Below are positions 1 through 64,000 of a stretch of DNA of 64,000 bases, in pieces. Origin of the DNA: Candidatus Hydrogenedentes bacterium UBA6118 (GTDB lineage Bacteria; Hydrogenedentota; Hydrogenedentia; Hydrogenedentales; SLHB01); assembly GCA_002422525.1 (NCBI GenBank), contig DIWA01000077.1, positions 62,096 to 126,095 on the forward strand, read 5' to 3'. Numbering within the stretch: the first letter of the stretch is position 1; each line of letters starts with the position of its first letter. The notes beneath the pieces are model-generated. The model did no database searches. It saw only the letters and a list, made by a program, of their open reading frames with translations, and was not told where the DNA came from. The position numbers and the translations under genes are program-made.

Positions 1-34
1 GGCCGGAGACGCCGCGAAGACGACGCAAGCCGCG

Positions 35-2047
35 TCATGTCGGCGAGGCCTCGGGCGGGGTATCCGCCGCGTTGTCGCCGGCGCTGAACTGGGTTCGGTA
101 CAGGCGGCGATAGATGCCGTCGCGGGCGAGCAGCTCGGCGTGCGCGCCTTGTTCGGCGATGCGGCCGCGGTCCAGCACGACGATGCGGTCGGCGCGGAGC
201 ACGGTCGAGAGTCGATGCGCGATGACGATGGTGGTGCGGCCGACGACGAAGCGGTCGATGGCCTCCTGAATCGCGCGTTCGCTCTCGGAGTCCAGGCTGG
301 ATGTGGCTTCGTCGAGGATGAGGATGGCGGGATCCTTGATGATGGCGCGGGCGATTGCGAGGCGCTGGCGCTGTCCGCCGGAGAGCGCGCCGCCGGACTC
401 GCCGATCACGGTGTCGTACTTCTCCGGGAGGGCTTCGATGAACGCGTGGGCCTGGGCGGCTTTGGCGGCGTTGCGCACGCGGTCGTCGGGGATGTCGTCG
501 CGGCCGAAGGCGATGTTCTCGCGAACGGAGTCGTTGAACAGCAGGGTCTCCTGGGTGACGAGGCCGATCTGTTCGCGCAGGCTGCGCAGGGTGACGTCGC
601 GTATGTCGACGCCGTCGATGAGGACCGCGCCTTCGTCCGGGTCGTAGAAGCGGGGCACGAGCTTGGCGAGGGTGCTTTTGCCCGCGCCGCTGAACCCGAC
701 GAGCGCGACCATCTCGCCTTTGCGGATCTCGAGGTCGATGCCGTCGAGCACTTTCGTGTCGCCGTCGTAGGAGAACCCGATGCCGCGGAAGGTCAGGGAC
801 TGATGCAGGGGCGGCAGCTCGATCGCGTCGGGCCGCTCGACGACTTCGGAGCGCGCGTCGATGAACTCGAAGACGCGCTCGGCGCTGGCGACGCTGCCCA
901 TGATCATGTTGTTGACCGCAGAGAGCTTGCGGACGGGGTCGAGGATCATCGCCAGGGGGACGATGAGGCGGACAAGCGTGCCGGCGTCCATGCCTTGCTC
1001 GATGCGGTAGCCCATGAACAGGACGAAGCCGACGACGCCGGACACGAGGACGACTTCGACAAGCGGGCCGATGGAGGCGTCGGCGCGGACCATGCGGCGG
1101 AGGTGCCGGCGGAGCATGTCGAGTTCGGCGTCGGTGCGGCGCAGCTCGTACTCCTCCATGCAGTAGCCCTGCACGACCGCGATTCCGGAGAAGACCTCCT
1201 TGCCGAGGGCGGCGAGGGAGGCGATTTTCTGGAGCGAGCGGCGGACGCTGGTCTTGAAGGTCTGGCCGACCTTCACGATCACGAAGGCGACGGGAGGCAG
1301 CACGGCGAGACCGGCCAGGGTGAGCTGCCAGTCGGCGGAGAGCGCCAGGCCGAGGAAGAAGAGCATGCGGATGGGTTCGCGGACGATCTTGACGAAGACG
1401 CTCGAGAGGCCGCGGTTGACCTGGAAGACGTCGTTGGTGAGGCGCGCGATGATCTCGCCGGTGGGGTGCTTCTGGAAAAAGCGGAAAGAGCAGCCGAGGA
1501 TGTTGGCGATCATCTCGCGGCTGAGCGTGACGGAGATGTTCGCGCCGACCGTGCCGGCGAGGTACTCCTGCAGGAAGCGGAACGCGCCGGTGACGAAGAC
1601 GAGGACGAGCACGATGGTGCAGGCGATGTAGAGCGCGGGCATGCGGTTTTCGCGCATGGCGCGGACGAGGAGGAGAAGGCGGTCGCCCGCGGAGGCGTCG
1701 GGGGGGACGTCCTGGCCGAACAGCGGCATCCACGTGACGACGCGCCCGGCGGTTCGGTAGGCGAGGTCGGTCGCGCCGGCGCCGTCGCGCTCGAACTCCT
1801 TTGCGTACTGCGCGACCGTCCGGTAGACTTCCGCCTCGTCGCCGAAAACGACCTGAACGACGCCCGCGACGGCGAGGATCATCGAGGTGGACGAGGCGGC
1901 GACGATGACCGCGAAAAGGATCGACACGGCGAGGCGGCCCTTGTAGGGCCAGGCATAGCCGAGCAGGCGGCGATAGACGGCCCAGGCGCTGCCGGGCTTT
2001 GCGCGACCGGACGGGGATGCGCCGTTCTGAAGGCCGAGTTCGATCAC
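35..2047 (-). CDS. ABC exporter, fused permease/ATP-binding protein (MsbA-like)
   Basis: 670 aa; six TM segments N-terminal, then Walker A GAGKST, signature LSGGQRQRLAIARAI and Walker B ILDEATSSLD. Confidence 0.85.
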   Translation of the reverse strand: MIELGLQNGASPSGRAKPGSAWAVYRRLLGYAWPYKGRLAVSILFAVIVAASSTSMILAVAGVVQVVFGDEAEVYRTVAQYAKEFERDGAGATDLAYRTAGRVVTWMPLFGQDVPPDASAGDRLLLLVRAMRENRMPALYIACTIVLVLVFVTGAFRFLQEYLAGTVGANISVTLSREMIANILGCSFRFFQKHPTGEIIARLTNDVFQVNRGLSSVFVKIVREPIRMLFFLGLALSADWQLTLAGLAVLPPVAFVIVKVGQTFKTSVRRSLQKIASLAALGKEVFSGIAVVQGYCMEEYELRRTDAELDMLRRHLRRMVRADASIGPLVEVVLVSGVVGFVLFMGYRIEQGMDAGTLVRLIVPLAMILDPVRKLSAVNNMIMGSVASAERVFEFIDARSEVVERPDAIELPPLHQSLTFRGIGFSYDGDTKVLDGIDLEIRKGEMVALVGFSGAGKSTLAKLVPRFYDPDEGAVLIDGVDIRDVTLRSLREQIGLVTQETLLFNDSVRENIAFGRDDIPDDRVRNAAKAAQAHAFIEALPEKYDTVIGESGGALSGGQRQRLAIARAIIKDPAILILDEATSSLDSESERAIQEAIDRFVVGRTTIVIAHRLSTVLRADRIVVLDRGRIAEQGAHAELLARDGIYRRLYRTQFSAGDNAADTPPEASPT

Positions 2048-2161
2048 AGGAAATGCACCTCAGTGCGGGGAGTTGCGGACAAGGGAGCACGATAGCACAG
2101 GGCGCGGCGAGGGGTAAAGATGAGGGGGATGCGTAGGGGGAGCGGGATGTATGGGACCAAT

Positions 2162-2219
2162 GGGGTGGACGGGGTGGACGGGGCGGACGGGGTGGACGGG
2201 GTGGACGGGGTGGACGGGG
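2162..2219. repeat. tandem 9-mer (GGGGTGGAC)x7 microsatellite
   Basis: seven head-to-tail copies, one variant GGGGCGGAC, read directly from sequence; intergenic upstream of ABC exporter. Confidence 0.8.
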
Positions 2220-2312
2220 CAGCGGTAGGAGGCGGGGGATGGCGAAGCGGCGGCAAGCCGCCGCAGTCCAAAGGCGCTGCGCGCCTGGCGCGGGAGCGGC
2301 CTGAGGCGGAAT

Positions 2313-2708
2313 GACCGGCGAGGGGGCCGGTCCCACACTGACCGGCGAGGGCGCCGGTCCCACACAGAGGAGGCGGGACGGATCGGGGAAAGCGCGGAAT
2401 GACCGGCGAGGGCGCCGGTCCCACACACGGGTGCGGGACGGATCGGGGTAGGGGTAGGAGGTCGGGGAAGGCAAAGCGGCGGCAAGCCGCCGCAGTCCAA
2501 AGGCGCTGCGCGCCTGGTGCGGGAGCGGCCTGAGGCGGAATGACCGGCGAGGAGGCCGGTCCCACACTGACCGGCGAGGGCGCCGGTCCCACACACGGGT
2601 GCGGGACGGATCGGGGAAAGCGCGGAATGACCGGCGAGGGCGCCGGTCCCACACTGACCGGCGAGGGGGCCGGTCCCACACTGACCGGCGAGGGCGCCGG
2701 TCCCACAC
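2313..2708. repeat. composite array of eight 26-27 bp hairpin units (t)GACCGGCGAGGGCGCCGGTCCCACAC with two larger duplicated blocks
   Basis: units at about 2313, 2339, 2401, 2542, 2568, 2629, 2655 and 2682; each has an 8-bp stem GACCGGCG/CGCCGGTC with loop AGGG or AGGA; blocks about 2245-2340 vs 2475-2567 and 2366-2426 vs 2594-2654 are near-identical; intergenic between GH5 stop and ABC exporter start. Confidence 0.8.
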
Positions 2709-2760
2709 AAGGGGTGCGGGGCGGCCGGTTGACCGCCCCGCATGCGCAGGATCGTCGGGG

Positions 2761-3981
2761 CTACTGGTCGGCGTGTTTGGCGTTGAAGGCCGCGACGCGG
2801 GCGATCAGCTCGGGGCGGCTGTCGGAGGTCATGGTGTGCTCCGGCTGCCACGTGAAATGCCAGACCCACAGCGCGATGAGCGAGACTTCCTCGTCTTCGA
2901 GGCGGTCGATGGTCTCGATGAGGGAGTCGGCCCGCGGGTCGCGTTCGTGGCTGTCCGCGTCCTGTCCGAACTCGCCGATGAACACGGGCACGCGCGCCGC
3001 GTGGGTGGCGCGCACGAGCGAGATCAGGGTGTCGACGGTATGACCGCCGAGGGGTTCGGGGTCCTCGAATCTGTGGTACCAGTGGTAGCTGGCTACATCG
3101 AGGGGCTCGGGTTGGGAGAGCAGGTTGTTGGCGATCCACTCGCGCAGGGTGTCGTTGCGGTACTTGAAGTCGGGGAAGGTCTCGCGGCGGCTGGTGCACT
3201 CGGGGCGCACGCAGGCGTCGCCGCTGGTGACGAGATGGTTCGGGTCGATGTCCTTGATGAACGCGGTCTGGTCGCGGTAGATGCGCAGGAGCATGTCGAA
3301 GGTGAGCGAGTCTTCGCGCGTGTACTCGGCGCGCGGCTCGACGCCGTCGGAGAAGCAGCCGGGCGGCAGGGCCTGCTGACCCGCGCGGTCGACGTCGGCC
3401 CCGAGCATGGCCTCGTTCCCCAGCTCCCACATGAGCACGGTCGGGTCGTCCTTGTAGCGGGAGACGAAGTCGCGGATGTAGTTGTAGCAGGCTTGGTAGG
3501 TCTTGGTGTCCGGGTCGAGGATGGCCTGCTTCGGCTCCTGGTAGTAGTCGGCGAAGAAGTTCGGCATGGCGTTGAGGCTCGGGATGAGCTTCACGCCGTG
3601 TTCGCGACACAGGGCGAAGATCTCGTCCATCCGCGCCCAGTAGCGCTCCGGATCGGGGATGAACAGGAGGTCCATGTCGCGCGGGTAGCCGGGATTGGCG
3701 AAGAACCGGATGAAGGCGACGTTGGATTCGCCCGCATCGCGGATCGCCTCGACCATCGTCGCGCGGGCGGCCTCGTTGGAGCCGTACATCTGATCGATGT
3801 GCAGCCACGTGCCCATGTAGGCTTGATGCAGGTGCGGCACGTTCACGCCGATGGCGCGATACTCCGCGCCGTTGAGGAGCAGCCGCGGACCGTCCGCCGT
3901 GACGAACCCCTCGGCGGACGCGGCCAGCGCGCTCATGGCGGCCATGCACGCCAAGCCAATGCCTAACCCATACTTCGTCAT
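2761..3981 (-). CDS. secreted glycoside hydrolase family 5 (mannanase/cellulase-like)
   Basis: signal peptide MTKYGLGIGLACMAAMSALAASA; acid/base motif WELGNE and nucleophile motif IGEFG typical of GH5. Confidence 0.7.
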   Translation of the reverse strand: MTKYGLGIGLACMAAMSALAASAEGFVTADGPRLLLNGAEYRAIGVNVPHLHQAYMGTWLHIDQMYGSNEAARATMVEAIRDAGESNVAFIRFFANPGYPRDMDLLFIPDPERYWARMDEIFALCREHGVKLIPSLNAMPNFFADYYQEPKQAILDPDTKTYQACYNYIRDFVSRYKDDPTVLMWELGNEAMLGADVDRAGQQALPPGCFSDGVEPRAEYTREDSLTFDMLLRIYRDQTAFIKDIDPNHLVTSGDACVRPECTSRRETFPDFKYRNDTLREWIANNLLSQPEPLDVASYHWYHRFEDPEPLGGHTVDTLISLVRATHAARVPVFIGEFGQDADSHERDPRADSLIETIDRLEDEEVSLIALWVWHFTWQPEHTMTSDSRPELIARVAAFNAKHADQ

Positions 3982-4040
3982 TACAGATACGCCTCCTTGT
4001 GCGTGGTTGCGGGTGTGGACACGGTCGGTCGCGTCCCAGC

Positions 4041-4355
4041 CTATTCGTAGAACAGTGTAGCATCCTCCGTCACTGCCAGCCAGACCTCGTCCTGGTCGAT
4101 GTCGAAGTAGGCGTGAACCAGCCGATTCCTCATTCCCACGATTTGATGCCAGGGAACAGAAGCGTCACATGCGCGAGCCTCCGGCGATAGGTGCGCGGCT
4201 GCTTCACCCACGACGGCGAGGCAGCTGACCAGCGCGCGCGATAGCATGGCATCGCTATCCAGTTCGGCCCGCGTACGTCCCGAGGCGAAGTCCATGGCTT
4301 CCCGCGCGGCGTCAATCATGTGACGCAGGCGAATGCAGTCATCCCTCGATAGCAT
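4041..4355 (-). CDS. hepT: HepT-like toxin (DUF86, nucleotidyltransferase substrate-binding family), copy 1
   Basis: 104 aa with RNRLVHAY (Rx4HxY) motif; overlaps upstream MNT gene by 17 nt. Confidence 0.75.
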
Positions 4356-4647
4356 ATTGGGGAGCCGCTGCTTTCACGACTTCCTCCCGAAAGTACCGGC
4401 TCAGGTCGCCCGGCGTGCGTAGATCCACCTTCCGGCCCAGCTTTTCTGACAACTCGAGCTCCAGCCCGGCCATCGTCAGCAGACTGGGGGTCTTTCCCGG
4501 CTCGAACTCAACGAGGAAATCCACGTCGCTGTCCGGCCCGAAATCGTCGCGCAGAATCGAGCCGAAAAGCGACAGGCGGCGGACGTGATTGCGCCGGCAG
4601 AAGTCCGCCAGCCACTCTTTGGGCATCTCGATGTCATGGTACGGCAT
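4339..4647 (-). CDS. mntA: MNT-type minimal nucleotidyltransferase antitoxin (MntA-like), copy 1
   Basis: start MPYHDIEMP at 4647 after GGAGA RBS; [22 protein letters not shown] = GSx10DxD nucleotidyltransferase motif; the 172-aa ORF-track start is an upstream Arg-rich extension. Confidence 0.75.
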
Positions 4648-4990
4648 GGCTGATCTCCGTGGATATTCTACTTCACCTCGATCTCGGCGGTCCACAGCCC
4701 TTCGCCGCCCATGTCGTCCCGCACCTTGCAGGCAATGCGCTTCGTGCCGCTGGCGGGAAACTCGTACTGCGCCACGAGCGCCACTTCCTTCTTGCTCCCG
4801 CGCACGAACGAATACCCCGGCGTGCTGCTGAAATGCTTCCCGTAGTCGAAGTCCCACTGCACGTTGATGATTTTCGCCCCGGCGTTCATCACCACCGTCT
4901 CGCTCACGTCAAATACATAAATCCTTGAGCCGATGCGCTTGTAGCCTACCTCGACCTTTGGCGGCTGCACGAAGGTCAGGAAGTTCTCGT
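4486..4990. repeat. near-identical block copy A (PKD-like 3' half + promoter + MNT 5' half)
   Basis: matches 5821-6215 with only scattered substitutions, whereas flanking HepT and MNT 3' halves are only about 50 percent identical at protein level. Confidence 0.8.
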
Positions 4991-5040
4991 AGTCCGCGTG
5001 GTGCGTCGAGAGCGCCGTCACATGCTCGCGGAAGCGCCGA
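4668..5040 (-). CDS. small PKD-like beta-sandwich protein associated with MNT/HepT cassette, copy 1 (start uncertain)
   Basis: C-terminal 75 aa [66 protein letters not shown] resembles the PKD WDFGDG motif; paralogue at 5999-6229 differs by 2 synonymous and 2 nonsynonymous changes, consistent with minus-strand coding; first ATG at 4889, and protein-like sequence continues upstream to about 5040, so an alternative start is likely. Confidence 0.5.
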
Positions 5041-5294
5041 CGAATCCCGCGGGATCGCTGCTGTTCGGCGTCTACGTGTTCGCGGTGCATGGATCCGCCG
5101 CGAGGCTGGCGCTGGTCCCCGTGCTGCATCGGTTCGACGCGCCGGGACGATCGGAGCGATGGCTGCGGTATCCGGCGGCGGTCGCGCTGATGGTCGGGTG
5201 CGCGTTCGTCGGCGCATGGCTGGCCGCCGTCGCGATGCTTCCGTTCGGCGGCTTGCCGCCGGAGCAGTCGATAGTCGCGCATCCGTTCTGGTAG
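4998..5294 (+). CDS. possible small membrane-protein gene or gene fragment between the two cassettes
   Basis: 98 aa with hydrophobic stretches GSLLFGVYVFAVHG and AVALMVGCAFVGAWLAAVAMLPFGG, not Arg/Pro-rich like antisense artefacts; no recognisable family. Confidence 0.25.
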   Translation: MVRRERRHMLAEAPTNPAGSLLFGVYVFAVHGSAARLALVPVLHRFDAPGRSERWLRYPAAVALMVGCAFVGAWLAAVAMLPFGGLPPEQSIVAHPFW

Positions 5295-5329
5295 GCGGCC
5301 TCGTGTTTGGCGAATTGATTGAACATCGG

Positions 5330-5686
5330 TCAGGCTTCGCCTTCTGGGTCGTTCGCGAGCAATTCCTCGATGCGCGCCAGGAACGGAGGCAGGTCTTCCG
5401 TCAGTGTCTTCCATAACAGGTCGTAGTCAATTTCGTAGTAGGCGTGCACCAGGCGGTTGCGCATGCCGATGATCGCGGCCCACGGCAAGTCTGAATGTTG
5501 CGCCCGGAACTCCGGGCTGAGACATCCGGCAGCCTCGCCCACGATTTCCAGGCACTTGACCAGACCGAGCGTTCTGACTGAGTCCGCTCGCAGCGCTGCT
5601 ACGTCTCGACCGGCGATCGTTGCAACGGCCATCCCCCCCGCTTCGCGCATGTCCATCAACAATGCCCGCCGGCTACGTCTCGACAT
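5330..5686 (-). CDS. hepT: HepT-like toxin (DUF86), copy 2
   Basis: 118 aa; [16 protein letters not shown] motif; about half identical to copy 1. Confidence 0.75.
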
Positions 5687-5978
5687 ACTGGGCCTGCGCT
5701 TCTCGCAGCACCTCGTCGCGGAAATAGCGGCTCAACTCGGCTGCCGTACGCAAGTCAGCCTTGCGCCCGATCATCTCCGAAAGCTCGATCTCCATGCTTG
5801 CGATTCCGAACAGGCCCGGGGTCTTTCCCGGCTCGAACTCAACGAGGAAATCCACGTCGCTGTCCGGGCCGAAATCGTCGCGCAGGATCGAGCCGAAAAG
5901 CGAGAGGCGGCGGATGTGATTGCGCCGGCAGAACTCGGCCAGCCACTCTTTGGGCATCTCGATGTCATGGTACGGCAT
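5673..5978 (-). CDS. mntA: MNT-type nucleotidyltransferase antitoxin (MntA-like), copy 2
   Basis: start MPYHDIEMP at 5978; N-terminal 60 aa nearly identical to copy 1, C-terminal 40 aa diverged. Confidence 0.75.
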
Positions 5979-6215
5979 GGCTGATCTCCGTGGGTATTCT
6001 ACTTCACCTCGATCTCGGCGGTCCACAGCCCTTCGCCGCCCATGTCGTCCTGCACCTTGCAGGCAATGCGCTTCGTGCCGCTGGCGGGGAATTCGTACTG
6101 CGCCACGAGCGCCACTTCCTTCTTGCTCCCGCGCACGAACGAATACCCCGGCGTGCTGCTGAAACGCTTCCCGTAGTCGAAGTCCCACTGCACGTTGATG
6201 GTTTTCGCCCCGGCG
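5821..6215. repeat. near-identical block copy B
   Basis: see copy A at 4486-4990; similarity ends inside the PKD-like ORF, and copy B has a new ATG ([10 protein letters not shown]) at the breakpoint. Confidence 0.8.
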
Positions 6216-6229
6216 TCGGGATATCCCAT
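5999..6229 (-). CDS. small PKD-like protein, copy 2 (N-terminally shortened)
   Basis: 76 aa [26 protein letters not shown]...AEIEVK; same C-terminus as copy 1. Confidence 0.5.
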
Positions 6230-6499
6230 TCGTTGTTGGAACTGCCGATGGCCTTCACGCCGCGCGCACTTCAGCGTAGTCAGTAGCGAACCGTTTGTCA
6301 ACGGCTCTTTCCCGTGCTTCCGTAGCTTGCGTCGTACGCTCTCGCTTGCCCGCCCGGAGGACAGAGCAACGAGGGGACGCGACCCGAGCGGCGTGAGAAG
6401 CGCTTTCGATCGGTCGGCGGGATGGGGTATGATTCCGGCCTTGCAGCCGGGCGTCCGGTGCGGGGCCGTGAACTTGACCAGCAGGGAGCGACCGTGAGT

Positions 6500-7690
6500 A
6501 TGTTTGAGCAACTCGATGTGGCTCCGCCCGATGCGATTCTCGGGCTGAGCGAAGCCTTCCAGAAGGACCCGACCCCGGGGAAGATCAATCTGAGCGTGGG
6601 CGTGTACAAGGACGCAGACGGGAAGACGCCGGTGCTGTCGGTGGTCAAGGAGGCGGAGCGGCGTCTGCTGGCTGAGGAGGCGACGAAGTCGTACCTGGGG
6701 ATCGACGGGTCGGCGGCGTACGGCGCGTCGGTGCAGGAGTTGGTGTTCGGCGCCGGCCATGAGGCGGTGACGTCGCGGCGGTGCGCGGTCGTGCAGACGC
6801 CGGGCGGGACGGGCGCGCTGCGGGTGGCGGCGGACTTTCTGAAGGCGAAGCTGGGCGGCCCGACGGTGTGGATGAGCGATCCGACGTGGGCGAATCACGG
6901 GAGCGTGTTCGCGGCGGCGGGGCTGACGTGCCAGACCTACCCGTATTACGATCACGCGAGCCATTCGCTTGATTTCGAGGGCATGACGGAGGCGTTGCGC
7001 GAGGTTCCCGCGGGGGATGTCGTGCTGTTGCATGGCTGTTGTCACAATCCCACGGGGATGGACCCGGATCTCAGCCAGTGGAAGGCGCTGGCGGCGTTGT
7101 CGGCGGAGCGGGGCTGGATCCCGCTGGTGGATTTCGCCTATCAGGGGTTCGCGGAGGGGCTCGAGGCGGACGCGCTGGGTGCGCGCGAGTTCGTCGCGAC
7201 GGGCCGGGAGATGTTCATCTGCTCGTCGTTCTCGAAGAACTTCGGGTTGTATAATGAGCGCGTGGGCGCGCTGTTGATCGTGGGGGCGTCGGAGGACGGC
7301 GCGCAGAAGGCGCTGGGGCATGTGAAGCGGGTGATCCGGGCGAACTATTCGAACCCGCCGGCGCACGGCGCGCTGATCGTGCGCACGACGTTGGCCGACG
7401 CGGAGCTGCGCGTGCAGTGGGAGGCGGAGGTGACGGGGATGCGGGATCGCATCAACGAGATGCGCCGCCTCTTCGTGGAGACGCTCAAGGCGAAGGGCGT
7501 GACGCGGGACTTCTCGTTCATCTCGCGTCAACGGGGGATGTTCTCGTTCTCCGGGCTGACGCCGGAGCAGGTGAAGCGGTTGCGTGATGAATACGCCATC
7601 TATATCGTTGGAAGCGGGCGCATTAATGTGGCCGGCATGACGCGAGGTAATATGGATCGGTTGTGCGAGGCCGTCGCGAGCGTGTTGTAG
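6500..7690 (+). CDS. aspC: aspartate/aromatic-amino-acid aminotransferase (class I, AspC/TyrB-like)
   Basis: start MFEQLD at 6500; PLP-lysine motif SFSKNFGLYNERVGAL; overall AspC architecture. Confidence 0.85.
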   Translation: MFEQLDVAPPDAILGLSEAFQKDPTPGKINLSVGVYKDADGKTPVLSVVKEAERRLLAEEATKSYLGIDGSAAYGASVQELVFGAGHEAVTSRRCAVVQTPGGTGALRVAADFLKAKLGGPTVWMSDPTWANHGSVFAAAGLTCQTYPYYDHASHSLDFEGMTEALREVPAGDVVLLHGCCHNPTGMDPDLSQWKALAALSAERGWIPLVDFAYQGFAEGLEADALGAREFVATGREMFICSSFSKNFGLYNERVGALLIVGASEDGAQKALGHVKRVIRANYSNPPAHGALIVRTTLADAELRVQWEAEVTGMRDRINEMRRLFVETLKAKGVTRDFSFISRQRGMFSFSGLTPEQVKRLRDEYAIYIVGSGRINVAGMTRGNMDRLCEAVASVL

Positions 7691-7728
7691 GGCGGTTTGC
7701 GTCGACCTCGCCCGAGGAGGAATGCAGT

Positions 7729-8220
7729 ATGGATGCGATTGAGGCGCTGAAGACGCGCAGGTCAGTAAGGAGCTACAAGAGCGACCCGGTGTCGCGGGAG
7801 GTGATCGCGGATATCGTGGACTGCGGCCGGCTGGCCGCGAGCGCGATCAACATCCAGCCGTGGGAGTTCGTTGTGGTGACGGACCAGACGATGCGCAGCC
7901 GCATCGCGGATGCGACGGACCACGGCAAGCACATCGCGGAAGCGGCGGTGTGCGTCGCGGTTTTCTGCAAGGAAGGCGCGTACTACCTGGAGGATGGGTG
8001 CGCCGCGACGCAGAACATTCTGGTGGCCGCGCGGGCGCATGGACTGGGTTCGTGCTGGGTGGCCGGCGACCGGAAGGCGTACACGGGGGAGATCGCGAAG
8101 TTGCTCGGGGCGCCGGCGGACTACAAGCTGGTCAGCCTGATCGCGATCGGTCACCCGGTGCAGGCGGACGAACCGCCGAAGCGGCCGCTTGAAGAGGTGT
8201 TGCACTGGGAGAAGTTCTGA
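7729..8220 (+). CDS. nitroreductase family protein
   Basis: GAGGAGG RBS then ATG at 7729; RRSVRSYKSDPV and SAINIQPWEFVVV motifs. Confidence 0.75.
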   Translation: MDAIEALKTRRSVRSYKSDPVSREVIADIVDCGRLAASAINIQPWEFVVVTDQTMRSRIADATDHGKHIAEAAVCVAVFCKEGAYYLEDGCAATQNILVAARAHGLGSCWVAGDRKAYTGEIAKLLGAPADYKLVSLIAIGHPVQADEPPKRPLEEVLHWEKF

Positions 8221-8259
8221 GGGGAACCGCCTCGGACGCACTGGTTGGGTTGGATAGAC

Positions 8260-8297
8260 GGGCCCGCACTCCGGATGACGGCGTGCGGGCCTTTTCG
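8260..8297. terminator. bidirectional intrinsic terminator between convergent genes
   Basis: 9-bp perfect stem GGCCCGCAC / GTGCGGGCC with 13-nt loop, followed by TTTTCG; between nitroreductase stop (8220) and PsiE-like stop (8324). Confidence 0.55.
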
Positions 8298-8323
8298 ATC
8301 GCGCGCGGGGCGGCCGGCGGGGG

Positions 8324-8836
8324 CTACTCGATGGAGCCGGCGCGGTGCTCGTCTTCGGCGGCGCCGCTGTCGCGGACCACGACGAGCCAGTAGCCGATGC
8401 CCATGGCGAGGACGACGGCGGCGATGGCGAAGATCATCTCGTGGGTGGTCTCTTTGAGGTCGAGGATGATGACCTTTCGCGCGATGGCCATCATGGCGGT
8501 GGCCATGACGATCTTGACGTGGATGACGTTTTCCTCGAGGTAGATCGCGATGTTGACGAAGATCTCGATGGCGATGAGGACCGCCATGAACGCGCCGAAG
8601 GTGTTGAGGATGTCCTCGATCTTGAGGAGCATGAAGGGGGGCGTGCTCAGGTGCTCGTAGAGGACATAGACGACGTCGAGGACGCCCCACATGATGACGC
8701 CCGTCATGAGGACCGCGAGGATGCGGACGGCGATGCGGTTGATCCGTTTCAGGAAGCGGATGGTCGGGTCTTCCTGGTGGGCGATTGTGTAGCCGACGTC
8801 GCGGGTCGTCTCTTTGAGTTCGCTGTCCCGGCCCAT
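8324..8836 (-). CDS. PsiE-family (phosphate-starvation-inducible E-like) membrane protein
   Basis: 170 aa, 4 TM; FMAVLIAIEIFVNIAIYL and MATAMMAIARKVIILD segments parallel conserved PsiE helices. Confidence 0.5.
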   Translation of the reverse strand: MGRDSELKETTRDVGYTIAHQEDPTIRFLKRINRIAVRILAVLMTGVIMWGVLDVVYVLYEHLSTPPFMLLKIEDILNTFGAFMAVLIAIEIFVNIAIYLEENVIHVKIVMATAMMAIARKVIILDLKETTHEMIFAIAAVVLAMGIGYWLVVVRDSGAAEDEHRAGSIE

Positions 8837-8904
8837 ATACCTCCTTCTGCTTGCGCCTCGGCGCGGTGAGAGTATATCACCGGCGCGGGGATGGTTGGAA
8901 GCGG

Positions 8905-9513
8905 CTAGAGGAAGACGGCCTTGGCGGCGTCCATGCGCTCGAAGAGGGAGTGGCCGAAGGCGCGGAGCATGGTGTCGAGGCGGACGAGGGGAAGGCCGAG
9001 CACGTTCTGGTAGCAGCCTTCGTACCGTGCGATGAGGAGGCTGCCGGGTCCGTCGACGGTGTAGGCGCCGGCGCGGTCGGTGGGGCGGACGGCGAGGACG
9101 AAGGCGTTGATCTCGTCGTCGCTGAGCTCGCGGAACGTGACGCGCGTGGTCTCGCTGTCTTCGGCATGGCGGCCTGACGCGGCGTCGATGAGGGCGATGC
9201 CGGTGACGACCTCGTGGGTGCGGCCGGAAAGTCGGCGCAGCATGGCGCGGGCCTCATCGAGGTCGGCCGGTTTGCTCAGGGGGACGCGGTCGAGGAAGAC
9301 GAGGGTGTCGGCGGCGATGACGAGCTTGTCGCCGTGGAGTCGGGAGGCGACGGCGGCGGCTTTGGCGCGGGCATTGGCGCAGACGACGGCGGCGGGGTCG
9401 TCGCCGTGGTCGACCTCGGGGGCGTCGCTGACGATGACGTCGAAGTCGAGTCCGAGGGCGGCGAGCAGGGCGCGGCGTCGGGGCGACTGGGAGGCGAGAA
9501 CGATCCGGCTCAC
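8905..9513 (-). CDS. maf: Maf-like nucleoside triphosphate pyrophosphatase / septum formation protein
   Basis: IVLASQSPRRRALL N-terminal Maf signature. Confidence 0.85.
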   Translation of the reverse strand: MSRIVLASQSPRRRALLAALGLDFDVIVSDAPEVDHGDDPAAVVCANARAKAAAVASRLHGDKLVIAADTLVFLDRVPLSKPADLDEARAMLRRLSGRTHEVVTGIALIDAASGRHAEDSETTRVTFRELSDDEINAFVLAVRPTDRAGAYTVDGPGSLLIARYEGCYQNVLGLPLVRLDTMLRAFGHSLFERMDAAKAVFL

Positions 9514-10247
9514 GGGGCGGGCTCGACGGGAGCGGCGGGCGTGATGGCCTCGGGCATGCGCTCGACGCGGGCGGTGACTTTGCGGAAGCTCTCCTCGTTC
9601 TCGATCACCTTGGTGTCGCGCGGCACGGCGAGTTGCGTGTCTTCGGGCTTGACGTCGCCGTTCACTTCGAAGTCGTCGAAGTTGAGGATCACCTGCGACT
9701 CGGCGTCGTTGAAGATGTGGATGCGCGTGGGGATGTAGTCGCCGTCGCGCAGGAAGATGCGGACGCGCTCGAACAGGCGCGGGGCGGCGTCGTCGGTCTC
9801 GATGGGGGTGAGCATGAGCCCGTAGGCGGCGCGATCCGATTCGTCGCCGGGGTCGAAGAGGTCGAGCTGGTAGGCTTGGCGAAGCTCGGCCGGATCGCTT
9901 TCGAATGCCGCGAAGAGGGCCTCCATGTCGGGGTCTTTGCCTCGGTCGTATATTTGGACCTGCTCGAGTTCGCGGTCGTGTTCGTAGACGCGCGAATGGT
10001 CGATGAGGATCTCGTGGACCGGGTCCATCGTGTCGGGGTCGAGGATGCGGAAGACGATGCGACGGGGGCGGACGAAGAGGAGGCGTCCGACGGATTGCAG
10101 GCTCTCGTCGGGCGTGCGGTTCTCCATGATGAAGCGGGCCTCGAGCGAGACGACGTCTTGCCGTTGCTGGGCGAGTTCGTCGAGGAATGCGTCGACGGAT
10201 TCCGGCAGCGCGGCGCAGCCGGCGATCAGCAGTGCGATGGAGAGCAT
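9510..10247 (-). CDS. lipoprotein, LolA-like/outer-membrane lipoprotein-sorting fold (tentative)
   Basis: lipobox LLIAGC at N-terminus; 4-bp overlap with maf; fold assignment is from weak pattern only. Confidence 0.4.
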   Translation of the reverse strand: MLSIALLIAGCAALPESVDAFLDELAQQRQDVVSLEARFIMENRTPDESLQSVGRLLFVRPRRIVFRILDPDTMDPVHEILIDHSRVYEHDRELEQVQIYDRGKDPDMEALFAAFESDPAELRQAYQLDLFDPGDESDRAAYGLMLTPIETDDAAPRLFERVRIFLRDGDYIPTRIHIFNDAESQVILNFDDFEVNGDVKPEDTQLAVPRDTKVIENEESFRKVTARVERMPEAITPAAPVEPAP

Positions 10248-10300
10248 GCTCTATGACTCCCTTGGGGGTTGCGGCGGGGTTCGGCCGGCGAACGCGCCGA

Positions 10301-11218
10301 TCAATCCGCCTCGCGACGATCGGGGTCGGATGCGTCCGTCGCGTCCGCGTCCTCCGGATCGGCTGCGTCTTGAGGCTTCTCCGCGGTTGCGTTCTCCGCG
10401 GGGCGGTCTTCCGATACGTGGGCGATCAGGGCGTTGAGCTCGGCCTCTGTGTCCGGGTGGAGCTCCACCTTGCCGGGACGGTCGCGGGGCGGTTGCTCCG
10501 CGGGGTCGGGCCGCGCCGGAGCCATGCCGATCAGGTCGGCGTAGTCAGAGGACTGGTCGCGTTTTGGGGCGTCGGCCCGCGGCGTGTCGTCCGTATGTAT
10601 ATCCCCATCTTCGGCGTTGGGTTCCGCCGCGTCGGGGGTGTCCGCGTCGGCATCCTCGCCGGTTGCGGGGCGCGCGGCATACGAGACGGCGGCGGGCTCG
10701 GAGATCGATGACGACGCGGCGTCTGGCGGCGGGATGAGGTCATCGAGAAGGCGGCGGTGGGTCTCGAGGACGGAGATGAACTGCGTGCGGAAGCGTTCGC
10801 GCTGTTGTCGCAGCAGGCGGATCTCGTTTTCGATGAGTTCGGGGACGCGGGTCTGGTCGGCGCGGATGCGGGCGCGCTCGGCCTTGGCTTCCTCGATGAT
10901 GGCGTCGGCCTGGCGGCGGGCGGCCTCGATGATGGATTCGCTGGTGCGCTGCGTGGAGACGAGGGCTTCGCGCATGACGTTCTCAGAGGCGCGTTGCTCG
11001 GCGAGGCGCTCGCGCAGGGACTCGTTCTCGATCTTGAGCCGACGGACCTGTTCGTTGAGGCTCTCCATCACATCGGCGACGCGTTCGAGGAGCTGGTCGA
11101 CGTCCTCGGGCCGATAGCCGCCCATGGTGACGCGTTTGAACTCGTGATGGCACAGGTCGCTGGGGGTGATTACGTTCTCGTCGCCCAGCACCTCCTGGAC
11201 AACCTTGTCGCGTCTCAT
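10301..11218 (-). CDS. divIVA: DivIVA-domain protein with long acidic low-complexity tail
   Basis: ITPSDLCHHEFKRVTMGGYRPEDVDQLLERV matches DivIVA N-terminal domain; coiled-coil middle; D/E/A/P-rich C-terminus. Confidence 0.7.
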   Translation of the reverse strand: MRRDKVVQEVLGDENVITPSDLCHHEFKRVTMGGYRPEDVDQLLERVADVMESLNEQVRRLKIENESLRERLAEQRASENVMREALVSTQRTSESIIEAARRQADAIIEEAKAERARIRADQTRVPELIENEIRLLRQQRERFRTQFISVLETHRRLLDDLIPPPDAASSSISEPAAVSYAARPATGEDADADTPDAAEPNAEDGDIHTDDTPRADAPKRDQSSDYADLIGMAPARPDPAEQPPRDRPGKVELHPDTEAELNALIAHVSEDRPAENATAEKPQDAADPEDADATDASDPDRREAD

Positions 11219-11257
11219 GGCTGGGTGATCCTTCGGAGGCGTCGCGCGTCGCGTCGG

Positions 11258-12076
11258 CTACCGGCCGAGCTCGCGTGATCGCGCCGCGGCCGCGGCTACG
11301 CCCTGGTGGATGACTCGTTCGAACCCGTCGTTCTGGAGCTGTTTGAGGGCGGCTTCGGTTGTGCCGCCTTTCGAAGTGACGCGCGCGCGGAGGGTTCCGG
11401 GACCGTCCGCGCTGTCCGCGAGCAGCTTGCCGGCGCCGTAGAGGGTCTGCGCGGCAAGGCGCGCGGCGGCATCCTCGGGCAGGCCGGAAGCGACGCCGGC
11501 GGCGGTGAGGCTTTCGACCATGAGGAAGAAGTAGGCCGGTCCGCTGCCGCTCACGGCGGTGACGGCGTCGATCTGCGTTTCTTCGACGAAGACGCAGATG
11601 CCCACGGCCTCGAACACGGCGCGGACGACGGCGCGGTCGGCATCGGTGCAGCCGGGGCCCATGGCGACGCCCGCGGCGCCGGCGCCGACAAGCGCGGGCG
11701 TGTTGGGCATGGCGCGGGCGATGCGGATGGCGGAGCCGAGGCGGTCGCGAACGCGGTCGATGGAGATGCCCGCGGCGATCGAGATGACGAGCGTCTCGGG
11801 GCGGATGTGCGCGCGCAGGCCGGCCAGCGCCTCGTCCATGGTCTGCGGTTTCACGGCGAGGACCAGCGTGTCGGCGCGGGCGGCGAGTTCGGCGACCGAA
11901 GCGACGGGGGTCATGCCGATCTGTTCCGCATCGCGCAGGCGCTCGGGGTCGACGTCGCAGGCGAGCACTGACTCGGGGGCGATGACGCCGGTCTGGACGA
12001 GGCCCGAGGCGATGGCGCGGCCCATGTTGCCGAAGCCGAGGAAGCCGAGGGTCCCTTCGATGCGTCGGTCGTCCAT
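11258..12076 (-). CDS. proC: pyrroline-5-carboxylate reductase
   Basis: start MDDRRIEG after GGAGG; LGFLGFGNMGRAIASGL NADP-binding site and KGGTTEAAL motif. Confidence 0.85.
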   Translation of the reverse strand: MDDRRIEGTLGFLGFGNMGRAIASGLVQTGVIAPESVLACDVDPERLRDAEQIGMTPVASVAELAARADTLVLAVKPQTMDEALAGLRAHIRPETLVISIAAGISIDRVRDRLGSAIRIARAMPNTPALVGAGAAGVAMGPGCTDADRAVVRAVFEAVGICVFVEETQIDAVTAVSGSGPAYFFLMVESLTAAGVASGLPEDAAARLAAQTLYGAGKLLADSADGPGTLRARVTSKGGTTEAALKQLQNDGFERVIHQGVAAAAARSRELGR

Positions 12077-12609
12077 TAGGCCTCCGCGTCGGCCGCGGCG
12101 TTGCGCAGATCGATGAGCAGGGCGGTCTCGTCGCACTCGGGGAACGACGGACAGCGGACGCAGTCGCGGAAGACCTTGTGGGGCAAGGTCTGCTTGTCGA
12201 CGATGTGGAACCCGATGCGCTGGAAGAACCGCACCGATCGTGTGAGCGCGTAGAGGCGGGGGATGCCCAGTTCATGGGCCTCAAACAGGCATGATCGTAC
12301 GAGCGTTCCGCCGATCCCGCGGTCGCGCCGGCCGGGCCGGACGATGAGGGAGCGCAGTTCCGCGAGATCCTCGAGATCGACGTGGAGGGCGCAACAACCG
12401 ATGGGGGCCCCGTCCTCCTCGACGATGTGGAAATCGCGTACGTTTTCGTAGAGCTCGGCCGTGGTGCGGGCCAGCACGGCGCCGCCGCGCACTTCGGCGT
12501 CGATCATCTGTTTGATCGCCGGAATGTCGGCGATCCGCGCCTTCCGAACGGCGCACGCCTGTATGGCGGCGCACATCTCGAACGGCTCTGTAGCGGTGCA
12601 GTTTTCCAT
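12076..12609 (-). CDS. GNAT family N-acetyltransferase (short ArgA-like)
   Basis: RPGRRDRGIGGTLV acetyl-CoA binding motif; 177 aa. Confidence 0.65.
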   Translation of the reverse strand: MENCTATEPFEMCAAIQACAVRKARIADIPAIKQMIDAEVRGGAVLARTTAELYENVRDFHIVEEDGAPIGCCALHVDLEDLAELRSLIVRPGRRDRGIGGTLVRSCLFEAHELGIPRLYALTRSVRFFQRIGFHIVDKQTLPHKVFRDCVRCPSFPECDETALLIDLRNAAADAEA

Positions 12610-12780
12610 AGGGGATCCTCGCGATTATCGGGGAAGTTTACCACAAAACGGAGCTGTATTGAAGCGTGGATTCGGCGGTTGCGGCGGCGAACGGACGGTG
12701 GAATCGGCCTCGGGCGGCGGAGTACCATCGAATGGCCGGGGCGGTTGGTGCGCCGGCGCAGGGTGCAGCGAAGGGTAACG

Positions 12781-14829
12781 ATGCGAATGAACACGACTCG
12801 GTGTCCCCATTGCGGCTTTGTCGGTTCGCACGAGACGGGCGTGTGCAGCCAGTGCGGCAAGAGCCTGCGGTCGTCGGGGGAAGCTGCGTCGGAGGGAGCC
12901 GCGTCGGGGGGAGCTGCGTCGGGTTCCGGGGGAGGGGCGCGCAAGGCGGCTCCTGAGGCGACGGTGTTCCGGCGGGGTCAGGTGGTGGCGGGTCGGTATC
13001 AGGTGGTGGACCTGATCGGCCGGGGCGGCATGGGGGCGATCTACCGGGTGCACGACCGGGTGCTGAACGAGCAGGTGGCGTTGAAGACGCTGTTGCCGCA
13101 GTTGGCCCGGAACCAGACGGTGGTGCAGCGGTTCTTCAACGAAGCGCGGATCGCGCGGCAGCTTTCGCATCCGAACATTGTGCGGGTGCACGACATCGGG
13201 ATGGCGGACGGGGTGCTGTACATCTCGATGGAGTTCGTCGAGGGGCAGTCGCTGCGGGCGCTGATGGAAAGCCGGGGCGACGGTCGGATGGATCCGCGCA
13301 CGTTGCTGGGCATCCTGGACCAGATCTGCGCGGCGCTGGACTATGCGCATCAGCACACGGTCCATCGGGATATCAAGCCGGAGAACATCATGGTCGCGGC
13401 GAACGGCGCGGCGAAGCTGATGGATTTCGGGATTTCGAAGCTGATGGCGCATACGCGGATGACGATGACGTCGGTGGTGATGGGGACGCCGCAGTACATG
13501 TCGCCGGAGCAGTTTCGCGACAGCGGGGCGGTGGATGCGCGGGCGGATATCTACAGCATCGGGGTGCTGCTGTACGAGGCGTTGACGGGGAGCCTTCCGT
13601 CGGGCATGTCGCGGCCGGTGTCGACGATGACGAGCCAAGTCCCGGCGGCGGTGGACCCGATCGTTGCGCGGTGTCTCGAAGTCAACCCGGAGCACCGGTT
13701 CCAGAGCGCGGCGGAGCTGCGCGCGGCGCTGGCGGAGGTGCGGACCGCGTTGGAGGGGGATGCGCCGGCCGTCGCCGTGGAACAGGCGACCCCGGCGCGG
13801 CGGCGGTCGCGATCGGCGGCGGTGCGTGCGGTAGGGGCGTTGCTGGCGCTGGCGCTGTTGGCGGGCGCGGGGTTCGCGGCGCGGCGCGTGCTCGAGGCGG
13901 GCGGCGCCGATGCGGAAGGCGTCGGCGAGACTTGGGAGGCGGCGGAGACCGGCGACGGAACGACGGGAACCGGAGCGGCGACGGGGGTGTCGGCGGACGT
14001 GTTGGAGCAGGCGCGGTCCGTCGCGGAAGGGCTGGTCGCCGGGTCGGAGTCGGCGGATAAGCAACGCGTGTTCGCGTACGGCGCGATGCTGGAGGAGCAG
14101 GCGGCCACGTTGGCGCCGCAATATGCGGCGACGGCGCGACATCGCGCGTTGCAGTGCTACGTGGGGATCATCGCGTGGCCCGAGGACGACGCGATGGTGT
14201 TCGTTCCGCCCGGAGAGACGGCGCTTCCGGAGACGGGGATGACGTACGTGCACGGGTTCTACATGGATCGACGCGAGGTGACGAACCGGGCGTTCCTGGA
14301 GTTCTGCGCACGGGTTCCGCAGGGGTGGCCGTATCCGACGTCGATCGCGGCCGGTGTCGGGGATGGGTCAGAGGTCGCCGAGCTGCCCGTGACGGGGCTG
14401 CCGTTCTATTATGCGCAGGGGTACGCTGTGTTCTACGCAGACGCCTTCCCGGATCGGTATGCGGCGCTTTTCGGGGCCTGGGGCGAGCCGGCTGGGGCGC
14501 AGGGGCTGCGGTTGCCCTCGGAGGCGCAGTGGCAGCATGCGGCGGCGTTGGCGGCGGAAGGCAGCCTGGAGATCGAGGGGCTCGACGCGGCGCCCGCGGA
14601 GTGGACGCGTTCGCGATATGGGCCGGCGCCCTACGGGACGGCATCCAGCCGGGAAGACCCGGCGGGGATAGGGTTCGGCGTGTCGCTGGTGGTGCGCGGG
14701 GGCGGCGCGGCGCCACTGACGACACGGGTCGCGGGAGACTACGCGCTTGCGGATCCGGGGATCGGGTTCCGGTGCGTCAAAGAGCTGCCGCGGTCGACGG
14801 AGAAGCTGGTGCAGATGGCGGCGCCGTGA
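12781..14829 (+). CDS. Ser/Thr protein kinase with N-terminal zinc ribbon and C-terminal formylglycine-generating-enzyme (FGE-sulfatase) domain
   Basis: start MRMNTTRCPHCG at 12781 (CxxC...CxxC); kinase motifs GRGGMGAIY, HRDIKPENIM, DFGISK; C-terminus FYMDRREVTNRAFLEF...GFRCV is FGE-like. Confidence 0.8.
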   Translation: MRMNTTRCPHCGFVGSHETGVCSQCGKSLRSSGEAASEGAASGGAASGSGGGARKAAPEATVFRRGQVVAGRYQVVDLIGRGGMGAIYRVHDRVLNEQVALKTLLPQLARNQTVVQRFFNEARIARQLSHPNIVRVHDIGMADGVLYISMEFVEGQSLRALMESRGDGRMDPRTLLGILDQICAALDYAHQHTVHRDIKPENIMVAANGAAKLMDFGISKLMAHTRMTMTSVVMGTPQYMSPEQFRDSGAVDARADIYSIGVLLYEALTGSLPSGMSRPVSTMTSQVPAAVDPIVARCLEVNPEHRFQSAAELRAALAEVRTALEGDAPAVAVEQATPARRRSRSAAVRAVGALLALALLAGAGFAARRVLEAGGADAEGVGETWEAAETGDGTTGTGAATGVSADVLEQARSVAEGLVAGSESADKQRVFAYGAMLEEQAATLAPQYAATARHRALQCYVGIIAWPEDDAMVFVPPGETALPETGMTYVHGFYMDRREVTNRAFLEFCARVPQGWPYPTSIAAGVGDGSEVAELPVTGLPFYYAQGYAVFYADAFPDRYAALFGAWGEPAGAQGLRLPSEAQWQHAAALAAEGSLEIEGLDAAPAEWTRSRYGPAPYGTASSREDPAGIGFGVSLVVRGGGAAPLTTRVAGDYALADPGIGFRCVKELPRSTEKLVQMAAP

Positions 14830-14851
14830 GGGGCTGCGCGCGGCGGACGGT

Positions 14852-14880
14852 TTGACAGCCTCCGGATGCCCTCCTAGAAT
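14852..14880 (+). promoter_or_regulatory. sigma-70-type promoter TTGACA-N17-TAGAAT
   Basis: TTGACA 14852-14857, 17-nt spacer, TAGAAT 14875-14880; 75 nt upstream of the zinc-ribbon gene. Confidence 0.55.
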
Positions 14881-14954
14881 GGACGAAGCGGAACGCGGGA
14901 CCGGCTCCCGCTGGGTCCGACGGAGCGTCGGCATCGTTTTCGCGCGAGGTAGTC

Positions 14955-15383
14955 ATGAGAATCGACGCGTGTCCCCATTGCGGCAAGAACCGTATCATCA
15001 CCGCGGACGTCCCCCGCGACGTGGTTGTGGTTGTGCCGTGTCCTGAGTGCAAGGAGTTCGTGGTGCTTTTCCGGGACAAGACGGCGGGGCTGAGCCGGCG
15101 GATCCTGGAGCACGGCAGCCGGGAGGAGCGCACGGCGCATCTGGCTGAGGTGATCGAGGCGTTGATCGATCCGGGCATGTTCTCCGGCGACGACGCGGCG
15201 TCGCGCATCGAAGGCGCGGAAGTGTCGCCGGCTGGCGAGGACGCGGATGAAGATGCGGATGCGGGGGAAGCGGAGAGCGAGTACGAGGCGGAGCCGATCA
15301 CGCAGGACGAGGTCGACCGGTTCGTGCGGATCGACCTGAAGCGGATCGACAACGCACGCTATTTCCGACGTCACTTCGGCTGA
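14955..15383 (+). CDS. small zinc-ribbon protein with acidic C-terminus
   Basis: CPHCG...CPEC pair; N-terminal motif parallels the kinase N-terminus; tail-to-tail 13-nt overlap with rlmB. Confidence 0.55.
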   Translation: MRIDACPHCGKNRIITADVPRDVVVVVPCPECKEFVVLFRDKTAGLSRRILEHGSREERTAHLAEVIEALIDPGMFSGDDAASRIEGAEVSPAGEDADEDADAGEAESEYEAEPITQDEVDRFVRIDLKRIDNARYFRRHFG

Positions 15384-16117
15384 GCCGTCAGGGCGCCGTG
15401 GGCGTTCGCCGCGGCGAACAGGGCGATGCCCGCGGATACGGCGACGTTGAGGCTCTCGAGGCGCGGGTCGATCGGGATCCGCAGGAAGGCGTCGCACACC
15501 CGGCGCACGCCGGGGCGCAGTCCCTTTGATTCGTTCCCCATCACGAGGACGACGCGGTCCGGCCAGGGCGCGTCGAAGAGGGATTGCTCCGCGTCGCCGT
15601 CGAGTCCGAAGATCCAGAACCCTTCGTCGCGCAAGGCGCGCAAGGCGTTCGCGAGGTTTCCCGCGTTGACCACGGGCATGTGGAACACGGCGCCGGCGCT
15701 GGATCGGACGACTTCCTCGTCGACGAGCGCGCCGCCGCGCTCGGGGAGGAGGGCGGCGTGTGCGGCCGCGCCGAGGGCGGTGCGGAGGATCATGCCGAGG
15801 TTGCGGGGGTGCTGGACCTGGTCGAGGGCGAGGAGGACGGCCTTGGGCGGGCAGGTGGCGAGGCAGGCTTCGAGGGAGACGTAGTCGATGGGGCTGACGG
15901 CGGCGACGACGCCCTGATGCTCGCGGGTGTCGGCCAGCTCGTTGAGTTTGGCCTGGGGGGCGAAGTCGAAGCGCACGCCGCGTTCGCGGGCGAGGTCGAT
16001 CAGCTCGGCGGCTTCCTTGGCGCGCGACTCCTTGGCCAGGTACAGGCGGCTGACGCGATTCCCGGCGAGCAGGGCCTCGCGGACGCCGTGGACGCCGTAT
16101 ACGTACTTGCGGCTCAC
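15371..16117 (-). CDS. rlmB: 23S rRNA 2'-O-methyltransferase, SpoU/TrmH family (RlmB-like)
   Basis: YGVHGVREAL N-terminus and LVMGNESKGL...LNVAVSAGIALF SPOUT motifs. Confidence 0.8.
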   Translation of the reverse strand: MSRKYVYGVHGVREALLAGNRVSRLYLAKESRAKEAAELIDLARERGVRFDFAPQAKLNELADTREHQGVVAAVSPIDYVSLEACLATCPPKAVLLALDQVQHPRNLGMILRTALGAAAHAALLPERGGALVDEEVVRSSAGAVFHMPVVNAGNLANALRALRDEGFWIFGLDGDAEQSLFDAPWPDRVVLVMGNESKGLRPGVRRVCDAFLRIPIDPRLESLNVAVSAGIALFAAANAHGALTAQPK

Positions 16118-16331
16118 AGATTCTCCTCAGTTCGTCTCTCGGCCGCGGCCCGCGGTGCGTTTGCGCGGGGGGCACGCCGCGGCTACCATGGCGGACGCAC
16201 GCGCCGTCAGCCGGGCGGGGGGATGCATTTGCGTGTGATCCGGCGTTGTCTCCAAGAGGAGGGGCCGGTTTCGTCGTGTCCGACAGTCGACCGCGTTCCG
16301 CGCCCGAACACCAACCAGGGAGCAGTTCCTC

Positions 16332-17660
16332 ATGATCACGGAAGCACAGGTGCTGGATTCCATGCGCCACATCCTCGACCCCGACCTGGGACGGGACATC
16401 GTCTCGCTGGGGTTCATCAAAGACATCCAGATCGACGGCGGCAAGGTGTCGTTCCGGGTGGAGCTTACCACGCCGGCGTGTCCGGTGAAAGAGAAGTTCC
16501 GCGAGGCGTGTCAGCAGGCGGTGTCGCAGTTGCCGGGCGTGACGGAGGTGTCGGTGTCGCTAACGGCGCAGGACCGATCGGCGCGGCGGGCTGGACAGGC
16601 GGCGGGGCAGACCAGCGGGCTGGCCAAGGTGAAGACGGTCGCGGCGGTGTCGTCGTGCAAGGGCGGGGTCGGGAAGTCGACGGTGGCGGGCCTGCTGGCG
16701 CGGGCGATGCAGCGGGAAGGCCTGCGGGTCGGCCTGCTCGATGCGGACGTGTATGGGCCGTCGGCGCCGACGTTGTTCAACCTGCGCCTGCCGGGCGTGG
16801 CCGTGCGCGACAACATGATCTTGCCGGTCGACTCGGACGGGCTGCAGGTGATGTCGCTGGGGTTCCTGCTCGGGGATTCGCCGGCGGTGCTGCGCGGACC
16901 GATCGTGTCGAACTACACGCAGCAGGTGTTGCATCAGACGGACTGGGGCGAGCTGGATTATCTGCTGATCGACCTGCCCCCGGGTACGGGCGACATCCAG
17001 TTGACGATCGTGCAGCAGGCGTCGTTGGACGGGGCGATCATCGTGACGACGCCGCAGGCGCTGTCGCTGGTGGACGTGGCGCGGGGCATCCTGATGTTCG
17101 AGAAGGTCGAGGTGCCGGTGCTGGGCGTGGTGGAGAACATGTGTTCGTTCACGTGCAGCGAGTGCAAGGCGGTGCATTATCCGTTCGGTCGCAGCCGGGG
17201 CGCGTTGCAGGAGCGTTTCGGGCTGCCGACGTTGGCGGAGCTGCCGATCGTGCCGGGCGTGTGGGACTTGTCGCGGCAGGACGCGGGCGCGGACCTGGAT
17301 GCGCTGGCGGCGTTGAGCGACGGCGTGCACCGGGCGATGGGGAAGAGCCGGGTGTCCGGCGGAACGCCGCCGGGGGTGAAGGTGGGGCCGCACACCGTCA
17401 CGATAGAATGGCCGGAAGGCGGCGAGACCGTGTTCGACAATCATCGGCTGCGGTGCGCGTGCCCGTGCGCGGTGTGCGTGGATGAGCACACGGGCGAGCA
17501 GTTGCTGAAGCCGGAGGAAGTGCCGACGGACGTGCATGCCGAGGATTTCACGCGGCTGGGCAACTATGCGGTGGCGTTCAGTTGGAGCGATGGGCACACG
17601 TCGGGGATCTACGCGTGGCAGTTCCTGCGGGAGCTGGCGGAGGATTTCGCGCGAAGCTGA
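16332..17660 (+). CDS. apbC: Mrp/ApbC-family Fe-S cluster carrier ATPase with N-terminal MIP18/DUF59 and C-terminal DUF971-like domain
   Basis: CKGGVGKST deviant Walker A; N-terminal DUF59-like segment; C-terminal CxC...CxxC cluster. Confidence 0.8.
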   Translation: MITEAQVLDSMRHILDPDLGRDIVSLGFIKDIQIDGGKVSFRVELTTPACPVKEKFREACQQAVSQLPGVTEVSVSLTAQDRSARRAGQAAGQTSGLAKVKTVAAVSSCKGGVGKSTVAGLLARAMQREGLRVGLLDADVYGPSAPTLFNLRLPGVAVRDNMILPVDSDGLQVMSLGFLLGDSPAVLRGPIVSNYTQQVLHQTDWGELDYLLIDLPPGTGDIQLTIVQQASLDGAIIVTTPQALSLVDVARGILMFEKVEVPVLGVVENMCSFTCSECKAVHYPFGRSRGALQERFGLPTLAELPIVPGVWDLSRQDAGADLDALAALSDGVHRAMGKSRVSGGTPPGVKVGPHTVTIEWPEGGETVFDNHRLRCACPCAVCVDEHTGEQLLKPEEVPTDVHAEDFTRLGNYAVAFSWSDGHTSGIYAWQFLRELAEDFARS

Positions 17661-17741
17661 GCGTCCGCGGGCGGAACGCCATACCTTTGGCGAGGGGCGG
17701 GTCGGCATGGGTCGGCTCGCCCTTCTGCACGTTCGAGGGCG

Positions 17742-18650
17742 TCAGGTTGCGTCGGGAACGTGGGGGCGCGGGGCCGCTTCCGTGCGCGACCACGCGGCGG
17801 CGCGGACGTGTTGGAACACACGGAAGCCGTCGGGGATGGCGTGGATCTCGGTGAACGCGCCGTCGGTCTGTTGTCGCGGGCGGCGCTGAACCAAGGCGGC
17901 GGTCGAGAGGTGCTGGAGGTTGGGCCAGCGGTCGTCCTGTTCGTAGCTGAACCGGTGGACGTGGCCGCAGACGTAGAGGATGCGCTTGCCCGTGGCGCCG
18001 AGAGCGTCGCGCAGGCGGTCGGCGCCGATGAGGCGTCGGGACCAGCTCGTGGCGTAGCCGTGGGTCGTGGTAAGCAGGGGGTAGTGGCCGGCGACGATGA
18101 GGGGGTCGGGGGCGGCTTCGACGAGCGCGCGCGTTTTCGCGACCGTGTCCGCGTCGACCTCGCCGCGGGACGAGAGGATGTTCGGGCGGACGGTCGGGAC
18201 GAGGATCAGCGGCGTGCCGCCGGGCAGGGTGCGTCGCGCGGGAAGGTCGTCCGCGGGGATGAGGCCGTCGAGATGGCGCGCGATGCGGCGCTTGCGCACG
18301 CTTTCGAAGGTGTAGACGTCGTGGTTGCCGGGAATGGCGATGACGTCGGGCCCGAGGTCGCGCAGCCGGCGGAGGAAGCGGGCCGCGCGGAGGAACTCGT
18401 CGTCGAGGGCGGTGGAGGTGAGGTCGCCGGTCTGCAGGACGATGGGGAACGCGAGCTCGGCGACATGGTCGGCGTAGGCGTCGACGATCTCGGTGCGGTA
18501 CTCGCGGCGTCGGCGCAGGAGGACGTTGAGGTTGCCGAGGAAGCGCTTGTTGAGCAGGCGCAGCGGATTGCGCTCGACGGTCCAGAAATGGACGTCGGCG
18601 ATATGGCAGAGACGGTCGACCGGCTCCGGGGTCTCGGGACGGGCATCCAT
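17742..18650 (-). CDS. metallophosphoesterase (calcineurin-like)
   Basis: IADVHF, GDLTS, GNHD and GHVH motifs. Confidence 0.7.
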   Translation of the reverse strand: MDARPETPEPVDRLCHIADVHFWTVERNPLRLLNKRFLGNLNVLLRRRREYRTEIVDAYADHVAELAFPIVLQTGDLTSTALDDEFLRAARFLRRLRDLGPDVIAIPGNHDVYTFESVRKRRIARHLDGLIPADDLPARRTLPGGTPLILVPTVRPNILSSRGEVDADTVAKTRALVEAAPDPLIVAGHYPLLTTTHGYATSWSRRLIGADRLRDALGATGKRILYVCGHVHRFSYEQDDRWPNLQHLSTAALVQRRPRQQTDGAFTEIHAIPDGFRVFQHVRAAAWSRTEAAPRPHVPDAT

Positions 18651-18658
18651 ATGATGCG

Positions 18659-20677
18659 CTACTCCGCCGGGGTGCGGGCGAGGTCGGCCATCGCCGCGAC
18701 GATGCCGTCGGCAGACAGGGCGGTCTGGGTGAAGCGGATGCGACCGTCGGAGAAAGGCGCGGCGCAGGCGTCACGATCGAAGCCGTAGGGCAGGTGCGCG
18801 AGCCAGAGGGGGCGCGGCGCGACCAGCGCGAGGGCCGTGGGCACGTCGCCGACAGCGCGGATGCACGGGATGTAGTGGCGTTCGACCCAGGCCGCGTCGT
18901 CGTCGATCGGGAACTGGTTCATGTCGATGAACGCGCCGGCGAGCTGGGGGTCGAGGGCGGCGGCGAAGAGGGTCCAGAGACCGGCCTCGCCGAGTCCGGC
19001 GGCGTAGATGGGCTTGGGGTAGCGGGTGCGCAGCCAGGCGAGCGCGGTGAGGATGTCCTGCACGCGATAGCCGGCGTTGGTGGGCATGAAGGTGTCGGGG
19101 AAGGCGCCGTAGGTGCGGGCGTCGGGCTGTCCGGCGAGGAACGGCGTGAGTACGGCGACGGTGTGCCCTTCGCGCTGGAGGGCCTGGATGAGCGGCTCCG
19201 CGTCGACGACGCCGTCTCGGACGAGCAAGGTGACGGGGCCGGATTCGGGCGTGGTGCGGAAGATCATGCGCAGCTCGACGCGTTCGCCCTGACCCGCGCG
19301 GGTAAGCACGATGCGTTCGCCGGCGAGGACATCCTCGGGGACGAGCGCGCGTGTGACGACTTCGACCTCGCTCGGGTCGGGCGGCGCGGCGCCGACGGCG
19401 TCGGCGAAGGCGGGCGCGGCGGTCTCGCGGAAGGCCTCGACGGCATCCGGGGACGTCGGCAGGATGCGCGACCAGTTCTCGCGGACGCGCGCGATGAAGG
19501 TCGCGCGGACGCCATCGGCGGACAGGGCGCCCTCGGGGAGTCGGGCGTCGGGGAACACGCGGAGGGTTTCTACGGGCTCGACGGCGTAGGGCGGCTCGGT
19601 GAAGTGGGCGTACTTCTCAGGCTCGCCGAGCAGATGCGCGCCGAAGAAGCGGTAGACAGCTTCGCGGCTGGCGCGGTTGTAGTTGTGATCGGCGTCTTCC
19701 TGATGGGTCTCGAGGAGGTTGCTCGCGCCGTATAGGGCGTAGACGCTGCGGATCGCGGGATACTCGACGGCGGGCGTGTCGCGGGTCCAGTCGCCAGTGG
19801 CGGAGACCATGAGCATGGGGCGGGGCGCGGCGAGGGCGCTGATCTCCATGTTGGAGGCGTCGCGGCGGATGAGCGGGGCGTTTTCGCAGACGCATCCGCC
19901 CTGCATGGTGTGGGAGATCATGTTGACGGGCGCGGCGACCTTGATGCGCGGGTCGACGGCGGTGAGGATGAAGGTCTGCGTGCCGCCGCCCGAGGCGCCG
20001 GTGCAGCCGATGCGTTCGGGGTCGACGCAGGCGAGACTCTCGAGGTAGTCGACGACGTACAGGCCGCCGACCAGTTGGAGCGCGAAGGGGTGGAATCCCC
20101 AGAGGGCTTCGAGGCGGCGCTGCGACTCGGGGACGCCTTCAGGGCGGTGCGCCCATTCGAAGGGCATCTGCAGGCTGTCGTTGTGGCCGACCATGTCGTA
20201 GGTGAACGCGACGATCCCCATGCGGGCGAAGGTGATGGCGCGGGCGGGCACGGAGCCGCGCTCGCCGTCTTCGAAGCGGCCGCGCTCCCAGTGGCCGTGG
20301 GGGCAGGCGACGGCGGGGAAGGGGCCGTCGCCGACGGGGCGGTAGACGTTGCCCGTGACGTAGTAGCCCGGAAAGGCCTCGATGTAGACGTTCTCGATGA
20401 TGTAGTCGTCTCGGTAGATGCGGCCGGTGATGCGCGCGTTGACCGGAGCGCGGTCCTGGCGCGGCCAGAGTCCGCAGGCGACGAGGATCCGACGGCGGAG
20501 GTCTTCGGCGTAGGCTTCCCAGCCGTGGCGTTCGGTGAACACGCCCATCTCGAACACGGTGTCCGTGTCGCGCACGCGCGTGAGGCGGGCGTCGGGACCG
20601 GGATCGGAGGAGATGGAACTGGAGATCGCGTCCTCCGCGGAGAGGGCGCTCATGAGGCAGAGGGTGAGGGTGAGCAT
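18659..20677 (-). CDS. secreted tandem alpha/beta-hydrolase (acetyl-xylan-esterase/dienelactone-hydrolase-like)
   Basis: signal peptide; nucleophile elbow GCTGASGGG; second hydrolase-like domain with GLGEAG. Confidence 0.5.
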   Translation of the reverse strand: MLTLTLCLMSALSAEDAISSSISSDPGPDARLTRVRDTDTVFEMGVFTERHGWEAYAEDLRRRILVACGLWPRQDRAPVNARITGRIYRDDYIIENVYIEAFPGYYVTGNVYRPVGDGPFPAVACPHGHWERGRFEDGERGSVPARAITFARMGIVAFTYDMVGHNDSLQMPFEWAHRPEGVPESQRRLEALWGFHPFALQLVGGLYVVDYLESLACVDPERIGCTGASGGGTQTFILTAVDPRIKVAAPVNMISHTMQGGCVCENAPLIRRDASNMEISALAAPRPMLMVSATGDWTRDTPAVEYPAIRSVYALYGASNLLETHQEDADHNYNRASREAVYRFFGAHLLGEPEKYAHFTEPPYAVEPVETLRVFPDARLPEGALSADGVRATFIARVRENWSRILPTSPDAVEAFRETAAPAFADAVGAAPPDPSEVEVVTRALVPEDVLAGERIVLTRAGQGERVELRMIFRTTPESGPVTLLVRDGVVDAEPLIQALQREGHTVAVLTPFLAGQPDARTYGAFPDTFMPTNAGYRVQDILTALAWLRTRYPKPIYAAGLGEAGLWTLFAAALDPQLAGAFIDMNQFPIDDDAAWVERHYIPCIRAVGDVPTALALVAPRPLWLAHLPYGFDRDACAAPFSDGRIRFTQTALSADGIVAAMADLARTPAE

Positions 20678-20849
20678 GCGCGTCTTCCCATGGGTTCAAT
20701 CAAACCCTGTAAGCATACCGAGCCGAGGACGGTTACGCCAACCTTTGGCGGCGCGCGGGGAAGAGAGGGATCGCGCGCGGGGAGGCGCTTCCCTGTTTCG
20801 TATATTTCCGTTAGAATGTAAAGGAATTCCCTGGAAGGCGGAGGAGAGC

Positions 20850-21590
20850 ATGATGGACGGGACGGGATCACGGGTCGCCGCGGCGGTCTTGCCGTGGATG
20901 GCGGCGTTGATGTTGATGCTTGCGCCGTGTGCGTTCGCGGGGGGCGTGCTGGAGGTGCGGGTGACGGATGGCGACGGCCCGACGGCGGCGCGGGTGTTGT
21001 ATGGCCGGTGGGACGAGGCCGCGGGGTCGTACGTTCATGTGCACAGCCGGGCGCTGTCGGCGGGGAAAGACCGCATCGCGTTGGCGCCGGGGCGGTACCG
21101 CGTGCGCGCGGTCTACACGAAGACGCTGACGCCGCAGGAGCGGACGATCGAGGGGATCGAGCTGGCGGACGGCGTGGAGGTCGTGCATGAGGTGCGGTTC
21201 GAGAAGGCGACGGCGGTGATCCAGGCGCGGGACAGCGACTGGGACTGGCGGGCGGACGCGCGGATCCGGCTGCACCGCTGGGACGAGACGGCCGGCGGCT
21301 GGACGCTGGTGCGGTCGCGGCGGCTGTCGCACCGCGAGACGCGGGAGCGGTTTGCGTTGGCGCCGGGCGAGTACAAGGCGCAGGTGACGTACCTGGAGAC
21401 GCAGCCGGAGACGGAGTCGGCGGAGACGACGTTCGCGGCGGCGGACGGCGAGACGGTGTCCGTGCTGGCGCTGTTCCGGCATGGGCCGATGCCGCGGCGG
21501 CGGAAGCATGACCCGCTGGCGCGGCGCGGCAGTCGACCGGCTCTGACGCCGAACGAGACGCTGACGGAGCGCACGGACAACCGGGGCTGA
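20850..21590 (+). CDS. secreted hypothetical protein with internal duplication
   Basis: start MMDGTG after GGAGGAGAG; signal peptide; two homologous about 90-aa modules (RVLYGRWDEAAGSYVHVHSRALSAGKDRIALAPGRYRVRAVY vs RIRLHRWDETAGGWTLVRSRRLSHRETRERFALAPGEYKAQVTY); TAGAAT hexamer at 20812-20817, 32 nt upstream. Confidence 0.55.
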   Translation: MMDGTGSRVAAAVLPWMAALMLMLAPCAFAGGVLEVRVTDGDGPTAARVLYGRWDEAAGSYVHVHSRALSAGKDRIALAPGRYRVRAVYTKTLTPQERTIEGIELADGVEVVHEVRFEKATAVIQARDSDWDWRADARIRLHRWDETAGGWTLVRSRRLSHRETRERFALAPGEYKAQVTYLETQPETESAETTFAAADGETVSVLALFRHGPMPRRRKHDPLARRGSRPALTPNETLTERTDNRG

Positions 21591-21614
21591 GCGCGGCGGA
21601 GGGGGCCTGCGAGC

Positions 21615-22957
21615 CTACTGTTCGGGTTCCGGCGCGGGTTCGAGGCGGCGCCAGCCGTCGTCGACGGCGAACACGACCGCGTCGGGTTGCAGCGTGAGGG
21701 TGTGCAGCTCTGGGTAGCGCTCGAGGAGTTGCGCGAAGGCTTCGCTGTCGCGGGCGATGGAGGGGGCCTCCTCGCCGGCGTATCCGCGCTGCCGCCACTC
21801 ATCGCCTACGCGCTCGAAGGCGCGGGGTCCGGCGAGGAGACGCAGGGGCGCGGCGACCGGCGCGGGGGCGTCGGTCTCGGCCTCGGGTGCGCCGGCGGCG
21901 TTGTCGTCGCTTTCCCTGCCAATAGTTATGCCCGCCGTAGCACGGCCCATCGGCTCGTCCGCACTGCCGGGCATACCGCCCATACCGCTCATACCTGCCA
22001 TGCCTCCGGCCATGCCTCCGGTCATGTCGCCAGGGGCGCCGGGCACGCCTCCCGGTACTCCGGTCCCGCCGCCTCCGAACCCGCCCATCGCCCCGCCGGG
22101 CGGCGCGGGCGGGAGGTCCTCGGGGGACACCTGCTGCGCGGCGTCGGCCCCTTCGGCGCGGAAGTCCTCTTCGCCGTATGCCATGGCTTGCGGCGCCGGC
22201 ATGTCGTTCGCGGGTTCAGGAGCGGGCACGGGTTCCGGTTCGGGCGGGGGTTCGGGCGCGCGTTCAGGCGCGGGCTCGGCGGGCGCCGCTGCAGGTGCGG
22301 GCGACGCAGGGGGCGCCGTGGTACGCCGCCTTATCACGAGTCTCTCAGCTTCAGTTGGGGCGGCGTCGGGCTCGGCTTCCGCGGGCGCCTGAAGCGCATC
22401 CGCCTGCATGGAGAGATCCGCGGCCGCCTCGTCTTTCGCACGCCGTTCGGGCGCGTTCTCCTCGGCGGCCTTCTCGGCGGCGGGGGGCTCGGACGCCGCG
22501 AGCGGAGCGATGGCTTCCTCGCGCAGCTCCATCATCTGGACCTCGTGGTATCCGTCCGGCATCGGTCGCTCGGGTTCGGCGAGGCCGGCGATATCGCGGC
22601 GGGCGAGGTCGGGCTGGCTGGCGAACTGGTAGATCACCACGCCGATGACCACGAGGAGCACGGCGGCGGATGCGAGCAACGGGGTTGCGGCGCGGGGCTG
22701 GAGGCGACGCCGGAACCGGATCGGCTCGGGGCGCTCGTCGGCGTCGTCGAGGGCGTTGTGCACGCGACGGAGCAGGTCCGAGGGCGCGTCCTCGCGCGGG
22801 AGGGCCCAGAACAGCGCGTCTACGCCGCGGCAGTCCTCGACCTCGCGCTGGAGGGCGGCGTCTTCGGCCATGGCCTTCTCAAACGCGATTCGCTCGTCCT
22901 CGGGGAGTTCGCCGTCGAGGTAGGCGGAGATTCGCTCTCGCTGTGTTCGGTTGCTCA
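21615..22957 (-). CDS. anti-sigma factor (single TM; Pro/Ala- and Gly/Met-rich extracytoplasmic region)
   Basis: starts 4 nt after sigma gene stop; N-terminal ISAYLDGELPEDER anti-sigma (zf-HC2-like) motif; TM PLLASAAVLLVVIGVVIY. Confidence 0.7.
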
Positions 22958-22960
22958 TCG

Positions 22961-23611
22961 TTATATCAGGGACTGTTCGGCGAGGCGCTTGCGCAGGGTG
23001 CGCCGGGCCTGGTTCAACCGCGATTTGACGGTGCCCTGCGGGCAGTCGAGGACGCGGGCGATTTCCTCGTAGGTCATGCCGTCGATCACGCGAAACACGA
23101 ACGCGGCGCGCAGCGTCTCGGGCAGTTCGTCGAGACATTTCTGCAGCGCGTCCTCGAGTTCGCGTCCGATGGCGACGGCGTCGGGCCGATCGGTCTGCGC
23201 CGCGGCGTCGGCGAGTTGCGGCGCGTTCTCGGAGAGCGTCTCGATCGAGGAGACGCGGTCGCGGCCCTTGCGGGATCCGTCGCGGAATCGGTTCCGGGCG
23301 ACGTTCGTCGCGATGCGGTAGAGCCAGGTGGAGAGCTGGGCCTCGCCCCGGAATTGCTCGATGCCGCGATAGGCGCGCACGAAGGTCTCCTGTGCCGCAT
23401 CGTAGGCGTCTTCCCGGTTGCCCAGGAGACGCAGCAGGGTGTTGACGATGCGGTCGCCGTAGCGTCGGACGATTTCGTCGAATGCCGTTCGGTCGCCGTC
23501 CCGGCAGCGCACGACCAGATCCGCGTCGGATTGCTCCGGGATCTCTTTCACTTGCGCCACCGTCTTGCGGCGTTCCGTTCGTTCGCCATGACCTGCCACC
23601 TTGTTGGACAC
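22961..23611 (-). CDS. ECF (sigma-70 family group IV) RNA polymerase sigma factor
   Basis: region 2 (FDEIVRRYGDRIVNTLLR...AQETFVRAY) and region 4 (MTYEEIARVLDCPQGTVKSRLNQAR). Confidence 0.85.
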   Translation of the reverse strand: MSNKVAGHGERTERRKTVAQVKEIPEQSDADLVVRCRDGDRTAFDEIVRRYGDRIVNTLLRLLGNREDAYDAAQETFVRAYRGIEQFRGEAQLSTWLYRIATNVARNRFRDGSRKGRDRVSSIETLSENAPQLADAAAQTDRPDAVAIGRELEDALQKCLDELPETLRAAFVFRVIDGMTYEEIARVLDCPQGTVKSRLNQARRTLRKRLAEQSLI

Positions 23612-23802
23612 CGAATACGCGTTCGCGTTCGATGATCGTCGCGGGAGGAGGCGGAGTCAAGTCGGCCGCGGGGGGAATGGGCGGCAGGGCGAAACGCGGC
23701 GTTGCTTGTACCCGATGCGGGCTTGCGCTAACGTAGGGCGCTTTCAGGGATGCCTCCCGTCGCATGGGTCGCGTGCGACGGGGATAGCCACGCCAGAGGA
23801 GG

Positions 23803-26256
23803 ATGAGGATGAGCGCGCCGACGGCTGTCGTGCACATGATCGGCCATGGCCATATCGACCCGACGTGGCTGTGGCGTTGGACGGAGGGGTACGAGGAGGT
23901 CCGGGCGACGTTCCGGAGCGCGCTGGAGCGTATGGAGGAGGAGCCGGAGCTGCGGTTCACGGCGAGCAGCGCGCAGTTCCATGCCTGGGTGGAGCGGTGC
24001 GACCCGGAGCTTTTCGCGGCGATTCAGCGGAAGGTGGCGGAGGGGCGCTGGGAGATCGCGGGCGGCTGGTGGGTGGAGCCGGACTGCAACCTGCCATGCG
24101 GCGAGTCCTTCGTGCGACAGGGGTTGTATGCGCAGCGGTATTTTCAGCGCGCGTTCGGGGTGCGGGCGCGCGTCGGGTTCAACCCGGACAGTTTCGGGCA
24201 TGCGGGCACGTTTCCGCAGATCTACCGCAAGCTGGGGATCGCGTACTACGCGTACATGCGGCCGGGACCTCCGGGCGAGCGGGACTACCCGGGCGGCTGC
24301 ACGTTTCAGTGGGAGGCGGGCGACGGGTCGCGGGTGCTTGCGGCGCTGATCCCGTATACGTACAACTCGGACGGCGAGGGCACGCGGCAGGTGATCCGGG
24401 CGTTGCCGACGTTTGCCTGGAACACGCCGGGCGTGCGGCATCTGCTGGGATTCTTCGGCGTGGGGAACCACGGCGGCGGGCCGACGCGGGCGGCGATGGC
24501 GGCGATTCGCACGGAACAAAACGCCGAGGGCGGGCCGGAGGTGCGGTATTCGACGTTGTCGGAGTTCTTCGACGCGGTCGAGGCGGACGCGGACCCGGGG
24601 GCGTTTCCCGTGGCGCGGGGCGATCTGCAGCACCATGCACGGGGTTGCTACACGGCGCACGCGGGCATCAAGGCGTGGAACCGGCGCGCGGAGCATGCGC
24701 TGATGTCGGCGGAGCGCTGGGCGGCCGCGCGGTGGTGGCTGGATGCGGCGGCGTATCCGGGGGCGGAGATCGAGGAGGCGTGGAAACTGGTGTGCTACAA
24801 CCAGTTCCACGATATCCTGGCGGGATCGAGCATCGCGTCGGCGTATGAGGACGCGCGAGATCAGCTCGGGGCCGTGCGGCATCTTGGCGCGACCGTGACG
24901 AACGAGGCGATTCAGACGCTCGCGCGGGACATCGACACGACGACGGAGGGCAACACGATCGTTGTGGCGAACCCGTTGCCGTGGGCGGTGCGGCAGCCGG
25001 TGCGCGTGTCGGCGATCGCGGGGCGGACACTGAGCGAGCCGGTCGGGTTGGTCGATGACGAGGGCGCGGCCGTCGCGGTGCAGGCGGTGAAGGGCGAACG
25101 GATCGGCCACACGGACTACGTGTTTCTCGCCGAACCGCCTGGGCTGGGCTATCGGTGCTACCACCTGCGGTCGGGCGGGGAGCAGCCGGCGTCGGACGAA
25201 CCGCTGCACGCGGGCCGGGATTTCCTCGAGAACGCGTGGTGGCGGCTCGAGCTGGACCCGGACACGGGCGCGATCTCGCGATTGCTGGACCGCAAGTACG
25301 GCGTGGACGTGCTGGAGTGCGGGAACGTGTTGGCGTGTCTGGTGGACGGCACGGACACGTGGAGCCACGACATGGTGGAGTGGCGCGTCGAGGCGGGGCG
25401 GTTCGCGGCGGTGCGTCGGGCGGTGGAAGAGCAGGGGCCGGTGCGGGCGACGCTTCGGGTCGACGCGACATACGGGCGATCGCAGGCGCATCAATTCATC
25501 TCGTTGTACCGCGATATCCCCGCGATTGACCTGACGCTGCACGTGAACTGGCAGGAACGGTACACGTTCTTGAAGCTGCTGTTCGAGACGCGGATCCGAA
25601 ACGCGCACGCGACGAACGGGATCGCGTATGGGTATCAGGAGCGGCCGTTGTCGGGCGGCGAGGAACCGTTCCAGCAGTGGGTGGATCTTACAGGGAACGT
25701 GGAGGAGACGCCGTACGGGGTGGCGCTGCTGAGCGACGGGAAGTACGGGTTCGACGTGCGGGACGGCGTGGTGCGGATCTCGCTGCTGCGGTCGCCGGCG
25801 TATGGATACCATGACCCGTCGCGCCACAACAGCGATGAGTACTGGCCGGTGATGGACCAGGGCGAGCACGTGATGCGGTTCCGGCTGACGCCGCATGCGC
25901 AGCCGTGGCGGGATGCGTCGGTGGCGCGGAGCGCGTGGGAGCTGGACGCGCCGTGCATCGCGCACGTGGAGTCGGCGCATCCGGGGACGCGGCCGCAGCG
26001 GGCGTCGTTCGTGTCGGTGGACGCGGAGAGCGTGGTGTTGTCGGTCGTGAAGAAGAGCGAGGACGGCGACGATCTGGTGTTGCGGGGCTATGAGAGCACG
26101 GGCCACCGGACGGCGGCGCGGATCACGGTGGCGGGGCTGGACCAGCCGATCAGCACGGTGTTCGGTCCGCACGAGATCAAGACGTTGCGGATCCGTCGGG
26201 ACGGGGAGGTCTCGGAGGCCAACCTGCTGGAGGAGAGCGAGGGGAGCGAAGCGTGA
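23803..26256 (+). CDS. glycoside hydrolase family 38 alpha-mannosidase
   Basis: HMIGHGHIDPTWLW and GGWWVEPDCNLPCGES GH38 N-terminal signatures; 817 aa. Confidence 0.85.
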   Translation: MRMSAPTAVVHMIGHGHIDPTWLWRWTEGYEEVRATFRSALERMEEEPELRFTASSAQFHAWVERCDPELFAAIQRKVAEGRWEIAGGWWVEPDCNLPCGESFVRQGLYAQRYFQRAFGVRARVGFNPDSFGHAGTFPQIYRKLGIAYYAYMRPGPPGERDYPGGCTFQWEAGDGSRVLAALIPYTYNSDGEGTRQVIRALPTFAWNTPGVRHLLGFFGVGNHGGGPTRAAMAAIRTEQNAEGGPEVRYSTLSEFFDAVEADADPGAFPVARGDLQHHARGCYTAHAGIKAWNRRAEHALMSAERWAAARWWLDAAAYPGAEIEEAWKLVCYNQFHDILAGSSIASAYEDARDQLGAVRHLGATVTNEAIQTLARDIDTTTEGNTIVVANPLPWAVRQPVRVSAIAGRTLSEPVGLVDDEGAAVAVQAVKGERIGHTDYVFLAEPPGLGYRCYHLRSGGEQPASDEPLHAGRDFLENAWWRLELDPDTGAISRLLDRKYGVDVLECGNVLACLVDGTDTWSHDMVEWRVEAGRFAAVRRAVEEQGPVRATLRVDATYGRSQAHQFISLYRDIPAIDLTLHVNWQERYTFLKLLFETRIRNAHATNGIAYGYQERPLSGGEEPFQQWVDLTGNVEETPYGVALLSDGKYGFDVRDGVVRISLLRSPAYGYHDPSRHNSDEYWPVMDQGEHVMRFRLTPHAQPWRDASVARSAWELDAPCIAHVESAHPGTRPQRASFVSVDAESVVLSVVKKSEDGDDLVLRGYESTGHRTAARITVAGLDQPISTVFGPHEIKTLRIRRDGEVSEANLLEESEGSEA

Positions 26257-26699
26257 ACCTGGAAGCGATTGAGCAGCGTTGCCTGAAGTACCTGGAAGGC
26301 GTCGCGAACCCGGTGGTTCCGTTTGAGACCTTGCTGCGGCACGTTCAGGAGGACGAGGACTGCGGCGAGGTCTCGCGGGCGGAGCTGCTGGCGTTCGTGC
26401 GCGATCATGATCTGTTCCGCGTGCTGGACCCGACGGGGGCGGCGGCGGACCCGGAGGGCGCGGCGCGGCTGACGGCGGCGGGCCTGCCTGCCGGACCGTT
26501 CGTGGTGTTGGACACGCGGATTCCGTCGCGGGATGAGCTGGGGATGATGCTGGCGGCGCAGGCGGACATGCTGATCGAGGCGCTGACGACCGCGGCCAAG
26601 GAGGCGCACGACGCGGGGGACACGGAGCGGATGAACCAGGTCACCCGGCTGATGTTCACGGCGCGGCGACTGCGGGATCAGTTGAGCAAGCACATCTGA
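26253..26699 (+). CDS. hypothetical protein
   Basis: GTG start overlapping GH38 stop; 148 aa, no recognisable motif. Confidence 0.4.
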   Translation: MNLEAIEQRCLKYLEGVANPVVPFETLLRHVQEDEDCGEVSRAELLAFVRDHDLFRVLDPTGAAADPEGAARLTAAGLPAGPFVVLDTRIPSRDELGMMLAAQADMLIEALTTAAKEAHDAGDTERMNQVTRLMFTARRLRDQLSKHI

Positions 26700-26712
26700 G
26701 GGGGCGGCGCGG

Positions 26713-29328
26713 CTAACCGGCTCCCGCGGGCGACGGGGCGGCAAGGCGGAGGGAGACCTCGTGGGGCGCGAGGTCGAGGATGAAGCCGCGACGGGGCACG
26801 GTGCGGATGCAGTCGGCGCGCTGGGGCGCGGCGGCGCGGATCCGCCGCACAAGTTCGCCCTTCTGCACTTGGATCTGCGCCGGTTCGACCACGACGTCGG
26901 CCCAGAGTTCGTCGTAGATCTCGGCGTAGGATCGCATCTCGCCGGGACGCTGGGCGAGGAGTCGGATCAGGCGGTATTGCTTCTCCTGCAGCGGAATGTG
27001 CGCGCCGTCGAGTTCGATGCGGTCGGGCCGGGCGTCGTCGATGATCAGAACGGGTCGCGGTTCGGCGGGGGGCGCGTCGCATCGGGCGTCGGCTTGGGAT
27101 GCCGTGCGGCAGGCGCGCGCGGCCCACGCGATGAGGGCGCGGGCATCGTCCATGGCCAACCAACGGGCGAGGCGTTCGGGCGCGGCGGAGGCCAGGCGCT
27201 CGCGGGTGTCCAGGCGCTCGCGGGCGAGGGCGATCACGGCGCGACGGCTGAGGCGGGGGCGGCCGAGTCGCAGCAGGGGCAAATGGGCGGGGAGGGATCC
27301 CCGCGCGACCCGCTCGGCGAGTTCCGAAAGCCGGACGGCGAGGGCGTCGTCGGCGCCGCAGGCGTGCGCGATGCCCGCGGCGGCGTCGAGCAGCCAGGCG
27401 GCCTGCTGGGATGCGGCGAGGATCTGGCCGTGGAACACGCCGTAGCGCTCCTCGATGTCGAACACGGGGGTCTCGTCGATCCAATCGGCGAGGAGCAACG
27501 CGCCTTTGATCGCGCGGACTTCCTCGAAGAACGGCGCGGCCTTGCTGTCGCGGATGCGGTTGAGGGGGACGTCGCCGCGGTTCTCCGCGTCGGCGGCCTC
27601 CGCGCGCAAGCGGTTCGGGTAGTCGGCGTGCTCGTACTCGCGCACGGTGAGGGCGAGTTGCACGGCGCGTCCGTCGGGGGTGAGCAGGGCGGCGAGGAGG
27701 GGGTCGAGGGGGATCCAGTCGCGGGTCTCTGACTCGTGGATCCAGGCGGCGAGGTCGCGGGCGGTCGCGGGGGCGACGCCCTTGACGGCGGCGGTCCAGC
27801 CGAGGGGCGTGGCTTCGAGGCGGCCGGATGCGGCGACGGCGATCATGCCGAGATCCATGGCGCGGTGCACGGCGGCCTGGATGCGTTCCTCGATCTCGTC
27901 GGGCGTCAACGTGCGCGCCCAGACCCACCTGCCCGTCGGGGTGCGGCCGAGGAACCGGACGAGGTCGCCGAGGGTGCGACAGGCGTTCGAGGCGACCAGG
28001 CGCACGACATGGTCTTCGAGGGGGGCGCGGCCGAGTTGCGGTTCGGTGGGTTCGCGGTCGCCGTTCACGTAGCGTTGCCAGAGCGTGTCCTGGTCGAAGG
28101 GGGTCGGGGCGACGAGGATGGACCGTCCGAAGGGCTTGCCGGCGCCGAAGCGGCCGGCGCGTCCGCCCATGTTCTCGTACTCGCCGCGCAGGATGGGCGC
28201 TTTCCAGGGCGTGCCGAAGCGGGCGTCGTACTGCCACTTGTCGGCGGCGACGAAGACGTTCTGCGCGGGCAGGTTGAGCCCGGCGGCGAGGGTGCTGGTG
28301 GAGACGAGGATGCGGACCTCGCCGTCGCGGAACGCTTGCTCGACGACGTCGCGTTCCTCGGGGGCGAGATCGGCGTTGTGGAACGCGACGCCATGGGTCA
28401 TGAGGTCGGTGAGCAGGTCGCGGGCGTGGGTGGGTTCGAGCGTGCGGAGGCGTTCGAGGGCGCGGTCGGCGGCGGGCAAATCGATGCGGTCGGCGAGGCG
28501 TTGCGCGCCGAACCGCGATTCGTAGCGATCCTTCACGAAGATGAGGCAGGGTTCGCCGCGGTCAGCCAGAACCGCGGCGTTTTCGCGGATGACTTCCCAG
28601 GGCGACTCGGCGGGGCAGTCGACCATCGTCTCGGAGGCTTCGGCGAGGTCGTTGTAGCTGCGGTAGCGGAACTCGCCGTTGTGCAGCACGCCGTAGCGGA
28701 GGTCGACGGGGCGGCGGTCGAACTGGAGCAGCTCGGCCTGCATCCATTCGGCGAGCGCGTCGGCGTCGCCCAGCACGGCCGACATGCCGACGAGCCGTAC
28801 GCCCGCGTCGAGCAGGCGCGTCAGGACGATCTCGACGAGGGGGCCGCGTTCCGGGTCGGAGAGGATCTCGAGTTCGTCCGCGATGACAAGCTCGAGCTGG
28901 CGGATGCGTTCGGGGCGGCGCACGAGGAGTTGGGCGAGCTTCTCGTAGACGACCACGGCGAGGTCGAACTCGCCGCGTTCGAAGGCGGCGTCGAACTCGC
29001 GGTGGTCGCGGCTGGACACGAGCACGCGCAGGCCGTAGGGGGCGTACTTGCGCTGAAAGTCGGCCCACTTCTCCGCGGCGAGCGCCTTGAGGGGCACGAG
29101 GTAGACGGCCTTGCGGCGGCGGAGGGCGGCGTGGGCGGCGGCCATCTCGCCGACGAAGGTCTTGCCGGAGGTGGTGGGGGCCTGGATGAGCAGGTTGCCC
29201 TTGCCGAAGAGGCCGAACTTGCGTACGGCGCGTTCCTGAAGGGGCAGGAGCGTGTCGCTTTCCTCGGCGTTCCAGAGGCGGATGAGTTCCGCGGGCAACC
29301 CGAACTGGAGGAGTTCATGCATGTTCAT
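26713..29328 (-). CDS. Ski2/Hel308-like DExH helicase fused to C-terminal OmpR/PhoB-type winged-helix DNA-binding domain
   Basis: start MNMHELL after GGAGG; motif I APTTSGKT, motif II DELE, motif VI GRAGRFG; Hel308-like ratchet/HhH region; last about 100 aa match trans_reg_C (QEKQYRLIRLLAQRPGEMRSYAEIYDELW...VRRIR...IRTVPRRGFIL). Confidence 0.7.
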   Translation of the reverse strand: MNMHELLQFGLPAELIRLWNAEESDTLLPLQERAVRKFGLFGKGNLLIQAPTTSGKTFVGEMAAAHAALRRRKAVYLVPLKALAAEKWADFQRKYAPYGLRVLVSSRDHREFDAAFERGEFDLAVVVYEKLAQLLVRRPERIRQLELVIADELEILSDPERGPLVEIVLTRLLDAGVRLVGMSAVLGDADALAEWMQAELLQFDRRPVDLRYGVLHNGEFRYRSYNDLAEASETMVDCPAESPWEVIRENAAVLADRGEPCLIFVKDRYESRFGAQRLADRIDLPAADRALERLRTLEPTHARDLLTDLMTHGVAFHNADLAPEERDVVEQAFRDGEVRILVSTSTLAAGLNLPAQNVFVAADKWQYDARFGTPWKAPILRGEYENMGGRAGRFGAGKPFGRSILVAPTPFDQDTLWQRYVNGDREPTEPQLGRAPLEDHVVRLVASNACRTLGDLVRFLGRTPTGRWVWARTLTPDEIEERIQAAVHRAMDLGMIAVAASGRLEATPLGWTAAVKGVAPATARDLAAWIHESETRDWIPLDPLLAALLTPDGRAVQLALTVREYEHADYPNRLRAEAADAENRGDVPLNRIRDSKAAPFFEEVRAIKGALLLADWIDETPVFDIEERYGVFHGQILAASQQAAWLLDAAAGIAHACGADDALAVRLSELAERVARGSLPAHLPLLRLGRPRLSRRAVIALARERLDTRERLASAAPERLARWLAMDDARALIAWAARACRTASQADARCDAPPAEPRPVLIIDDARPDRIELDGAHIPLQEKQYRLIRLLAQRPGEMRSYAEIYDELWADVVVEPAQIQVQKGELVRRIRAAAPQRADCIRTVPRRGFILDLAPHEVSLRLAAPSPAGAG

Positions 29329-29359
29329 GGGGGGCCTCCTGGTCGACGGGGGCAGAATA

Positions 29360-29375
29360 CTGAATATATATTCAG
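29360..29375. promoter_or_regulatory. AT-rich perfect palindrome CTGAATATATATTCAG
   Basis: 16-bp perfect inverted repeat, 32 nt upstream of the helicase-wHTH start on the minus strand. Confidence 0.5.
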
Positions 29376-29485
29376 AAGTCAAGCGGAAAACGGCGGGAGT
29401 GGAAGACGGGCGTCGCGGAGATGGGAAACGCGCCCTCCCCTCGACGGGAGGAGAGGGCGCGCGGGAAGACAGGCGGACGAGCCGC

Positions 29486-32400
29486 CTACGGCGTGGTCAC
29501 GGTGAGCCGGGCCTCGGCGGCGTGTTCGACGCCTTGGGCCAGATCGACGGCCTCGCCGTCCAGCAGGGCGAGGAAGACGCGGACGCGGCCGTCGCCGTTG
29601 TCGATGAGGAACGCGCTCTGGAACGCGTCGAGGTTGTCGAGGCGGAGCGTGGACCCGGCGAGGTCGACTTCGAGCCAGGGGGCATCGAGTCCGAGGCGTT
29701 CGCCGACGAGGTCGCCGGCGACGCCGGAGGCATCAGGGCCGCGCCAGCCTTCGAAGCCGTCGAGCAGAAAGGACATGGCGTAGAAGGCGCTGCGTTCGGG
29801 CATGTCGACGGTCGGGCGGATGCCGACGGTGAGGGCGAGGCCGTCGTCGGTCGCGGCGTAGCGCTGGATAGCGTGGACGACGGGGTTGCGGCGCGGGGGC
29901 GTCTGCACGCCGTTCCAGGGGGAGGCATGGAGGGCGGCCGAGAAGCCGATGCCGGGATGGTCTTCGGCGAGGTCGAGGCGCGGGGTGTTGGCCCATTGCG
30001 TGGACGACAGCGTCTTGTCGTCGTAGAGGCCCCAGTCGGAGTAGACGCGGCCGACCTCGGCGATGCGGTTGCGCGGGTCGCCGTCGATGTAGAGTCCGGC
30101 GAGTCCGCCGCCTTGGCGACGCGCGGCGGTCGCGGTGATGCGGGGCGCGCGGACGGTGACGAACAGCGGGGAGATCGCGAGGTCGTCGCGTTCGATGGGC
30201 CGCCATGCGGGCGTGTAGGGCTCGTCGGGACCGATCCTGCGCACGGTTGCGATGTCGGCGGGCTCGACGATCAGGCGCACGCCGTCGCCGTCGACGTCGG
30301 GATCGTCGATGCAGGCGGCCGTCGCGCGGCGCGGATCGAACTCGACGGCCACGACGCCGTCGGGGGTGGTGAGGCCGAAGCTGACCAGGGAGGCGCCGTC
30401 GAAGCGGGCGGATTCGAGCGGATTCCACGCGCGTTCCAGCACGGGTAGCGCGCTGAGGACGTCGCCGATGTCCGAGGCGACGGCGCCGAGGTTGTTGAAG
30501 TCGCCTTCGAGGAAGCCTTCGGCGGTCTGGACGAACCAGCCCGTCGCGCCGTCGACCTGGAGCCAGCCCTCCGGGGTGATGTCGACGGAGGTCTCCGCGC
30601 TCTCGGGTGCGGGAGGCGCGGGCGGTTCGAACGTGTCGGTCCAGTTTTCGGGCTTAAGGAGCAGCACGGCGGGACGCCACGGCGCGATGCGGATGCGGGC
30701 GGCGGCCGGTTCGCGGGTGAAGCCGTCGATGGCTTGGGGGAAGCGCTGGGACAGCGCGTCCGGCCAGGACAGGTCGACGGTCAGGGGTGCGCCGGTCAGG
30801 TTGACGGCGACGATGGCCGCGCCGTCGTCCGCCTCGCGCAGGAACGCGAAGACGTGGTCGTGCGAGGCGTTCACGGTGAGGAAGTCGGCCGCGCCGGTGC
30901 GGAAGCAGGCCTCGGCGTTGCGGACGGCCATCCACCGGGCGAGGTCTTGGGCGAATCCCGTCTCCTGTTCCTGGTAGAGCATGGGGATGCCGGGGATGAA
31001 GGTGTTGAGGGCTTGCAGGGCCTGCGACAGGCCGACGCCGAAGAAGTCGGAGGGCTCGACGACGTCGTGGTTCTGGAGGAAGCGTACGAGGCCGCGCAGG
31101 CCGTCGTTGGGATAGCCGATGCACTCGAGCTGGAGCCAGTCGCGGGTCTGTCGGATCCAGCGGGCGAGGTCCGGTTCGCCGGTGATGTCGCGCTGGGCGA
31201 GGTAGAGCGGGTAGTCGAACAGCATGTCGGCGTTGCGGAACACGAGGGGCTTGCCGCCTTCGGGCAGCGTGACGCCGTGGGGGTTGTCCTCGCGGAAGCC
31301 GTCGCGGATGACCTTGTTGAGTTGGAGGCCGCCGTAGGCGATCGGGTCGCTGGCGCGGTCCGGGTTGGCCCAGTTGAGGGTCTGTCCCCAGCCGATGCAA
31401 TCGAGGCGCGCGCCGTCGAAGCCGAAGGCGTCGCGCCAATGGGCGACGACCTGTGCGATCCGGTTCTGCCAGACCGGGTTGCTGCAGTCGGCGGCCTGCA
31501 CGGTGTCGCCCCACACGAGGACGGGCTCGCCCTGCTCGTTCCGGCACCAGACCTCCGGGGGCAGCTTCTCGATCTCGCTGCTCGAGGGGTTGATGCCGTA
31601 GACGACGAGGTCGATGAGGATGCGCATGTCGTGGGCGTGGGTCGCGTCGACAAGGGCCCTGAGTTGCTCCGGGTCGCCGTTCTCGGGCGCGATGCGGTCG
31701 AACTCGGGCAGCGTGTAGACCCAGGGCGGGGGCCAGCTCACGGGGAGGACCCAAAGGGTCTGCATGCCGAGGGCGCGGTAGTAGGGCATGCATGCGGCGA
31801 GCCGGGGGTAACGCATGCCGCGGTCGCCCTCGGACCAGATCTCGAGACGGCCCCATGGGTGGAACTCGTAGAGGCCGCCTTCCGTCATGCTGAGCGGCGA
31901 ATCGGGCGGCGGGCCCAGTTCGAGGCTCTCGACCAGGGCGTCGAGGCCGCGCAGGCCGTCGCGTTCGACGCCGTCCGTGACGCGGACGACCTGGTCGCCG
32001 ATCTCGATCGTGCGGCCGGGCTGCATGACGGTGACGGCGCTGAACCGATGGGCCGGCGTGACGCGGTCCGCGCTTTCGTAGACATGGACGGTCGCTTCGT
32101 CGTGCGTGAAGACGTAGCCGACGGACAGGGAGCGTCGGGCGGCGGGCGCGTGGAGGAAGGCGAGGGCGTAGTCGCCGCGGGTCCAGCCTTGCTCGCGCAC
32201 GTGGCGGCCGTCGCGGAGGGCGTCGAAGCGGCGGCGATCGGGCGGGTAGTTGCCGGGGATCAGGTAGAAGTCGTCGGGTTCGGCGGAGAGGCGCACGCCG
32301 GGGACGCGCAGGCCGACGTTCCAGAGCTTGACGGGTTCGTCGCCATGGTAGGCGATGCGCACGCGACGCCGTAGTTGCGGTCCGGCGACGGCGTAGGTCC

Positions 32401-32710
32401 AGTCGAGGGTCCAGACGCCGGCCTGTTGGGAGACGCGCCAGACGCCGGCGTCGGCGTCGTGTTCGAGGGCGCGGAGCTTGCGTTCGGCGGGGTCGGGGAG
32501 ACCGAAGCCCTCGACGTCCAGGTCGATGTCGGCGTCGCCGGCGGCGAGCAGCTCGACCCCGTTCCAGACGAGGCCGGTCCAGCAACCGGTGTCCGGGTCG
32601 AAGCGGGGTTCAAGCGAGGCCGGCGCGGCCAGGGCGTGGTCCATGGCGAATCCCAGTCCTATACAGGTTGCGGCGAGCAGCGGGACGAGTCCGTGCATCT
32701 GCGATCGCAT
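29486..32710 (-). CDS. large secreted multidomain glycoside hydrolase, alpha-amylase superfamily (GH13-like)
   Basis: signal peptide MRSQMHGLVPLLAATCIGLG; GFDGARLDCIGW resembles GH13 region II, FLQNHDV region IV; about 1075 aa. Confidence 0.5.
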   Translation of the reverse strand: MRSQMHGLVPLLAATCIGLGFAMDHALAAPASLEPRFDPDTGCWTGLVWNGVELLAAGDADIDLDVEGFGLPDPAERKLRALEHDADAGVWRVSQQAGVWTLDWTYAVAGPQLRRRVRIAYHGDEPVKLWNVGLRVPGVRLSAEPDDFYLIPGNYPPDRRRFDALRDGRHVREQGWTRGDYALAFLHAPAARRSLSVGYVFTHDEATVHVYESADRVTPAHRFSAVTVMQPGRTIEIGDQVVRVTDGVERDGLRGLDALVESLELGPPPDSPLSMTEGGLYEFHPWGRLEIWSEGDRGMRYPRLAACMPYYRALGMQTLWVLPVSWPPPWVYTLPEFDRIAPENGDPEQLRALVDATHAHDMRILIDLVVYGINPSSSEIEKLPPEVWCRNEQGEPVLVWGDTVQAADCSNPVWQNRIAQVVAHWRDAFGFDGARLDCIGWGQTLNWANPDRASDPIAYGGLQLNKVIRDGFREDNPHGVTLPEGGKPLVFRNADMLFDYPLYLAQRDITGEPDLARWIRQTRDWLQLECIGYPNDGLRGLVRFLQNHDVVEPSDFFGVGLSQALQALNTFIPGIPMLYQEQETGFAQDLARWMAVRNAEACFRTGAADFLTVNASHDHVFAFLREADDGAAIVAVNLTGAPLTVDLSWPDALSQRFPQAIDGFTREPAAARIRIAPWRPAVLLLKPENWTDTFEPPAPPAPESAETSVDITPEGWLQVDGATGWFVQTAEGFLEGDFNNLGAVASDIGDVLSALPVLERAWNPLESARFDGASLVSFGLTTPDGVVAVEFDPRRATAACIDDPDVDGDGVRLIVEPADIATVRRIGPDEPYTPAWRPIERDDLAISPLFVTVRAPRITATAARRQGGGLAGLYIDGDPRNRIAEVGRVYSDWGLYDDKTLSSTQWANTPRLDLAEDHPGIGFSAALHASPWNGVQTPPRRNPVVHAIQRYAATDDGLALTVGIRPTVDMPERSAFYAMSFLLDGFEGWRGPDASGVAGDLVGERLGLDAPWLEVDLAGSTLRLDNLDAFQSAFLIDNGDGRVRVFLALLDGEAVDLAQGVEHAAEARLTVTTP

Positions 32711-32989
32711 CGATCTTCCTCCGTCTTCCTCCGTGATTCCAGGCGGTTCGGCGCGTGCGTGTGGAATGCGCTGTGCCAAGGGGGGCATGATAGGAGGCGG
32801 CGGGGGACAAGGCAAGCGAAGGTGAACGCTTGCGGCGTGACGTTGACGCCGGGCCGTCGCTTACACTAGGGTAGGCGGTCGAGGGGATGGGCGTCGTTCC
32901 GCCGACGTCGGGCAGGGGGTGCGGTCGGCAAGCGAAGCGAGGGCGAGGCGCCGCGTCGGCGACGCAGCGCAACTGCGAAGGAGGGGCTT

Positions 32990-33412
32990 GTGCAGGCGGA
33001 TTCTGTTGCACCTGGCGGCTCGGAGCGGGTGTTGTTGGTGGACGACGAGGAGAGCATCGTTCGCGTGATGACGCGGATGCTCGAGCGTCTGGGGTTCCGT
33101 GCGACGGGGTGCGAATCGGCCGACGAGGCGCTCGACAAGCTGCGGGAGGATCCGGGAGGCGGCTTCGACGTGGTGGTGACCGATCTGACGATGCCGGACA
33201 TGACGGGGCTGGAGCTTGCGCTGCGGATCCAGGAGGCGTGGCCGCGTATGCCGGTGATCCTGTGCACGGGATACGGCGACGGCGAGCTGCCGGATCTGGA
33301 CACGACGCCGCCGGGGATCCACAAGATTCTGCATAAACCGGTGCGGGTGCAGCACCTTGTGGCGGCGATCCGCGAGGTTGTGCGCGACGTGCGTTCGGCT
33401 GAGACGGGGTAG
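32990..33412 (+). CDS. stand-alone response-regulator receiver domain (CheY-like)
   Basis: GGAGG then GTG start; VLLVDDEESI, VVTDLTMPDMTG, ILCTGYG receiver motifs. Confidence 0.75.
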   Translation: MQADSVAPGGSERVLLVDDEESIVRVMTRMLERLGFRATGCESADEALDKLREDPGGGFDVVVTDLTMPDMTGLELALRIQEAWPRMPVILCTGYGDGELPDLDTTPPGIHKILHKPVRVQHLVAAIREVVRDVRSAETG

Positions 33413-33482
33413 CCGAGCGGGTCAGCGGATCGGCGTCGGCAGTTGGCGGGTCGACGTGCGAATAGCGGCAGATGATGTCTGA

Positions 33483-33510
33483 CGGCGAACGGGGCGGTTC
33501 GCCGTTTTTC
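33483..33510 (+). terminator. intrinsic terminator after receiver gene
   Basis: stem CGGCGAAC / GTTCGCCG with 6-nt loop, followed by TTTTTC. Confidence 0.55.
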
Positions 33511-33671
33511 TGTGTCGGTCGGAGGCGGCGGGGCCGCTTCGGCGGCGGGTCCGTTGCGCGCGGGGCGGGGGACGCTGTATAAGGGCTCCCTAGCTGCATG
33601 CCTCAGGGGAAAAGGGGAGTGAACGCTCCGCCGAACCCGGCAGGGCGCGATCCGTGAGAGGGCCCGCGAGC

Positions 33672-36600
33672 ATGTTTTCGGTGGAGTTGGTGAACAACAT
33701 CGCGCTGTTGCTGGCGCTGGCGTTGTTCCATGTGCTGCTCACGCCGCTCCGTCCGAGCCGGCCGTGGCTCGTGCGGGCGGCAAGCGGTGTGGCGATCGGG
33801 GCCATCGGCGTCGCGGTGATGATGAACCCGTGGTGGATGAGCCCGGGCCTTTTCTTTGACACGCGGACCGTGCTGCTGTCCATCTCGGGCCTGTTCATGG
33901 GGCACGTGCCCACGATGATTGGGATCGCGATTACGGCGCTGTATCGCGCGATCGTCGGCGGCGAGGGCATCGTGCCCGGGCTGGGGACGATCGCGACGGC
34001 GGGGTTCGTGGGGATGCTATGGCGGCGGGTGCGCCGGGGCGACCTGGCCGACATCGGCGCGGGCGAGCTGGCGCTGATGGGCGTGATCGTGAACGTCGCC
34101 ATGGTTCTGTGGATGCTCACCCTGCCGTGGCCGCTGGCGCTGGACGTGGTGCAGCGGATCTCGGTTCCTGTACTGGTTCTCTATCCCGCGGCGACGGTGT
34201 TCATGGGGAAGCTGTTCGCGTTGCACTTGGCGAAGGCGCGGGGCGACGCGAAGGTGGCGCAGAGCGAGCAGCAGTACCGCGAGCTGGTCGAAGGGGTAAG
34301 CGCGGTTTTCCTGCGATTGCAGCCCGACGGCGCCGTCACGTTTCTCAACGAGTTTGGGCGCGCGTTTTTCGGGCGGGCGTCGGACGAGGCGCTGGAGGGG
34401 GTGACCATCGATGCGTTGACGCGGGCGGACGGTCTGAGCGCGGAGGAGATCGTGTCTTGCCTGCGAGCGGCGGGGATGGAGCGGCGTCCGCGTGAGCTCG
34501 AGGTGCGGAAGGCGGACGGCGAGGCGGCGTGGATCGCGTGGCGCGTGCGGGCGGCGGACGCGGAGGACGCGGCGCTTGCTGGGGAATTGGTGTGCGTCGG
34601 CACGGACATTACGATTGCGAAGCGCATCGAGCGGACGTTGCGGGAGTCCGAGCAACGGTACCGGGCGCTGTTCGAGGAGAACCCCCACCCGATGTGGGTG
34701 TGGGATCTGGAGACGCTGGCGTTCGTGGATGTGAACGAGGCGGCGGTCTCGAACTACGGCTACACGCGCGAGGAGTTCCTCGGGATGACGTTGCGGGACA
34801 TTAGTCCTGCCGAGGAGCTTGACCGATTCGACGCGTACGTGCGGGCCGTGCCGGAAGGGACGGACCATGCGGGGATATGGCGCCACCGGCGCAAGGACGG
34901 TTCGGAGCTGCTGGCCGAGGTCGTGTCGCATCCGCTCGTGATCGGCGGACGGCGTGTGCGGTTGGCGCTCTGCGAGGACGTGACGGAACGGGAGCGGACC
35001 GAGGCGGAACTGCGGCGGCGGCGGGAGATCATGTCGTCTCTGTTCGCGAACGCGCCGATCATGATCATGCAGCAGGCCCCGGACGGCCGGATCGAGTGGG
35101 TGAACCGGCATCTGGAGGAGACGCTGGGATGGACGCTCGAAGAGTTGCAGTCGCGCGATATGCTGGCGGACATCTACCCCGATCCGGCGTATCGGGCGAA
35201 GGTGGCGAGATTCATCGAGGACGCGGAAGGGCGGTGGGCGCATTTCCGGGCGCGCCGGCGGGACGGGGAGTTCCTGGACACGCTGTGGGCGGACTTGGCG
35301 TTGTCGGACGGTACGCGGGTGGGCGTGGGGCAGGACGTGACGGAGCTGAACCGGGCGAAGGCGGACCGGGATCTGTTCTTTAGCCATTCGGTGGACATGT
35401 TCGCGATCGCGTCGGTGGACGGGACGTACCGGCAGGTGAACCCAGCGTGGGAGCGGACGCTGGGGTGGACGCCGGAGGAGGTGCTGGGCAAGTCGTGGCT
35501 TCAGTTCGTGCATCCGGACGACCGGGAGGCGACCGCGGCGGCGGGCGAACGGTTGGCGCTGGGGATCCCCGTGACCTCGCTTGAGAACCGGTTGCGCTGC
35601 AGCGACGGGTCGTACCGGCTGCTGTCGTGGAACGTGTGGCCGCAGCCGGAGCAGGCGTTGGTATTCAGCATCGCGCGGGACGTGACGCGGCGCGCGGCGC
35701 TGGAGTCGCGGCTGCGGCAGGCCCAGAAGATGGAGGCGATCGGGCAGCTTGCGGGCGGAGTGGCGCACGACTTCAACAACATCCTGCAGGCGATACTGGG
35801 GTATGTGGATCTGGTGATCTCGGAGATGCCGGCGGATGCGCCGTACCGGGAGGATCTGGTCGAGGTGCGGCGTGCCGCGGAGCGGGCGGCGGATCTGACG
35901 CACCAGTTGCTGGCGTTCAGTCGGCGGCAGGTGTTGGATCCAAATGATATTGACTTGAACGACGTCGTCGCGGAGGCGTCGCGGATGATCCGCCGGGTTA
36001 TCGGGGAACACGTTGAGCTTGAGGTGATTCCCGGGCACAATCTGGGAACAGTGCACGCGGACCGCGGGCAGCTCTTGCAGGTGATCCTCAATCTATGCAT
36101 CAACGCGCGCGACGCGATGCCGGACGGCGGCAAGATCACGCTTGAGACCGAGAACGTGGTGTTCGACACGGCGTACTGCCGTTCGCACGACTGGGCGATC
36201 CCGGGGCGGTTTGTGCTGTTGAGCGTGACGGATACGGGGTGCGGGATCGCGCCGGAGGATCTGGAGCGGGTGTTCGATCCGTTCTACACGACGAAGGGTC
36301 CCGGGAAGGGGACGGGGCTGGGGCTCTCGACGGTGTACGGGATCGTGCGGCAGCACGGGGGGATGGTGCAGGTGTACAGCGAGGTGGGTTCGGGGACGCT
36401 GTTCAAGGTGTACCTGCCGATGACGGAGCGTCGGGCGAGCGGCGTGGGGCGGACGATAGAGGGTCGACCGCGGGGCGGATACGAGACGATTCTGGTGGCG
36501 GAGGATGACGAGATCGTGCGTCGGCTGGCGGTGCGCGTGCTGGAGGACGCGGGCTACACGGTGTTGGCCGCGGAGGACGGAAAGGGGGCGCTGGAGCTGT

Positions 36601-36869
36601 TCCGGGCCGGACCAGGGCGGGTGGACCTGGCGCTGGTGGATGTGGTGATGCCGCAGATGGGCGGGTATGAGCTCATGGCGGAGATGCGGCGGGTGCGGCC
36701 GGACGTGCGGGTGCTGTTCACGAGCGGGTATTCGGAGAACGCCGTGCACACGGACTTCGTGCTGAAGGAGGGCATCCGGTTGCTGCAAAAGCCGTATGAG
36801 CGGGATCAGTTGCTGCGGCGGGTGCGCGAGGCGCTGGATGGCGCGGCGTCGCCGTCCCGGGAGGCATGA
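33672..36869 (+). CDS. hybrid sensor histidine kinase: 5TM (LytS-type) receptor domain, multiple PAS domains, HisKA-HATPase, C-terminal receiver
   Basis: five N-terminal TM helices; H-box VAHDFNNILQAI; G-boxes DTGCGI and GTGLGLS; receiver ILVAEDDE...DVVMPQMGG. Confidence 0.85.
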   Translation: MFSVELVNNIALLLALALFHVLLTPLRPSRPWLVRAASGVAIGAIGVAVMMNPWWMSPGLFFDTRTVLLSISGLFMGHVPTMIGIAITALYRAIVGGEGIVPGLGTIATAGFVGMLWRRVRRGDLADIGAGELALMGVIVNVAMVLWMLTLPWPLALDVVQRISVPVLVLYPAATVFMGKLFALHLAKARGDAKVAQSEQQYRELVEGVSAVFLRLQPDGAVTFLNEFGRAFFGRASDEALEGVTIDALTRADGLSAEEIVSCLRAAGMERRPRELEVRKADGEAAWIAWRVRAADAEDAALAGELVCVGTDITIAKRIERTLRESEQRYRALFEENPHPMWVWDLETLAFVDVNEAAVSNYGYTREEFLGMTLRDISPAEELDRFDAYVRAVPEGTDHAGIWRHRRKDGSELLAEVVSHPLVIGGRRVRLALCEDVTERERTEAELRRRREIMSSLFANAPIMIMQQAPDGRIEWVNRHLEETLGWTLEELQSRDMLADIYPDPAYRAKVARFIEDAEGRWAHFRARRRDGEFLDTLWADLALSDGTRVGVGQDVTELNRAKADRDLFFSHSVDMFAIASVDGTYRQVNPAWERTLGWTPEEVLGKSWLQFVHPDDREATAAAGERLALGIPVTSLENRLRCSDGSYRLLSWNVWPQPEQALVFSIARDVTRRAALESRLRQAQKMEAIGQLAGGVAHDFNNILQAILGYVDLVISEMPADAPYREDLVEVRRAAERAADLTHQLLAFSRRQVLDPNDIDLNDVVAEASRMIRRVIGEHVELEVIPGHNLGTVHADRGQLLQVILNLCINARDAMPDGGKITLETENVVFDTAYCRSHDWAIPGRFVLLSVTDTGCGIAPEDLERVFDPFYTTKGPGKGTGLGLSTVYGIVRQHGGMVQVYSEVGSGTLFKVYLPMTERRASGVGRTIEGRPRGGYETILVAEDDEIVRRLAVRVLEDAGYTVLAAEDGKGALELFRAGPGRVDLALVDVVMPQMGGYELMAEMRRVRPDVRVLFTSGYSENAVHTDFVLKEGIRLLQKPYERDQLLRRVREALDGAASPSREA

Positions 36870-36920
36870 TCTATACTTGGGGCGTGTTCCATACGATAGC
36901 GAACAGGAGGCGCCGATACC

Positions 36921-37694
36921 TTGAAGAACGGGTTCCCAATCCGGCGGATGCTTATTGCGGTTGACGTGCTTCTCGCGGGTCTGATCATTGCGACCGCGTA
37001 TCTGGCCGTGGCGCGCGTCTTGCGGGATGAGTCGGCGGCGGCGTCGGCGGCGCTGGAGGCGGCCGATGCGGAGGGCGCGTTGTTGCGGGCGCCGGCGGCG
37101 GATCGCGCGACGTATGACCCGATCGTCGCGGCGAACCTGTACGGGACGGCGGGACGGCTGACGGGTCCGCCGATTGCGCGGACGGCGGGGGGAGAGCTGT
37201 TCAGCGGTTCGGAGCCGTTGTCGGAGGCGGAGTTGGCCGCGTTGCGTCGAGAGCTTGACGCACGGCGGCAGTCGCCGCGGGACAGGCTCGGGGGAATCTC
37301 CGCGCCGGTTCCTGGGGAGGTCGAGGCGGAGGAAGCGCCGCTGGCGGATGTGGATGCGGAACGCGCGCGGCGGCGGGTGGTTGATCGGCGCGAGGCGGAG
37401 CGTGAGCTGCGTTCGGTGAACACGGCGGAGGTGTTTGCGGAGGCGAGTCCGCAGTTGGTTCAGGATGAGGCGGGGAACGTGCGGGGGATCACGTCGTCGA
37501 ACATCGACAAGATCCCGATGGCGCGGCAGCTTGGGTTTCAGCAGGGGGATGTGCTGCGGATGATCAACGGGGTGCAGATCGACAGCGAGCAGGCGGCGAT
37601 CGACGCGATCAAGCGGTTCAGGGACTCGCCGACGCACTGGGTGACGATCGAGCGGCAGGGCAGGGTGCAGACGCTCGTGGTGCAGTTGGAGTGA
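36921..37694 (+). CDS. membrane-anchored PDZ-domain protein (GspC/PilP-like)
   Basis: TTG start (alternative ATG at 36948); single TM; C-terminal GITSSNIDKIPMARQLGFQQGDVLRMINGVQID PDZ-like fold. Confidence 0.45.
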   Translation: MKNGFPIRRMLIAVDVLLAGLIIATAYLAVARVLRDESAAASAALEAADAEGALLRAPAADRATYDPIVAANLYGTAGRLTGPPIARTAGGELFSGSEPLSEAELAALRRELDARRQSPRDRLGGISAPVPGEVEAEEAPLADVDAERARRRVVDRREAERELRSVNTAEVFAEASPQLVQDEAGNVRGITSSNIDKIPMARQLGFQQGDVLRMINGVQIDSEQAAIDAIKRFRDSPTHWVTIERQGRVQTLVVQLE

Positions 37695-37704
37695 CGCGCG
37701 GGGG

Positions 37705-39510
37705 TTAGAGTGCGAACGGCCAGACGCGGGGGATGAGCAGGGTGGCGACGGTGAGCAGGATGAGGTTGAGGGGGAGGCCGATGCGGACGAAGTCGCTGAA
37801 GCGGTAGCCGCCGGGGCCGAAGACCATGAGGTTGGTCTGGTAGCCGAGGGGGGTGACGAAGCTGGCGGAGGCGGCGAAGGCGACGGCCATGACGAGGGGG
37901 CGGGGGTTGACGCCGAGTTCGTTGGCCATGGCGACGGCGAAGGGGAAGATGAGGGCGGCCGCGGCGTTGTTGGTGACGACTTCGGTGAAGATGCTGGTGA
38001 CGATGTAGACGCCGGCGAGGAGGGCGTAGGGGCCGTAGGCGCCGGCGACGTCGACGACGGCGGAGGTGACGCCGCGGACGCAGCCGGAGGCTTCGAGGGC
38101 GGTGGCGAGGCCGAAGGCCGTGCCGATGGTGATGAGGGTCTGCATGTCGAGGCTGTTGCGGGCGTCGGCGACGGAGATGCAGCGGGTGAGGACCATCATG
38201 CCGGCGATGACGAAGGCCGCGGTGACGACCTCGATGACGCCGGACGCCATGAGGGCGATGAGGACGGCGAGGAGAACGAGGGACGTGACGGCCTTGTCGT
38301 GGCGAACGGGGCGGTAGTCCTGCAGGCCGCTGGCGAGGAGAAAGTCCGGGTTGTTGCGGTGGGCGCGGTCGAAGTGGGGGCCGGCCTGGACGAGCAGGGT
38401 GTCGCCGGGCTGAAGGACGATGTCGCCGACCTTGCCTGAGAGTCGTTCGCCGGCGCGATGGATGGCGACGACGGCTGCGTTGTAGGCGGCGCGGAACTCG
38501 GCGTCGCGGACGGTCTTGCCGACGCAGGCGGCGGTGGCGGAGATGACGACCTCGCAGAGCGTGCGTTCGCGCTGCTTGTCGGCGCGGGATTCGTAGCCGT
38601 CGTCGGCGACGGGGACGAGGCCGGGGATGCGCTTGAGGTCGACGATGGTGTCGACGACGCCGGTGAACGTGAGGGTGTCGCCGGCATGCAGGGTCTGGTC
38701 GGGCCGCACGGGGGAGATGACCTCGCCGTTGCGCTGTATCTCGAAAAGGAAGAGTCCGGGGAGCTTGCGGAGTGCGGCGGCGTCGACGGTCTGGCCGACG
38801 AGGGGGCAGTCGGGCTGGATTTCGAGATTGATCAGGAAGTCCCGATTCGAGTCCGAAAGGCGTTCGAGGAAGGTCCTGCGCGTGGGGAGCAGCCAGCGAC
38901 CCACGACGAAGAGGTAGATCACCCCGACGACAGCGTAGGGCAGCCCGACGTATCCGAGTTCGAAGAAGCCCATGGGGTGGAGGGTCGCTTCGAGATCCGG
39001 GTTGGCCTTCACGGCGTCGATCATCAGACCGTTCACGACAAGGTTGGTGCTGGTGCCGATGAGGGTGCAGGTGCCGCCGAGGATGCTCAGGTAGGACAGG
39101 GGCAGAAGCAGTCGCGACGGGGAGATGCTGTTCTTCTTGCACCAGTTCAAGATGATGGGGATGAACATCGCGACGATCGGGGTGTTGTTGAGGAAGGCGG
39201 AGATCGTCGTGACGGAGATGGAGAGCCGGGCCATTACGCCGGTCTCGGTGCGGGCGCCGCCGAGGACGATGCGTCCGAGGGAATCGAGGGCGCCGGTCTC
39301 GCGCAGGGCGGCGCCGACGACATAGAGCGCGGCGACGGTGAGCATGCCGGTGTTGGCGAAACCGGCGAAGGCCTGTCTGGGGGTGATGACGCCGGCGAGC
39401 ATGACGATGACGACGCCGCCGACGAGTACGGCGTCGGGCGGCCGGTTGCGGACGAGTCCGACGAAGACGAGGACGATAACGCTCAGAGTCAGGTAGGCTT
39501 CCCAGCCCAT
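37705..39510 (-). CDS. SLC13/DASS-family anion permease with two central TrkA-C domains
   Basis: start MGWEAYLTL at 39510; N- and C-terminal TM bundles flank two TrkA_C-like segments. Confidence 0.7.
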   Translation of the reverse strand: MGWEAYLTLSVIVLVFVGLVRNRPPDAVLVGGVVIVMLAGVITPRQAFAGFANTGMLTVAALYVVGAALRETGALDSLGRIVLGGARTETGVMARLSISVTTISAFLNNTPIVAMFIPIILNWCKKNSISPSRLLLPLSYLSILGGTCTLIGTSTNLVVNGLMIDAVKANPDLEATLHPMGFFELGYVGLPYAVVGVIYLFVVGRWLLPTRRTFLERLSDSNRDFLINLEIQPDCPLVGQTVDAAALRKLPGLFLFEIQRNGEVISPVRPDQTLHAGDTLTFTGVVDTIVDLKRIPGLVPVADDGYESRADKQRERTLCEVVISATAACVGKTVRDAEFRAAYNAAVVAIHRAGERLSGKVGDIVLQPGDTLLVQAGPHFDRAHRNNPDFLLASGLQDYRPVRHDKAVTSLVLLAVLIALMASGVIEVVTAAFVIAGMMVLTRCISVADARNSLDMQTLITIGTAFGLATALEASGCVRGVTSAVVDVAGAYGPYALLAGVYIVTSIFTEVVTNNAAAALIFPFAVAMANELGVNPRPLVMAVAFAASASFVTPLGYQTNLMVFGPGGYRFSDFVRIGLPLNLILLTVATLLIPRVWPFAL

Positions 39511-39744
39511 ATCGGCGCCTCGATGGTTGTGCGTATCGCGCGGCGGCCCTCGGCGACGGCAGGCGAAGGCCCGGACGCGCGTCGAACGGGGACCCCGGGT
39601 TATAATGGAGCGCATTCAGTGCAATCAAGCGCGCGGCGCCGCGCGGCGTTGAAGCGGCGGGGCCAAGCGCGTCTCCCGTCGACGCGTCGGGATGCCGACG
39701 CGTTCAGCTATGCCCGCTTCAGCCAACCAGGTGGAGAATGCCGC

Positions 39745-40596
39745 ATGAGCCGGAACTATGTGTATGGCACGCAGATCGAGGTCGTGGCGGAGCCCGAGGC
39801 GCGGGGAGGTTTCAGGCATGTGCTGCTTGACTTCGACGGGACGGTGAGTCTGCTGCGCGAGGGCTGGCCGAAGATCATGGCGCCGGTGATGGTGGAGATG
39901 ATCTGCGGCGATGCGGCGCCGACGGAGGCGATCCGGGCGCGCGTGGACGAGGTGATCGCCGAGACGACGGGCGTGCAGACGATCGTGCAGATGGAGCGGC
40001 TCGTGGAGCTGGTGCGGGAGTACGGGCTGGTTCCGCCGGACCAGATCCGCGACGCGATGTATTACAAGCAGGTGTACAATGACCGGCTGATGGTTCCGGT
40101 GCGGGAACGGATCGCGCGGATTGAATCGGGTGAGACGCCTCGCGACGACATGATGCTACGGGGGGCGCGTCGGTTTCTGGACGAACTCGCGGCGCGGCGC
40201 GGCGTGACGATGTACATCTTCAGCGGCACGGACCGGGAGGACGTCCGCCATGAGGCGTCCGTCTTGGGGGTGGACCACTACTTCGATGGCGGGATCTGGG
40301 GTTCCGTCGGCACGCTGGAGGACTACTCGAAGGAGAAGGTGCTGCGGGAGCTGTTCGCGGAACACGGGCTGCACGGCACGGAAGTGCTGGTGATCGGCGA
40401 CGGGCCGGTGGAGATCCAGAACGGACGGGATATCGGCTGCGTGACGGTCGGGGTGGCGTCGGACGAAGCGAGGGGCTTCGGCTGGGACGCGCGGAAGCGG
40501 GAACGGCTGATTCGCGCGGGGGCGAACGTGCTCGTGTCGGACTTCTCGGAGGCGGAGGCGCTGGCGGCGTATCTGTTTCCGGCCGAGGAGGACTGA
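39745..40596 (+). CDS. HAD-superfamily hydrolase
   Basis: start MSRNYVYG at 39745; motif I LLDFDGTV, motif IV GDGPVE. Confidence 0.7.
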   Translation: MSRNYVYGTQIEVVAEPEARGGFRHVLLDFDGTVSLLREGWPKIMAPVMVEMICGDAAPTEAIRARVDEVIAETTGVQTIVQMERLVELVREYGLVPPDQIRDAMYYKQVYNDRLMVPVRERIARIESGETPRDDMMLRGARRFLDELAARRGVTMYIFSGTDREDVRHEASVLGVDHYFDGGIWGSVGTLEDYSKEKVLRELFAEHGLHGTEVLVIGDGPVEIQNGRDIGCVTVGVASDEARGFGWDARKRERLIRAGANVLVSDFSEAEALAAYLFPAEED

Positions 40597-40689
40597 CGGA
40601 GGCGGCGGTCTGCCTGGAGGGCGGCGCGTGGATGCGGCAGGGGACTCGCGGCGGGACAAGGTTCCTTGCATATGGCCCGGCATCCGGCG

Positions 40690-40714
40690 CATGTTAAACC
40701 TTGCCTTTAACATG
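40690..40714. promoter_or_regulatory. AT-rich palindrome CATGTTAAA-N7-TTTAACATG upstream of fic
   Basis: perfect 9-bp arms; 38 nt upstream of Fic ATG at 40752. Confidence 0.45.
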
Positions 40715-40751
40715 GAGCCGGAATCCGCGTGTACTAAAGCGAGCGCAACGT

Positions 40752-41939
40752 ATGGAAGCAGGCAACGAGAGGGCGGCCCGCCGCGCGCGCGCCGGACGCT
40801 ATATCGAGCAGGTCGGCGGCTACCGCGCCTTCATCCCGAGTCCGCTGCCGCCCGACCCGCCGGTGGACCCGCGGGGGCTGCACGCCCTGCTCTCACGGGC
40901 TGACCGCGCCCTTGGACGGCTCGACGGGTCCATCTACACGCTCCCGAACCCCGACCTTTTCGTCGCCATGTATGTCCGTAAGGAGGCCGTCCTCTCGAGC
41001 CAGATCGAGGGGACTCAGAGTTCCCTCCAGGATGTCTTGGCTGCCGAGGCCAAGGTGCTGGACCCCGAGCGCCCCAGCGACGTGGACGAGGTGTTCAACT
41101 ACGTGGCCGCGATGAACTACGGCCTGGAGCGCCTGGCATCCTTGCCCCTATCCGTGCGCCTCATTCGCGAGATCCACGAGCGATTGCTGCGAGGCGTCCG
41201 AGGTTCCCACGCGACCCCCGGGGAGCTCCGCAACAGCCAGAACTGGATCGGCGCCAGCGGATGCACGCTCAGCGAAGCCGTCTTCGTCCCGCCTCCGCCT
41301 CACGAGGTCCCTAAGCTGCTTTCAGACCTTGAACGCTTTCTGCACCGCGAGACCGACTTGCCCCTGCTGGTCAAGATCGGCCTCGCGCACGCGCAGTTCG
41401 AGACGATCCACCCGTTCCTGGATGGCAACGGGCGAGTCGGTCGCCTGCTTATCACTTTCCTGCTCTGCAATGAGCACGTTTTGCAGAAGCCCGTCCTGTA
41501 TCTGTCGTGGTATTTCAAACGGCATCGCCAGGAGTACTACGACCGTCTCCAAGCGGTTCGCGATGATGGAGACTGGGAAGCCTGGATCGCCTTCTTCCTG
41601 CGAGGCGTCGCGGATGTCAGCGGACAGGCCACGGAGACGGCGCGCCGACTGCTGACCATGCGCGAGGAGCACCGCGACCGGGTGACCCAGTCCCTCGGCC
41701 GCGCCGCGGGGAACGGCCATCGCACCCTCGAGTATCTCTACGAACACCCGATTGTGACTGTCAATGACGTGAAGAGACTGGTCGGTTCCACCTATCCCGC
41801 AGCGAACGACCTGGTTGCTCGGTTGGTTGAGGAGGGGATTCTCAGCGAGATGACCGGCCAGAAGCGAAACCGACGGTTTGTCTACCGTGAGTACCTCGCT
41901 GTGTTCCACGACGGCGATTCGCAGGAGTCCCCGGATTAG
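40752..41939 (+). CDS. fic: Fic-family AMP-transferase (class II, N-terminal inhibitory motif) with C-terminal winged helix
   Basis: HPFLDGNGRVGR canonical Fic motif; SSQIEG fits the (S/T)xxxE(G/N) inhibitory helix motif; SoFic-like architecture. Confidence 0.85.
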   Translation: MEAGNERAARRARAGRYIEQVGGYRAFIPSPLPPDPPVDPRGLHALLSRADRALGRLDGSIYTLPNPDLFVAMYVRKEAVLSSQIEGTQSSLQDVLAAEAKVLDPERPSDVDEVFNYVAAMNYGLERLASLPLSVRLIREIHERLLRGVRGSHATPGELRNSQNWIGASGCTLSEAVFVPPPPHEVPKLLSDLERFLHRETDLPLLVKIGLAHAQFETIHPFLDGNGRVGRLLITFLLCNEHVLQKPVLYLSWYFKRHRQEYYDRLQAVRDDGDWEAWIAFFLRGVADVSGQATETARRLLTMREEHRDRVTQSLGRAAGNGHRTLEYLYEHPIVTVNDVKRLVGSTYPAANDLVARLVEEGILSEMTGQKRNRRFVYREYLAVFHDGDSQESPD

Positions 41940-42012
41940 CGGCCCGCTCCGCGATCTGGTCTGGCGTGCATGCACGAGACTACGCGCGCGGGGCGTCCCT
42001 GGCTCAAATCGA

Positions 42013-42041
42013 TTGACAGTTCCGGGGGCGGGGACTAGAAT
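42013..42041 (+). promoter_or_regulatory. sigma-70 consensus promoter TTGACA-N17-TAGAAT for nfeD-flotillin operon
   Basis: TTGACA 42013-42018, TAGAAT 42036-42041; 70 nt upstream of nfeD ATG. Confidence 0.6.
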
Positions 42042-42110
42042 CAGGGCGCGATTCGGGTTCATCGGGGTATCTGGGCTGCGGTCCCTCCTCGGGAGGAAAG
42101 GCGGTCCTCT

Positions 42111-42677
42111 ATGTTCGTGTTCTACGTTGTCTGTGCCGTGGTCGGCGGAGCGCTCATGATCTTCCAGTTCGTGATGCTCTTGCTCGGCCTCGAGCACGAC
42201 GCCGGGGACTTGGATGTGATCGATGCAGGCGATCTGCACGACGGGTCTGAGTTTTTCGGCGTTCTCTCCATTCGGACGGTCACCACGGCCGTCGCATTCT
42301 TCGGCATCGCGGGCATGGCCGGCACGGCGGCGCGGTTGGGGACGTATGTCTCTTTCCTGCTGGCCGTTGCGGTCGGGATGTGCGCGTTGCTGCTCATCGC
42401 ATGGCTGATGCGGATGCTTTTCCGTTTGCAGAGCGCAGGTAATGTGCGCATCGACAACGCGTTGGGCGCGTCGGGCACGGTGTACCTGGGGATCCCGGGG
42501 CATCGCCGCGGGCACGGCAAGGTGACGGTGTCGGTGCAGCGGCGCACGATGGAGTATCCCGCGGTGACGGCGGGCGAGACGTTGGCGACGGGCACGCCCG
42601 TGACGGTGGTTGGGATTGTGGGCTCCGACACGCTCGAGGTGGCGGCGGAGGAAGACGACCAGGGGGTTGAGCGATGA
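42111..42677 (+). CDS. NfeD-like membrane protein (YqiJ-type)
   Basis: two hydrophobic segments plus C-terminal OB-like beta region; 4-bp ATGA overlap with flotillin gene. Confidence 0.65.
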   Translation: MFVFYVVCAVVGGALMIFQFVMLLLGLEHDAGDLDVIDAGDLHDGSEFFGVLSIRTVTTAVAFFGIAGMAGTAARLGTYVSFLLAVAVGMCALLLIAWLMRMLFRLQSAGNVRIDNALGASGTVYLGIPGHRRGHGKVTVSVQRRTMEYPAVTAGETLATGTPVTVVGIVGSDTLEVAAEEDDQGVER

Positions 42678-44335
42678 ACGAGGCGGTGATCTATGTGGGG
42701 TTGGGGCTGATCCTGGCGTTCTTCGCGCTGGTCAGTCTGCTCATGCTGTTGGTGAAGCGGTACAAGCGGTGCCCGAGCAACGCGGTGCTGGTGATGTACG
42801 GCAAGGTGGGGGGCGGCGGCAGCGCGAAGTGCATCCATGGCGGGGCGGCGTTCGTGTGGCCGCTGATCCAGGACTACGCGTTCTTGAGCCTGGAGCCGAT
42901 CCAGATCGAGGTGCCGCTGAAGGACGCGCTGTCGTTCGAGAACATCCGGGTGAACGTGCCGAGCGTGTTCACGGTGGCGATCGGCACGGAGCCGGAGCTG
43001 ATGCAGAACGCGGCGATTCGCCTGCTGGGCTTGCAGACGCCGGATATCAAGAAGCAGGCGGAGGACATCATTTTCGGACAGATGCGGCAGGTGATTGCGT
43101 CGATGGGGATCGAGGAGATCAACCGCGACCGGGAAGTGTTTCTGCATAACATTCAGAACTCGCTCGAACCGGAGCTGCTGAAGATCGGGCTCGTGCTGAT
43201 CAATGTGAACATCACGGACATCACGGATGAGTCCGGGTATATCGAAGCGATCGGGCAGAAGGCGGCGTCGCAGGCGGTGCAGCAGGCGCGCGGCGATGTG
43301 GCGGAGCAGGAGAAGCTGGGCGAGGTTCGCGTGGCGGAGGCTGAGCGCGACAAGCTCGTGCAGGTGGCGGAGGCGACGAAGCAGCGCGAAGTGGGCGTGC
43401 GGTTGGCGCAACGCGACCAGGCGGTGCGCGTGGCGGAGCTGGAGCGCGATCAGCAGGTCGGAGAGCGGGCCGCGGGGTTCGAGCGCGACGCGCAGGTGAA
43501 AGACCGCGAGCGGCAGATGCGCATCGAGGTGGCCGCGGCGAACGCGCGCGCGGAGCAGGGCGAGAAGGAGGCGGAACGCGATCGGCGTGTGGCGGTGGCC
43601 GTGGCGGAGGCGACGGCGATCGAGGGCGAGAACACGTCGCAGGCGTCGGTCGTGGCGTCCAATGCGGACCTGCAAGTGAAGGAAGCGGAGGCGTACCAGC
43701 TTGCGGAGACGCGGCGTCGCGAGGCGGAGGCGTCGGTGCAGGAGGCGCAGAACCTGGCGATGGCCAAGGCGGCGCTGGCGGAAGCCGAACGCGTGGAGGC
43801 CGAGCAGCGGGCGAAGCTGGAAGCGCCGGCGAAGGCGCAGAAGGCGCAGACGATCGTGGCGGCCGAGGCGGTGAAGGAGCGGCGGCGGATCGAGGCCGAA
43901 GGGGAGGCGTCGGCCATCTTCGCGCGGCTCGAGGCGGAGGCCAAGGGCGAATACGAGAAGCTGGCGCGGAAAGCGGATGGTCTGCGGCAAATCGTCGAGG
44001 CGTGCGGCGGGTCGAACCAGGCGTTCCAGATGTTGATGCTGGAGCATCTGGAGCATCTCGCGGACGCGTCGGCGCGGGCGATCTCGAACATCAAGTTCGA
44101 CAAGGTGGTCGTGTGGGAGACCGGCGGGGCGAACGGCGCGAGCAGCACGGCGAAGTTCCTGCAGGGGCTCGCGCATTCGTTGCCTCCGATGATGCAGGTG
44201 ATGCGGGATATCGGCGGCGTGGAGATGCCGGACTACCTGGCGAAGCTGCAACCGGCGCCGATGGACGGGTCGGAGGAGAAGGCGGAACCGGGGGAACCGG
44301 CGGCGGCGGCGACGCCGGAGGGGCCGCAGGAATAG
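42674..44335 (+). CDS. flotillin / SPFH (band-7) family protein (YqiK-like)
   Basis: N-terminal TM, SPFH domain, long E/A/R/Q-rich coiled-coil (EAERDKLVQVAEATKQRE...), C-terminal flotillin tail. Confidence 0.85.
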   Translation: MNEAVIYVGLGLILAFFALVSLLMLLVKRYKRCPSNAVLVMYGKVGGGGSAKCIHGGAAFVWPLIQDYAFLSLEPIQIEVPLKDALSFENIRVNVPSVFTVAIGTEPELMQNAAIRLLGLQTPDIKKQAEDIIFGQMRQVIASMGIEEINRDREVFLHNIQNSLEPELLKIGLVLINVNITDITDESGYIEAIGQKAASQAVQQARGDVAEQEKLGEVRVAEAERDKLVQVAEATKQREVGVRLAQRDQAVRVAELERDQQVGERAAGFERDAQVKDRERQMRIEVAAANARAEQGEKEAERDRRVAVAVAEATAIEGENTSQASVVASNADLQVKEAEAYQLAETRRREAEASVQEAQNLAMAKAALAEAERVEAEQRAKLEAPAKAQKAQTIVAAEAVKERRRIEAEGEASAIFARLEAEAKGEYEKLARKADGLRQIVEACGGSNQAFQMLMLEHLEHLADASARAISNIKFDKVVVWETGGANGASSTAKFLQGLAHSLPPMMQVMRDIGGVEMPDYLAKLQPAPMDGSEEKAEPGEPAAAATPEGPQE

Positions 44336-44462
44336 CGAGTGACCATGGAGACCGCCCCGCCCCGGGTTCGACCTGGGGAACGGGGCGGCGTGATGATGCG
44401 CGGGGCGGCGGGGTCGGGAGATCCCGCCGCAACGATGCAGGCGCGGCGATACGCAGGAGCCT

Positions 44463-44945
44463 ATGAAGCAGCAGAGCGGACAGAAGATCGTGACCGAGAA
44501 CCGCCGGGCGCGGCATGACTACCACGTGTTGGAGCGGTTCGAGGCGGGCATCGCGTTGCGCGGCACGGAGGTGAAGTCGCTGCGGGACGGCAAGATGATG
44601 TTGAAGGACAGCTATGCGGAGGTGCGGCAGGGCGAGATGTACCTGGTCGGGGCGCACATCAGTCCGTATGAGCAGGGGAACCTGTATAACCACGAGCCGG
44701 AGCGGGCGCGCAAGCTGCTGCTGCACAAGCGGGAGATCCTGCGGTTGGGGGCGCAGGTCGCGGAGAAGGGGCTGACGGTCGTGCCGCTGCGGGTGTATTT
44801 CACGAAGGGCATCGCGAAGGTGGAGCTGGGGCTGTGTCGCGGCAAGCAGAGCATCGACAAGCGGGCGACCGTGCGCGAACGCGATGCGAAGCGCGAGTTG
44901 GACCGGGCGGTGAAGCAGTTCACGCGGCGGAAGGCGGACGACTGA
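44463..44945 (+). CDS. smpB: SsrA-binding protein
   Basis: NRRARHDYHVLERFEAGIALRGTEVKSLR and HKREI SmpB signatures. Confidence 0.9.
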   Translation: MKQQSGQKIVTENRRARHDYHVLERFEAGIALRGTEVKSLRDGKMMLKDSYAEVRQGEMYLVGAHISPYEQGNLYNHEPERARKLLLHKREILRLGAQVAEKGLTVVPLRVYFTKGIAKVELGLCRGKQSIDKRATVRERDAKRELDRAVKQFTRRKADD

Positions 44946-44960
44946 CTGGGGACTTGACGG

Positions 44961-45812
44961 CTACGCTTTGAGGGCGCCGCTGGTGATGCCCTTCATGAAC
45001 AGACGGGTGCAGGTCATGAAGAGGATGCCCAGGGGGATCGCGGACACGGTGTAGCCGGCGAACATGCGGCCGTACATGCCGCCGACGCGGTTGGTGTAGC
45101 GCAGCATGCCGACGGTGAGGACGATGACGTCCTCGCTGGAGGTGGTGACCAGCGGCCAGAGGAACTGGTTCCAGACGCCGAGGGCGCTGACGATGGCCAC
45201 GACGCCGAAGACGGGCCTGGCGAGGGGCAGGCCGACGTGCCAGAGCTGGCGGAGCAGGCCGGCGCCGTCGACCTCAGCGGCCTCGAACAGGCCGTTGTCG
45301 ATCTGCCCGAAGAATCCCCGCAAGAGATAGATGCCGAGGACCTGTCCGCCGGCGATGTAGGGCAGGATCATGACGAAGTAGGTGTCGGTGAGCTTGAGCT
45401 GGTTCACCCAGACGAACGAGGGCACGAGGGTCAGGGCCGGGGGGATCATCATGAGGGCGATGATGGCGTAGTAGAGGGTCTCGCGTCCGGGGAACTCGTA
45501 GCGGGCGAAGATGAAGCCGCCGAGGGCCGAGAAGGTGAGGATGCCGACGATGCTGATGGCGGTGACGAAGAGGCTGTTCCAGATGTAGGCCTTCATGTCG
45601 TCGAAGGCGTGGTAGTAGTTGGCCCATTCGGGGGGCCAACTGGGCAGCCAGAACGAGTGGTAGAACTGGTGGGTGTCCTTGAGGGAGGTCATGACCATGA
45701 AGATGAAGGGGTAGAACGTCAGGATCAGGATCGCCGCGAGGCCGACCCGCCATGCGATGGCGCCGACGGAGATGCGTCGTCGGGAATGGGGAACGCTTTG
45801 GAGTGGGGCCAT
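44961..45812 (-). CDS. carbohydrate ABC transporter permease (MalG-like)
   Basis: 6 TM; binding-protein-dependent transporter inner-membrane EAA-type loop region. Confidence 0.8.
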   Translation of the reverse strand: MAPLQSVPHSRRRISVGAIAWRVGLAAILILTFYPFIFMVMTSLKDTHQFYHSFWLPSWPPEWANYYHAFDDMKAYIWNSLFVTAISIVGILTFSALGGFIFARYEFPGRETLYYAIIALMMIPPALTLVPSFVWVNQLKLTDTYFVMILPYIAGGQVLGIYLLRGFFGQIDNGLFEAAEVDGAGLLRQLWHVGLPLARPVFGVVAIVSALGVWNQFLWPLVTTSSEDVIVLTVGMLRYTNRVGGMYGRMFAGYTVSAIPLGILFMTCTRLFMKGITSGALKA

Positions 45813-45815
45813 GGG

Positions 45816-46793
45816 TCAGCCTCCGGATGCGTAGTCGCTGCGGACCAGCCGGTTCATGAGGAGGGTAAAGGTGAGCAGGAAGGCGAGCATGACGAGGCCG
45901 ATCGCGCAGGCATAGCCCATGCGCTGATACGAGAAGCCGTTGAAGAACATGTGCAGTCCGGGGACCATGGTGGCGTAGCCCGGGCCGCCGTCCTGGGTGA
46001 GGATGTATATCGACTCGAACCCGTTGACGACGGTGATGGCGGTGAAGATGACGAGCAGCTTGACCTGCTCGAGGATGAGCGGGATGTGTATGCGGAAGAT
46101 GCGGCCGAGCGGTCCGAGTCCGTCGAGGTCGGCGGCTTCGATGATGCCTTGGGGGATGTTGGCGAGACCGGCGTAGTAGATGAGCACGTGGAAGCCGGAG
46201 GCGAAGGGGAAGCCGACGAAGGCGACGGCCCAGAGGGCGGTCTTGGGATGGGAGAGCCAGCCGTAGATCCAGTCGTGCAGGCCGAGGGCGGTGAGCAGCT
46301 CGGTGAGGATGCCGGCGTCGCTGTAGATGTAGCGCCAGATCATGAAGACGACGACGCCGGGGACGATCATGGGGAGGACGACGGCCACGCGGCAGAGGTA
46401 GCTGGCGCGATCCGACTTCAGGTGGTAGATCATCTCGGCGACGATGAACGGGACGGTGAGGAGGGCGATGAACATGAACGAGCCGAGGCGCGCGAGGTTA
46501 TAGACGCTCTGGATCAGCACGGGGTCGGTGAGCATTTCGCGGAAATTCGCGAGACCGATCCACTCGCTCTCGGCGCCGACGTCCCAGCGGGTGAACGCGT
46601 GGTAGAGCGCGGATATGGCGGGGACGTAGTTAAAGACGACGAGGAACGCGACCGGCCCGAGGAGCAGGAGGTAGATGAGCGCGAGCGGGGCCTGCCCGCG
46701 GCGGGCGCTGGGTTTGCGGGTGCGCCGCGGCTCGGGCTTCGTGCTCACGGGGAGCGTCGGGACGGGCAGCTCAGGGGATGGGCTCGAGTTCAT
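45816..46793 (-). CDS. carbohydrate ABC transporter permease (MalF-like)
   Basis: 6 TM permease; adjacent to MalG-like gene and the solute-binding protein. Confidence 0.8.
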   Translation of the reverse strand: MNSSPSPELPVPTLPVSTKPEPRRTRKPSARRGQAPLALIYLLLLGPVAFLVVFNYVPAISALYHAFTRWDVGAESEWIGLANFREMLTDPVLIQSVYNLARLGSFMFIALLTVPFIVAEMIYHLKSDRASYLCRVAVVLPMIVPGVVVFMIWRYIYSDAGILTELLTALGLHDWIYGWLSHPKTALWAVAFVGFPFASGFHVLIYYAGLANIPQGIIEAADLDGLGPLGRIFRIHIPLILEQVKLLVIFTAITVVNGFESIYILTQDGGPGYATMVPGLHMFFNGFSYQRMGYACAIGLVMLAFLLTFTLLMNRLVRSDYASGG

Positions 46794-48297
46794 GCAGCAG
46801 CAACTCCTCGCGTTGGGCCCACGTCTTTTCCATGGCCTCGAAGTCCCATCCCATGTCGTCCTGGTGGTCGGTCACCCATGCGGCGAAGTTCTCTTCGAGC
46901 ATGACGAGAAACTCGTCGAGGGTGCAGCCGTCGTTGAGGTAGTAATCGAGCATCCGGCGCCAGAACTTCTTGTACTCGCCGTCCATGGACTCGAGCCATT
47001 TGATGGCGCAGTACTGACGCTCGAAGATGTCCTGGAAGGGGGCCAGGCGTTCGTCCGTCTTTGCGCCGACGACGTTGGGGATGTAGACGAGGGCCTCGGA
47101 AGCGAGGCGCTCGATGTTCTGCGGCGCGGTGAGGAACATGAGCCAGTCGATGCAATCCTCGACGTTGTCGTTCAGGAGGGCGCTGTTGGTGACGTGAAGC
47201 TGGACCGCGGCGCCGCCGATGACGGTGGCGGGCGTGCCTGCGCCGTAGGGGCTGGTCTCTTGCGTGATGGTGGGGATGTAGCCCACGCCCCACTCGAAGT
47301 CGATGAAGGGGTCGGTGGCCATACGGCGCACGAACCAGGAGCCGTTCCAGTACATGGCGAGGCGTTCGGTGAGGAAGAGGCGGTCGGGGTCGGTGTTCTT
47401 GAGTTCCTGGGCCCAGCCCTCACGCCACTCGCGGAGCATGCGGTTCATTTCGCGCCAGCGGGGGTCGCGTCGCGTGAAGAAGCCCTTGGTGAAAAGGAAC
47501 CCTGCCTCGGCGGCCTCGAGGTAGTGGCCGAGGTAGCCTTGGGCGTCGGCGCGCGAGGCGACGAGGTCCATCTGGGGGAGAATGTCGTGATAGAGGAGCT
47601 CGAAGATGATGTCCTGGCCCCAGTCTGAGGCGAGATTGCCGCCGGCGGTGAAGGGGATGGTTCCGTCTTCCTTGATCCGCGCGTTGAGCTCGAGCATCTC
47701 GTCCCAGGTATCGGGCGGCTCTTCATAGCCGTAGGTGCGCAGGATGTCCTTGTTGTAGAAGACGCCGGTCTCGACGATGTCGATGGGGACGCAGTAGAGC
47801 TTGCCGTCGGGGGCGCGCTTGGCGCCGACGAGGGCCTGATTCTTGAAGGAGTCGATCCAACGTTCGTTGCCGGGAATGTAGGGGTTGGGGCGTTCCATGT
47901 ATTCGTCGAGGGGCACGAACCAGCCCTTATCGACGTCGGGCCATGCGACCTCGGCGTTCATGCTGACGATCTCGGGGGCCATGCCGCCGATGAGCTGCGT
48001 CTTGAGCCACTCGCCCTCGCTGCTGCCGGTGTTGATGAGCTGCTGGAAGACGATGTCGCGGCCGCCGCGTTGGGCGCGCCACTCCTTGGCGAGTTCGGAG
48101 GCCATCTTGACCGGGTCGCCGATGCCCTGGGGGATGGTGCCGGGCGTGTAGAGGTTGAGATCGACGCGGAGCGCGCGTCCGGAGGACGGCCGGCCAGACA
48201 GGGCCGCGCCGTCGGACTCGTCGGACGAGCATCCGACCAGACATGCGGCGGTTGCGGCGATGATGATGATGATGATGAAGATGGAGCGAATTCTCAT
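46771..48297 (-). CDS. extracellular solute-binding lipoprotein of sugar ABC transporter
   Basis: start MRIRSIFIIIIIIAATAACLVGCSS (lipobox) after GGAGGG; the 1044-aa ORF-track extension upstream is artefact. Confidence 0.8.
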   Translation of the reverse strand: MRIRSIFIIIIIIAATAACLVGCSSDESDGAALSGRPSSGRALRVDLNLYTPGTIPQGIGDPVKMASELAKEWRAQRGGRDIVFQQLINTGSSEGEWLKTQLIGGMAPEIVSMNAEVAWPDVDKGWFVPLDEYMERPNPYIPGNERWIDSFKNQALVGAKRAPDGKLYCVPIDIVETGVFYNKDILRTYGYEEPPDTWDEMLELNARIKEDGTIPFTAGGNLASDWGQDIIFELLYHDILPQMDLVASRADAQGYLGHYLEAAEAGFLFTKGFFTRRDPRWREMNRMLREWREGWAQELKNTDPDRLFLTERLAMYWNGSWFVRRMATDPFIDFEWGVGYIPTITQETSPYGAGTPATVIGGAAVQLHVTNSALLNDNVEDCIDWLMFLTAPQNIERLASEALVYIPNVVGAKTDERLAPFQDIFERQYCAIKWLESMDGEYKKFWRRMLDYYLNDGCTLDEFLVMLEENFAAWVTDHQDDMGWDFEAMEKTWAQREELLLHELEPIP

Positions 48298-48449
48298 TTT
48301 CCCTCGGAGAGGCGGCGTCGGACAGGGCCGACAGGCCGTTGAGATGCGCGGGATTCTCCCCGGAATGACCGCGCTCGAACGCACATATGATGGGGCAAGC
48401 GGGCGGCCCGGGTCAAATGGACGCAGATCGCGGCGGCATCGCGGGGCGG

Positions 48450-49565
48450 TCAGTCGAGGGTTTTGTGGAAGCGGGACGCGGCGAGGCCGAGGAGGAAGAT
48501 CCCCATGCCGGTGAGGATGATGACCTGGGGGAGGAGGTCGTAGAAGCCGGCGCCGCGCAGGATGATGCCGCGAAGGATGCGGATGTAATAGGTGGCGGGC
48601 AGGGCTTGGCCGAGCCAGTAGATCGGGGTGGGCATGGACTCGAGGGGGAACATGAAGCCGGACAGGAGCACGGACGGCAGGATGAAGATGAAGGCGAACT
48701 GAACGGCCTGGATCTGGTTGGAGGCGAGGGTGGAAGTGAGCAGGCCCATGCCGAGCGCCGTGAAGAGGAACGAGAGGGAGAACAGGGCGAGGAGCGTGAT
48801 GCTGCCGGCGATGGGCACCTGGAACAGGCCGACCATGATGACGAGGGTGATGGCGGTTTCGAGGACGCCGATGACGGCGTAAGGGATGAGTTTGCCCAGG
48901 AGGAGCCCGAGGCGGGACACGGGGGTGACCATGAGCTGTTCGAGGGTGCCGGCCTCTTTCTCGCGGACGATGGCGAGGGCGGTGAGCATGAGGGTGACCT
49001 GTTGCATGGTAACGGCGACGAGGCCGGGGATCATGAAGTTCGGGGTCTTCATGTCGGGGTTGAAGAGCACGCGGGGGCGGATCTCGACGGGCGGCTTGCT
49101 GGGGGCGTCGAGCGATTTGGCGATGATGCTGAGGGATTTCTGGAGGGCGATGGCGTTGACGACTTGCAGGGCCTGCATGGCGACGGTCGAGTCGCTGCCG
49201 TCCAGGAGGACCTGCACGGTGGCGCTGCCGCCGCGGACGAGCTGGTCGGTGTAGTCCGGGGGGATCTTGACGGCGACGCTGCACCGGCCGCGAACGATGG
49301 CCTCGTTGAGCGCGACGTCGGAGTGGACGAACTCCTTGAGGGTGAAGAAGCCGGAGTTCTGGAGCATGTCCTCGAACTCGCGGCTGTCGCGGCGGCCGTC
49401 GAGGTTGTACACGGCCGTGGGGATGTTGCTGACTTCGAGATCGATGGCGTAGCCGAAGATGGTCATGTCCATGCCGGGGATGAGGAGCATGAGGAACAGG
49501 GTCTTCGGGTCGCGGATGATGTGGAACATCTCTTTGTAGATGATGGATGTGAGGCCTCGGAACAT
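48450..49565 (-). CDS. ABC-2 type transporter permease
   Basis: N-terminal TM, large extracytoplasmic loop, five C-terminal TM (YhhJ/YbhR-like). Confidence 0.75.
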   Translation of the reverse strand: MFRGLTSIIYKEMFHIIRDPKTLFLMLLIPGMDMTIFGYAIDLEVSNIPTAVYNLDGRRDSREFEDMLQNSGFFTLKEFVHSDVALNEAIVRGRCSVAVKIPPDYTDQLVRGGSATVQVLLDGSDSTVAMQALQVVNAIALQKSLSIIAKSLDAPSKPPVEIRPRVLFNPDMKTPNFMIPGLVAVTMQQVTLMLTALAIVREKEAGTLEQLMVTPVSRLGLLLGKLIPYAVIGVLETAITLVIMVGLFQVPIAGSITLLALFSLSFLFTALGMGLLTSTLASNQIQAVQFAFIFILPSVLLSGFMFPLESMPTPIYWLGQALPATYYIRILRGIILRGAGFYDLLPQVIILTGMGIFLLGLAASRFHKTLD

Positions 49566-50504
49566 CTAGCGGGCATCCCTGTTTCGGGTGAGGGTGACGA
49601 AAACGTCCTCGAGAGAGGGGCTGATCTCGGCGGCGGCGGCGGGGCCGAAGTCCGCGGCGTCGAGGTCGCGGACGAGCTGGCGTTCGTGTCCGGCCAGCAC
49701 GAGCGCATGGAGCGAGTCGCCGAAGATGGTGGCGTCCTGAACATAGGGCAGCGCGTTCATGTGGCGCATGGCGGCGGCGAGCATTCGGCAGCGGACCTCG
49801 AGACGGATGGTCGCCTCTGGGGTGACTTCGGGGAGGGTCTTGAGTTCGTTCGGCGTGCCGCAGACGATCAGCTTCGAGAAGTGGATGTAGGCGATGTGGC
49901 TGCACCGCTCGGCTTCGTCCATGTAATGAGTGGTGACGAAGAACGTGACGCCGCGGCCGGAGAGGTCGAAGAGCAGGTTCCAGAGCTCGCGTCGGGCGAC
50001 CGGGTCGATGCCGGCGGTGGGCTCGTCGAGGAAGAGCAGGCGCGGGCGGTGGACGAGGGCGCAGGCGAGGGCGAGGCGCTGTTTCCAGCCGCCGGAGAGG
50101 TGGCGCGCAAGGCGCTTGCGGTAGGCGCCGATGCCGACGATGTCGATGACTTCCTCGATGCGGTTGCGCATTTCGCGGCGGGGAATGGCGTAGATGCGGG
50201 CGTAGAAGTTGAGGTTCTCCATGACGGAGAGGTCGGCGTAGAGGCTGAACTGTTGCGACATGTAGCCGATGCTGCGTTTGACGGTCTCGACCTCGCGTTC
50301 GATGTCGTGGCCGAGGACCGAGGCGGATCCGCGCGAGGGGCGCAGGAGGCCGCAGAGCATGCGGATGACGGTGGACTTGCCGGATCCGTTGGGGCCGAGG
50401 AAGCCGAAGATGCTGCCCTGGTCGATGGAGAAGCTGACGTCGTCGACGGCGGTGAAGGAGCCGAACCGTCGGGTGAGGCCCTCTGCGGCGATCACGGGGC
50501 TCAC
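49566..50504 (-). CDS. ABC transporter ATP-binding protein (ABC-2 subfamily)
   Basis: Walker A GPNGSGKST, signature LSGGWKQRLALA, Walker B LLFLDEPTAGID. Confidence 0.85.
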   Translation of the reverse strand: MSPVIAAEGLTRRFGSFTAVDDVSFSIDQGSIFGFLGPNGSGKSTVIRMLCGLLRPSRGSASVLGHDIEREVETVKRSIGYMSQQFSLYADLSVMENLNFYARIYAIPRREMRNRIEEVIDIVGIGAYRKRLARHLSGGWKQRLALACALVHRPRLLFLDEPTAGIDPVARRELWNLLFDLSGRGVTFFVTTHYMDEAERCSHIAYIHFSKLIVCGTPNELKTLPEVTPEATIRLEVRCRMLAAAMRHMNALPYVQDATIFGDSLHALVLAGHERQLVRDLDAADFGPAAAAEISPSLEDVFVTLTRNRDAR

Positions 50505-51661
50505 TGGACGGGTTCCGTGAGGTCGAGGTGGGCGGTGGCGGTCATGCCGGCGCGCAGGCGGCCTTCGGCGGCGTCGAGGGCGATCTTGACGGCGAACATC
50601 TGCTGCACGCGCTCCTCCTGGGTCTGGAGGTTGCGCGGGGTGTATTCGCCCGTGGAGGCGATGTAGATGATCCGGCCTTCGAAGGTCTCGGCGCCGTGGG
50701 AGTCGGCGGTGATGGGCACGACGTCGCCCACCTGGATGAATCCGAGGGCGTGGGCGCTGACGTAGACGCGGAGTTCGAGTTCGTCGGGGCTGGCGACGCG
50801 CACGACGGGGCCGGGTTTGACGATATCGCCGGGGAGGACGTCGAGCGACTCGATGACGCCGTCCATGGGGGCGTAGATGCGCATCTCATCGGCGGAGGCT
50901 TCGGCCAGGGCAAGGGCGGCGGCGGCTTCGTCGCGCAGGGCGCGGGCCACGTCGACATCCTCGACGCGGGCGCCGTTGACCACCTCCTCGAGCAGGGCGG
51001 CGGTCTGGTCGCGGTTCGCCTTGGCGACGGCGATCTCTTCGGAGCGGGCGCCTTCGACGAGGGCATCGAGCTGTTCGCGCGCGGCGGTGAGTTCAGCCTG
51101 CGCCAGCTCGCGGGCCGTGCGGGCGGCATCCAGCATCTGCGCGGCGATCGCGCCCTCGGCGAAAAGGCGATCGGCGCGGCGGAAGTCGGCTTCGGCGTTG
51201 TCGAGCGCGGCCTGGGCGCCGCGGACCGCGGCGCGAGCGGCCTCGATCTCCTGCGATCGGGAGCCGGCAAGGGCCATGCGATACTGTTCCTCGGCGGCGG
51301 CGTGGGCGGCCTCGGCCTGGGAGATCTCCTCGGCGCGGGCGCCCGTCTCGATCTTGGCGAGGTTCGCCTCGGCCTGCGCCAGCTTGGCGCGGGCGGCGCT
51401 GACCTGGGCCTCGATCTCGCGGCCGTCCAGCTCGATGATCAGGTCGCCCTCGCGCACGGCGTCGCCTTCATCGGCATGCACGCGCAGGACGCGGCCGCCG
51501 ACCTTGGAGCCCGCGTCGACATAGACGCCTTCGATCTGGCCGGCGACTTCGAGATGGGTCGGCGGGCCCGACGGGCAGGCGACGAGGGCGGCCGCGAGGA
51601 TCCCGACGAGGAGGAGCGCCGCGGCGCGATTGCGGCGGGAAGGGGCGAGCGGGTACGTCAT
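50501..51661 (-). CDS. HlyD-family membrane-fusion (periplasmic adaptor) protein
   Basis: start MTYPLAPS at 51661; N-terminal TM, long Ala-rich coiled-coil, C-terminal beta-barrel; 4-bp overlaps with flanking genes. Confidence 0.75.
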   Translation of the reverse strand: MTYPLAPSRRNRAAALLLVGILAAALVACPSGPPTHLEVAGQIEGVYVDAGSKVGGRVLRVHADEGDAVREGDLIIELDGREIEAQVSAARAKLAQAEANLAKIETGARAEEISQAEAAHAAAEEQYRMALAGSRSQEIEAARAAVRGAQAALDNAEADFRRADRLFAEGAIAAQMLDAARTARELAQAELTAAREQLDALVEGARSEEIAVAKANRDQTAALLEEVVNGARVEDVDVARALRDEAAAALALAEASADEMRIYAPMDGVIESLDVLPGDIVKPGPVVRVASPDELELRVYVSAHALGFIQVGDVVPITADSHGAETFEGRIIYIASTGEYTPRNLQTQEERVQQMFAVKIALDAAEGRLRAGMTATAHLDLTEPVQ

Positions 51662-52342
51662 GCCTGCGCCTCCGCGGTGAGCATGCCGTGCGCGTAGATG
51701 TCGACGATCGTCTCGACGATTTCTTCCGGGTCCATCGGGGTGAACTCCTTTGCGCCGAAGACTTCTTGGGTGAGGGCGAACATGAAGAACGCGCCGAGCA
51801 GGCACCGAGCGGCGATGGCGGGGTTCATGGGGCGGAGCAGCCCCATGGCCTGGCCCATCTCGATCAGGCGGGCGGCTTGCAGGTCGGACTTGGTGAGGAT
51901 TTCCTCGAAATAGAGCTGTTTCAGCTCGGGCATGTGCGGGTACTCGCCGATCACGAGGGGGAGGGCTTGGGTGACCTCCGGGCTCATCAGCACGCGCAGG
52001 GACTGGATGCCGACGCGGCGGGTCAGCTCCTCGACGTTCTGGCCCTGATCGAGGCGGATCTCGGCGAAGAGGTCGAGAACCGCCTGGAACTGGGTGCGGA
52101 GCGTGGCGACAAACAGGTCCATCTTGCTCTCGAAGTAGAGGTAGATGGCGCCTTTGCTGATGCCGGCCTCCTCTGCGATCTCCTGCATGGTGGCGGCGCG
52201 GTAGCCCTTTTGCGAGAAGACGGCGAGGGCCGCGCGGGTGATCTGATGGGGGCGCTCGTCGGGTTGACGGCGCCACTTGGGTTCATTGTTGGGCAAGGTC
52301 ACGGGGGCGCTCCAAGTAACTGACTGGTCAGTTATATACCAC
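51658..52342 (-). CDS. TetR/AcrR-family transcriptional repressor of the efflux operon
   Basis: HTH ITRAALAVFSQKGYRAATMQEIAEEAGISKGAIYLYF; start taken at GTG 52342 just downstream of the palindromic operator (an ATG at 52362 is also possible). Confidence 0.75.
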
Positions 52343-52345
52343 GCG

Positions 52346-52363
52346 AGCCGGCTGTACGTCAAG
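52346..52363. promoter_or_regulatory. perfect palindrome TAACTGAC-TG-GTCAGTTA, probable TetR operator
   Basis: 8-2-8 inverted repeat immediately 5' of the TetR gene on the minus strand. Confidence 0.55.
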
Positions 52364-52450
52364 GAATGCGGGCGGATCGGGCGGGGGCGCTTGGCGCGAC
52401 ATCGTTCTTAGCCAAGACTCTGTTAGTATGGGAGTCAACCCACAGAGGGG

Positions 52451-52684
52451 ATGGCGATGCGCAAACGTCTGGTCAGACATGGGAACAGCCTGGCGCTGGT
52501 GATCGAGAAGCCGATTCTGGATCTGCTCGGCGTTGATGCGGAGACCGCGTCTGAGATCACAACCGATGGGCAGGCGCTGGTGTTGACGCCGGACCGCGAC
52601 CCGGAGCGCGGCGAGGCGTTTCGGTCGGCGCTGGAACAGGCGAACCGCACGTACGCCGAGGACTTGAAGCGGCTGGCGGAGTAG
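52451..52684 (+). CDS. AbrB/MazE/SpoVT-family antitoxin-like DNA-binding protein (orphan)
   Basis: 77 aa; VRHGNSLALVIEKPILDLLGV swapped-hairpin motif; followed only by a 13-codon ORF. Confidence 0.65.
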   Translation: MAMRKRLVRHGNSLALVIEKPILDLLGVDAETASEITTDGQALVLTPDRDPERGEAFRSALEQANRTYAEDLKRLAE

Positions 52685-52775
52685 CCAATGTTGGTGAGGT
52701 TCCTGCGCGAACACGGCAAGCGGGGCTGAGTCGGGGCCGGGGCCTGCCGTGTCCGCGCAGGGCGCGTGTGTGCGG

Positions 52776-54536
52776 CTATTGCGCTGAGGCGGCGCCGTTG
52801 GCGTCGAAGAGGGGGATGTCCCCGGGCGCATCAGCGGCGCGCATCTCGATGCGGGAGCAGTTCGCCGTGAGGGTGCGGGAATCGCCGTTGCCGGGCATGA
52901 CGTCGCAGGGCCGCCAGGACGCCGCGCGCAGCTCGAGCGTGACCTCGGAGGCGTCGGTCGCGGGGATGACGCCCGTGACGACGGCGGGTCCGGCGGTCTC
53001 GGGGAAGGCCGCGATGCGCTCGTCGCCCAGGTAGAGGCCCGCGGCGGCGTCGACGGCGTGCTCGGGGATGCCGACGTGGACCGTCACATTGTAGGCGACG
53101 CCCGGTGTGACGGGCAGCAGGAACCGCGAGCCGACCGTCGCCCAGCGCATCGTGGACTCGGGGTCGTCCGGGTCTTGCCCCTTCTCGCGACCGTACCAGC
53201 GGGTGAGGTAGGCGCGGTCGCCGGCGGCGCCGATGTCGATCGCGTAGGCTTTCGCGGCGCCGTCGGGCCAGGCGACGATGAACTCCTCGTTCAGGCCGGC
53301 CTGGGTGCGCGCGCCGGCCTGGTTCGTGAAGCGGAACCCGCCTTCGGCCTGGTTGGCGGTGAGGATCGCGGAGCGCACGGCGGGCCCGACCGCGACATGG
53401 GTGTCGCCGTCGAGGAAGGTGCAGCCTTGGATGATGGCCTTGCCGGCGTCGATCTCGATGGCGGGGCGTCCGGTGAAGCTGAAGTCCCAGTCGCAGAAGT
53501 GGCAGGCGTTCGCGGTGACCTGCGCCGCCTTGCTGCGCATCCAGATGCAGCGGTCGATCGGGCCCCAGAACGAGCAGTTGTTCAGGCTGACCTTGCCCCC
53601 CGAGACGGATTCGGCGATCTCGACGCAGACGGAGTCGGTGCTGGACCAGCGGCCGACGAATTCGCCGTTGGTGATGAGCAGGCCCGAGAGCTGGCATTGC
53701 TCGACGAGCACGGCCCGCTGGCAGGAGTCCGCCCCGATGCCGAGGAAGTTGCCGTTGCAGGCGCCCTTGTCCGACTGGGAGAACTTGTAGCCGACGCCGT
53801 AGCCGAAGCAGAAGGTGTTCGTGACGTACTGCCAGTCGGTGCGGGCGAACTCGAACGCGACGCCGTTGACGTTGACCCATTTGCAGAAGGGGTCGTCGGG
53901 CTTGTAGGCCACGCCGAACGGCCAGAAGTGGACGTTCTCGACGCGGCCGATGTCCATGCAGCCGTCCACGTAGAGCCCGCGCATGAGGGGATAGCCGTAG
54001 ACGTTGCGCACGAGATGGCGGTGGGCCGTGTCAAAGTGGATGCCTTCGTAGCAGGGCATCAGGCAGACGTCCTGCACGCTGACGTTCTCCGTGCCGTGCG
54101 AGTAGATCGTGGGCGGATAGGGGATGGGCGGCACGTCCTCCGTGCTGATCTCGGGGTAGCCGATGGTGATGCCCTTGATCGTGGCGCCCGTGCCCGCCAG
54201 CGTGATGAACGGGGCGCTGTCCGGGGCGCCGCGTCCCGCGAACGCATACAGCGAGGTCCCCTCGCCGGCTTCCCCGCCCTGTCGCCAACCGTTCGCCGGG
54301 GTGCGGAACACGCCCTCGAGCGTGACCGCCGCCGGGATGCGGAGCGTCCCGTCGATACGGTAGACCCCCGCCGGGATGCGTACGACGCCGCCGCCGGCGT
54401 CGCCCGCCGCGTCCAAAGCCTGTTGAAACGCCTCCGTGCAGTCCGCGGCGCCGTCGCCCACCGCGCCGTAATCCACGACGGACCAGTCCGCGGCGGCCGC
54501 CGCGGCGCACACCATGCCAATCACCAAGTGCAACAT
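52776..54536 (-). CDS. secreted right-handed beta-helix protein, pectate-lyase superfamily (GH28/GH55-like)
   Basis: start MLHLVIGMV after GAGGGAGG; signal peptide; DYGAVGDGAADCTEAFQQALDAAGDAGGGVVRIPAGVYRI is the Pectate_lyase_3 N-terminal signature. Confidence 0.7.
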   Translation of the reverse strand: MLHLVIGMVCAAAAAADWSVVDYGAVGDGAADCTEAFQQALDAAGDAGGGVVRIPAGVYRIDGTLRIPAAVTLEGVFRTPANGWRQGGEAGEGTSLYAFAGRGAPDSAPFITLAGTGATIKGITIGYPEISTEDVPPIPYPPTIYSHGTENVSVQDVCLMPCYEGIHFDTAHRHLVRNVYGYPLMRGLYVDGCMDIGRVENVHFWPFGVAYKPDDPFCKWVNVNGVAFEFARTDWQYVTNTFCFGYGVGYKFSQSDKGACNGNFLGIGADSCQRAVLVEQCQLSGLLITNGEFVGRWSSTDSVCVEIAESVSGGKVSLNNCSFWGPIDRCIWMRSKAAQVTANACHFCDWDFSFTGRPAIEIDAGKAIIQGCTFLDGDTHVAVGPAVRSAILTANQAEGGFRFTNQAGARTQAGLNEEFIVAWPDGAAKAYAIDIGAAGDRAYLTRWYGREKGQDPDDPESTMRWATVGSRFLLPVTPGVAYNVTVHVGIPEHAVDAAAGLYLGDERIAAFPETAGPAVVTGVIPATDASEVTLELRAASWRPCDVMPGNGDSRTLTANCSRIEMRAADAPGDIPLFDANGAASAQ

Positions 54537-54633
54537 GTCTCGATCCTCCCTCGTTGACCATCGCGATTCGACATTGTGCCACGAATGCCCCGCGATCGCC
54601 ACCCCGTTGAGTGAGAGGGGGGAGGGGGGGGGA

Positions 54634-54870
54634 TCAGAACCCCAGGTCGCCGTCCTCAATCCCAAGCGCGATCGCCACGGCCAGCGCGTTCCGGAGCATG
54701 AACGCGCCGTAGTTCCTCGCAAGCGCAACCAGATGCTCGGATGCGTCCGGCGTCCAGTCGCCGCCGTCCTGGAGCGCGCGCGTCAGGGATTCGGAATCAT
54801 CGGAGGCGATTCCGTCTAAGGTTGAACGATACTCCTCAACAAGCAGACCGACGTTTTCCATTGTCGCCAA
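54634..54870 (-). CDS. small acidic hypothetical protein
   Basis: 78 aa, 24-nt gap downstream of HNH gene on same strand; stop followed by C9 homopolymer on coding strand. Confidence 0.4.
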   Translation of the reverse strand: MATMENVGLLVEEYRSTLDGIASDDSESLTRALQDGGDWTPDASEHLVALARNYGAFMLRNALAVAIALGIEDGDLGF

Positions 54871-54893
54871 TGCTCATCCTCCTTCCCATGTGA

Positions 54894-55685
54894 TCACTCA
54901 CGGAAAACATTGGATTGATGCCACTCAAGGTAGCGTTGGTCCGGCAGAAATCTGTGCGGACGGATCACGGGCGCGTCGTGGTAAACGCAGATCAGATCCC
55001 GGATGCGTGTGTCCGCGCTGGCGCGCAACGATCCGCATATCGCGACCCTGAGTTCGGTGGTGAGGGTCAGCAGTCCGCGGTCAAAGAGCCGATCGAATGT
55101 CGCGCTCAGGCAGAGCCCGTTGCGCGGGTCCGTTCGGGACTGCTCCGAGACGCTCCAGGGAACAATGTGGCTCGCGACAAGAGCCTCGCGAACCCGAAGC
55201 CCCGTGACGCAGCAGGTCTGTTCGTAGCTGCTCAGGACGGCGTCTCTGAAGAACGCCTGGTGGATTCTGGCCTTCCGCGCGGCGATCTGTTCGGAAGGGC
55301 CCGTCGGGAGCGTCAGTTCTGAGCGCGACTCGCGACCCTGCCCTGCCGGAGCGCCCAATGCTTCGGGCAGTCTGCAGGCCTCGAGTGCGAGGCTGTTCCA
55401 GTCGTTGCTGAACGCGTCCCAGATCTCCGCATCCAGCTTGCTCGCATGAACGAGCCCGGAGACGCCGCGCTTCTGCAGCTCCGGGTCAAAGGCGCCGAAG
55501 TTGCCGAGTTTGCGGGCGACCCCGGCGGGCGACCGGCCGATGAGCTGCGCCAGGGAGACGACCCGCGGGTTGGTCGCCTTGGTTTGTCGGAAGGGGATCC
55601 GGCAGTAGAGATCCAACGCCAGGACCAATTCGTCTCGGGTCCAAGGAGCGCCGTAGTTCTTAGGATCAGGTTCAGATGTCGTCAT
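54894..55685 (-). CDS. HNH endonuclease family protein (HNH_2/PF13391-like; putative restriction or defence nuclease)
   Basis: C-terminal FRDAVLSSYEQTCCVTGLRVREALVASHIVPWS HNH core; N-terminal recognition-like domain. Confidence 0.65.
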   Translation of the reverse strand: MTTSEPDPKNYGAPWTRDELVLALDLYCRIPFRQTKATNPRVVSLAQLIGRSPAGVARKLGNFGAFDPELQKRGVSGLVHASKLDAEIWDAFSNDWNSLALEACRLPEALGAPAGQGRESRSELTLPTGPSEQIAARKARIHQAFFRDAVLSSYEQTCCVTGLRVREALVASHIVPWSVSEQSRTDPRNGLCLSATFDRLFDRGLLTLTTELRVAICGSLRASADTRIRDLICVYHDAPVIRPHRFLPDQRYLEWHQSNVFRE

Positions 55686-55729
55686 GGCGTCTTCATTCGC
55701 GTTCGACTAGACAAAAGTCGCCGGTTTTC

Positions 55730-55768
55730 TGATGGCATACTCCAGCATGGGGCGCGTTGTCCAGCAGG
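55730..55768. repeat. 39-bp direct repeat, copy 1 (TGATGGCATACTCCAGCATGGGGCGCGTTGTCCAGCAGG)
   Basis: identical to 59592-59630; lies 44 nt upstream of the HNH gene start and 87 nt downstream of gajB end. Confidence 0.9.
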
Positions 55769-55854
55769 TTGCGGCGCGGAGGAGCTGCGGTTTGTTCGCG
55801 GGAACGGGGGTGCGGCGGGGCGCTCCAGCCGACGTCGAAGCGATCAGCATCTGG

Positions 55855-57595
55855 TCACAGCTTATACTGGGAGAGAATCGGACAAGCAGGATAGGCCTCC
55901 CTCAGAACAAGCGTATGGACTCGCGCCCGCGTGATGGCGACACGCAGAATCTTACGGCTTCGCGGGTACGGCAGTGGGTCGTTCGGCCAAACGAGAGGTG
56001 AGGAATGTCGGCATCCAAAGATGATGACCGCATCGAATTGCTTGCCCTTTGATTTGTGTATAGTCATCACGTGAGTCCCCGTCAGGTCTTCCCCGCCCGA
56101 GAGGATCTGGTCCTCGGCTAACGCGGCGTCGAGTGCCCGGCGGGCCCCTAGGTATTGGCCGTGCTCTTCCCACAGCGAAGACAGGTTGGCTGCGATGCGC
56201 TTCCCCCGGTTGAAGGTGACAAGGTGTTCGACCTCACGGTCTACCGATAGGAGTTCGTCGACGTTCGTGCCACGCAGTATAGTTCTCATGTGCTCCCAGT
56301 CTTTTCGAGGGTTTCCGCTGAGTGGCGTGGTCCTGAGGTTTCGGACCAGTGCGTCCAGGCCCCTGTAGAGGGCTGCGGTGGTAGCTTTCCCCCCCCAGAC
56401 GAGTCTCGGACGCCCAATTCCGTAACTTCTCTGCACGCTCAAGAGAGGTCTTAGTGCCGTTGGCGCGGAACAGGGATGATAGCAGCTCCAAGGCCACCGC
56501 AAGATCTTCTGCTTCATTGCCCCGGATCTTCGGCTCCATCAGGAAGGCAACGAGTCGACTGGAGAGGAGCGTCTTCGAATCATCGAAGAGCACCTTGTGC
56601 GCTATGGGGTTAGGTGCTGCTCGCAACGCATTAGAGACGATCTTCGCGCCCCTGTCGAAACTAGTGAGGAAAGCAATGCTCTGCGGCGACTTTCCAGTAG
56701 CCTGCCTCACACGGGAGCACACGACTCCAACACTCTGCCTGATGCTGTGGTCGCGCTTGGCGGCTTCCGACTGAAACAAGAGCTGAGAGACTCCCGCATA
56801 GCCTCCCGGCCGACCTCTGGCAGCCAGAACGTCCGCCCCAAACGCAGCGATCTCGTTATCTGGACTGCGGTGATTCTCCGCGCCTAGATCCACGCGAACG
56901 GGCCTCAGGTCGGACTCGATCTGAGTAACCCGTTTCGGCCCAATTCCTGGAAGAAAATCGTAGATCTGTTGTTCTAGATCCGCGAGACATAGCAGTTGTG
57001 AGTGCTGAGCCAGCATCTTAACACACGTCCATTGCTCCGGTCCTGTATCTTGAGCTTCGTCGACAATAATCAGGGGATAATGCGCAGAAAGAATGCGCCG
57101 AATTCGCTCGCACCGGACTAACAGCTGTGCCGTTTTTGGCGCGAACAGGTCAAAAGCAGTCCGGCCTTCCTCTGCAAACAGTCGTTCGCGTTCTGTCGTC
57201 CAGTTGCGCCAGGCATCGGTCTTGCGCCGGGTAACGCCGCCCGACAGGGCCCGTTCATCGTGCGGGGCCAGAAGAGTGAGCCTCTTTGGAGCGCCAAGCA
57301 GATAGGCGTGAGTGCGCAGGATCTCCCAGAAGAAGGAGTGAAACGTCTGGATGGCGAGAAGCCCCTGATCCGCTCGTGGGATTCGCTCGCTAGCGGTTTC
57401 GGCGATTCGTGCAACGGCGGCGCGTGAGAAACTCAGGAAGAGCACCGCCTGACCCCTATTAAGGCCAGCTTCAATTCGATGCAGTGCCTTTAGAAGCGCA
57501 ATGGTCGTCTTGCCACTTCCGGGACCTCCCGTGACAAGGAGATGCCGTTGCTCGTGAAGTATCAGCTGGCGTTTTGGGCAGAGATCGAGCATCAC
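55855..57595 (-). pseudogene. gajB: GajB-like UvrD/Rep-family helicase, reading frame interrupted at G8 homopolymer
   Basis: ORF 56234-57595 has Walker A GGPGSGKT, motif II IIVDEAQD, motif III QQIYDF; ORF 55855-56517 in another frame carries the helicase C-terminal motifs (VMTIHKSKGKQFD, ITRAR); the two frames join at C8 run 56389-56396. Confidence 0.75.
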
Positions 57596-59430
57596 GCGTG
57601 AGGTCCCGCATCGGCCTGAAGTGTCCCATTTGTCTGGTCCTTGGTACCGGAATCATGCTCGAGAGCCCGTGGAATGGCAGCGGGTTCCGGCCTTGGGAAA
57701 TCGGCATAGACCTTCTGAAGGAAGCCCTTGATGCTCACAGGTAGTTCGGAATAGTGGCACATGTCAATGAGCCGTCCAGCGGTTCCGTCGCCCTTGCGAC
57801 CTTTCAGGAGGCGATGGCACAGGCCCTTCACGCTATCATCGTTTGGCCGTTGCGTTGGGATGCTGACGTTTCCCTGTTGACCGAGTTCCCGAATCTCATC
57901 CAGAAGCTGCCACTGACGGTCAATAGGCACCTCGGCAACGAGCAGAGCCTCCGCGCCCGGGTAATTGGTCTCATATGGCAAGTGGAAAGCGCCTTGCAGG
58001 TCTGTGGTCTCATCAGTGGATCGATGCTTCCTGTCGTAGAACGCGTAGGTCGAGAGGCCTAGGCTCTTGAAGAACTGGCCGAAGGCCGGTAGCGCCCCAT
58101 CGCCGTCCGAGGAGAACACCGTCACACCAGACAGATCCAGCGGATAGTACGCCTCATCCGCAGCCTCCATTTTCTCCGAGACGGCCCACAGGGCGATCTG
58201 TTCCGTGAGTCCTTCTGCGACGATAACTGCTCGGCCCAGCATAGCCTCGCAGAGACCTCGTCGCGCATGCTTACGGTAGGTCTTGGGCTTGATGGCTTCA
58301 CCAAGGAAGATCGGTGCTGCTATGAGACCAGCCTCGTCGGAACGCCGCAGGATCTGGATCTGCGAAGGCTCAAACTGCTCAATGACGTAGGGGGAGTGAG
58401 ATGTCACCAGACACTGGCTGGTTCTGTTTACCAGGTAGTTGACGATCCGCCTCTGCGTATGCGGCGGCAACGCAATCTCTGGCTCCTCCATGGCAAAGAT
58501 GACGTTGCTCCTCTTCAACTCGGCGACAAAGGAAAGGAGGGCTAGAACTAACGTGTTCAACGTGCCCGCCCCAACATGCTGAAACGGCACGGGTTCCTGG
58601 TCCGGAAACATGGTGAGAAAAAAGGACAACGTCTTGCGCAGATGCTCCCGCGTCAATTGTGAAACAAAGAGTTTGGCGCCCGATTCCTTACCTTGGGTGG
58701 GAATGTACTGACCAAGACGTTCCTGAAGAGACGCTAGTACTGGTTGCAGACCAACTGCGTCGTCGTCGATTGGCGGATCAAGGTCGTGCAGCCGCTCGAT
58801 GGTCTGTTCCCAGAGACCTGTCCGAATGCTTCCGAGGCGCAGAATGGTATCCAGAAGAGAACCCCGCTCAAGGCTGAGCGCCCGCGAGCCAGTTCGTAAC
58901 GCGCGCAAGTAGAGGAATCCGAACATGCGCTTGACGGTCCGGCTTACCACCTTTCGCTCGCCTTCCGGTGCGTCTGGGCTGTGGGAGAAGTAGGTCTTTG
59001 CCTCGAACTCATCTTCCTCCGGGTCGTATCTGCCAATGCTCTCCAGGCGGAGGCACGTCTCAACTTCCGATGCGTCCACCAGATCGGCCTCGCCCTCAGC
59101 CAAGAGGCGGTGCTCCGTGGTGTGCCAGAACTCAAGATGGGTACCGCAGGTGCTGGTGACTTCATCCGTGAGGCCGGTCAAGACAACCTCAACGCTAAGC
59201 CGCCGAGGCGTTTCCTGGTCCTCCTCAAGGTAGCGAGCGTTGTAGAAGTCAAACTCCTCGACTGGAGGGGACTTGGCAAGACGGTCAGGGCCGAGGACGA
59301 GGTCAAGAGCCTCGCAGACCGTGGATTTGCCCACGTTGTTTGTGCCGACGAGGAGAGCATGTCCACTGAAATGAAGAGTGGCATCAGCGATGCCTCGGTA
59401 GTTGGTGATCTTCAGTCGTGCGACACGCAT
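57592..59430 (-). CDS. gajA: GajA-like OLD-family ATP-dependent endonuclease (ABC ATPase + Toprim)
   Basis: N-terminus RLKITNYRGI...LLVGTNNVGKSTVCEAL (AAA_15/AAA_21); D-loop AMEEPEIALPP; C-terminal Toprim VIVAEGLTE and SSDGDG; 4-bp overlap with gajB. Confidence 0.8.
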   Translation of the reverse strand: MRVARLKITNYRGIADATLHFSGHALLVGTNNVGKSTVCEALDLVLGPDRLAKSPPVEEFDFYNARYLEEDQETPRRLSVEVVLTGLTDEVTSTCGTHLEFWHTTEHRLLAEGEADLVDASEVETCLRLESIGRYDPEEDEFEAKTYFSHSPDAPEGERKVVSRTVKRMFGFLYLRALRTGSRALSLERGSLLDTILRLGSIRTGLWEQTIERLHDLDPPIDDDAVGLQPVLASLQERLGQYIPTQGKESGAKLFVSQLTREHLRKTLSFFLTMFPDQEPVPFQHVGAGTLNTLVLALLSFVAELKRSNVIFAMEEPEIALPPHTQRRIVNYLVNRTSQCLVTSHSPYVIEQFEPSQIQILRRSDEAGLIAAPIFLGEAIKPKTYRKHARRGLCEAMLGRAVIVAEGLTEQIALWAVSEKMEAADEAYYPLDLSGVTVFSSDGDGALPAFGQFFKSLGLSTYAFYDRKHRSTDETTDLQGAFHLPYETNYPGAEALLVAEVPIDRQWQLLDEIRELGQQGNVSIPTQRPNDDSVKGLCHRLLKGRKGDGTAGRLIDMCHYSELPVSIKGFLQKVYADFPRPEPAAIPRALEHDSGTKDQTNGTLQADAGPHA

Positions 59431-59591
59431 CGGCTATGGCCTCCTACCTCCTCTCTCGGAATGCAGAGAGACGTCAGCGCCCCTATTGCCTGAACACGGA
59501 ACGGCAATGGCGAGGCGGATCTAGCCACGCTGTGCACCGGGTGTCAGTGGCACATGGGTAGCTGCTTGTCCGTCAACTCCAGGCGGTTCCT

Positions 59592-59630
59592 TGATGGCAT
59601 ACTCCAGCATGGGGCGCGTTGTCCAGCAGG
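59592..59630. repeat. 39-bp direct repeat, copy 2
   Basis: identical to 55730-55768; 161 nt upstream of gajA start. Confidence 0.9.
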
Positions 59631-59784
59631 GGCCAGTGCCTGGTTCCACGTCGATGTGCCGATCGTGCCGACCTCCGTGCTCGCCTTGTCGCTGCCGAGG
59701 CTGTGGTATGCTCGCGGGGAACGGCACGGGGGCTCTGTGGAGCACGGCGCCGGGCGGGGCGAACTGTGAGGAGGGGTTGCGCGG

Positions 59785-60933
59785 ATGGCGGGGTTGAGGT
59801 GGACGACGCATGGGGATTTGGCGATCCGGAGGACGCCGACGGTGGGGCGGGAGGAGTTTTTGGATTTCATGACGTTCCGCCGGAATGACCGTCCGCTGTT
59901 CACGGAGATCTTCGGGCCGTTGATCGGGTTGAAGGAGGAGTGGGAGGCGCAGGGGGCGACGCCGGAGGAGTTGGGTTTTTCGGCGTTCCGGTATCGGTGC
60001 GAGGGGCGGGGGATGGTCCCGGTGAACACGGGGCGGAACGGGGGGTATCCGGAGGAGGCGATCGCGGAGACGGATGATCTGAAGGTGTGGCGGGACGGTC
60101 TGGGGCGGGTGATGACGCTGGCGAAGGGGCGGTCGACGTTGCCGATTCCGAAGTCGCATCCGGTGCGGACGATGGAGGACTGGCTGCGGATCAAGCCGTG
60201 GTATGGGTTTTCGGAGGAGCGGCTGGCGGGGGATTGGGAGGCGGCGGCGCGGCGGATGCGCGCGGAGGATCGGGTGGTGTGCGCGGCGATTCCGGGAGGC
60301 TTTGATGAGCCGCGGCAGTTGCTGGGGGAGGAGGGGTTGTGCATGGCGTATTGTGAGCAGCCGGAGCTGGTGCATGACATTGTGCGGACGATCGGGGACA
60401 CGGCGGCGGCGGTGCTGGACCGGGTGTCGGCGACGGTTCCGATCGACATGTTGTGCGTGCATGAGGACATGGCGGGGCGCACGGGGCCGTTGGCGGGGCC
60501 GGAGCAGGTGCGGGAGTTCATTGCGCCGTACTATCGCCGGGTGTGGGATATGCTGGCGGATCGGGGCGCGCGGCTGTTCGACCAGGACAGCGACGGCGAC
60601 ATGAACGCGGTGATCGATGCGTTTCTGGAGGCGGGGGTGAATTGCATGCACCCGATGGAGCCGGCGGCGAACATGGATATCGTGGCGGTGCGCGAGAAGT
60701 ATGGGCAACGGCTGGCGATGTATGGGGGCATTGATAAGCATGTGCTGCGGCGGTCGCGGGAGGAGATCACGGCCGAGCTTGCGTATAAGATCCCGCCGAT
60801 GGTGCGGACGGGCGGCTGCGAGCTGGCGCTGGACCACCGCATCCCGAACGGGACGCCGCTGGCGGCTTACCGGTTCTATATCGCGAAGGCGTGGGAGATC
60901 ATGGAGCGGGAGGGGGGATCAATCCGCGAATGA
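59785..60933 (+). CDS. uroporphyrinogen-decarboxylase (URO-D)-family protein (MtaA/CmuA-like)
   Basis: 382 aa; overall URO-D-like layout; weak assignment. Confidence 0.45.
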   Translation: MAGLRWTTHGDLAIRRTPTVGREEFLDFMTFRRNDRPLFTEIFGPLIGLKEEWEAQGATPEELGFSAFRYRCEGRGMVPVNTGRNGGYPEEAIAETDDLKVWRDGLGRVMTLAKGRSTLPIPKSHPVRTMEDWLRIKPWYGFSEERLAGDWEAAARRMRAEDRVVCAAIPGGFDEPRQLLGEEGLCMAYCEQPELVHDIVRTIGDTAAAVLDRVSATVPIDMLCVHEDMAGRTGPLAGPEQVREFIAPYYRRVWDMLADRGARLFDQDSDGDMNAVIDAFLEAGVNCMHPMEPAANMDIVAVREKYGQRLAMYGGIDKHVLRRSREEITAELAYKIPPMVRTGGCELALDHRIPNGTPLAAYRFYIAKAWEIMEREGGSIRE

Positions 60934-60952
60934 ACGCGAGTGGACGCGAATG

Positions 60953-60973
60953 GGGAATGGGGAATGGGGAATT
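60953..60973 (+). repeat. (GGGAATG)x3 microsatellite
   Basis: three tandem 7-mers just after the URO-D-like stop, preceded by two CGCGAATG copies. Confidence 0.7.
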
Positions 60974-61111
60974 GCAGGGGCGCGGGTTCTCCGCGCCCGG
61001 CGGGGAGTGGGGCGGAGTTTGCTTCCGTCTTGGCGTTGCGCGGATCATGGGAGCGGAGCGCCGACGTCCGTCGCGCGCGTGAGTCATCGTGCGGGCATGT
61101 GAGGATTTGTA

Positions 61112-63805
61112 ATGCAGGAACCGCATCGCCAGAGCGCCGAAGAGGTGCTGAAGGAGCATGGAACATCCGCGGCGCAGGGCCTGTCGACGTCCGAGGCGAC
61201 GCGCCTGCTGAAGGAGCATGGGCCGAACGAGCTGATCGAGAAGGGGAGGAAGAAGGCCTGGCAGATTCTGTTGGCCCAGGTGCGGGAGGTCATGATCCTG
61301 ATTCTGGTGGGCGCGGCGGTCGTTTCGGCGGCGCTGCATGAGTACATCGATGCCATCGTGATTCTCGTCATCGTGGCGCTCAACACGCTGCTGGGGTTCT
61401 GGCAGGAATTCAAGGCCGAGAACGCGATGGCGGCGCTGAAGCGCATGGCGACGCCGCATGTGCGGGTGCGGCGCGACGGCGCGGAGCGGGAGATTTCGGC
61501 GAAGGAGCTGGCGCCGGGGGACATCCTGATCATCGAGGCGGGAAACATCGTGCCGGCGGATGCGCGGTTGATCGCGGCTGCGAATCTGAAGGTTCAGGAG
61601 GCGGCGCTGACCGGCGAATCCGAATCGGTGGACAAGGATGCGGCCGCCCTGCCGGACGGCGATCTGGCCCTGGCCGACCGCAAGAACATGATCTACCGGG
61701 GCACGGTGGTGACCTACGGGCGCGGCGAGGCGGTGGTGACGGGCACGGGCATGCGGACCGAACTGGGCAAGATCGCCGCGATGCTTCAGGACGTTGAGGA
61801 TGAACAGACCCCGCTGCAGCGGCGGTTGGCGAAGCTGAGCCGATCGCTGGCCATGGCGGCCGGGGTGCTGGTCATCATCGTTGCGGGCATGAACTATCTG
61901 CAGGGCGCGGGCCTGAAGGGAATCTTCATGACGGCCATCAGCATGGTGGTGGCGGCCATCCCCGAGGGGCTGCCGGCCGTCGTGACCATCGCGCTGGCCC
62001 TGGGCGCCCAGCAGATGCTGAAGCGGAACGCGCTGATCCGGCGTCTTCCGGCTGTGGAGACCCTGGGCAGCGTGACGGTGATCTGTTCCGACAAGACCGG
62101 CACCCTGACGCAGAACAAGATGACGGTAACGGAGGCGGTGCTGCCGAATCGGCGCCACGCCCTTGATGAAGGGGCGGACGAGCTCGGCGGGGACGCCGAT
62201 CTCCGCCTGCTGTTGCTGGCCGGGACGCTGTGCAACGACGCGGTCATTGATGAGGAGGCGCAGAACGGCGTTCTCGGCGATCCCACGGAAGGCGCGCTCG
62301 TGCTTGCGGCCCAACAGGCGGGACTGGTGCAGGGCGATCTGCAGACCTTGTTGCCGCGCGTTCGCGAGCTGCCCTTCGATTCCGAGCGCAAGCGCATGTC
62401 CACGGTGCACGCGCTGCCATCGTCCTCCGAGGCGACGACGTTGCACCCGGCGCTCGCCGCTGAAGGCGAGGGGCGCGCGGAGTATCTGGTGCTGACCAAG
62501 GGGGCGACCGATGGTTTGATCGAGGTGTGCAGCCGGATTCTGGTGGACGGCGCCGTGGAACCGCTCAGCGAGGAAAGAAGCGCGGAGATATTGGCCGAAA
62601 ACACCGCGATGGCGAAGCGCGGCATACGGGTGCTGGGTCTGGCCTATCGGTTGTTGGACGCCGACGAGCTGGACCAGCCGCAGCGTTACGAGCGGGAGCT
62701 GGTCTTTCTGGGCATGGCGTGCATGCTCGATCCGGTGCGTCCTGAAGCGATCGAGTCCGTTCGGCTGTGCAAAGAGGCCGGGATTCGCCCGATCATGATC
62801 ACCGGGGATCATCCCCTGACGGCTCTCGCCATCGCCAGGGAGCTGGGGCTCACGACTTCCGATGCGGTGCTGACCGGGCAGGATCTCGACAGGATGACCG
62901 CGGATGCGCTCAGCGCCCGCATCAACGAGGTGTCCGTTTTCGCGCGCGTGTCGCCCAAGCACAAGATGGTCCTCATCGACGCCCTGCAGGCGCAGCATGA
63001 GATCGTCTCGATGACAGGCGACGGCGTGAACGATGCGCCGGCGCTGAAATCGGCCGACATCGGCGTGGCGATGGGGATCACCGGCACGGACGTCAGCAAG
63101 GAATCGTCCGACATGGTCTTGCTGGACGACAACTTCGCGACCATCGTCGCCGCTGTCAAGGAAGGGCGCCGCATCTACGACAACATCCGCAAATTCGTCA
63201 GATACATCCTCACGGGAAATGCGGGCGAAATCGTTGTCATGCTCACCGGCCCGTTGATGGGCATGCCGCTGCCGCTGCTGCCGATTCAGATTCTGTGGAT
63301 CAACCTGGTGACCGATGGCGCGCCGGCGGTCGCCCTGGGCTTCGAGGAAGCCGAGCGCGATGTGATGAAGCGCCCGCCGTACGATCCGCGGGAAGGCATC
63401 TTCGCGCGCGGGCTGGGCTGGCGGATTCTGATCATGGGCCTGATCATCGGCCTGATCTCCGTCGGGACGGGGTACTGGTTCTGGGACGGCGAGACCGGTT
63501 CGAACGCCTGGCAGACCATGGTGTTCACCACGCTGACGTTCTGCCAGATGGCCTATGCGCTGTGCGTACGCAAACAGACGCAGTCGCTGCTCGCGCAGTC
63601 CTGGTTCAGCAACCCGATGCTGCTGCTGGCCGTTGGCGTCACGCTCGTCCTGCAGTTGATCCTCATCTATGTTCCCTTCTTCAACACCGTGTTCCGCACC
63701 ACGCCCCTGCGCCCGATGGAACTCGCCGTCTGCGCGGCTGGCGCGCTGGTCATTGTCCTGATTTCCGAGTTGGAGAAGCTGTTCGTGCGCATTCGGCAAC
63801 GGTGA
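61112..63805 (+). CDS. cation-transporting P-type ATPase (P2-type, Ca2+/Mg2+)
   Basis: DKTGTLT phosphorylation site, [15 protein letters not shown], 10 TM layout; cation-ATPase N-terminal domain. Confidence 0.9.
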
Positions 63806-63884
63806 TGCGGTCTGGGGCAGGGAGGCGTCCGCGAACAAGCGCGAACGCACGCGAATGCGAGGGCGACTCGTGAATAGGGCGATT

Positions 63885-63907
63885 GGGGCGATTCGTGAAT
63901 CGCCCCT
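63885..63907. repeat. 10-bp perfect hairpin GGGGCGATTC-GTG-GAATCGCCCC
   Basis: 80 nt after P-type ATPase stop; no U-tract. Confidence 0.5.
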
Positions 63908-63970
63908 ACGCCGGGGCGGCGCAGGGGGGTGCTGGGGATGCCTGGGCGGGGGCGGCGCGGCCGTGCCGAC

Positions 63971-64000
63971 GCCATTCGCCATTCGCCATTCGCCATTCGC
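63971..64000 (-). repeat. (GCGAATG)x4 microsatellite running into window edge
   Basis: GCCATTC repeated four times on plus strand, i.e. GAATGGC on minus, opposite in orientation to the 60953-60973 copy. Confidence 0.7.

Follow-up and report, generated by a model that had tools for sequence, protein, structure and literature searches.

Type VII toxin-antitoxin pairs consist of a HEPN RNase toxin, HepT, and a minimal nucleotidyltransferase (MNT) that neutralises it via AMPylation, as described for the HepT-MntA pairs of Shewanella and Aphanizomenon. In the 64,000-nucleotide stretch of DNA analysed here (the window), two such pairs lie in tandem on the minus strand, and each is preceded by a coding segment with a PKD fold. 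The original prediction for this locus read the segment as a conserved third component physically coupled to HepT/MNT. Is it a partner of the toxin-antitoxin pairs, or does it belong to something else? The four toxin-antitoxin genes are as follows.

4041 to 4355, minus strand: HepT1, HEPN-family RNase toxin, 104 aa (Pfam PF01934, E=4.8e-20)
4339 to 4647, minus strand: MNT1, minimal nucleotidyltransferase antitoxin, 102 aa (Pfam PF01909, NTP_transf_2, E=2.5e-14), with a GS...DSDVD motif
5330 to 5686, minus strand: HepT2, HEPN-family RNase toxin, 118 aa (Pfam PF01934, E=1.8e-20)
5673 to 5978, minus strand: MNT2, antitoxin, 101 aa (Pfam PF01909, E=1.8e-13)

The presence of two pairs, as predicted, is confirmed by HepT-like and NTP_transf_2 matches above the Pfam cut-off in both. 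The antitoxin gene stands directly upstream of the toxin gene, with an overlap of 17 nt between MNT1 and HepT1 and 14 nt between MNT2 and HepT2. Both MNT copies carry the GSx(n)DxD nucleotidyltransferase motif, and MNT1 also matches PADLOC PDC-S09 (E=3e-26). The translations of HepT1 and HepT2 both contain RNRLVHAY, that is Rx4H with a Tyr at H+2 (HAY). This Tyr is the candidate for AMPylation in both toxins; AMPylation and RNA cleavage are putative here. An exact-protein look-up returned no identical record of HepT2 elsewhere. An Rfam search and a tRNA scan gave no match in or near the region.

The two small overlapping genes with MNT first, the GS...DxD motif and the Rx4H motif with a Tyr two past the His are shared with HepT-MntA of Shewanella oneidensis (SO_3166/SO_3165; PMC4621449). 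However, the pairs fall below the NCBIfam equivalog cut-offs (NF047751 and NF047752; 31.9-32.3 and 36.9-39 bits against a cut-off of 60, with HepT1 at 31.9 bits for HepT_toxin), so the type VII mechanism is assigned by family and not by equivalence. They also differ from HepT-MntA in being two diverged tandem pairs with one recombined MNT N-terminal half in common, and in sitting in the wreck of a restriction operon. On the evidence of their sequences, both are self-contained, ordinary toxin-antitoxin pairs of the type VII kind.

The segment in front of each pair has a different origin. By homology, the "small PKD-like protein" is the cut-off C-terminal domain of Mod, the N6/N4 DNA methyltransferase (600-700 aa) of a type III-like restriction-modification operon, and the start of the res gene of such an operon is also preserved.

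4668 to 5046, minus strand: mod tail copy 1, the last 119 codons and the stop, comprising a linker and a complete PKD-fold domain (tblastn, blastn, AlphaFold/Foldseek)
5999 to 6217, minus strand: mod tail copy 2, the last 72 codons and the stop, with the first two PKD beta strands missing (tblastn, predicted model)
5274 to 5326, minus strand: relic of the res gene start (MFNQFAKHE...), 83% identical by blastn over 53 nt to the res starts of L004, L083 and L084
5047 to 5273, no strand assigned: GC-rich filler of 227 nt, orphan DNA that separates the res relic from mod tail copy 1

In tblastn comparisons copy 1 corresponds to Mod residues 256-374 and copy 2 to residues 304-374, at 73-89% identity overall and 73-86% for copy 1, and the tails are 86-91% identical to functional homologues. 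The segment (WDFDYGK...) ends in stop codons at 4668-4670 in copy 1 and 5999-6001 in copy 2. The distance from there to the MNT ATG is 20 nt in both copies, where 18 nt had been counted. The small ORF had been put at about 75 aa; in copy 1 the homology spans 119 codons (5027-4671) within a 248-codon open frame that overlaps HepT2. The DNA homology of copy 1 begins at about 5046-5037 by blastn, and that of copy 2 ends at 6216/6217. The N-terminal and core regions of Mod have no match anywhere in the 64 kb, the methyltransferase catalytic domain (PF01555) is absent, and the 248-aa frame has no Pfam hit. With no methyltransferase core, the small ORF is a gene fragment and not a Mod. The original prediction had named one outcome that would speak against it, namely that the ORF is only a remnant; truncated tails with no Mod core in 64 kb are what was found.

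The PKD-like fold itself was borne out by structure prediction. The AlphaFold model of the segment has a pLDDT of 80 and its best Foldseek matches are PKD domains (6aem_A, E=2.8e-5, TM 0.82), with further matches to 4l9d and 4tn9; Pfam PKD_4 reaches only E=0.036, under the cut-off. According to the AlphaFold strand positions, copy 2 is without beta strands 1 and 2 of the predicted fold. The proposed truncation of copy 2 is real, at 72 codons and inside the fold. The "new ATG" that it was said to gain, at 6229, lies inside a 510-codon spurious open frame antisense to an aminotransferase gene, and the sequence upstream of this ATG shows no ribosome-binding motif of the GGAG type.

Neither mod tail contains stop codons or frameshifts. 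This openness says little because the GC content is about 63% and the 510-codon spurious ORF overlaps the same place. Translation of the tails may be possible, as in-frame ATG codons are present in copy 1 and its PKD domain is complete. Synonymous changes between the copies had been taken as support for coding. The changes within the tail are three non-synonymous, one of them at a nearly invariant Gln, and two synonymous, and are too few to demonstrate selection on it.

The family to which the segment belongs was followed in other genomes. Its homologues comprise 134 proteins at 48-91% identity, encoded in the order N6_N4_Mtase, homologue, ResIII, TnsA_N or in the order homologue, MNT, HepT, ResIII, TnsA_N. 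A genome scan for the restriction family gave 124 tblastn-confirmed matches, and the mod-res-nuclease type III-like operon was found in 80 genome loci from many bacterial phyla. In 53 of 82 loci the PKD segment forms the end of one uninterrupted frame, at least 560 codons long. The closest relatives (P0001) appeared to encode the PKD part as a separate 150-aa gene; this was rejected as the reading frame extends upstream, and the gene call is split in the same mod region that carries a 32-nt palindromic insertion.

The order mod, res of these operons is that of type III systems (EcoP15I-like), with a Mod resembling N6_N4_Mtase/MTase_III and a Res resembling ResIII/REase_III. The Mod of the relatives matches PF01555 and the MTase_III or MTase_II models. 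They differ from type III systems in the C-terminal PKD-fold domain of Mod and in the nuclease of Res, which is a separate overlapping 116-aa TnsA-like ORF; Res and this protein match two parts of one REase_III model. They differ further in the frequent presence of cargo at the mod-res junction. The res start is approximately 20 nt or less from the mod stop in about three quarters of the surveyed loci. Eight of the 82 loci (approximately 10%; L002, L005, L007, L012, L030, L039, L047 and L078) have MNT-HepT between the two genes. Four of the eight show a full-length mod frame end and three are cut by a contig start. The last, L078, is itself a relic, independent of the window and arranged in the same way. 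Other cargo at the junction includes an M78 peptidase with DUF4411, PIN, HEPN with MNT, PDDEXK_3, GIY-YIG, HD, DUF5131, Mrr-STAND and Schlafen. About three quarters of the family loci are without any MNT-HepT. Literature searches gave no dedicated description of toxin-antitoxin genes carried specifically at the junction of type III mod and res.

Thus the segment is the C-terminus of mod in 53 of 82 loci, and the pair accompanies it in only eight; it is not a conserved component of HepT/MNT. A survey of the kind that the original prediction proposed, for small PKD ORFs co-occurring with HepT/MNT, gave no free-standing co-occurrence outside the restriction operon. No mod or res match was present near six independently found MNT-HepT relatives (L085-L090), of which only four have enough upstream DNA to hold the tail. 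Only distant relatives, at 35-47% identity, came up when metagenomes were scanned with HepT1, and these were used as a negative control for the mod tail. A metagenome scan for the cassette-specific spacer (TAGAATAYCCACGGAGATCAGCCATG) was without hits.

The res relic ties the window to these operons from the other side. It begins 3 nt past the HepT2 stop, which in a junction alignment is the res start position of the intact operons that carry MNT-HepT, and tblastn covers Res residues 1-14. An intact res (ResIII helicase and nuclease) was not found beside the pairs, only its first 53 nt (5326-5274). Of a type III system the window thus retains just 119 and 72 mod codons and this res start. The 227-nt filler has no homology to any fetched restriction-modification locus in blastn and tblastx comparisons, which also included the window; its sole match is a 16-nt palindrome that recurs in the repeat region near 2248 and 2477. 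Between 4001 and 6500 the GC content is 60-65%, against 62-72%, mostly 66-72%, in the flanks.

With an offset of 1331 nt, the two cassettes stay in register and align without gaps across MNT and HepT. Within this alignment lies a stretch of much higher identity.

4487 to 4885, minus strand: recombination or conversion tract, copy 1 side, covering mod tail, spacer and MNT codons 1-54
5818 to 6216, minus strand: recombination or conversion tract, copy 2 side, pairing with 4487-4885

Identity is 97.0% in the tract (12 mismatches in 399 nt) versus 54% in the abutting DNA. A maximum chi-square analysis placed the breakpoint at 4487 (chi2=204), and none of 2000 permutations gave a value as high. By part, cassettes 1 and 2 are 96% identical in the mod tail, 96% in the spacer, 96% in the 5' part of MNT, 59% in its 3' part and 52% in HepT; the 5' parts of MNT1 and MNT2 encode only 2 amino-acid differences. 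The possibility that the 97% tract only mirrors how conserved the mod tail and the 5' half of MNT are in general was rejected, because other cassettes of the same lineage reach only 67-75% there. These comparisons support a recent recombination or conversion tract within a much older divergence. The bounds first given for it, 4486-4990 and 5821-6215, are unequal in length and overshoot by 105 nt. The unique flanks of the tract copies are the aminotransferase promoter region, the res relic with the filler, and a glycoside hydrolase gene.

The tract had been placed inside old paralogues, and this second part of the claim does not hold in its simple form. At the amino-acid level HepT2 shares 45% identity with HepT1 but 56-60% with the HepTs of L012 and L078, which come from other phyla, and the MNT 3' halves show the same grouping. 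Since HepT2 groups with cassettes of other phyla and not with HepT1, the pairs are not simple paralogues that arose in situ. An old tandem duplication of one relic cassette, divergence to about 50% and a recent intrachromosomal conversion of the 399-nt tract would account for the perfect register at 1331 nt, gapless over MNT and HepT, and for the sharp breakpoint, which is what a conversion tract would give. We nevertheless consider this origin improbable. The HepTs to which HepT2 is closer than to HepT1 stand in restriction operons of other phyla, the MNT 3' halves show the same pattern, and copy 2 has its own res start while copy 1 has a longer mod tail, which fits two operon-derived units. 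In addition, a mod tail that had long been non-functional should have decayed, yet the tails keep their high identity to functional homologues.

An assembly artefact, in which the tandem would be a chimera of two strain or locus variants joined across the shared 399-nt repeat, was also weighed. The DNA may come from a metagenome, near-identical repeats of 400 nt are typical points of misassembly, and HepT2 has no identical protein on record elsewhere. However, the tract copies differ at 12 positions, both lie in unique flanks that read through continuously, and a chimera would not make the junction of res relic, filler and mod tail; we regard an artefact as highly improbable. Finally, a genuine role for the small ORF as a conserved third component (a sensor, adaptor or regulator), co-transcribed with the pair and functionally coupled to it, is scarcely credible, because its same-strand position 20 nt upstream of MNT in both copies, the complete fold in copy 1 and its homologues beside MNT-HepT in eight other loci are set against a segment that is part of mod in seven of those eight and relic in the eighth, the many family loci without MNT-HepT, the lack of a mod match in L085-L090 (four of six with enough upstream DNA), the cut inside the fold of copy 2, the res relic directly after HepT2 and the mostly non-synonymous tail changes, one at a nearly invariant Gln.

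We conclude that the type VII pairs very probably outlived a decayed restriction operon, and that the small ORFs are mod-tail pseudogene remnants and not partners of the pairs. Both pairs would once have been cargo at the mod-res junction of a widely transferred type III-like operon whose products were a Res helicase, a small TnsA-like nuclease and a Mod with a PKD domain at its C-terminus. Deletion would later have removed the restriction genes and left two pairs, the 119- and 72-codon mod tails and the 53-nt res start. The pairs may have been kept by addiction, as loss of the antitoxin would be lethal, and loss of the restriction genes would be tolerated. Cassettes 1 and 2 probably accumulated their differences in separate operons before they were joined. 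The 97% tract would then be the product of homologous recombination or gene conversion that spanned the conserved mod tail and the catalytic N-terminal half of MNT, and the toxin-facing C-terminal half of MNT would have stayed with its cognate HepT in each copy. We infer this order of events from the arrangement of the remnants.

Retention of the mod tail may be explained at least in part by the promoter predicted for each cassette, which is built from it.

4665 to 4694, minus strand: predicted sigma-70-like promoter, copy 1, TGGACC, 18 nt, TAGAAT (consensus scan)
5996 to 6025, minus strand: predicted sigma-70-like promoter, copy 2, TGGACC, 18 nt, TAGAAT (consensus scan)

In the same place in both copies, the -35 element of the predicted promoter falls within the last mod codons (L-W-T) and the -10 element lies across the mod stop codon. 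A GGAG stands 8 nt before the MNT1 ATG. Among about ten junctions from very different phyla, TAnnAT is found at the mod stop codon in the occupied junctions and is absent from the empty ones. A further reading, possible but doubtful, is that the mod-res junction is a dedicated cargo slot, in which toxin-antitoxin and defence cassettes are exchanged by recombination within the highly conserved mod-tail and res-head flanks, a hybrid MNT-HepT promoter is formed from the last mod codons, and addiction keeps the cassette together with the mod tail after restriction is lost. The idea of a hybrid promoter is based on the consensus scan and on those junction sequences. If true, the cargo-slot reading would explain the recurrent relics of tail, toxin-antitoxin pair and res head, as in the window and L078, and the chimeric MNT genes, whose breakpoint lies between the catalytic and toxin-specific halves.

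HEPN RNase genes linked to restriction-modification operons have been described, with PrrC-EcoprrI as the paradigm and at least 16 HEPN clades involved (Anantharaman et al. 2013, PMC3710099). The intact relatives L002, L005, L007, L012, L030, L039 and L047 resemble this paradigm in having a HEPN RNase gene inside the operon, an arrangement interpreted in both cases as layered defence. The PrrC protein, an ABC-ATPase-HEPN fusion, is checked by restriction proteins, whereas the HEPN toxin here is paired with an MNT antitoxin of its own. In the paradigm the host system is of type I and here it is type III-like, and in the window its restriction genes are gone. The locus also resembles tripartite toxin-antitoxin systems (e.g. 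toxin-antitoxin-chaperone) in its three co-oriented small ORFs with short gaps. However, the third ORF here is a gene fragment that is not conserved with the pair and does not co-occur with it outside the restriction operon.

The main value of the analysis is this correction, which should prevent the annotation of a false tripartite HepT/MNT system. The natural MNT chimeras are usable for mapping the half of MNT that sets toxin specificity. The locus clearly illustrates how addictive toxin-antitoxin cargo can survive the restriction operon that carried it. Within one widely transferred type III-like family, the mod-res junction appears as a slot for varied toxin-antitoxin and defence cargo, and the known associations of HEPN with restriction-modification (PMC3710099) are extended to a type III context.

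The small PKD-like ORF that precedes each MNT-HepT pair (antitoxin and HEPN RNase toxin, respectively) is a remnant of a Mod (methyltransferase) gene, an identity settled by the genomic contexts of its homologues. A database search with the longer copy 1 frame recovered 134 homologues (48-91% identity, longest 241 aa), none with a Pfam annotation apart from two weak PKD hits. They occur in two arrangements, either between an N6_N4_Mtase and a ResIII gene, with a TnsA_N-like protein following, or directly upstream of MNT, HepT, ResIII and the TnsA_N-like protein. The PKD-like part closes an unbroken frame of 560 or more codons in 53 of 82 loci, and in 13 further loci the frame is cut by contig ends. 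The original prediction had made this ORF a third component of HepT/MNT, which is refuted. The PKD-like fold it had proposed was correct: the AlphaFold model of the 119-aa tail is a PKD beta-sandwich (pLDDT 80) with best structural matches to 6aem_A, 4l9d and 4tn9 (Foldseek; E from 3e-5, TM up to 0.83). No mod or res (helicase gene) match was found near six MNT-HepT relatives identified from HepT1 (L085-L090), four of which have enough upstream DNA for a tail.

All features between 4041 and 6229 are annotated on the minus strand, and are listed here with their neighbours in transcription order.

Features of the locus
about 6422-6500 (start), plus strand: aspartate aminotransferase gene, upstream and divergent
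6217-6002 (stop 5999-6001), minus strand: mod tail copy 2
5978-5673, minus strand: MNT2
5686-5330, minus strand: HepT2
5326-5274, minus strand: res-start relic
5273-5047: orphan segment of 227 nt
about 5046-4671 (stop 4668-4670), minus strand: mod tail copy 1
4647-4339, minus strand: MNT1
4355-4041, minus strand: HepT1
3981-2761: GH5-like glycoside hydrolase gene, downstream of HepT1

The GC content of 4001-6500 (60-65%) is somewhat lower than that of the flanks (62-72%, mostly 66-72%). A 510-codon open frame (5999-7531, minus strand) lies antisense to the aspartate aminotransferase gene and runs on into mod tail copy 2. Because this spurious ORF spans the same place, the lack of stop codons in the tails is uninformative at the GC content of the window. 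Downstream of the GH5-like gene, the intergenic region 2143-2710 contains two kinds of repeats. These are a 27-nt palindrome-containing unit, TGACCGGCGAGGGCGCCGGTCCCACAC (approximately two copies at 2312-2365 and six at 2541-2708), and approximately six repeats of GGGGTGGAC at 2162-2219. The array resembles REP-type elements and swells spurious ORFs with GPAPSPV-type repeats. A 16-nt palindrome in the orphan segment (cggcggcttgccgccg / cggcggcaagccgccg, 5246-5261) recurs in the repeat region at 2248-2263 and 2477-2492, possibly as a short hairpin element spread across the genome, possibly by chance.

Scanning a single genome for each species identified 80 loci of the mod-res operon in many bacterial phyla, including Planctomycetota, Nitrospirota, Chloroflexota, Acidobacteriota, Verrucomicrobiota, Bacteroidota and Cyanobacteria, as well as in Alpha- and Gammaproteobacteria and Saccharibacteria. 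As annotated by tblastn, the canonical operon has a mod of 600-700 codons, a res of 672 aa starting at most about 20 nt from the mod stop, and an overlapping 116-aa ORF. In L007, as in most loci, the ResIII helicase ORF (672 aa, 7043-9061) overlaps the TnsA_N-like nuclease ORF (116 aa, 9051-9401) by 11 nt. Mod matches PF01555 and the PADLOC MTase_III or MTase_II models, and Res matches ResIII. One PADLOC REase_III model is matched at separate positions (120-356 and 738-830) by Res and the 116-aa protein. The operon is therefore type III-like, with a Res nuclease that is split.

Little of this operon is left in the window. Searches of the 64 kb with full Mod, Res and nuclease proteins (tblastn) found nothing beyond the two tails and the res start. 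Copy 1 retains Mod residues 256-374 and copy 2 residues 304-374; the latter corresponds to only residues 48-119 of the modelled tail, without the first two strands of the sandwich. Res residues 1-14 begin 3 nt past the HepT2 stop, exactly where res begins in operons with cargo, and the relic DNA is 83% identical over 53 nt to the res starts of other loci. The tails are 86-91% identical to functional Mod proteins, thus their truncation was probably recent relative to the divergence of the cassettes (mod tail, MNT and HepT). An independent relic with the same layout is L078, from a Planctomycetota genome bin, where a mod tail of about 88 aa, MNT, HepT and scattered res fragments lie at 5974-7300, preceded by a neighbouring prolyl oligopeptidase gene.

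Partly decayed operons occur in further loci. In L026 and L080 an intact res follows mod tails cut down to 161 and 81 aa, respectively, and L038 has an internal mod deletion with HEPN-MNT cargo. In L072 mod and res fragments flank a possible HicAB pair. The closest relatives of the window tail (L083 and L084, 91% amino-acid identity) come from two different samples and have a common 32-nt insertion inside mod (about 1400-1470 and 5761-5830, respectively) carrying the palindrome GTAGCATGGGCGAGACGCCCATGCTAC. In both, gene callers split mod into two ORFs, one of 513 or 535 aa and one of 150 aa.

MNT-HepT is an optional cargo of the mod-res operon, located between mod and res in 8 of 82 loci. The cassettes form two lineages, one with L002, L005, L007, L030 and L047, the other with L012, L039, L078 and both window copies. 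In approximately one quarter of family loci, unrelated cargo fills exactly the gap from the mod stop to the res start (near position 6360 in most loci), and this junction acts as a hot spot for cargo. The other cargoes are an M78 peptidase with DUF4411 (L003), PDDEXK_3 (L015), HEPN (PF05168) and MNT in reverse order (L038), an HD protein and partner (L062, L075), GIY-YIG (L074), Mrr-STAND (L076), a PHP-ABC ATPase with Schlafen/AlbA_2 (L077), a PIN pair (L079), DUF5131 and a partner (L081), and the possible HicAB pair of L072, recognized only by eye.

The two tandem MNT-HepT pairs themselves were confirmed. Both contain HepT-like (E ~1e-20) and NTP_transf_2 (E ~1e-14) Pfam domains, and the two units align without gaps at a 1331-nt offset. 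The pairs fall in the NCBIfam HepT and MntA families, yet under equivalog cut-offs, and both MNTs match the PADLOC candidate system PDC-S09. The catalytic motifs are complete in both (MNT GS...DSDVD, HepT RNRLVHAY), and antitoxin and toxin genes overlap by 17 nt (MNT1/HepT1) and 14 nt (MNT2/HepT2). Judged by sequence, neither pair stands out within the HepT/MNT (type VII) family, whose mechanism is described in the literature (PMC4621449). The spacer from tail stop to MNT ATG is 20 nt, not 18 nt as first given.

The near-identical tract reported between the copies is a real and significant mosaic, with an upper bound at 4885/6216 rather than 4990. The maximum chi-square test placed one breakpoint at 4487 (chi2=204, reached in 0 of 2000 permutations). 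The tract (4487-4885 against 5818-6216) has 12 mismatches in 399 nt (97.0% identity); outside it, the remaining MNT 3' half and HepT are 54% identical. Past 4885/6216 the copies are unrelated because the mod homology of copy 2 stops there. General conservation was ruled out as the source of the tract, as the MNT 5' part of L012, L039 and L078, whose cassettes belong to the lineage of the window copies, is only 67-75% identical. The tail within the tract has three non-synonymous differences, one of which swaps a nearly invariant Gln, and two synonymous; the MNT 5' part has two conservative and five synonymous differences. These small counts are compatible with a tail under relaxed constraint and an MNT under purifying selection. 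The breakpoint is at MNT codon 54, directly past the catalytic DxD strand (EFEPGKTP), so each chimeric MNT retains its own C-terminal half beside its own HepT, which would preserve cognate neutralisation.

A recent tract within an old divergence is upheld. The cassettes are probably not recent in-situ paralogues. HepT2 shares 56-60% identity with the HepTs of L012 and L078, with which it groups in a neighbour-joining tree, but only 45% with HepT1; the MNT 3' halves have the same pattern. The cassettes thus appear to have split before the HepT2 lineage parted from restriction-operon cassettes of other phyla. In the simplest reading, two operon-derived units would have been joined. By one route, an incoming or circularised fragment would have recombined through a single crossover in the common mod tail and MNT 5' segment; alternatively, this segment may have been homogenised later by gene conversion. 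After the joining of the units, the restriction genes would have been lost by deletions.

Only two sigma-70-like promoters are predicted in 3900-6500, at the equivalent place in both copies (TGGACC, 18 nt, TAGAAT). The predicted -35 coincides with the conserved mod codons Leu-Trp-Thr, and the predicted -10 spans the mod stop codon. A TAnnAT hexamer covers the mod stop in 7 of 9 occupied junctions but in none of the six empty junctions compared. If the predicted promoter drives the antitoxin, any deletion that removes part of the final ~35 nt of mod would be lethal, and some tail would be retained for this reason. This would account for keeping some tail, not for 72-119 codons.

HEPN RNases inside restriction-modification operons are well documented, with at least 16 clades and PrrC-EcoprrI as the paradigm (PMC3710099). 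Our literature search found no paper on cargo at the mod-res junction of type III systems in particular, and cargo at this junction may be a small addition to existing knowledge.

What the first reader, a model, noticed from the sequence alone, without database searches (positions are those of the whole stretch)
55730..59630. Perfect 39-bp direct repeats bracket exactly the gajAB cassette
TGATGGCATACTCCAGCATGGGGCGCGTTGTCCAGCAGG occurs at 55730-55768 and 59592-59630, identical in 39 of 39 positions, with loose similarity extending about 6 bp further 5'. The 3.8 kb between the copies holds only gajA and gajB.

Two explanations are open. The repeats could be att-like boundaries of a cassette gained or exchangeable by recombination; no integrase is in the window. 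Alternatively they could be a shared cis-regulatory element. Read on the minus strand, each copy lies upstream of a gene start (44 nt before the HNH nuclease, 161 nt before gajA) and contains a promoter-like TGGACA-N18-TATGCC. That would co-regulate two neighbouring defence modules.
Basis: seen in the sequence. Interest (0 to 1): 0.65.

Follow-up and report, generated by a model that had tools for sequence, protein, structure and literature searches.

The report
Duplicated intergenic module flanking Gabija cassette
The two identical 39-bp repeats are real, but they are the best-kept part of a duplicated stretch of the host's own intergenic (probably promoter) DNA at a fast-changing anti-phage "hotspot", not the attachment sites of a mobile cassette, so the case is an ordinary though nicely documented example of defence-gene turnover.

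Summary
The 39-mer occurs exactly twice (55730-55768, 59592-59630), extends to 47 nt, and has no third copy in the window even at 12/39 mismatches.

Between the copies lie gajA, a frameshifted gajB, and 74 nt of native-derived sequence.

Six alleles of this locus were recovered from strains 92-96% identical in the flanks. They show a hypervariable defence hotspot between a 78-aa/pectate-lyase-like gene pair and a URO-D-like gene:
- HNH only, with one R copy.
- HNH plus gajAB (the window).
- gajAB with HNH deleted.
- Another HNH plus a Bro-N/PDC-S13 gene.
- A Dcm/Vsr plus four-unknown-gene set.

The duplication is larger than R. It covers a native module R-(variable)-X, where X carries an extended -10 (TGgTATGCT) facing URO-D. 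The left X copy, now facing the tail of gajB, has decayed.

R always sits upstream of a minus-strand gene and matches TGGACA-N18-TATGCC. A promoter role is plausible but unproven.

Both window copies share derived bases absent from most or all relatives, which points to gene conversion.

I found no recombinase, tRNA, hairpin or terminal inverted repeats, and no copy elsewhere.

Verdict: a duplication left by allele stacking, not an att site. Interest is modest.

The parts
55722..55768 (-). R1: left copy of the repeat. The exact 39-mer is 55730-55768 and the 47-nt homology starts at 55722. On the minus strand it reads TGGACA-N18-TATGCC, and its exact 39-mer ends 44 nt upstream of the HNH start codon.
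59584..59630 (-). R2: right copy of the repeat. The exact 39-mer is 59592-59630. On the minus strand that 39-mer ends 161 nt upstream of the gajA start codon.
55769..55842 (+). X1+ext: a decayed paralogue of the URO-D-proximal module X, plus a short 'ext' segment. It is native-derived, not part of the gajAB import, and is orthologous to the X+ext that precedes a different cargo in L104 and L105. Its -10-like hexamer is mutated (TTTGTT at about 55792).
55843..59583 (-). Imported DNA: the gajB 3' flank, gajB, gajA and the 153-nt gajA leader Y. G+C is 0.58-0.61, against 0.62-0.71 for the neighbouring genes and spacers.
55855..57595 (-). gajB (UvrD-like helicase), interrupted by a +1 frameshift in a C8 run at 56389-56396 (G8 on the coding strand). 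It is intact at 572 aa in relative L007.
57592..59430 (-). gajA (OLD-family ATPase plus TOPRIM nuclease), 612 aa.
59431..59583 (-). Y: the gajA upstream leader, with a GGAGG ribosome-binding site. It is 93.5% identical in L007 and shows no homology to the HNH leader. Its outer end marks the right junction of the imported DNA with R2.
59631..59696 (.). Remnant of the variable spacer between R2 and X2. Relatives carry about 245-290 nt here, including the palindrome GGGGCACGGCGCGCCGTGCCCC. Most of it is deleted in the window.
59697..59733 (+). X2: GAGGCTGTGGTATGCTCGCGGGG..., with an extended -10-like TGgTATGCT on the plus strand, about 50-90 nt upstream of the URO-D-like gene. The TGgTATGCT motif is intact in each of the five sequences where a plus-strand gene follows and one base off (TGTGCT) in the sixth, L105.
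54894..55685 (-). HNH_2 nuclease gene (263 aa; PADLOC PDLC04132). Its 36-nt leader (55686-55721) abuts R1.
52776..54870 (-). Left conserved flank of the hotspot: the pectate-lyase-like gene (52776-54536) and the 78-aa gene (54634-54870).
59785..60933 (+). Right conserved flank of the hotspot: the URO-D family gene.

Best explanation
**What it is.** R is the HNH-proximal end of a native intergenic module, R-(variable spacer)-X. This module sits in a hypervariable defence hotspot between a 78-aa/pectate-lyase-like gene pair and a URO-D-like gene, in an uncultured PVC-group (Kiritimatiellia-like) lineage. In the ancestor of the window allele, two hotspot alleles were stacked in tandem, and the module ended up duplicated:

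HNH <- R1-X1-ext | gajB <- gajA <- Y | R2-(spacer)-X2 -> URO-D

**How it probably arose (inferred).** The likeliest route is unequal or homology-facilitated illegitimate recombination. One homologous crossover fell on the URO-D side, and an illegitimate join formed at 55842/55843.

**What the parts probably do (inferred).** The module is probably a back-to-back promoter region. R carries the leftward promoter (TGGACA-N18-TATGCC) and X carries the rightward one (TGgTATGCT). After the duplication:
- R1 still serves HNH.
- R2 was placed upstream of gajAB.
- X1, now pointing into the tail of gajB, became useless and decayed.

**Why the copies are identical (inferred from shared derived bases).** The perfect 39/39 identity in this strain is secondary. 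The two copies were homogenised by gene conversion.

**Possible consequence.** RecA-type recombination between the copies could delete gajAB, leaving one R as in L011. No instance of this was demonstrated.
For: **Shown directly**
1. Six alleles were recovered at one locus, in strains 92-96% identical in the flanks:
   - HNH-R-var-X (L011)
   - dHNH-R-X1-ext-gajBA-Y-R-var-X2 (L007)
   - the window allele
   - HNH(deleted internally)-R-X-ext-altHNH... (L104)
   - var-X-ext-altHNH-BroN/PDC-S13 (L105)
   - Dcm-Vsr plus four unknown genes, then var-X2 (L009)
2. R is single-copy where gajAB is absent (L011). It is double where gajAB is present, in both the window and L007.
3. The duplication extends to X. 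L105 aligns over 160 nt (82.5%) with var-X2 of L011, and over 82 nt (79%) with X1+ext of L007. The overlap between these two alignments is X (alignment).
4. The native stretch X1+ext abuts gajB in the window and L007, but abuts altHNH in L104 and L105.
5. gajAB is 90% identical between the window and L007, against 92% for the flanks. This is old shared descent, not recent mobility.
6. Both window copies carry T12 and T19. T19 occurs in no relative, and T12 otherwise only in the L104 copy. Both L007 copies carry C38. L007's own two copies differ at 6 of 39 positions.
7. X's hexamer is TATGCT in all five cases followed by a plus-strand gene, and one base off (TGTGCT) in the sixth such case, L105. 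It is TTTGTT and CTTGCT in the two copies that face gajB. X1 is only 71% identical between the window and L007.
8. In 128 kb only four sites match the relaxed promoter pattern. Two are the R copies. The other two are textbook promoter-operator-RBS-start arrangements.
9. No integrase or tRNA in the neighbourhood seen, and no hairpin in R itself.
10. G+C is 0.58 inside the cassette against 0.62-0.71 around it.
Against: - Promoter activity is not shown. The strict sigma-70 scan finds no site in 54600-60000, and the R -10 (TATGCC) lacks the conserved final T.
- R is no better conserved between orthologues (82-87% over 39 nt) than the flanks (92%). Purifying selection on R is therefore not evident.
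- The order of events cannot be rooted. Stacking by recombination and differential deletion from a larger ancestral island are both possible, because the flank trees are star-like and disagree with allele content.
- Whether L011 is the pre-insertion state or a pop-out product cannot be told.
- Only about 64 kb of the genome was searchable for further R copies. The public collection scans lacked the known R-bearing JGI contigs, so there was no positive control.
Confidence: 0.7

Rival explanations
1. R is the core of attL/attR sites. gajAB would be a small cis-mobilisable cassette, inserted and excised by a site-specific recombinase encoded elsewhere in the genome.
For: - Identical direct repeats flank the cargo.
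- One copy remains in a relative without the cargo.
- The cargo has lower G+C than its surroundings.
- The right junction of the imported DNA lies exactly at the edge of R2.
Against: - No recombinase in the flanks seen, about 20 kb to the left and 4.4 kb to the right of the hotspot.
- No tRNA.
- Homology between the two sides continues beyond R into X.
- The left R copy is 74 nt from the foreign DNA, and that native stretch borders another cargo in L104 and L105.
- Other cargos at the hotspot (L009, L105) are not flanked by R.
- R was not found in viral, genome or metagenome collections.
- The cassette has diverged as much as the flanks.
Confidence: 0.1
2. R is a dedicated operator or regulatory element, bound by a transcription factor, that co-regulates the HNH and Gabija modules. 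Selection for identical regulatory input would keep the two copies identical.
For: - Both copies sit upstream of defence genes on the same strand.
- R contains an internal direct sub-repeat, TGCTGGA-N12-TGCTGGR, read on the minus strand directly from the sequence.
- Regulators that bind repeats in defence-island promoters are known, for example RptR (PMC12255303).
Against: - No regulator gene lies next to the modules. The nearby TetR has its own palindromic operator at its own promoter.
- R varies at 11 of 39 positions among six distinct copies, with no sparing of particular sub-motifs.
- Orthologous conservation is not above background.
- The same R serves the 78-aa/pectate-lyase-like genes when HNH is deleted (L007). 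That suggests a generic host promoter region rather than a defence-specific switch.
Confidence: 0.15
3. The repeat is a chance match or an assembly artefact.
For: The source is a metagenome-assembled genome.
Against: - 0 of 100 shuffles give any match.
- The structure is identical in contigs from different assemblies and assemblers.
- A diverged version of the same two-copy arrangement exists in an independent strain, L007.
- k=31 Logan contigs from two further runs break exactly 30 nt into the repeat, as expected for a genuine repeat longer than k.
Confidence: 0.01

Closest known systems
Core (MGE-free) defence hotspots flanked by conserved core genes, e.g. cDHS1/cDHS2 of Pseudomonas aeruginosa (Johnson et al. 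2023, PMC10250203); hotspots of horizontal transfer (Oliveira et al. 2017, PMC5635113)
   Same: - Constant flanking genes.
- Strain-to-strain replacement of defence cargo: Gabija, HNH nucleases, a PDC-S13/Bro-N gene, and a Dcm/Vsr-linked operon.
- No mobility genes in view.
- Allele content disagrees with the flank phylogeny, as expected if alleles are moved by homologous recombination in the flanks.
   Different: - The hotspot is tiny, 0.5-7 kb, and sits in an uncultured PVC-group lineage.
- One allele stacks two cargos by duplicating the native intergenic module. That leaves a 47-nt direct repeat plus a decayed second segment. I did not look for such a feature in those papers.
Campbell-type or homology-facilitated illegitimate recombination insertions that duplicate the homologous anchor (textbook knowledge, not tested here)
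   Same: Direct duplication of host sequence on both sides of imported DNA. One junction is homologous and the other is an arbitrary join (55842/55843).
   Different: The mechanism is inferred from the end product only. No donor allele of the form gajBA-Y-R... without the left module was recovered.
attL/attR of integrative elements, and integron attC cassettes
   Same: Direct repeats bound a defence cargo, and a single copy remains at the unoccupied site.
   Different: - No integrase.
- No hairpin-forming attC structure.
- Homology is not confined to a core.
- The repeat is not reused at other cargos or loci.
Gabija (GajA OLD-family nuclease plus GajB UvrD-like helicase)
   Same: Both genes are present, adjacent and overlapping. 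Both give strong PADLOC matches.
   Different: gajB is frameshifted in a G8 run in this strain. The system is probably off here, or switchable.

Membership tests
attL/attR pair of a site-specific integrative element | Identical core sequence in direct orientation on both sides of the element | tested here: met
   39/39 identical, 47 nt at 94%
attL/attR pair of a site-specific integrative element | Cognate integrase or recombinase in or next to the element | tested here: not met
   Only gajA and gajB lie between the repeats. Gene calls and Pfam annotations about 20 kb to the left and 4.4 kb to the right show no recombinase.
attL/attR pair of a site-specific integrative element | Single att copy at the unoccupied site | tested here: met
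   L011 has HNH, one R, then URO-D. This is equally expected for any duplication.
attL/attR pair of a site-specific integrative element | Homology between the two junctions confined to the core, and the element end directly abutting the core on both sides | tested here: not met
   X1 is paralogous to X2. 74 nt of native sequence separate R1 from the imported DNA.
attL/attR pair of a site-specific integrative element | The same att sequence used at other occupied sites or genomes | tested here: inconclusive
   No R was found in viral, genome or metagenome collections. However, the metagenome collection lacks the known R-bearing contigs, and the species is not among the genome representatives.
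Integron cassette (attC) | Imperfect palindrome that folds into a hairpin, with IntI nearby | tested here: not met
   Single-strand folding is no better than shuffles, z 0.0 to 1.1. No integrase is in view.
Transposon or IS insertion | Short target-site duplication (2-15 bp) outside terminal inverted repeats, plus a transposase | tested here: not met
   The duplication is at least 47 nt plus X. The best inverted repeat between the cassette ends is 11 nt, within the range of shuffles. No transposase is present.
Core defence hotspot with cargo turnover | The same flanking core genes in all strains | tested here: met
   The pectate-lyase-like/78-aa genes lie on one side and the URO-D/P-type ATPase genes on the other. 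Both flanks are seen on a single contig in the window, L007, L011 and L105; L009 and L104 each show only one flank.
Core defence hotspot with cargo turnover | Variable content dominated by defence genes | tested here: met
   Gabija, two HNH variants (PDLC04132), PDC-S13, DrmMII-like methylase plus Vsr, and a PDC-M33A-like protein.
Core defence hotspot with cargo turnover | Allele distribution decoupled from strain phylogeny | tested here: met
   In the left flank, L007 groups with L105 and L011 with L104, both at 100% bootstrap. Each of these pairs carries different cargo.
Sigma-70-type promoter (for R) | -35 and -10 hexamers with 16-18 nt spacing, at a sensible distance from a start codon | tested here: inconclusive
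   TGGACA-N18-TATGCC lies 44 nt and 161 nt upstream of start codons. The pattern is rare in the window, and its two other occurrences look like real promoters. It fails the strict scan because the final T of the -10 is missing.
Sigma-70-type promoter (for R) | A transcription start downstream of the -10 | not testable with these tools
   No transcript data were available.
Gabija | GajA (ABC ATPase plus TOPRIM) with an adjacent intact GajB (UvrD-like helicase) | tested here: inconclusive
   GajA is intact (742 bits). GajB is split by a frameshift in a C8 run, while its orthologue in L007 is intact at 572 aa.

The most novel reading that the evidence does not exclude
The R-(spacer)-X module could be more than a passive scar. 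It might be a reusable docking-and-expression unit. Under that reading:
- Each new defence cargo is stacked by copying the module, which supplies a ready host promoter on both sides.
- The module also provides a short, gene-conversion-maintained homology that lets cargos be added, swapped or popped out by general recombination.

This would give integron-like modularity without an integrase. The G8 tract in gajB would add a second, slippage-based on/off layer.
Probability: 0.1. Interest if true: 0.6.

Novelty: new member of a known kind. Interest (0 to 1): 0.3.

Why it matters
This is a clean, small example of how a defence hotspot without mobility genes is built. Six alleles were recovered from closely related uncultured strains. 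Two cargos were stacked by duplicating the host's own intergenic, probably promoter, region. The now useless half decayed, and the other half shows concerted evolution.

It also illustrates that a perfect direct repeat around a defence cassette need not be an att site.

If R and X are confirmed as promoters, the case shows imported defence genes being placed under a duplicated host promoter. It does not reveal a new kind of element or mechanism.

Tried and rejected
- **Public-collection scans for R.**
  - A degenerate pattern covering all known variants gave 0 hits in metagenome contigs, genome contigs and viral contigs.
  - The 20-mer GGGGCGCGTTGTCCAGCAGG gave 18 hits in metagenome contigs. 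All are chance matches lacking the rest of R.
  - The known JGI contigs that carry R were not returned. That collection therefore gives no positive control and says little about other copies in the source genome.
- **Syntenic loci by URO-D protein in genome contigs.** The best hit is 77% identical and not syntenic, so the species is not represented. Useless for synteny.
- **More distant relatives.**
  - The 82% URO-D relative (L099) is not syntenic.
  - L100 and L008 are too short to reach the hotspot (L008).
  - L106 stops short of the hotspot.
- **GajA homologues.** The nearest outside this lineage is 73% identical. The cassette's origin, and whether Y travels with it, could not be traced.
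- **Rfam.** No RNA family matches in 54500-60100.
- **Single-strand folding of R.** No structure.
- **Terminal inverted repeats of the cassette.** Only an 11-nt match (55879-55889 / 59562-59572), within the range of shuffles.
- **Homology left of R, gajA leader vs HNH leader.** None, z = -0.2.
- **The palindrome GGGGCACGGCGCGCCGTGCCCC as a dispersed REP-like element.** Relaxed matches in the window are at chance level. Rejected.
- **Sigma-54 reading of TGGCAT-N5-AGCA in R (by eye).** The spacing is one base short and the GC element is lost in L007. Rejected.
- **Rooting the allele history, to decide whether L011 lost gajAB.** The URO-D NJ tree uses a 74% outgroup, and the three-taxon counts and midpoint-rooted flank trees are star-like and mutually discordant. 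Not resolvable.
- **BLAST of the cassette against plasmids and phages.** Only remote coding similarity to other Gabija genes. No R.


Full report
**1. The observation**

The 39-mer TGATGGCATACTCCAGCATGGGGCGCGTTGTCCAGCAGG occurs at 55730-55768 and 59592-59630 and nowhere else in the window. This holds at up to 3 mismatches, and none of 100 shuffles gave any match. It also holds at up to 12 of 39 mismatches on either strand. Similarity extends 8 nt further 5', giving a 47-nt pair at 94% identity.

The genes on the minus strand are:
- An HNH_2 nuclease at 54894-55685.
- gajB at 55855-57595.
- gajA at 57592-59430.

A URO-D-family gene starts at 59785 on the plus strand.

G+C drops to about 0.58 in gajAB, against 0.62-0.71 in the neighbouring genes and spacers.

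The structure is identical in an ENA MEGAHIT contig and a JGI contig. Logan k=31 contigs from two further runs end exactly 30 nt inside the repeat, as a real repeat longer than k requires. It is not an artefact.

**2. The locus in relatives**

I used the URO-D-like protein and the pectate-lyase-like protein as anchors. This recovered five further alleles from strains whose flanks are 92-96% identical to the window.

| Allele | Content, in window orientation |
|---|---|
| L011 | 78aa - HNH (intact) - one R - about 245-nt spacer with a strong palindrome - X - URO-D. No gajAB. |
| L007 | 78aa - last 25 nt of HNH - R - X1 - ext - gajB (intact, 572 aa) - gajA - Y - R - spacer - X2 - URO-D |
| L104 | 78aa - HNH with a 448-nt internal deletion - R - X - ext - then the upstream region of a different HNH gene |
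| L105 | pectate-lyase-like gene - (78aa, HNH and R deleted) - spacer - X - ext - altHNH - Bro-N/PDC-S13 gene - URO-D. The altHNH is 277 aa, 43% identical to the window HNH, and in the same PADLOC family. |
| L009 | Dcm-type methylase - Vsr - four genes without Pfam hits (one PDC-M33A-like) - part of the spacer - X2 - URO-D. No R. |

This is a small hypervariable defence hotspot between constant flanking genes, with no recombinase or tRNA in view.

**3. What is duplicated**

R is single where gajAB is absent (L011). It is double where gajAB is present, in both the window and L007. But the duplicated DNA is larger than R.

Directly to the right of R1 lies a 74-nt stretch, 55769-55842, called X1+ext here. 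Its first part is paralogous to X2, the segment GGGGCTGTGGTATGCTCGCGGG that lies 50-90 nt upstream of URO-D in every allele.

Pairwise tests within one genome are only marginal, with z between 2 and 2.9. L105 settles the question by bridging the two:
- It aligns over 160 nt (82.5%) with spacer-X2 of L011.
- It aligns over 82 nt (79%) with X1+ext of L007.
- The two alignments overlap on X (multiple alignment).

The same native stretch X+ext borders gajB in the window and L007, but borders altHNH in L104 and L105. The imported DNA therefore begins at 55843, 12 nt beyond the gajB stop codon. It ends at 59583, the outer end of the 153-nt gajA leader Y. To the left of R there is no homology between the gajA leader and the HNH leader.

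The window allele therefore reads:

HNH <- [R1-X1-ext] | gajB <- gajA <- Y | [R2-spacer remnant-X2] -> URO-D

**4. Age and mobility**

Between the window and L007 the identities are:
- gajA 92.7%
- gajB 89.6%
- Y 93.5%
- core flanks 91.5-94.4%

The two-copy arrangement, with identical junctions, is therefore as old as the divergence of these strains. The cassette is not recently mobile.

Flank phylogenies do not follow allele content. In the left flank L007 groups with L105 (96.2% identity, 100% bootstrap) and L011 groups with L104 (98.0%, 100%), although each pair carries different cargo. The window stands alone. This is what is expected when hotspot alleles are long-lived polymorphisms shuffled by homologous recombination in the flanks. 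It is the pattern described for core defence hotspots (PMC10250203).

The direction of individual events could not be rooted. That includes whether L011 is the pre-insertion state or a product of R x R deletion.

**5. Why the copies are perfectly identical here**

The two copies in L007 differ at 6 of 39 positions. The orthologous copies of the window and L007 differ at 5 and 7 positions.

Both window copies carry T at positions 12 and 19. T19 is seen in no other sequence. T12 is otherwise seen only in the L104 copy. Both L007 copies share C38. Shared lineage-specific states in both copies are the signature of gene conversion between the copies. The alternative, four parallel substitutions, is far less likely.

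The perfect identity is thus secondary and confined to the 39 nt. The adjacent 8 nt have already picked up three differences.

**6. Likely function (inferred)**

*Evidence that fits a promoter role for R*
- Every R copy in every allele has a minus-strand gene downstream: HNH, the 78-aa gene where HNH is deleted, or gajA.
- On that strand R reads TGGACA-N18-TATGCC.
- In the 128 kb of both strands only four sites satisfy a relaxed pattern (-35 at 5/6 or better, 16-18 nt spacing, -10 beginning TAT). Shuffles give 2.3 +/- 1.5.
- Two of the four are the R copies. The other two are convincing promoters with palindromic operators, ribosome-binding sites and start codons in the right places. One of them serves the TetR-efflux operon.

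*Evidence that fits a promoter role for X*
- X carries an extended -10-like TGgTATGCT on the plus strand.
- The hexamer is TATGCT in five of the six sequences where a plus-strand gene follows, and one base off in the sixth.
- It is mutated in both copies that face the tail of gajB: TTTGTT in the window and CTTGCT in L007.
- X1 as a whole is only 71% identical between the window and L007.

The simplest reading is that R-(spacer)-X is the hotspot's back-to-back promoter region. Its duplication put gajAB behind a copy of the HNH promoter and left X1 without a job.

*Evidence against*
- The strict sigma-70 scan finds nothing in the region.
- The R -10 lacks the final T.
- R is not more conserved between orthologues than its surroundings.

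Promoter activity therefore remains a hypothesis.

**7. Why R is probably not an att site**
- No recombinase or tRNA is present in the neighbourhood seen.
- R forms no hairpin.
- The cassette ends have no significant inverted repeats.
- Homology extends beyond a core into X.
- R1 does not abut the foreign DNA.
- Other cargos at the hotspot are not bounded by R.
- R was not found in any collection scanned, with the caveat about the missing positive control.
- There are no Rfam hits and no plasmid or phage matches.

The most economical origin is unequal or homology-facilitated illegitimate recombination between two hotspot alleles. One would be an L104-like allele that kept HNH-R-X-ext. The other would be an allele carrying gajBA-Y-R-spacer-X-URO-D. 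That is an inference from the end product.

**8. Comparison and verdict**

The locus matches the tested features of a core, MGE-free defence hotspot. It fails most tests for att, attC or transposon boundaries (see the membership table). The repeat is a duplication scar of native intergenic DNA, probably carrying a promoter, that was homogenised by gene conversion.

The "cassette boundary" idea is right in the loose sense and wrong as an att site. The "shared cis element" idea is plausible as a duplicated host promoter.

It is a new member of a known kind, and interest is modest (0.3).

**9. Side observations**
- gajB in this strain is broken by one extra base in a C8 run (56389-56396; G8 on the coding strand). 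The break is seen in the window and in the ENA and JGI contigs, while L007 has an intact gene. This may be decay or slippage-based switching.
- The four-gene unknown operon next to Dcm/Vsr in L009, and the altHNH plus PDC-S13 pair in L105, are further cargo of the same hotspot.

Noticed in passing
window 56389-56396 (within gajB, 55855-57595, minus strand): gajB is split into two frames by one extra base in a C8 homopolymer (G8 on the coding strand). The same frameshift is seen in the window and in the ENA and JGI contigs. The L007 orthologue reads CT-CTTTCCC at this position and encodes an intact 572-aa GajB. Gabija is probably inactive in this strain, or the tract acts as a slippage-prone on/off switch.
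   Followed up: partly
L009:2211-6808 (minus strand), with L009:201-2250: At the same hotspot another strain carries a Dcm-type methylase (DrmMII-like) and Vsr, next to a four-gene operon (400, 639, 255 and 244 aa). These four have no Pfam hits, and only a weak PDC-M33A match for the 639-aa protein. This is a candidate uncharacterised defence system.
   Followed up: partly
L105:943-2707 (minus strand in locus orientation); the partial upstream region is also at L104:1-90: A third cargo at the hotspot pairs a second HNH_2 nuclease with a Bro-N-domain protein. The nuclease is 277 aa, 43% identical to the window HNH, and in the same PADLOC family PDLC04132. The Bro-N protein matches PADLOC candidate PDC-S13 at 387 bits.
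   Followed up: partly
window 52333-52362 and 29353-29382 (minus strand): Two textbook-looking promoters. The first is TTGACG-N18-TATATA followed by the palindrome AACTGACCAGTCAGTT, upstream of the TetR/efflux operon. The second is TTGACT-N17-TATTCT with the palindrome TGAATATATATTCA in its spacer, followed by AGGAGG and ATG. They suggest that this organism uses E. coli-like sigma-70 promoters with 17-18 nt spacers.
   Followed up: partly
L011:2365-2400, L007:~9790-9830, L009:~6880-6910, L105 (between the pectate-lyase-like gene and altHNH); the corresponding window region 59631-59696 has lost it: The spacer between R and X in relatives contains a perfect 22-nt palindrome, GGGGCACGGCGCGCCGTGCCCC. 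L007 additionally has a roughly 50-nt tandem duplication next to it. Most of the spacer is deleted in the window. The palindrome is not a dispersed repeat in the window, where relaxed matches are at chance level.
   Followed up: yes
L003:1-30, L005:1-30, L006:1-30: Logan (k=31) contigs from SRR5323146 and SRR943313 begin exactly 30 nt inside the repeat. This is independent evidence that the repeat exists in other read sets. It also means that k=31 assemblies cannot distinguish the occupied and unoccupied forms.
   Followed up: yes
L007:5710-5740 and L104:445-453: The HNH gene itself is being eroded in relatives. L007 keeps only its first 25 nt (window 54890-55660 is deleted). L104 has a 448-nt internal deletion (window 55004-55451).
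   Followed up: yes
L106:2106-2495: In one strain a Fic-domain gene lies downstream of the pectate-lyase-like gene, where the window has a 75-aa ORF and the TetR operon. This may be a second variable spot a few kb from the hotspot.
   Followed up: no

What the first reader, a model, noticed from the sequence alone, without database searches (positions are those of the whole stretch)
55855..59430. Gabija-like two-gene anti-phage module (GajA-like OLD ATPase/Toprim nuclease + GajB-like UvrD helicase)
A 612-aa protein pairs an OLD-family ABC-ATPase N-terminus (KITNYRGI...VGTNNVGKST) with a C-terminal Toprim domain (VIVAEGLTE, DGDG). It is followed, with a 4-bp overlap, by a UvrD/Rep-family helicase (GGPGSGKT, IIVDEAQD, VMTIHKSKGKQFD). 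This gene order and domain pairing defines Gabija (class 2 OLD systems). The locus sits in a region with other nuclease and toxin-antitoxin genes, typical of a defence island. Both proteins are somewhat longer than the Bacillus prototypes, so this may be a divergent variant.
Basis: partly seen in the sequence, partly recalled or inferred. Interest (0 to 1): 0.7.

Follow-up and report, generated by a model that had tools for sequence, protein, structure and literature searches.

The report
Gabija defence locus with broken helicase
This is an ordinary two-gene Gabija anti-phage system carried on a small foreign DNA islet, but its helicase gene is interrupted by one extra G in a run of eight, so as written it should not protect the cell.

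Summary
The Gabija call is right. The 612-aa ORF (57592-59430, minus strand) matches a curated GajA model end to end (PADLOC PDLC00086, E 1e-223). Its Walker A lysine, EEPE Walker B, H-loop, Toprim glutamate (E406, aligned to BcGajA E379) and DGDG motif are all present.

GajB is split into a 453-aa ORF (56234-57595) and a 3' part in another frame (55855-56517). The break lies in a G8 run (56389-56396). Removing one G restores a 579-aa GajB with every helicase motif.

Four other public assemblies carry the same G8. A sister lineage (~90% DNA identity, same synteny) has an intact 572-aa GajB and no G run. dN/dS is 0.32 before and 0.30 after the break, and relative rates show no decay, so the lesion is recent. 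About 59 of 62 family loci have an intact gajB.

Published work shows GajB and its ATPase residues are required for defence. The locus is therefore most likely a recently switched-off Gabija. Reversible G-tract phase variation, as in Streptomyces pglX, is the more interesting minority reading.

The "defence island" is only a ~5-kb low-GC islet of gajA, gajB, an HNH nuclease and a 78-aa ORF. Overall it is an ordinary member of a known kind and of low interest.

The parts
57592..59430 (-). gajA: an intact 612-aa OLD-family nuclease with an ABC-type ATPase and a C-terminal Toprim domain.
   Evidence: PADLOC GajA PDLC00086, E 1.4e-223, residues 1-595 against profile 1-592/600. Pfam AAA_15, AAA_21 and OLD-like_TOPRIM. 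K35, E315-E316-P317-E318, H345, E406-G407 and D442-G443-D444-G445 fall in invariant or near-invariant family columns. E406 aligns with BcGajA E379. The best structural neighbours of the (poor) AF2 model are GajA and TsOLD.
56234..57595 (-). gajB 5' reading frame (453 aa). About 400 residues are genuine GajB: the 1A/1B domains, motifs I, Ia, II and III, and part of 2A/2B. They are followed by a 52-aa out-of-frame tail ending at the stop at 56234.
   Evidence: PADLOC GajB PDLC00104, E 7.6e-131, residues 3-400 against profile 2-396/574. Pfam UvrD-helicase and AAA_19. Sequence read.
55855..56391 (-). gajB 3' part, in the +1 frame relative to the 5' part. It encodes the rest of the accessory domain and the second half of the 2A RecA core, with motif V (VMTIHKSKGKQFD) and motif VI (VAITRAR). 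The mechanical ORF runs 55855-56517.
   Evidence: PADLOC GajB PDLC00104, E 3.3e-49, residues 43-216 against profile 399-573/574. Pfam UvrD_C and UvrD_C_2.
56389..56396 (-). G8 homopolymer (C8 on the + strand) where the gajB frame breaks. Deleting one G gives an uninterrupted 579-aa GajB.
   Evidence: The same G8 is present in four other assemblies. The sister lineage reads CGTCTGGGAAAGAGA at this position.
59584..59630 (.). Direct repeat, copy 2, lying 154 nt upstream of the gajA start. Weaker similarity continues to about 59725, interrupted by a 54-nt indel.
   Evidence: A diverged copy is present in the sister lineage.
55722..55768 (.). Direct repeat, copy 1, between the gajB stop and the HNH start. 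39 nt are identical to copy 2. Weaker similarity continues to about 55808.
   Evidence: No match is expected in shuffled sequence.
54894..55685 (-). Neighbouring HNH_2 nuclease gene (263 aa) within the same low-GC islet. It is not part of Gabija proper.
   Evidence: PADLOC HNH PDLC04132, E 3.1e-79. Pfam HNH_2. The C-terminus resembles the PT-DNA restriction endonuclease NF045808 but scores below cutoff. The gene is deleted in sister lineage L081, which keeps only its first 8 codons.
54634..54870 (-). 78-aa acidic ORF of unknown function at the end of the islet. It is conserved in the sister lineage.
   Evidence: Gene calls. No Pfam or NCBIfam hit. dN/dS 0.18 against L081.

Best explanation
This is a genuine Gabija (class 2 OLD) cassette, acquired horizontally by an uncultured bacterium that is probably Candidatus Hydrogenedentota.

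gajA is intact. It should make the ATP-regulated Toprim nuclease, which is known to form the tetrameric core of the complex.

gajB carries a real one-nucleotide insertion (G7 to G8) at codon ~401. The encoded product keeps the N-terminal RecA core and the 1B domain that docks on GajA. It loses the second half of the 2A RecA core, which carries motifs V and VI, so it cannot act as an ATPase.

Both genes, and the GajB ATPase and DExx residues, are required for defence in the two Gabija systems studied experimentally. The locus as written is therefore predicted to be defence-inactive (OFF).

The lesion is very recent, because everything else in the gene is still under purifying selection.

Shown here: gene identities, the frameshift and its exact site, its reproducibility across assemblies, an intact orthologue in the sister lineage, and the selection statistics.

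Inferred: loss of function, and the idea that any residual full-length GajB could arise only from rare ribosomal or RNA-polymerase slippage on the G run.
For: Gene identity:
- GajA and GajB match curated PADLOC HMMs, with the split in GajB at profile positions 396/399.
- Pfam domains agree.
- The G8 site is read directly, and removing one base restores a 579-aa ORF.

Reproducibility:
- The sequence, including G8, is identical in ENA ERZ27315036 (a k141_-named contig, the MEGAHIT naming style), JGI 3300002498, JGI 3300001567 and Logan SRR5323146.

Comparison with relatives:
- Sister lineage L081 is 90-92% identical in DNA with the same synteny. Its GajB is intact at 572 aa and it has no G run.
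- Relatives L010 and L011 have intact 580-aa GajB with the same 4-nt overlap.
- 59 of about 62 metagenomic family loci have an intact gajB.

Selection:
- dN/dS against L081 is 0.21 for gajA, 0.32 for gajB before the frameshift and 0.30 after it.
- The relative-rate test gives 15 changes on the window branch against 17 on the L081 branch.

Literature:
- GajA-GajB contacts lie in the GajB 1B domain. GajA alone cuts DNA in vitro, but the complex is needed for defence (PMC10781630).
- Both proteins are essential in vivo (PMC10681800).
- In PA14, both genes plus the GajB ATPase and DExx residues are required (PMC12407980).

Foreign origin:
- GC is 0.53-0.62 against about 0.65-0.74 for the flanks. 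GC skew is near 0 against +0.2 to +0.4 on the URO-D/ATPase side (it is weaker, about 0.1, on the other flank). GC3 is 0.67 against about 0.83-0.94 for most host genes.
Against: - All five copies of the frameshifted allele probably come from one enrichment-culture population. 3300001567 is a 454+Illumina hybrid of a toluene-degrading culture, so independence is limited to sequencing runs and assemblers.
- No reads were inspected, so minority G7 alleles cannot be excluded.
- Loss of function is inferred from Bacillus and Pseudomonas Gabija systems that are only distantly related in sequence. The profile E-value to BcGajA is 1.7e-11, and to BcGajB only about 1e-4.
- A 144-aa C-terminal ORF with a GGAG close upstream of its ATG could in principle be made separately.
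Confidence: 0.72

Rival explanations
1. Phase-variable Gabija. The G tract is a contingency switch. Slipped-strand mispairing toggles gajB between G7 (ON) and G8 (OFF), and the sampled population happens to be OFF. This would let the lineage escape Gabija's costs or self-toxicity and regain defence at a high rate.
For: - A single-base slip restores a fully conserved ORF with no other lesion.
- The 3' part shows purifying selection equal to the 5' part.
- The tract is lineage-specific; the sister lineage has GGGAAAGAGA here.
- G/C runs of 8 or more are rare in this genome: 3 overlapping hits at 2 sites, against about 10 expected. Both sites lie in the islet.
- There is a direct precedent in a high-GC bacterium. 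The pglX G tract of the Streptomyces coelicolor Pgl/BREX system is ON at 8 G and OFF at 7 or 9 G, switching at 1e-2 to 1e-4 (PMC4365076).
- Gabija can be self-toxic when host RecBCD is impaired (PMC12407980).
Against: - Every assembly available shows G8.
- No in-frame G7 or G10 version of this protein exists in a 15-billion-protein collection, whereas the 452-aa truncated form is recorded from four sources.
- Other family members carry ordinary inactivating lesions unrelated to repeats: a TGG to TGA change in L008 and a non-homopolymer frameshift in L142. Plain decay therefore does occur.
- A G7/G8 tract is at the short end of hypermutable tracts.
- My literature search surfaced no report of Gabija phase variation.
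Confidence: 0.15
2. Sequencing or assembly artefact. The real gene has G7 and Gabija is intact.
For: - Homopolymer length is the classic 454 error, and at least one source assembly used 454 data.
- The gene is otherwise perfect.
Against: - G8 is identical in four further assemblies made with different assemblers and, by inference, different data. These include a contig with a MEGAHIT-style k141_ name (so probably Illumina-only) and a Logan assembly of a separate SRA run.
- Gene callers from NCBI, JGI, ENA and Logan all record the 452-aa product.
Confidence: 0.08
3. The frameshift is functional. Either programmed +1 recoding or transcriptional slippage on the G run gives regulated amounts of full-length GajB, or the two fragments are made separately and reassemble as a split helicase.
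For: - A +1 slip of tRNA-Gly on GGG-G would re-pair perfectly and give exactly the conserved sequence LGGKATT (inference).
- A 144-aa C-terminal ORF is called by gene finders.
Against: - The site is not conserved. The sister lineage and 59 of about 62 family members encode a single ORF.
- No stimulatory element is evident, and there is no Rfam hit.
- The split falls inside a RecA core domain.
Confidence: 0.04

Closest known systems
Bacillus cereus VD045 Gabija (GajA/GajB; PDB 8SM3, 8J4T, 8JQ9, 8U7I)
   Same: - The gene order is the same, gajA then gajB, with overlapping reading frames.
- GajA has an ABC ATPase plus Toprim domain, with the Walker A Lys35 and the Toprim Glu (E406 here, E379 in Bc) aligned.
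- GajB is an SF1 UvrD-like protein.
- GajA structures are the best structural neighbours of the model.
   Different: - Sequence similarity is low: about 12-13% identity in the structural alignment, profile E 1.7e-11 for GajA and about 1e-4 for GajB.
- The proteins are longer here: 612 against 578 aa, and a restored 579 against 494 aa.
- Here gajB is frameshifted.
PADLOC Gabija subfamily PDLC00086 (GajA) / PDLC00104 (GajB)
   Same: Both proteins match full length, at E 1e-223 and, for the two GajB pieces, E 1e-131 and 1e-49. Thousands of homologues of the same size occur across Bacillota, Pseudomonadota, Verrucomicrobiota and other phyla. Two of the three relatives' neighbourhoods examined (L008, L010) also carry other defence genes.
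   Different: The window copy has the G8 frameshift, whereas about 95% of sampled members are intact.
Pseudomonas aeruginosa PA14 Gabija
   Same: [quoted passage not shown] It provides experimental proof that GajB and its ATPase and DExx residues are needed, and that native upstream DNA regulates expression.
   Different: Whether it belongs to the same sequence subfamily was not tested. Its motif II is reported as DESQ, against DEAQD here.
Class 2 OLD nucleases (Xanthomonas and Burkholderia OLD; PDB 6NJV) and class 1 TsOLD (6P74)
   Same: They share the OLD ATPase plus Toprim architecture. 6P74 and 6NJV both appear among the structural and sequence hits.
   Different: Class 1 proteins stand alone. 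Here the helicase partner defines class 2 / Gabija.
pglX G-tract phase variation in the Streptomyces coelicolor Pgl (BREX type 2) system
   Same: It involves an 8-nt G run inside a defence gene of a high-GC bacterium, and a change of one G switches the system off.
   Different: It is a different defence system. In pglX, 8 G is ON, whereas here 8 G is OFF. Switching has been demonstrated experimentally there and was not observed here.

Membership tests
Gabija | GajA has an N-terminal ABC-type ATPase with Walker A, Walker B and H-loop. | tested here: met
   Pfam AAA_15 and AAA_21. G29-x-N-N-V-G-K35-S-T, E315-E316-P317-E318 and H345 fall in invariant or near-invariant family columns. They align to the BcGajA N-terminus and to its Walker B and H-loop.
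Gabija | GajA has a C-terminal Toprim nuclease domain with the catalytic Glu and a DxD motif. | tested here: met
   PF20469 OLD-like_TOPRIM scores 29.1 bits against a 23.2-bit cutoff. E406 aligns with BcGajA E379. D442-G-D444-G is conserved.
Gabija | Both genes match curated Gabija HMMs. | tested here: met
   PDLC00086 GajA, E 1.4e-223. PDLC00104 GajB, E 7.6e-131 (5' ORF) and 3.3e-49 (3' ORF).
Gabija | gajB lies immediately downstream on the same strand and is translationally coupled. | tested here: met
   GTGA overlap at 57592-57595. Relatives have the same arrangement.
Gabija | GajB is a single SF1 helicase-like polypeptide carrying motifs I-VI. | tested here: not met
   Motifs I-III and motifs V-VI are in different frames, with the break at the G8 run 56389-56396. 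The motifs themselves are all preserved.
Gabija | The proteins form a GajA4:GajB4 complex through the GajB 1B domain. | not testable with these tools
   Known only from BcGajAB structures. The 1B-equivalent region lies upstream of the frameshift, which is an inference.
Gabija | The system confers anti-phage protection. | not testable with these tools
   This needs an experiment. The literature predicts loss of protection when GajB is defective.
OLD family, class 2 | An OLD nuclease gene sits in tandem with a UvrD/PcrA/Rep-like helicase gene. | tested here: met
   The GajB profile hits PcrA, UvrD and Rep at E 1e-15 to 1e-13.
Phase-variable contingency locus | A homopolymer tract lies inside the ORF, and changes in its length switch the frame. 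| tested here: met
   A G8 run is present, and G7 restores the frame.
Phase-variable contingency locus | Tract-length polymorphism (both ON and OFF alleles) is seen in populations. | tested here: not met
   All five copies (the window and four other assemblies) are G8. No ON-form protein is present in the public collection. Only consensus assemblies were examined, not reads.
Programmed ribosomal frameshift | The frameshift site is conserved among homologues. | tested here: not met
   The sister lineage and 59 of about 62 family loci encode one ORF.

The most novel reading that the evidence does not exclude
The G7/G8 tract in gajB is a selected contingency switch that makes Gabija phase-variable in this Hydrogenedentota-like lineage. 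It would be a non-R-M, non-BREX defence system turned on and off by slipped-strand mispairing. It may be linked to the reciprocal pattern in the sister lineage, where gajB is intact and the neighbouring HNH nuclease is deleted.
Probability: 0.13. Interest if true: 0.55.

Novelty: new member of a known kind. Interest (0 to 1): 0.22.

Why it matters
Mostly it does not. Gabija is one of the commonest defence systems, and this copy belongs to a large subfamily that existing HMMs already cover.

It has two modest uses. First, it shows that motif-level reading, and HMM callers that accept fragments, can score a defence system as present when one essential gene is frameshifted. That inflates defence-repertoire counts in MAGs. 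Second, the clean one-base lesion in a G run, with an intact orthologue in a sister lineage, gives a testable case. Either Gabija is being lost under relaxed phage pressure in a long-term enrichment culture, or it is being toggled by phase variation.

Tried and rejected
1. Empty-site search. Exact look-ups of the URO-D neighbour found only contigs with the same arrangement. A GTDB-wide scan with URO-D gave 69 loci at 77% identity or less, and none shared synteny. No pre-insertion site could be recovered.

2. Circular excised form. I considered whether the 3883-nt Logan contig L004, which ends inside the two direct repeats, was a circle. I rejected this. Its ends fall exactly where k=31 k-mers become non-unique at a 39-nt repeat.

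3. HNH insertion. I first read the HNH gene as an insertion in the window lineage. I rejected this because L081 retains the HNH upstream region, its ATG and its first 8 codons, so HNH was deleted there.

4. Function of the direct repeat. The promoter scan found no sigma-70-like site in 54.5-60 kb. Rfam found nothing. The repeat's function remains unassigned.

5. Are flanking repeats a family feature? They appear in only 2 of 61 loci, and the repeat sequences are unrelated.

6. AF2 model of GajA. A 14-sequence alignment gave a poor model (pLDDT 62.8, with residues 178-347 below 50). The fold search ranks GajA and OLD first, but TM-scores are only about 0.26-0.34. I use it only as weak support.

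7. ON-allele look-up. Exact look-ups of the G7 and G10 restored proteins found neither in the collection.

8. RecF or ABC-transporter identity. This is rejected. One homologue is mis-annotated as RecF at NCBI.
Full report
**Observation**

The region 55855-59430 contains three minus-strand reading frames, not two:
- a 612-aa ORF at 57592-59430;
- a 453-aa ORF at 56234-57595;
- a 220-aa ORF at 55855-56517, which overlaps the previous one in another frame.

However, GGPGSGKT and IIVDEAQD lie in the 453-aa ORF, while VMTIHKSKGKQFD lies in the 220-aa ORF. The gajA stop and the gajB start overlap as GCGTGATG: a GTG start gives a 4-nt overlap, or an ATG gives a 1-nt overlap.

**Identity of the genes**

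The 612-aa protein matches PADLOC GajA model PDLC00086 over its whole length (E 1.4e-223, residues 1-595 against profile 1-592/600). It matches many other GajA models more weakly.

Pfam gives AAA_15, AAA_21 and OLD-like_TOPRIM, all above their cutoffs.

In an alignment with 13 homologues, all the catalytic positions are conserved:
- Walker A, G29..K35-S-T;
- Walker B, E315-E316-P317-E318;
- H-loop, H345;
- Toprim, E406-G407;
- D442-G-D444-G.

A profile of that alignment finds B. cereus GajA structures (8JQ9, 8SM3, 8J4T, 8U7I) at E about 1e-11. It aligns E406 to BcGajA E379, the nuclease active-site residue mutated in the literature.

An AF2 model was poor (pLDDT 62.8). Its best Foldseek hits are nevertheless GajA chains and T. 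scotoductus OLD, at E 5e-13 but with TM only about 0.26-0.34. I treat this as weak support.

The two helicase ORFs match PADLOC GajB model PDLC00104 consecutively. The 453-aa ORF covers profile positions 2-396 (E 7.6e-131) and the 220-aa ORF covers positions 399-573 (E 3.3e-49). Pfam gives UvrD-helicase and AAA_19 for the first, and UvrD_C and UvrD_C_2 for the second.

**The frameshift**

The two frames meet at CGTCTGGGGGGGGAAAGCT, a G8 run on the minus strand at window 56389-56396. Deleting one G yields an uninterrupted 579-aa protein that reads ...TRLGGKATTAALY... through the site. It aligns without gaps there to intact GajB proteins of relatives, such as ...TRNGKIPSKAGLY....

As encoded, the product has about 400 native residues plus a 52-residue out-of-frame tail.

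Using the BcGajB domain map (Ncore 1-72 and 156-222, Nacc/1B 73-155, Ccore 223-313 and 417-494, Cacc 314-416; PMC10681800) and the PcrA alignment, the break falls before the second half of the 2A RecA core, which carries motifs V and VI. The 1B domain, which mediates GajA binding in BcGajAB (PMC10781630), lies upstream of the break. This placement is an inference from alignment, not a structure.

**Is the frameshift real?**

The same 7 kb, including G8, is 100% identical in four other public assemblies:
- ENA ERZ27315036, a contig named k141_... in the MEGAHIT style;
- JGI 3300002498;
- JGI 3300001567;
- Logan SRR5323146.

JGI 3300001567 is a 454+Illumina hybrid assembly of a methanogenic toluene-degrading enrichment from Alberta (PMC5029510). 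These assemblies therefore probably sample one population, but with different data and assemblers. The contig naming suggests that at least one of them is Illumina-only.

The truncated 452-aa product is on record from NCBI, JGI, ENA and Logan. The restored G7 or G10 proteins are not in the 15-billion-protein collection. I put a sequencing artefact at about 8%.

**How old is it?**

A sister lineage (L081, Logan SRR19237660) has these properties:
- It is 90-92% identical in DNA across 14 kb.
- It has the same gene order: URO-D, gajA, gajB, orf78, pectate-lyase-fold gene, TetR and so on.
- Its GajA is 92% identical.
- Its GajB is intact at 572 aa.
- It reads CGTCTGGGAAAGAGA where the window has the G run.

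Pairwise dN/dS values against L081:

| Gene | dN/dS |
|---|---|
| URO-D | 0.16 |
| pectate-lyase-fold gene | 0.15 |
| gajA | 0.21 |
| gajB, upstream of the break | 0.32 |
| gajB, downstream of the break | 0.30 |

With three outgroups, the window branch of GajB carries 15 unique amino-acid changes against 17 on the L081 branch. Only 3 of the 15 lie after the break. There is no sign of neutral decay, so the insertion is recent relative to a divergence of dS about 0.2.

**How unusual is it?**

Relatives L010 and L011 (69% GajA identity) have intact 580-aa GajB.

The closest non-sister relative, L008/L009 (73%), has a TGG to TGA nonsense codon at the conserved FHSFFW motif.

Among 80 metagenomic loci of this GajA subfamily, about 62 cover the whole gajB region. 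Of those:
- 59 are intact;
- one (L142) is frameshifted near residue 390, without a homopolymer;
- one (L125) is truncated.

A broken gajB beside an intact gajA is therefore a minority state (roughly 5%), and it recurs by ordinary mutations.

**Functional consequence (inferred)**

- GajA alone cleaves DNA in vitro, but disrupting the GajA-GajB interface abolishes defence (PMC10781630).
- Both proteins are essential in vivo (PMC10681800).
- In P. aeruginosa PA14, both genes and the GajB ATPase and DExx residues are required (PMC12407980).

A GajB lacking motifs V and VI should therefore leave the system inactive. It may still dock on GajA through the 1B domain. Residual full-length protein could arise only from rare +1 slippage of tRNA-Gly on GGG-G, or from polymerase slippage. 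This is speculation.

**Phase variation as the interesting alternative**

A one-base slip restores a perfect gene. The tract is lineage-specific. G/C runs of 8 or more are depleted in this window: 3 overlapping hits at two sites, against about 10 expected from shuffles. Both sites lie in the islet.

The S. coelicolor Pgl/BREX gene pglX is switched by exactly such a G tract (8 G ON, 7 or 9 G OFF), at 1e-2 to 1e-4 (PMC4365076).

Against this reading:
- no ON allele is seen anywhere;
- non-repeat lesions occur in relatives;
- my literature search surfaced no report of Gabija phase variation.

I give it about 0.13-0.15.

**Context**

GC falls from about 0.65-0.74 to 0.53-0.62. GC skew falls from +0.2 to +0.4 (the URO-D/ATPase side) to about 0 between roughly 54.6 and 59.6 kb. 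GC3 is 0.67 for gajA and gajB and 0.77 for HNH, against about 0.83-0.94 for most host genes.

The islet holds gajA, gajB, an HNH_2 nuclease and a 78-aa ORF with no family match:
- The HNH protein matches PADLOC HNH PDLC04132 at E 3e-79.
- Its C-terminus resembles PT-DNA restriction endonucleases, but scores below cutoff.

The flanks are URO-D and a P-type ATPase on one side. On the other are a pectate-lyase-fold protein, a lone 77-aa ORF with a sub-threshold antitoxin hit (E 0.02), TetR and an ABC efflux set. This is not a rich defence island.

L081 lacks the HNH gene but keeps its upstream region and first 8 codons, so HNH was deleted there. The two lineages thus show reciprocal losses: gajB in one and HNH in the other. 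With only two lineages, no conclusion is drawn from that.

gajAB is bracketed by a direct repeat at 55722-55768 and 59584-59630. It has 39 identical nt, and extends to about 90 nt with an indel. The repeat is also present, in diverged form, in L081.

Only one other of 61 family loci (L147) has such flanking repeats, and their sequence is unrelated. The repeats are therefore host-site derived. They may be an insertion-associated duplication or a shared upstream element of gajA and HNH. No promoter or RNA family was detected.

**Host**

No rRNA or other RNA gene is present. The best named SmpB homologues (70-74% identity) are Candidatus Hydrogenedentota MAGs. GTDB representative genomes contain no syntenic relative.

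**Verdict**

This is a correctly recognised Gabija locus belonging to a large, already-modelled subfamily. It is not a novel variant. Interest is low (0.22), with a modest chance that the tract is a phase-variation switch.

Noticed in passing
window 54890-55660 versus L081 6573-6580: The sister lineage L081 has an intact gajB but has lost the HNH nuclease gene, keeping only its upstream region and first 8 codons. The window lineage keeps HNH but has a frameshifted gajB. These are reciprocal losses within one 5-kb islet.
   Followed up: partly
window 55722-55808 and 59584-59725: A direct repeat brackets gajAB exactly, with 39 nt identical and about 90 nt including a 54-nt indel. Both copies lie upstream of minus-strand genes (gajA and HNH). 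The two copies are identical in the window but differ at 5 of 38 positions in L081, which hints at gene conversion or constraint. Its function is unknown.
   Followed up: partly
L147 659-701 and 4630-4672: An unrelated Gabija locus of the same subfamily is also bracketed by a 43-nt direct repeat (97.7% identical). The upstream copy lies inside the 3' end of a neighbouring ORF. This suggests that cassette insertion can duplicate about 40 nt of target sequence. It was the only other case among 61 loci.
   Followed up: partly
window 54624-54632: A G9 run on the + strand (C9 on the gene strand) lies immediately after the orf78 stop codon. It and the gajB tract are the only G/C runs of 8 nt or more in the 64-kb window.
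   Followed up: no
L008 8105-8107 (also L009): The closest non-sister relative (GajA 73% identical, GCA_041643115.1) has a TGG to TGA nonsense codon in gajB at the conserved FHSFFW motif, while its gajA is intact. L142 has a gajB frameshift near residue 390 with no homopolymer.
   Followed up: yes
whole window, 1-64000: There is a strong positive GC skew on the + strand (about +0.15 to +0.3, cumulative 10.8), apparently largely independent of gene orientation. It is interrupted in a few stretches (about 3-7 kb, 40-43 kb and the last 2 kb), with the longest interruption at about 53-59.6 kb.
   Followed up: no
protein P0004: A 72%-identical GajA homologue from Pelotomaculum sp. FP is annotated at NCBI as 'DNA replication and repair protein RecF'. 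This is a misannotation of an OLD/GajA protein.
   Followed up: no
window 52451-52684 (+): A lone 77-aa ORF has an AbrB/MazE-like N-terminus and a sub-threshold 'doc_partner' antitoxin hit (E 0.02). There is no adjacent toxin gene.
   Followed up: partly
window 40701-41939 (+) and 26713-29382 (-): A Fic/DOC-family protein with a Fic_N domain, and an 889-aa DEAD-box helicase fused to a C-terminal OmpR-type Trans_reg_C DNA-binding domain. Neither is near the Gabija islet.
   Followed up: no
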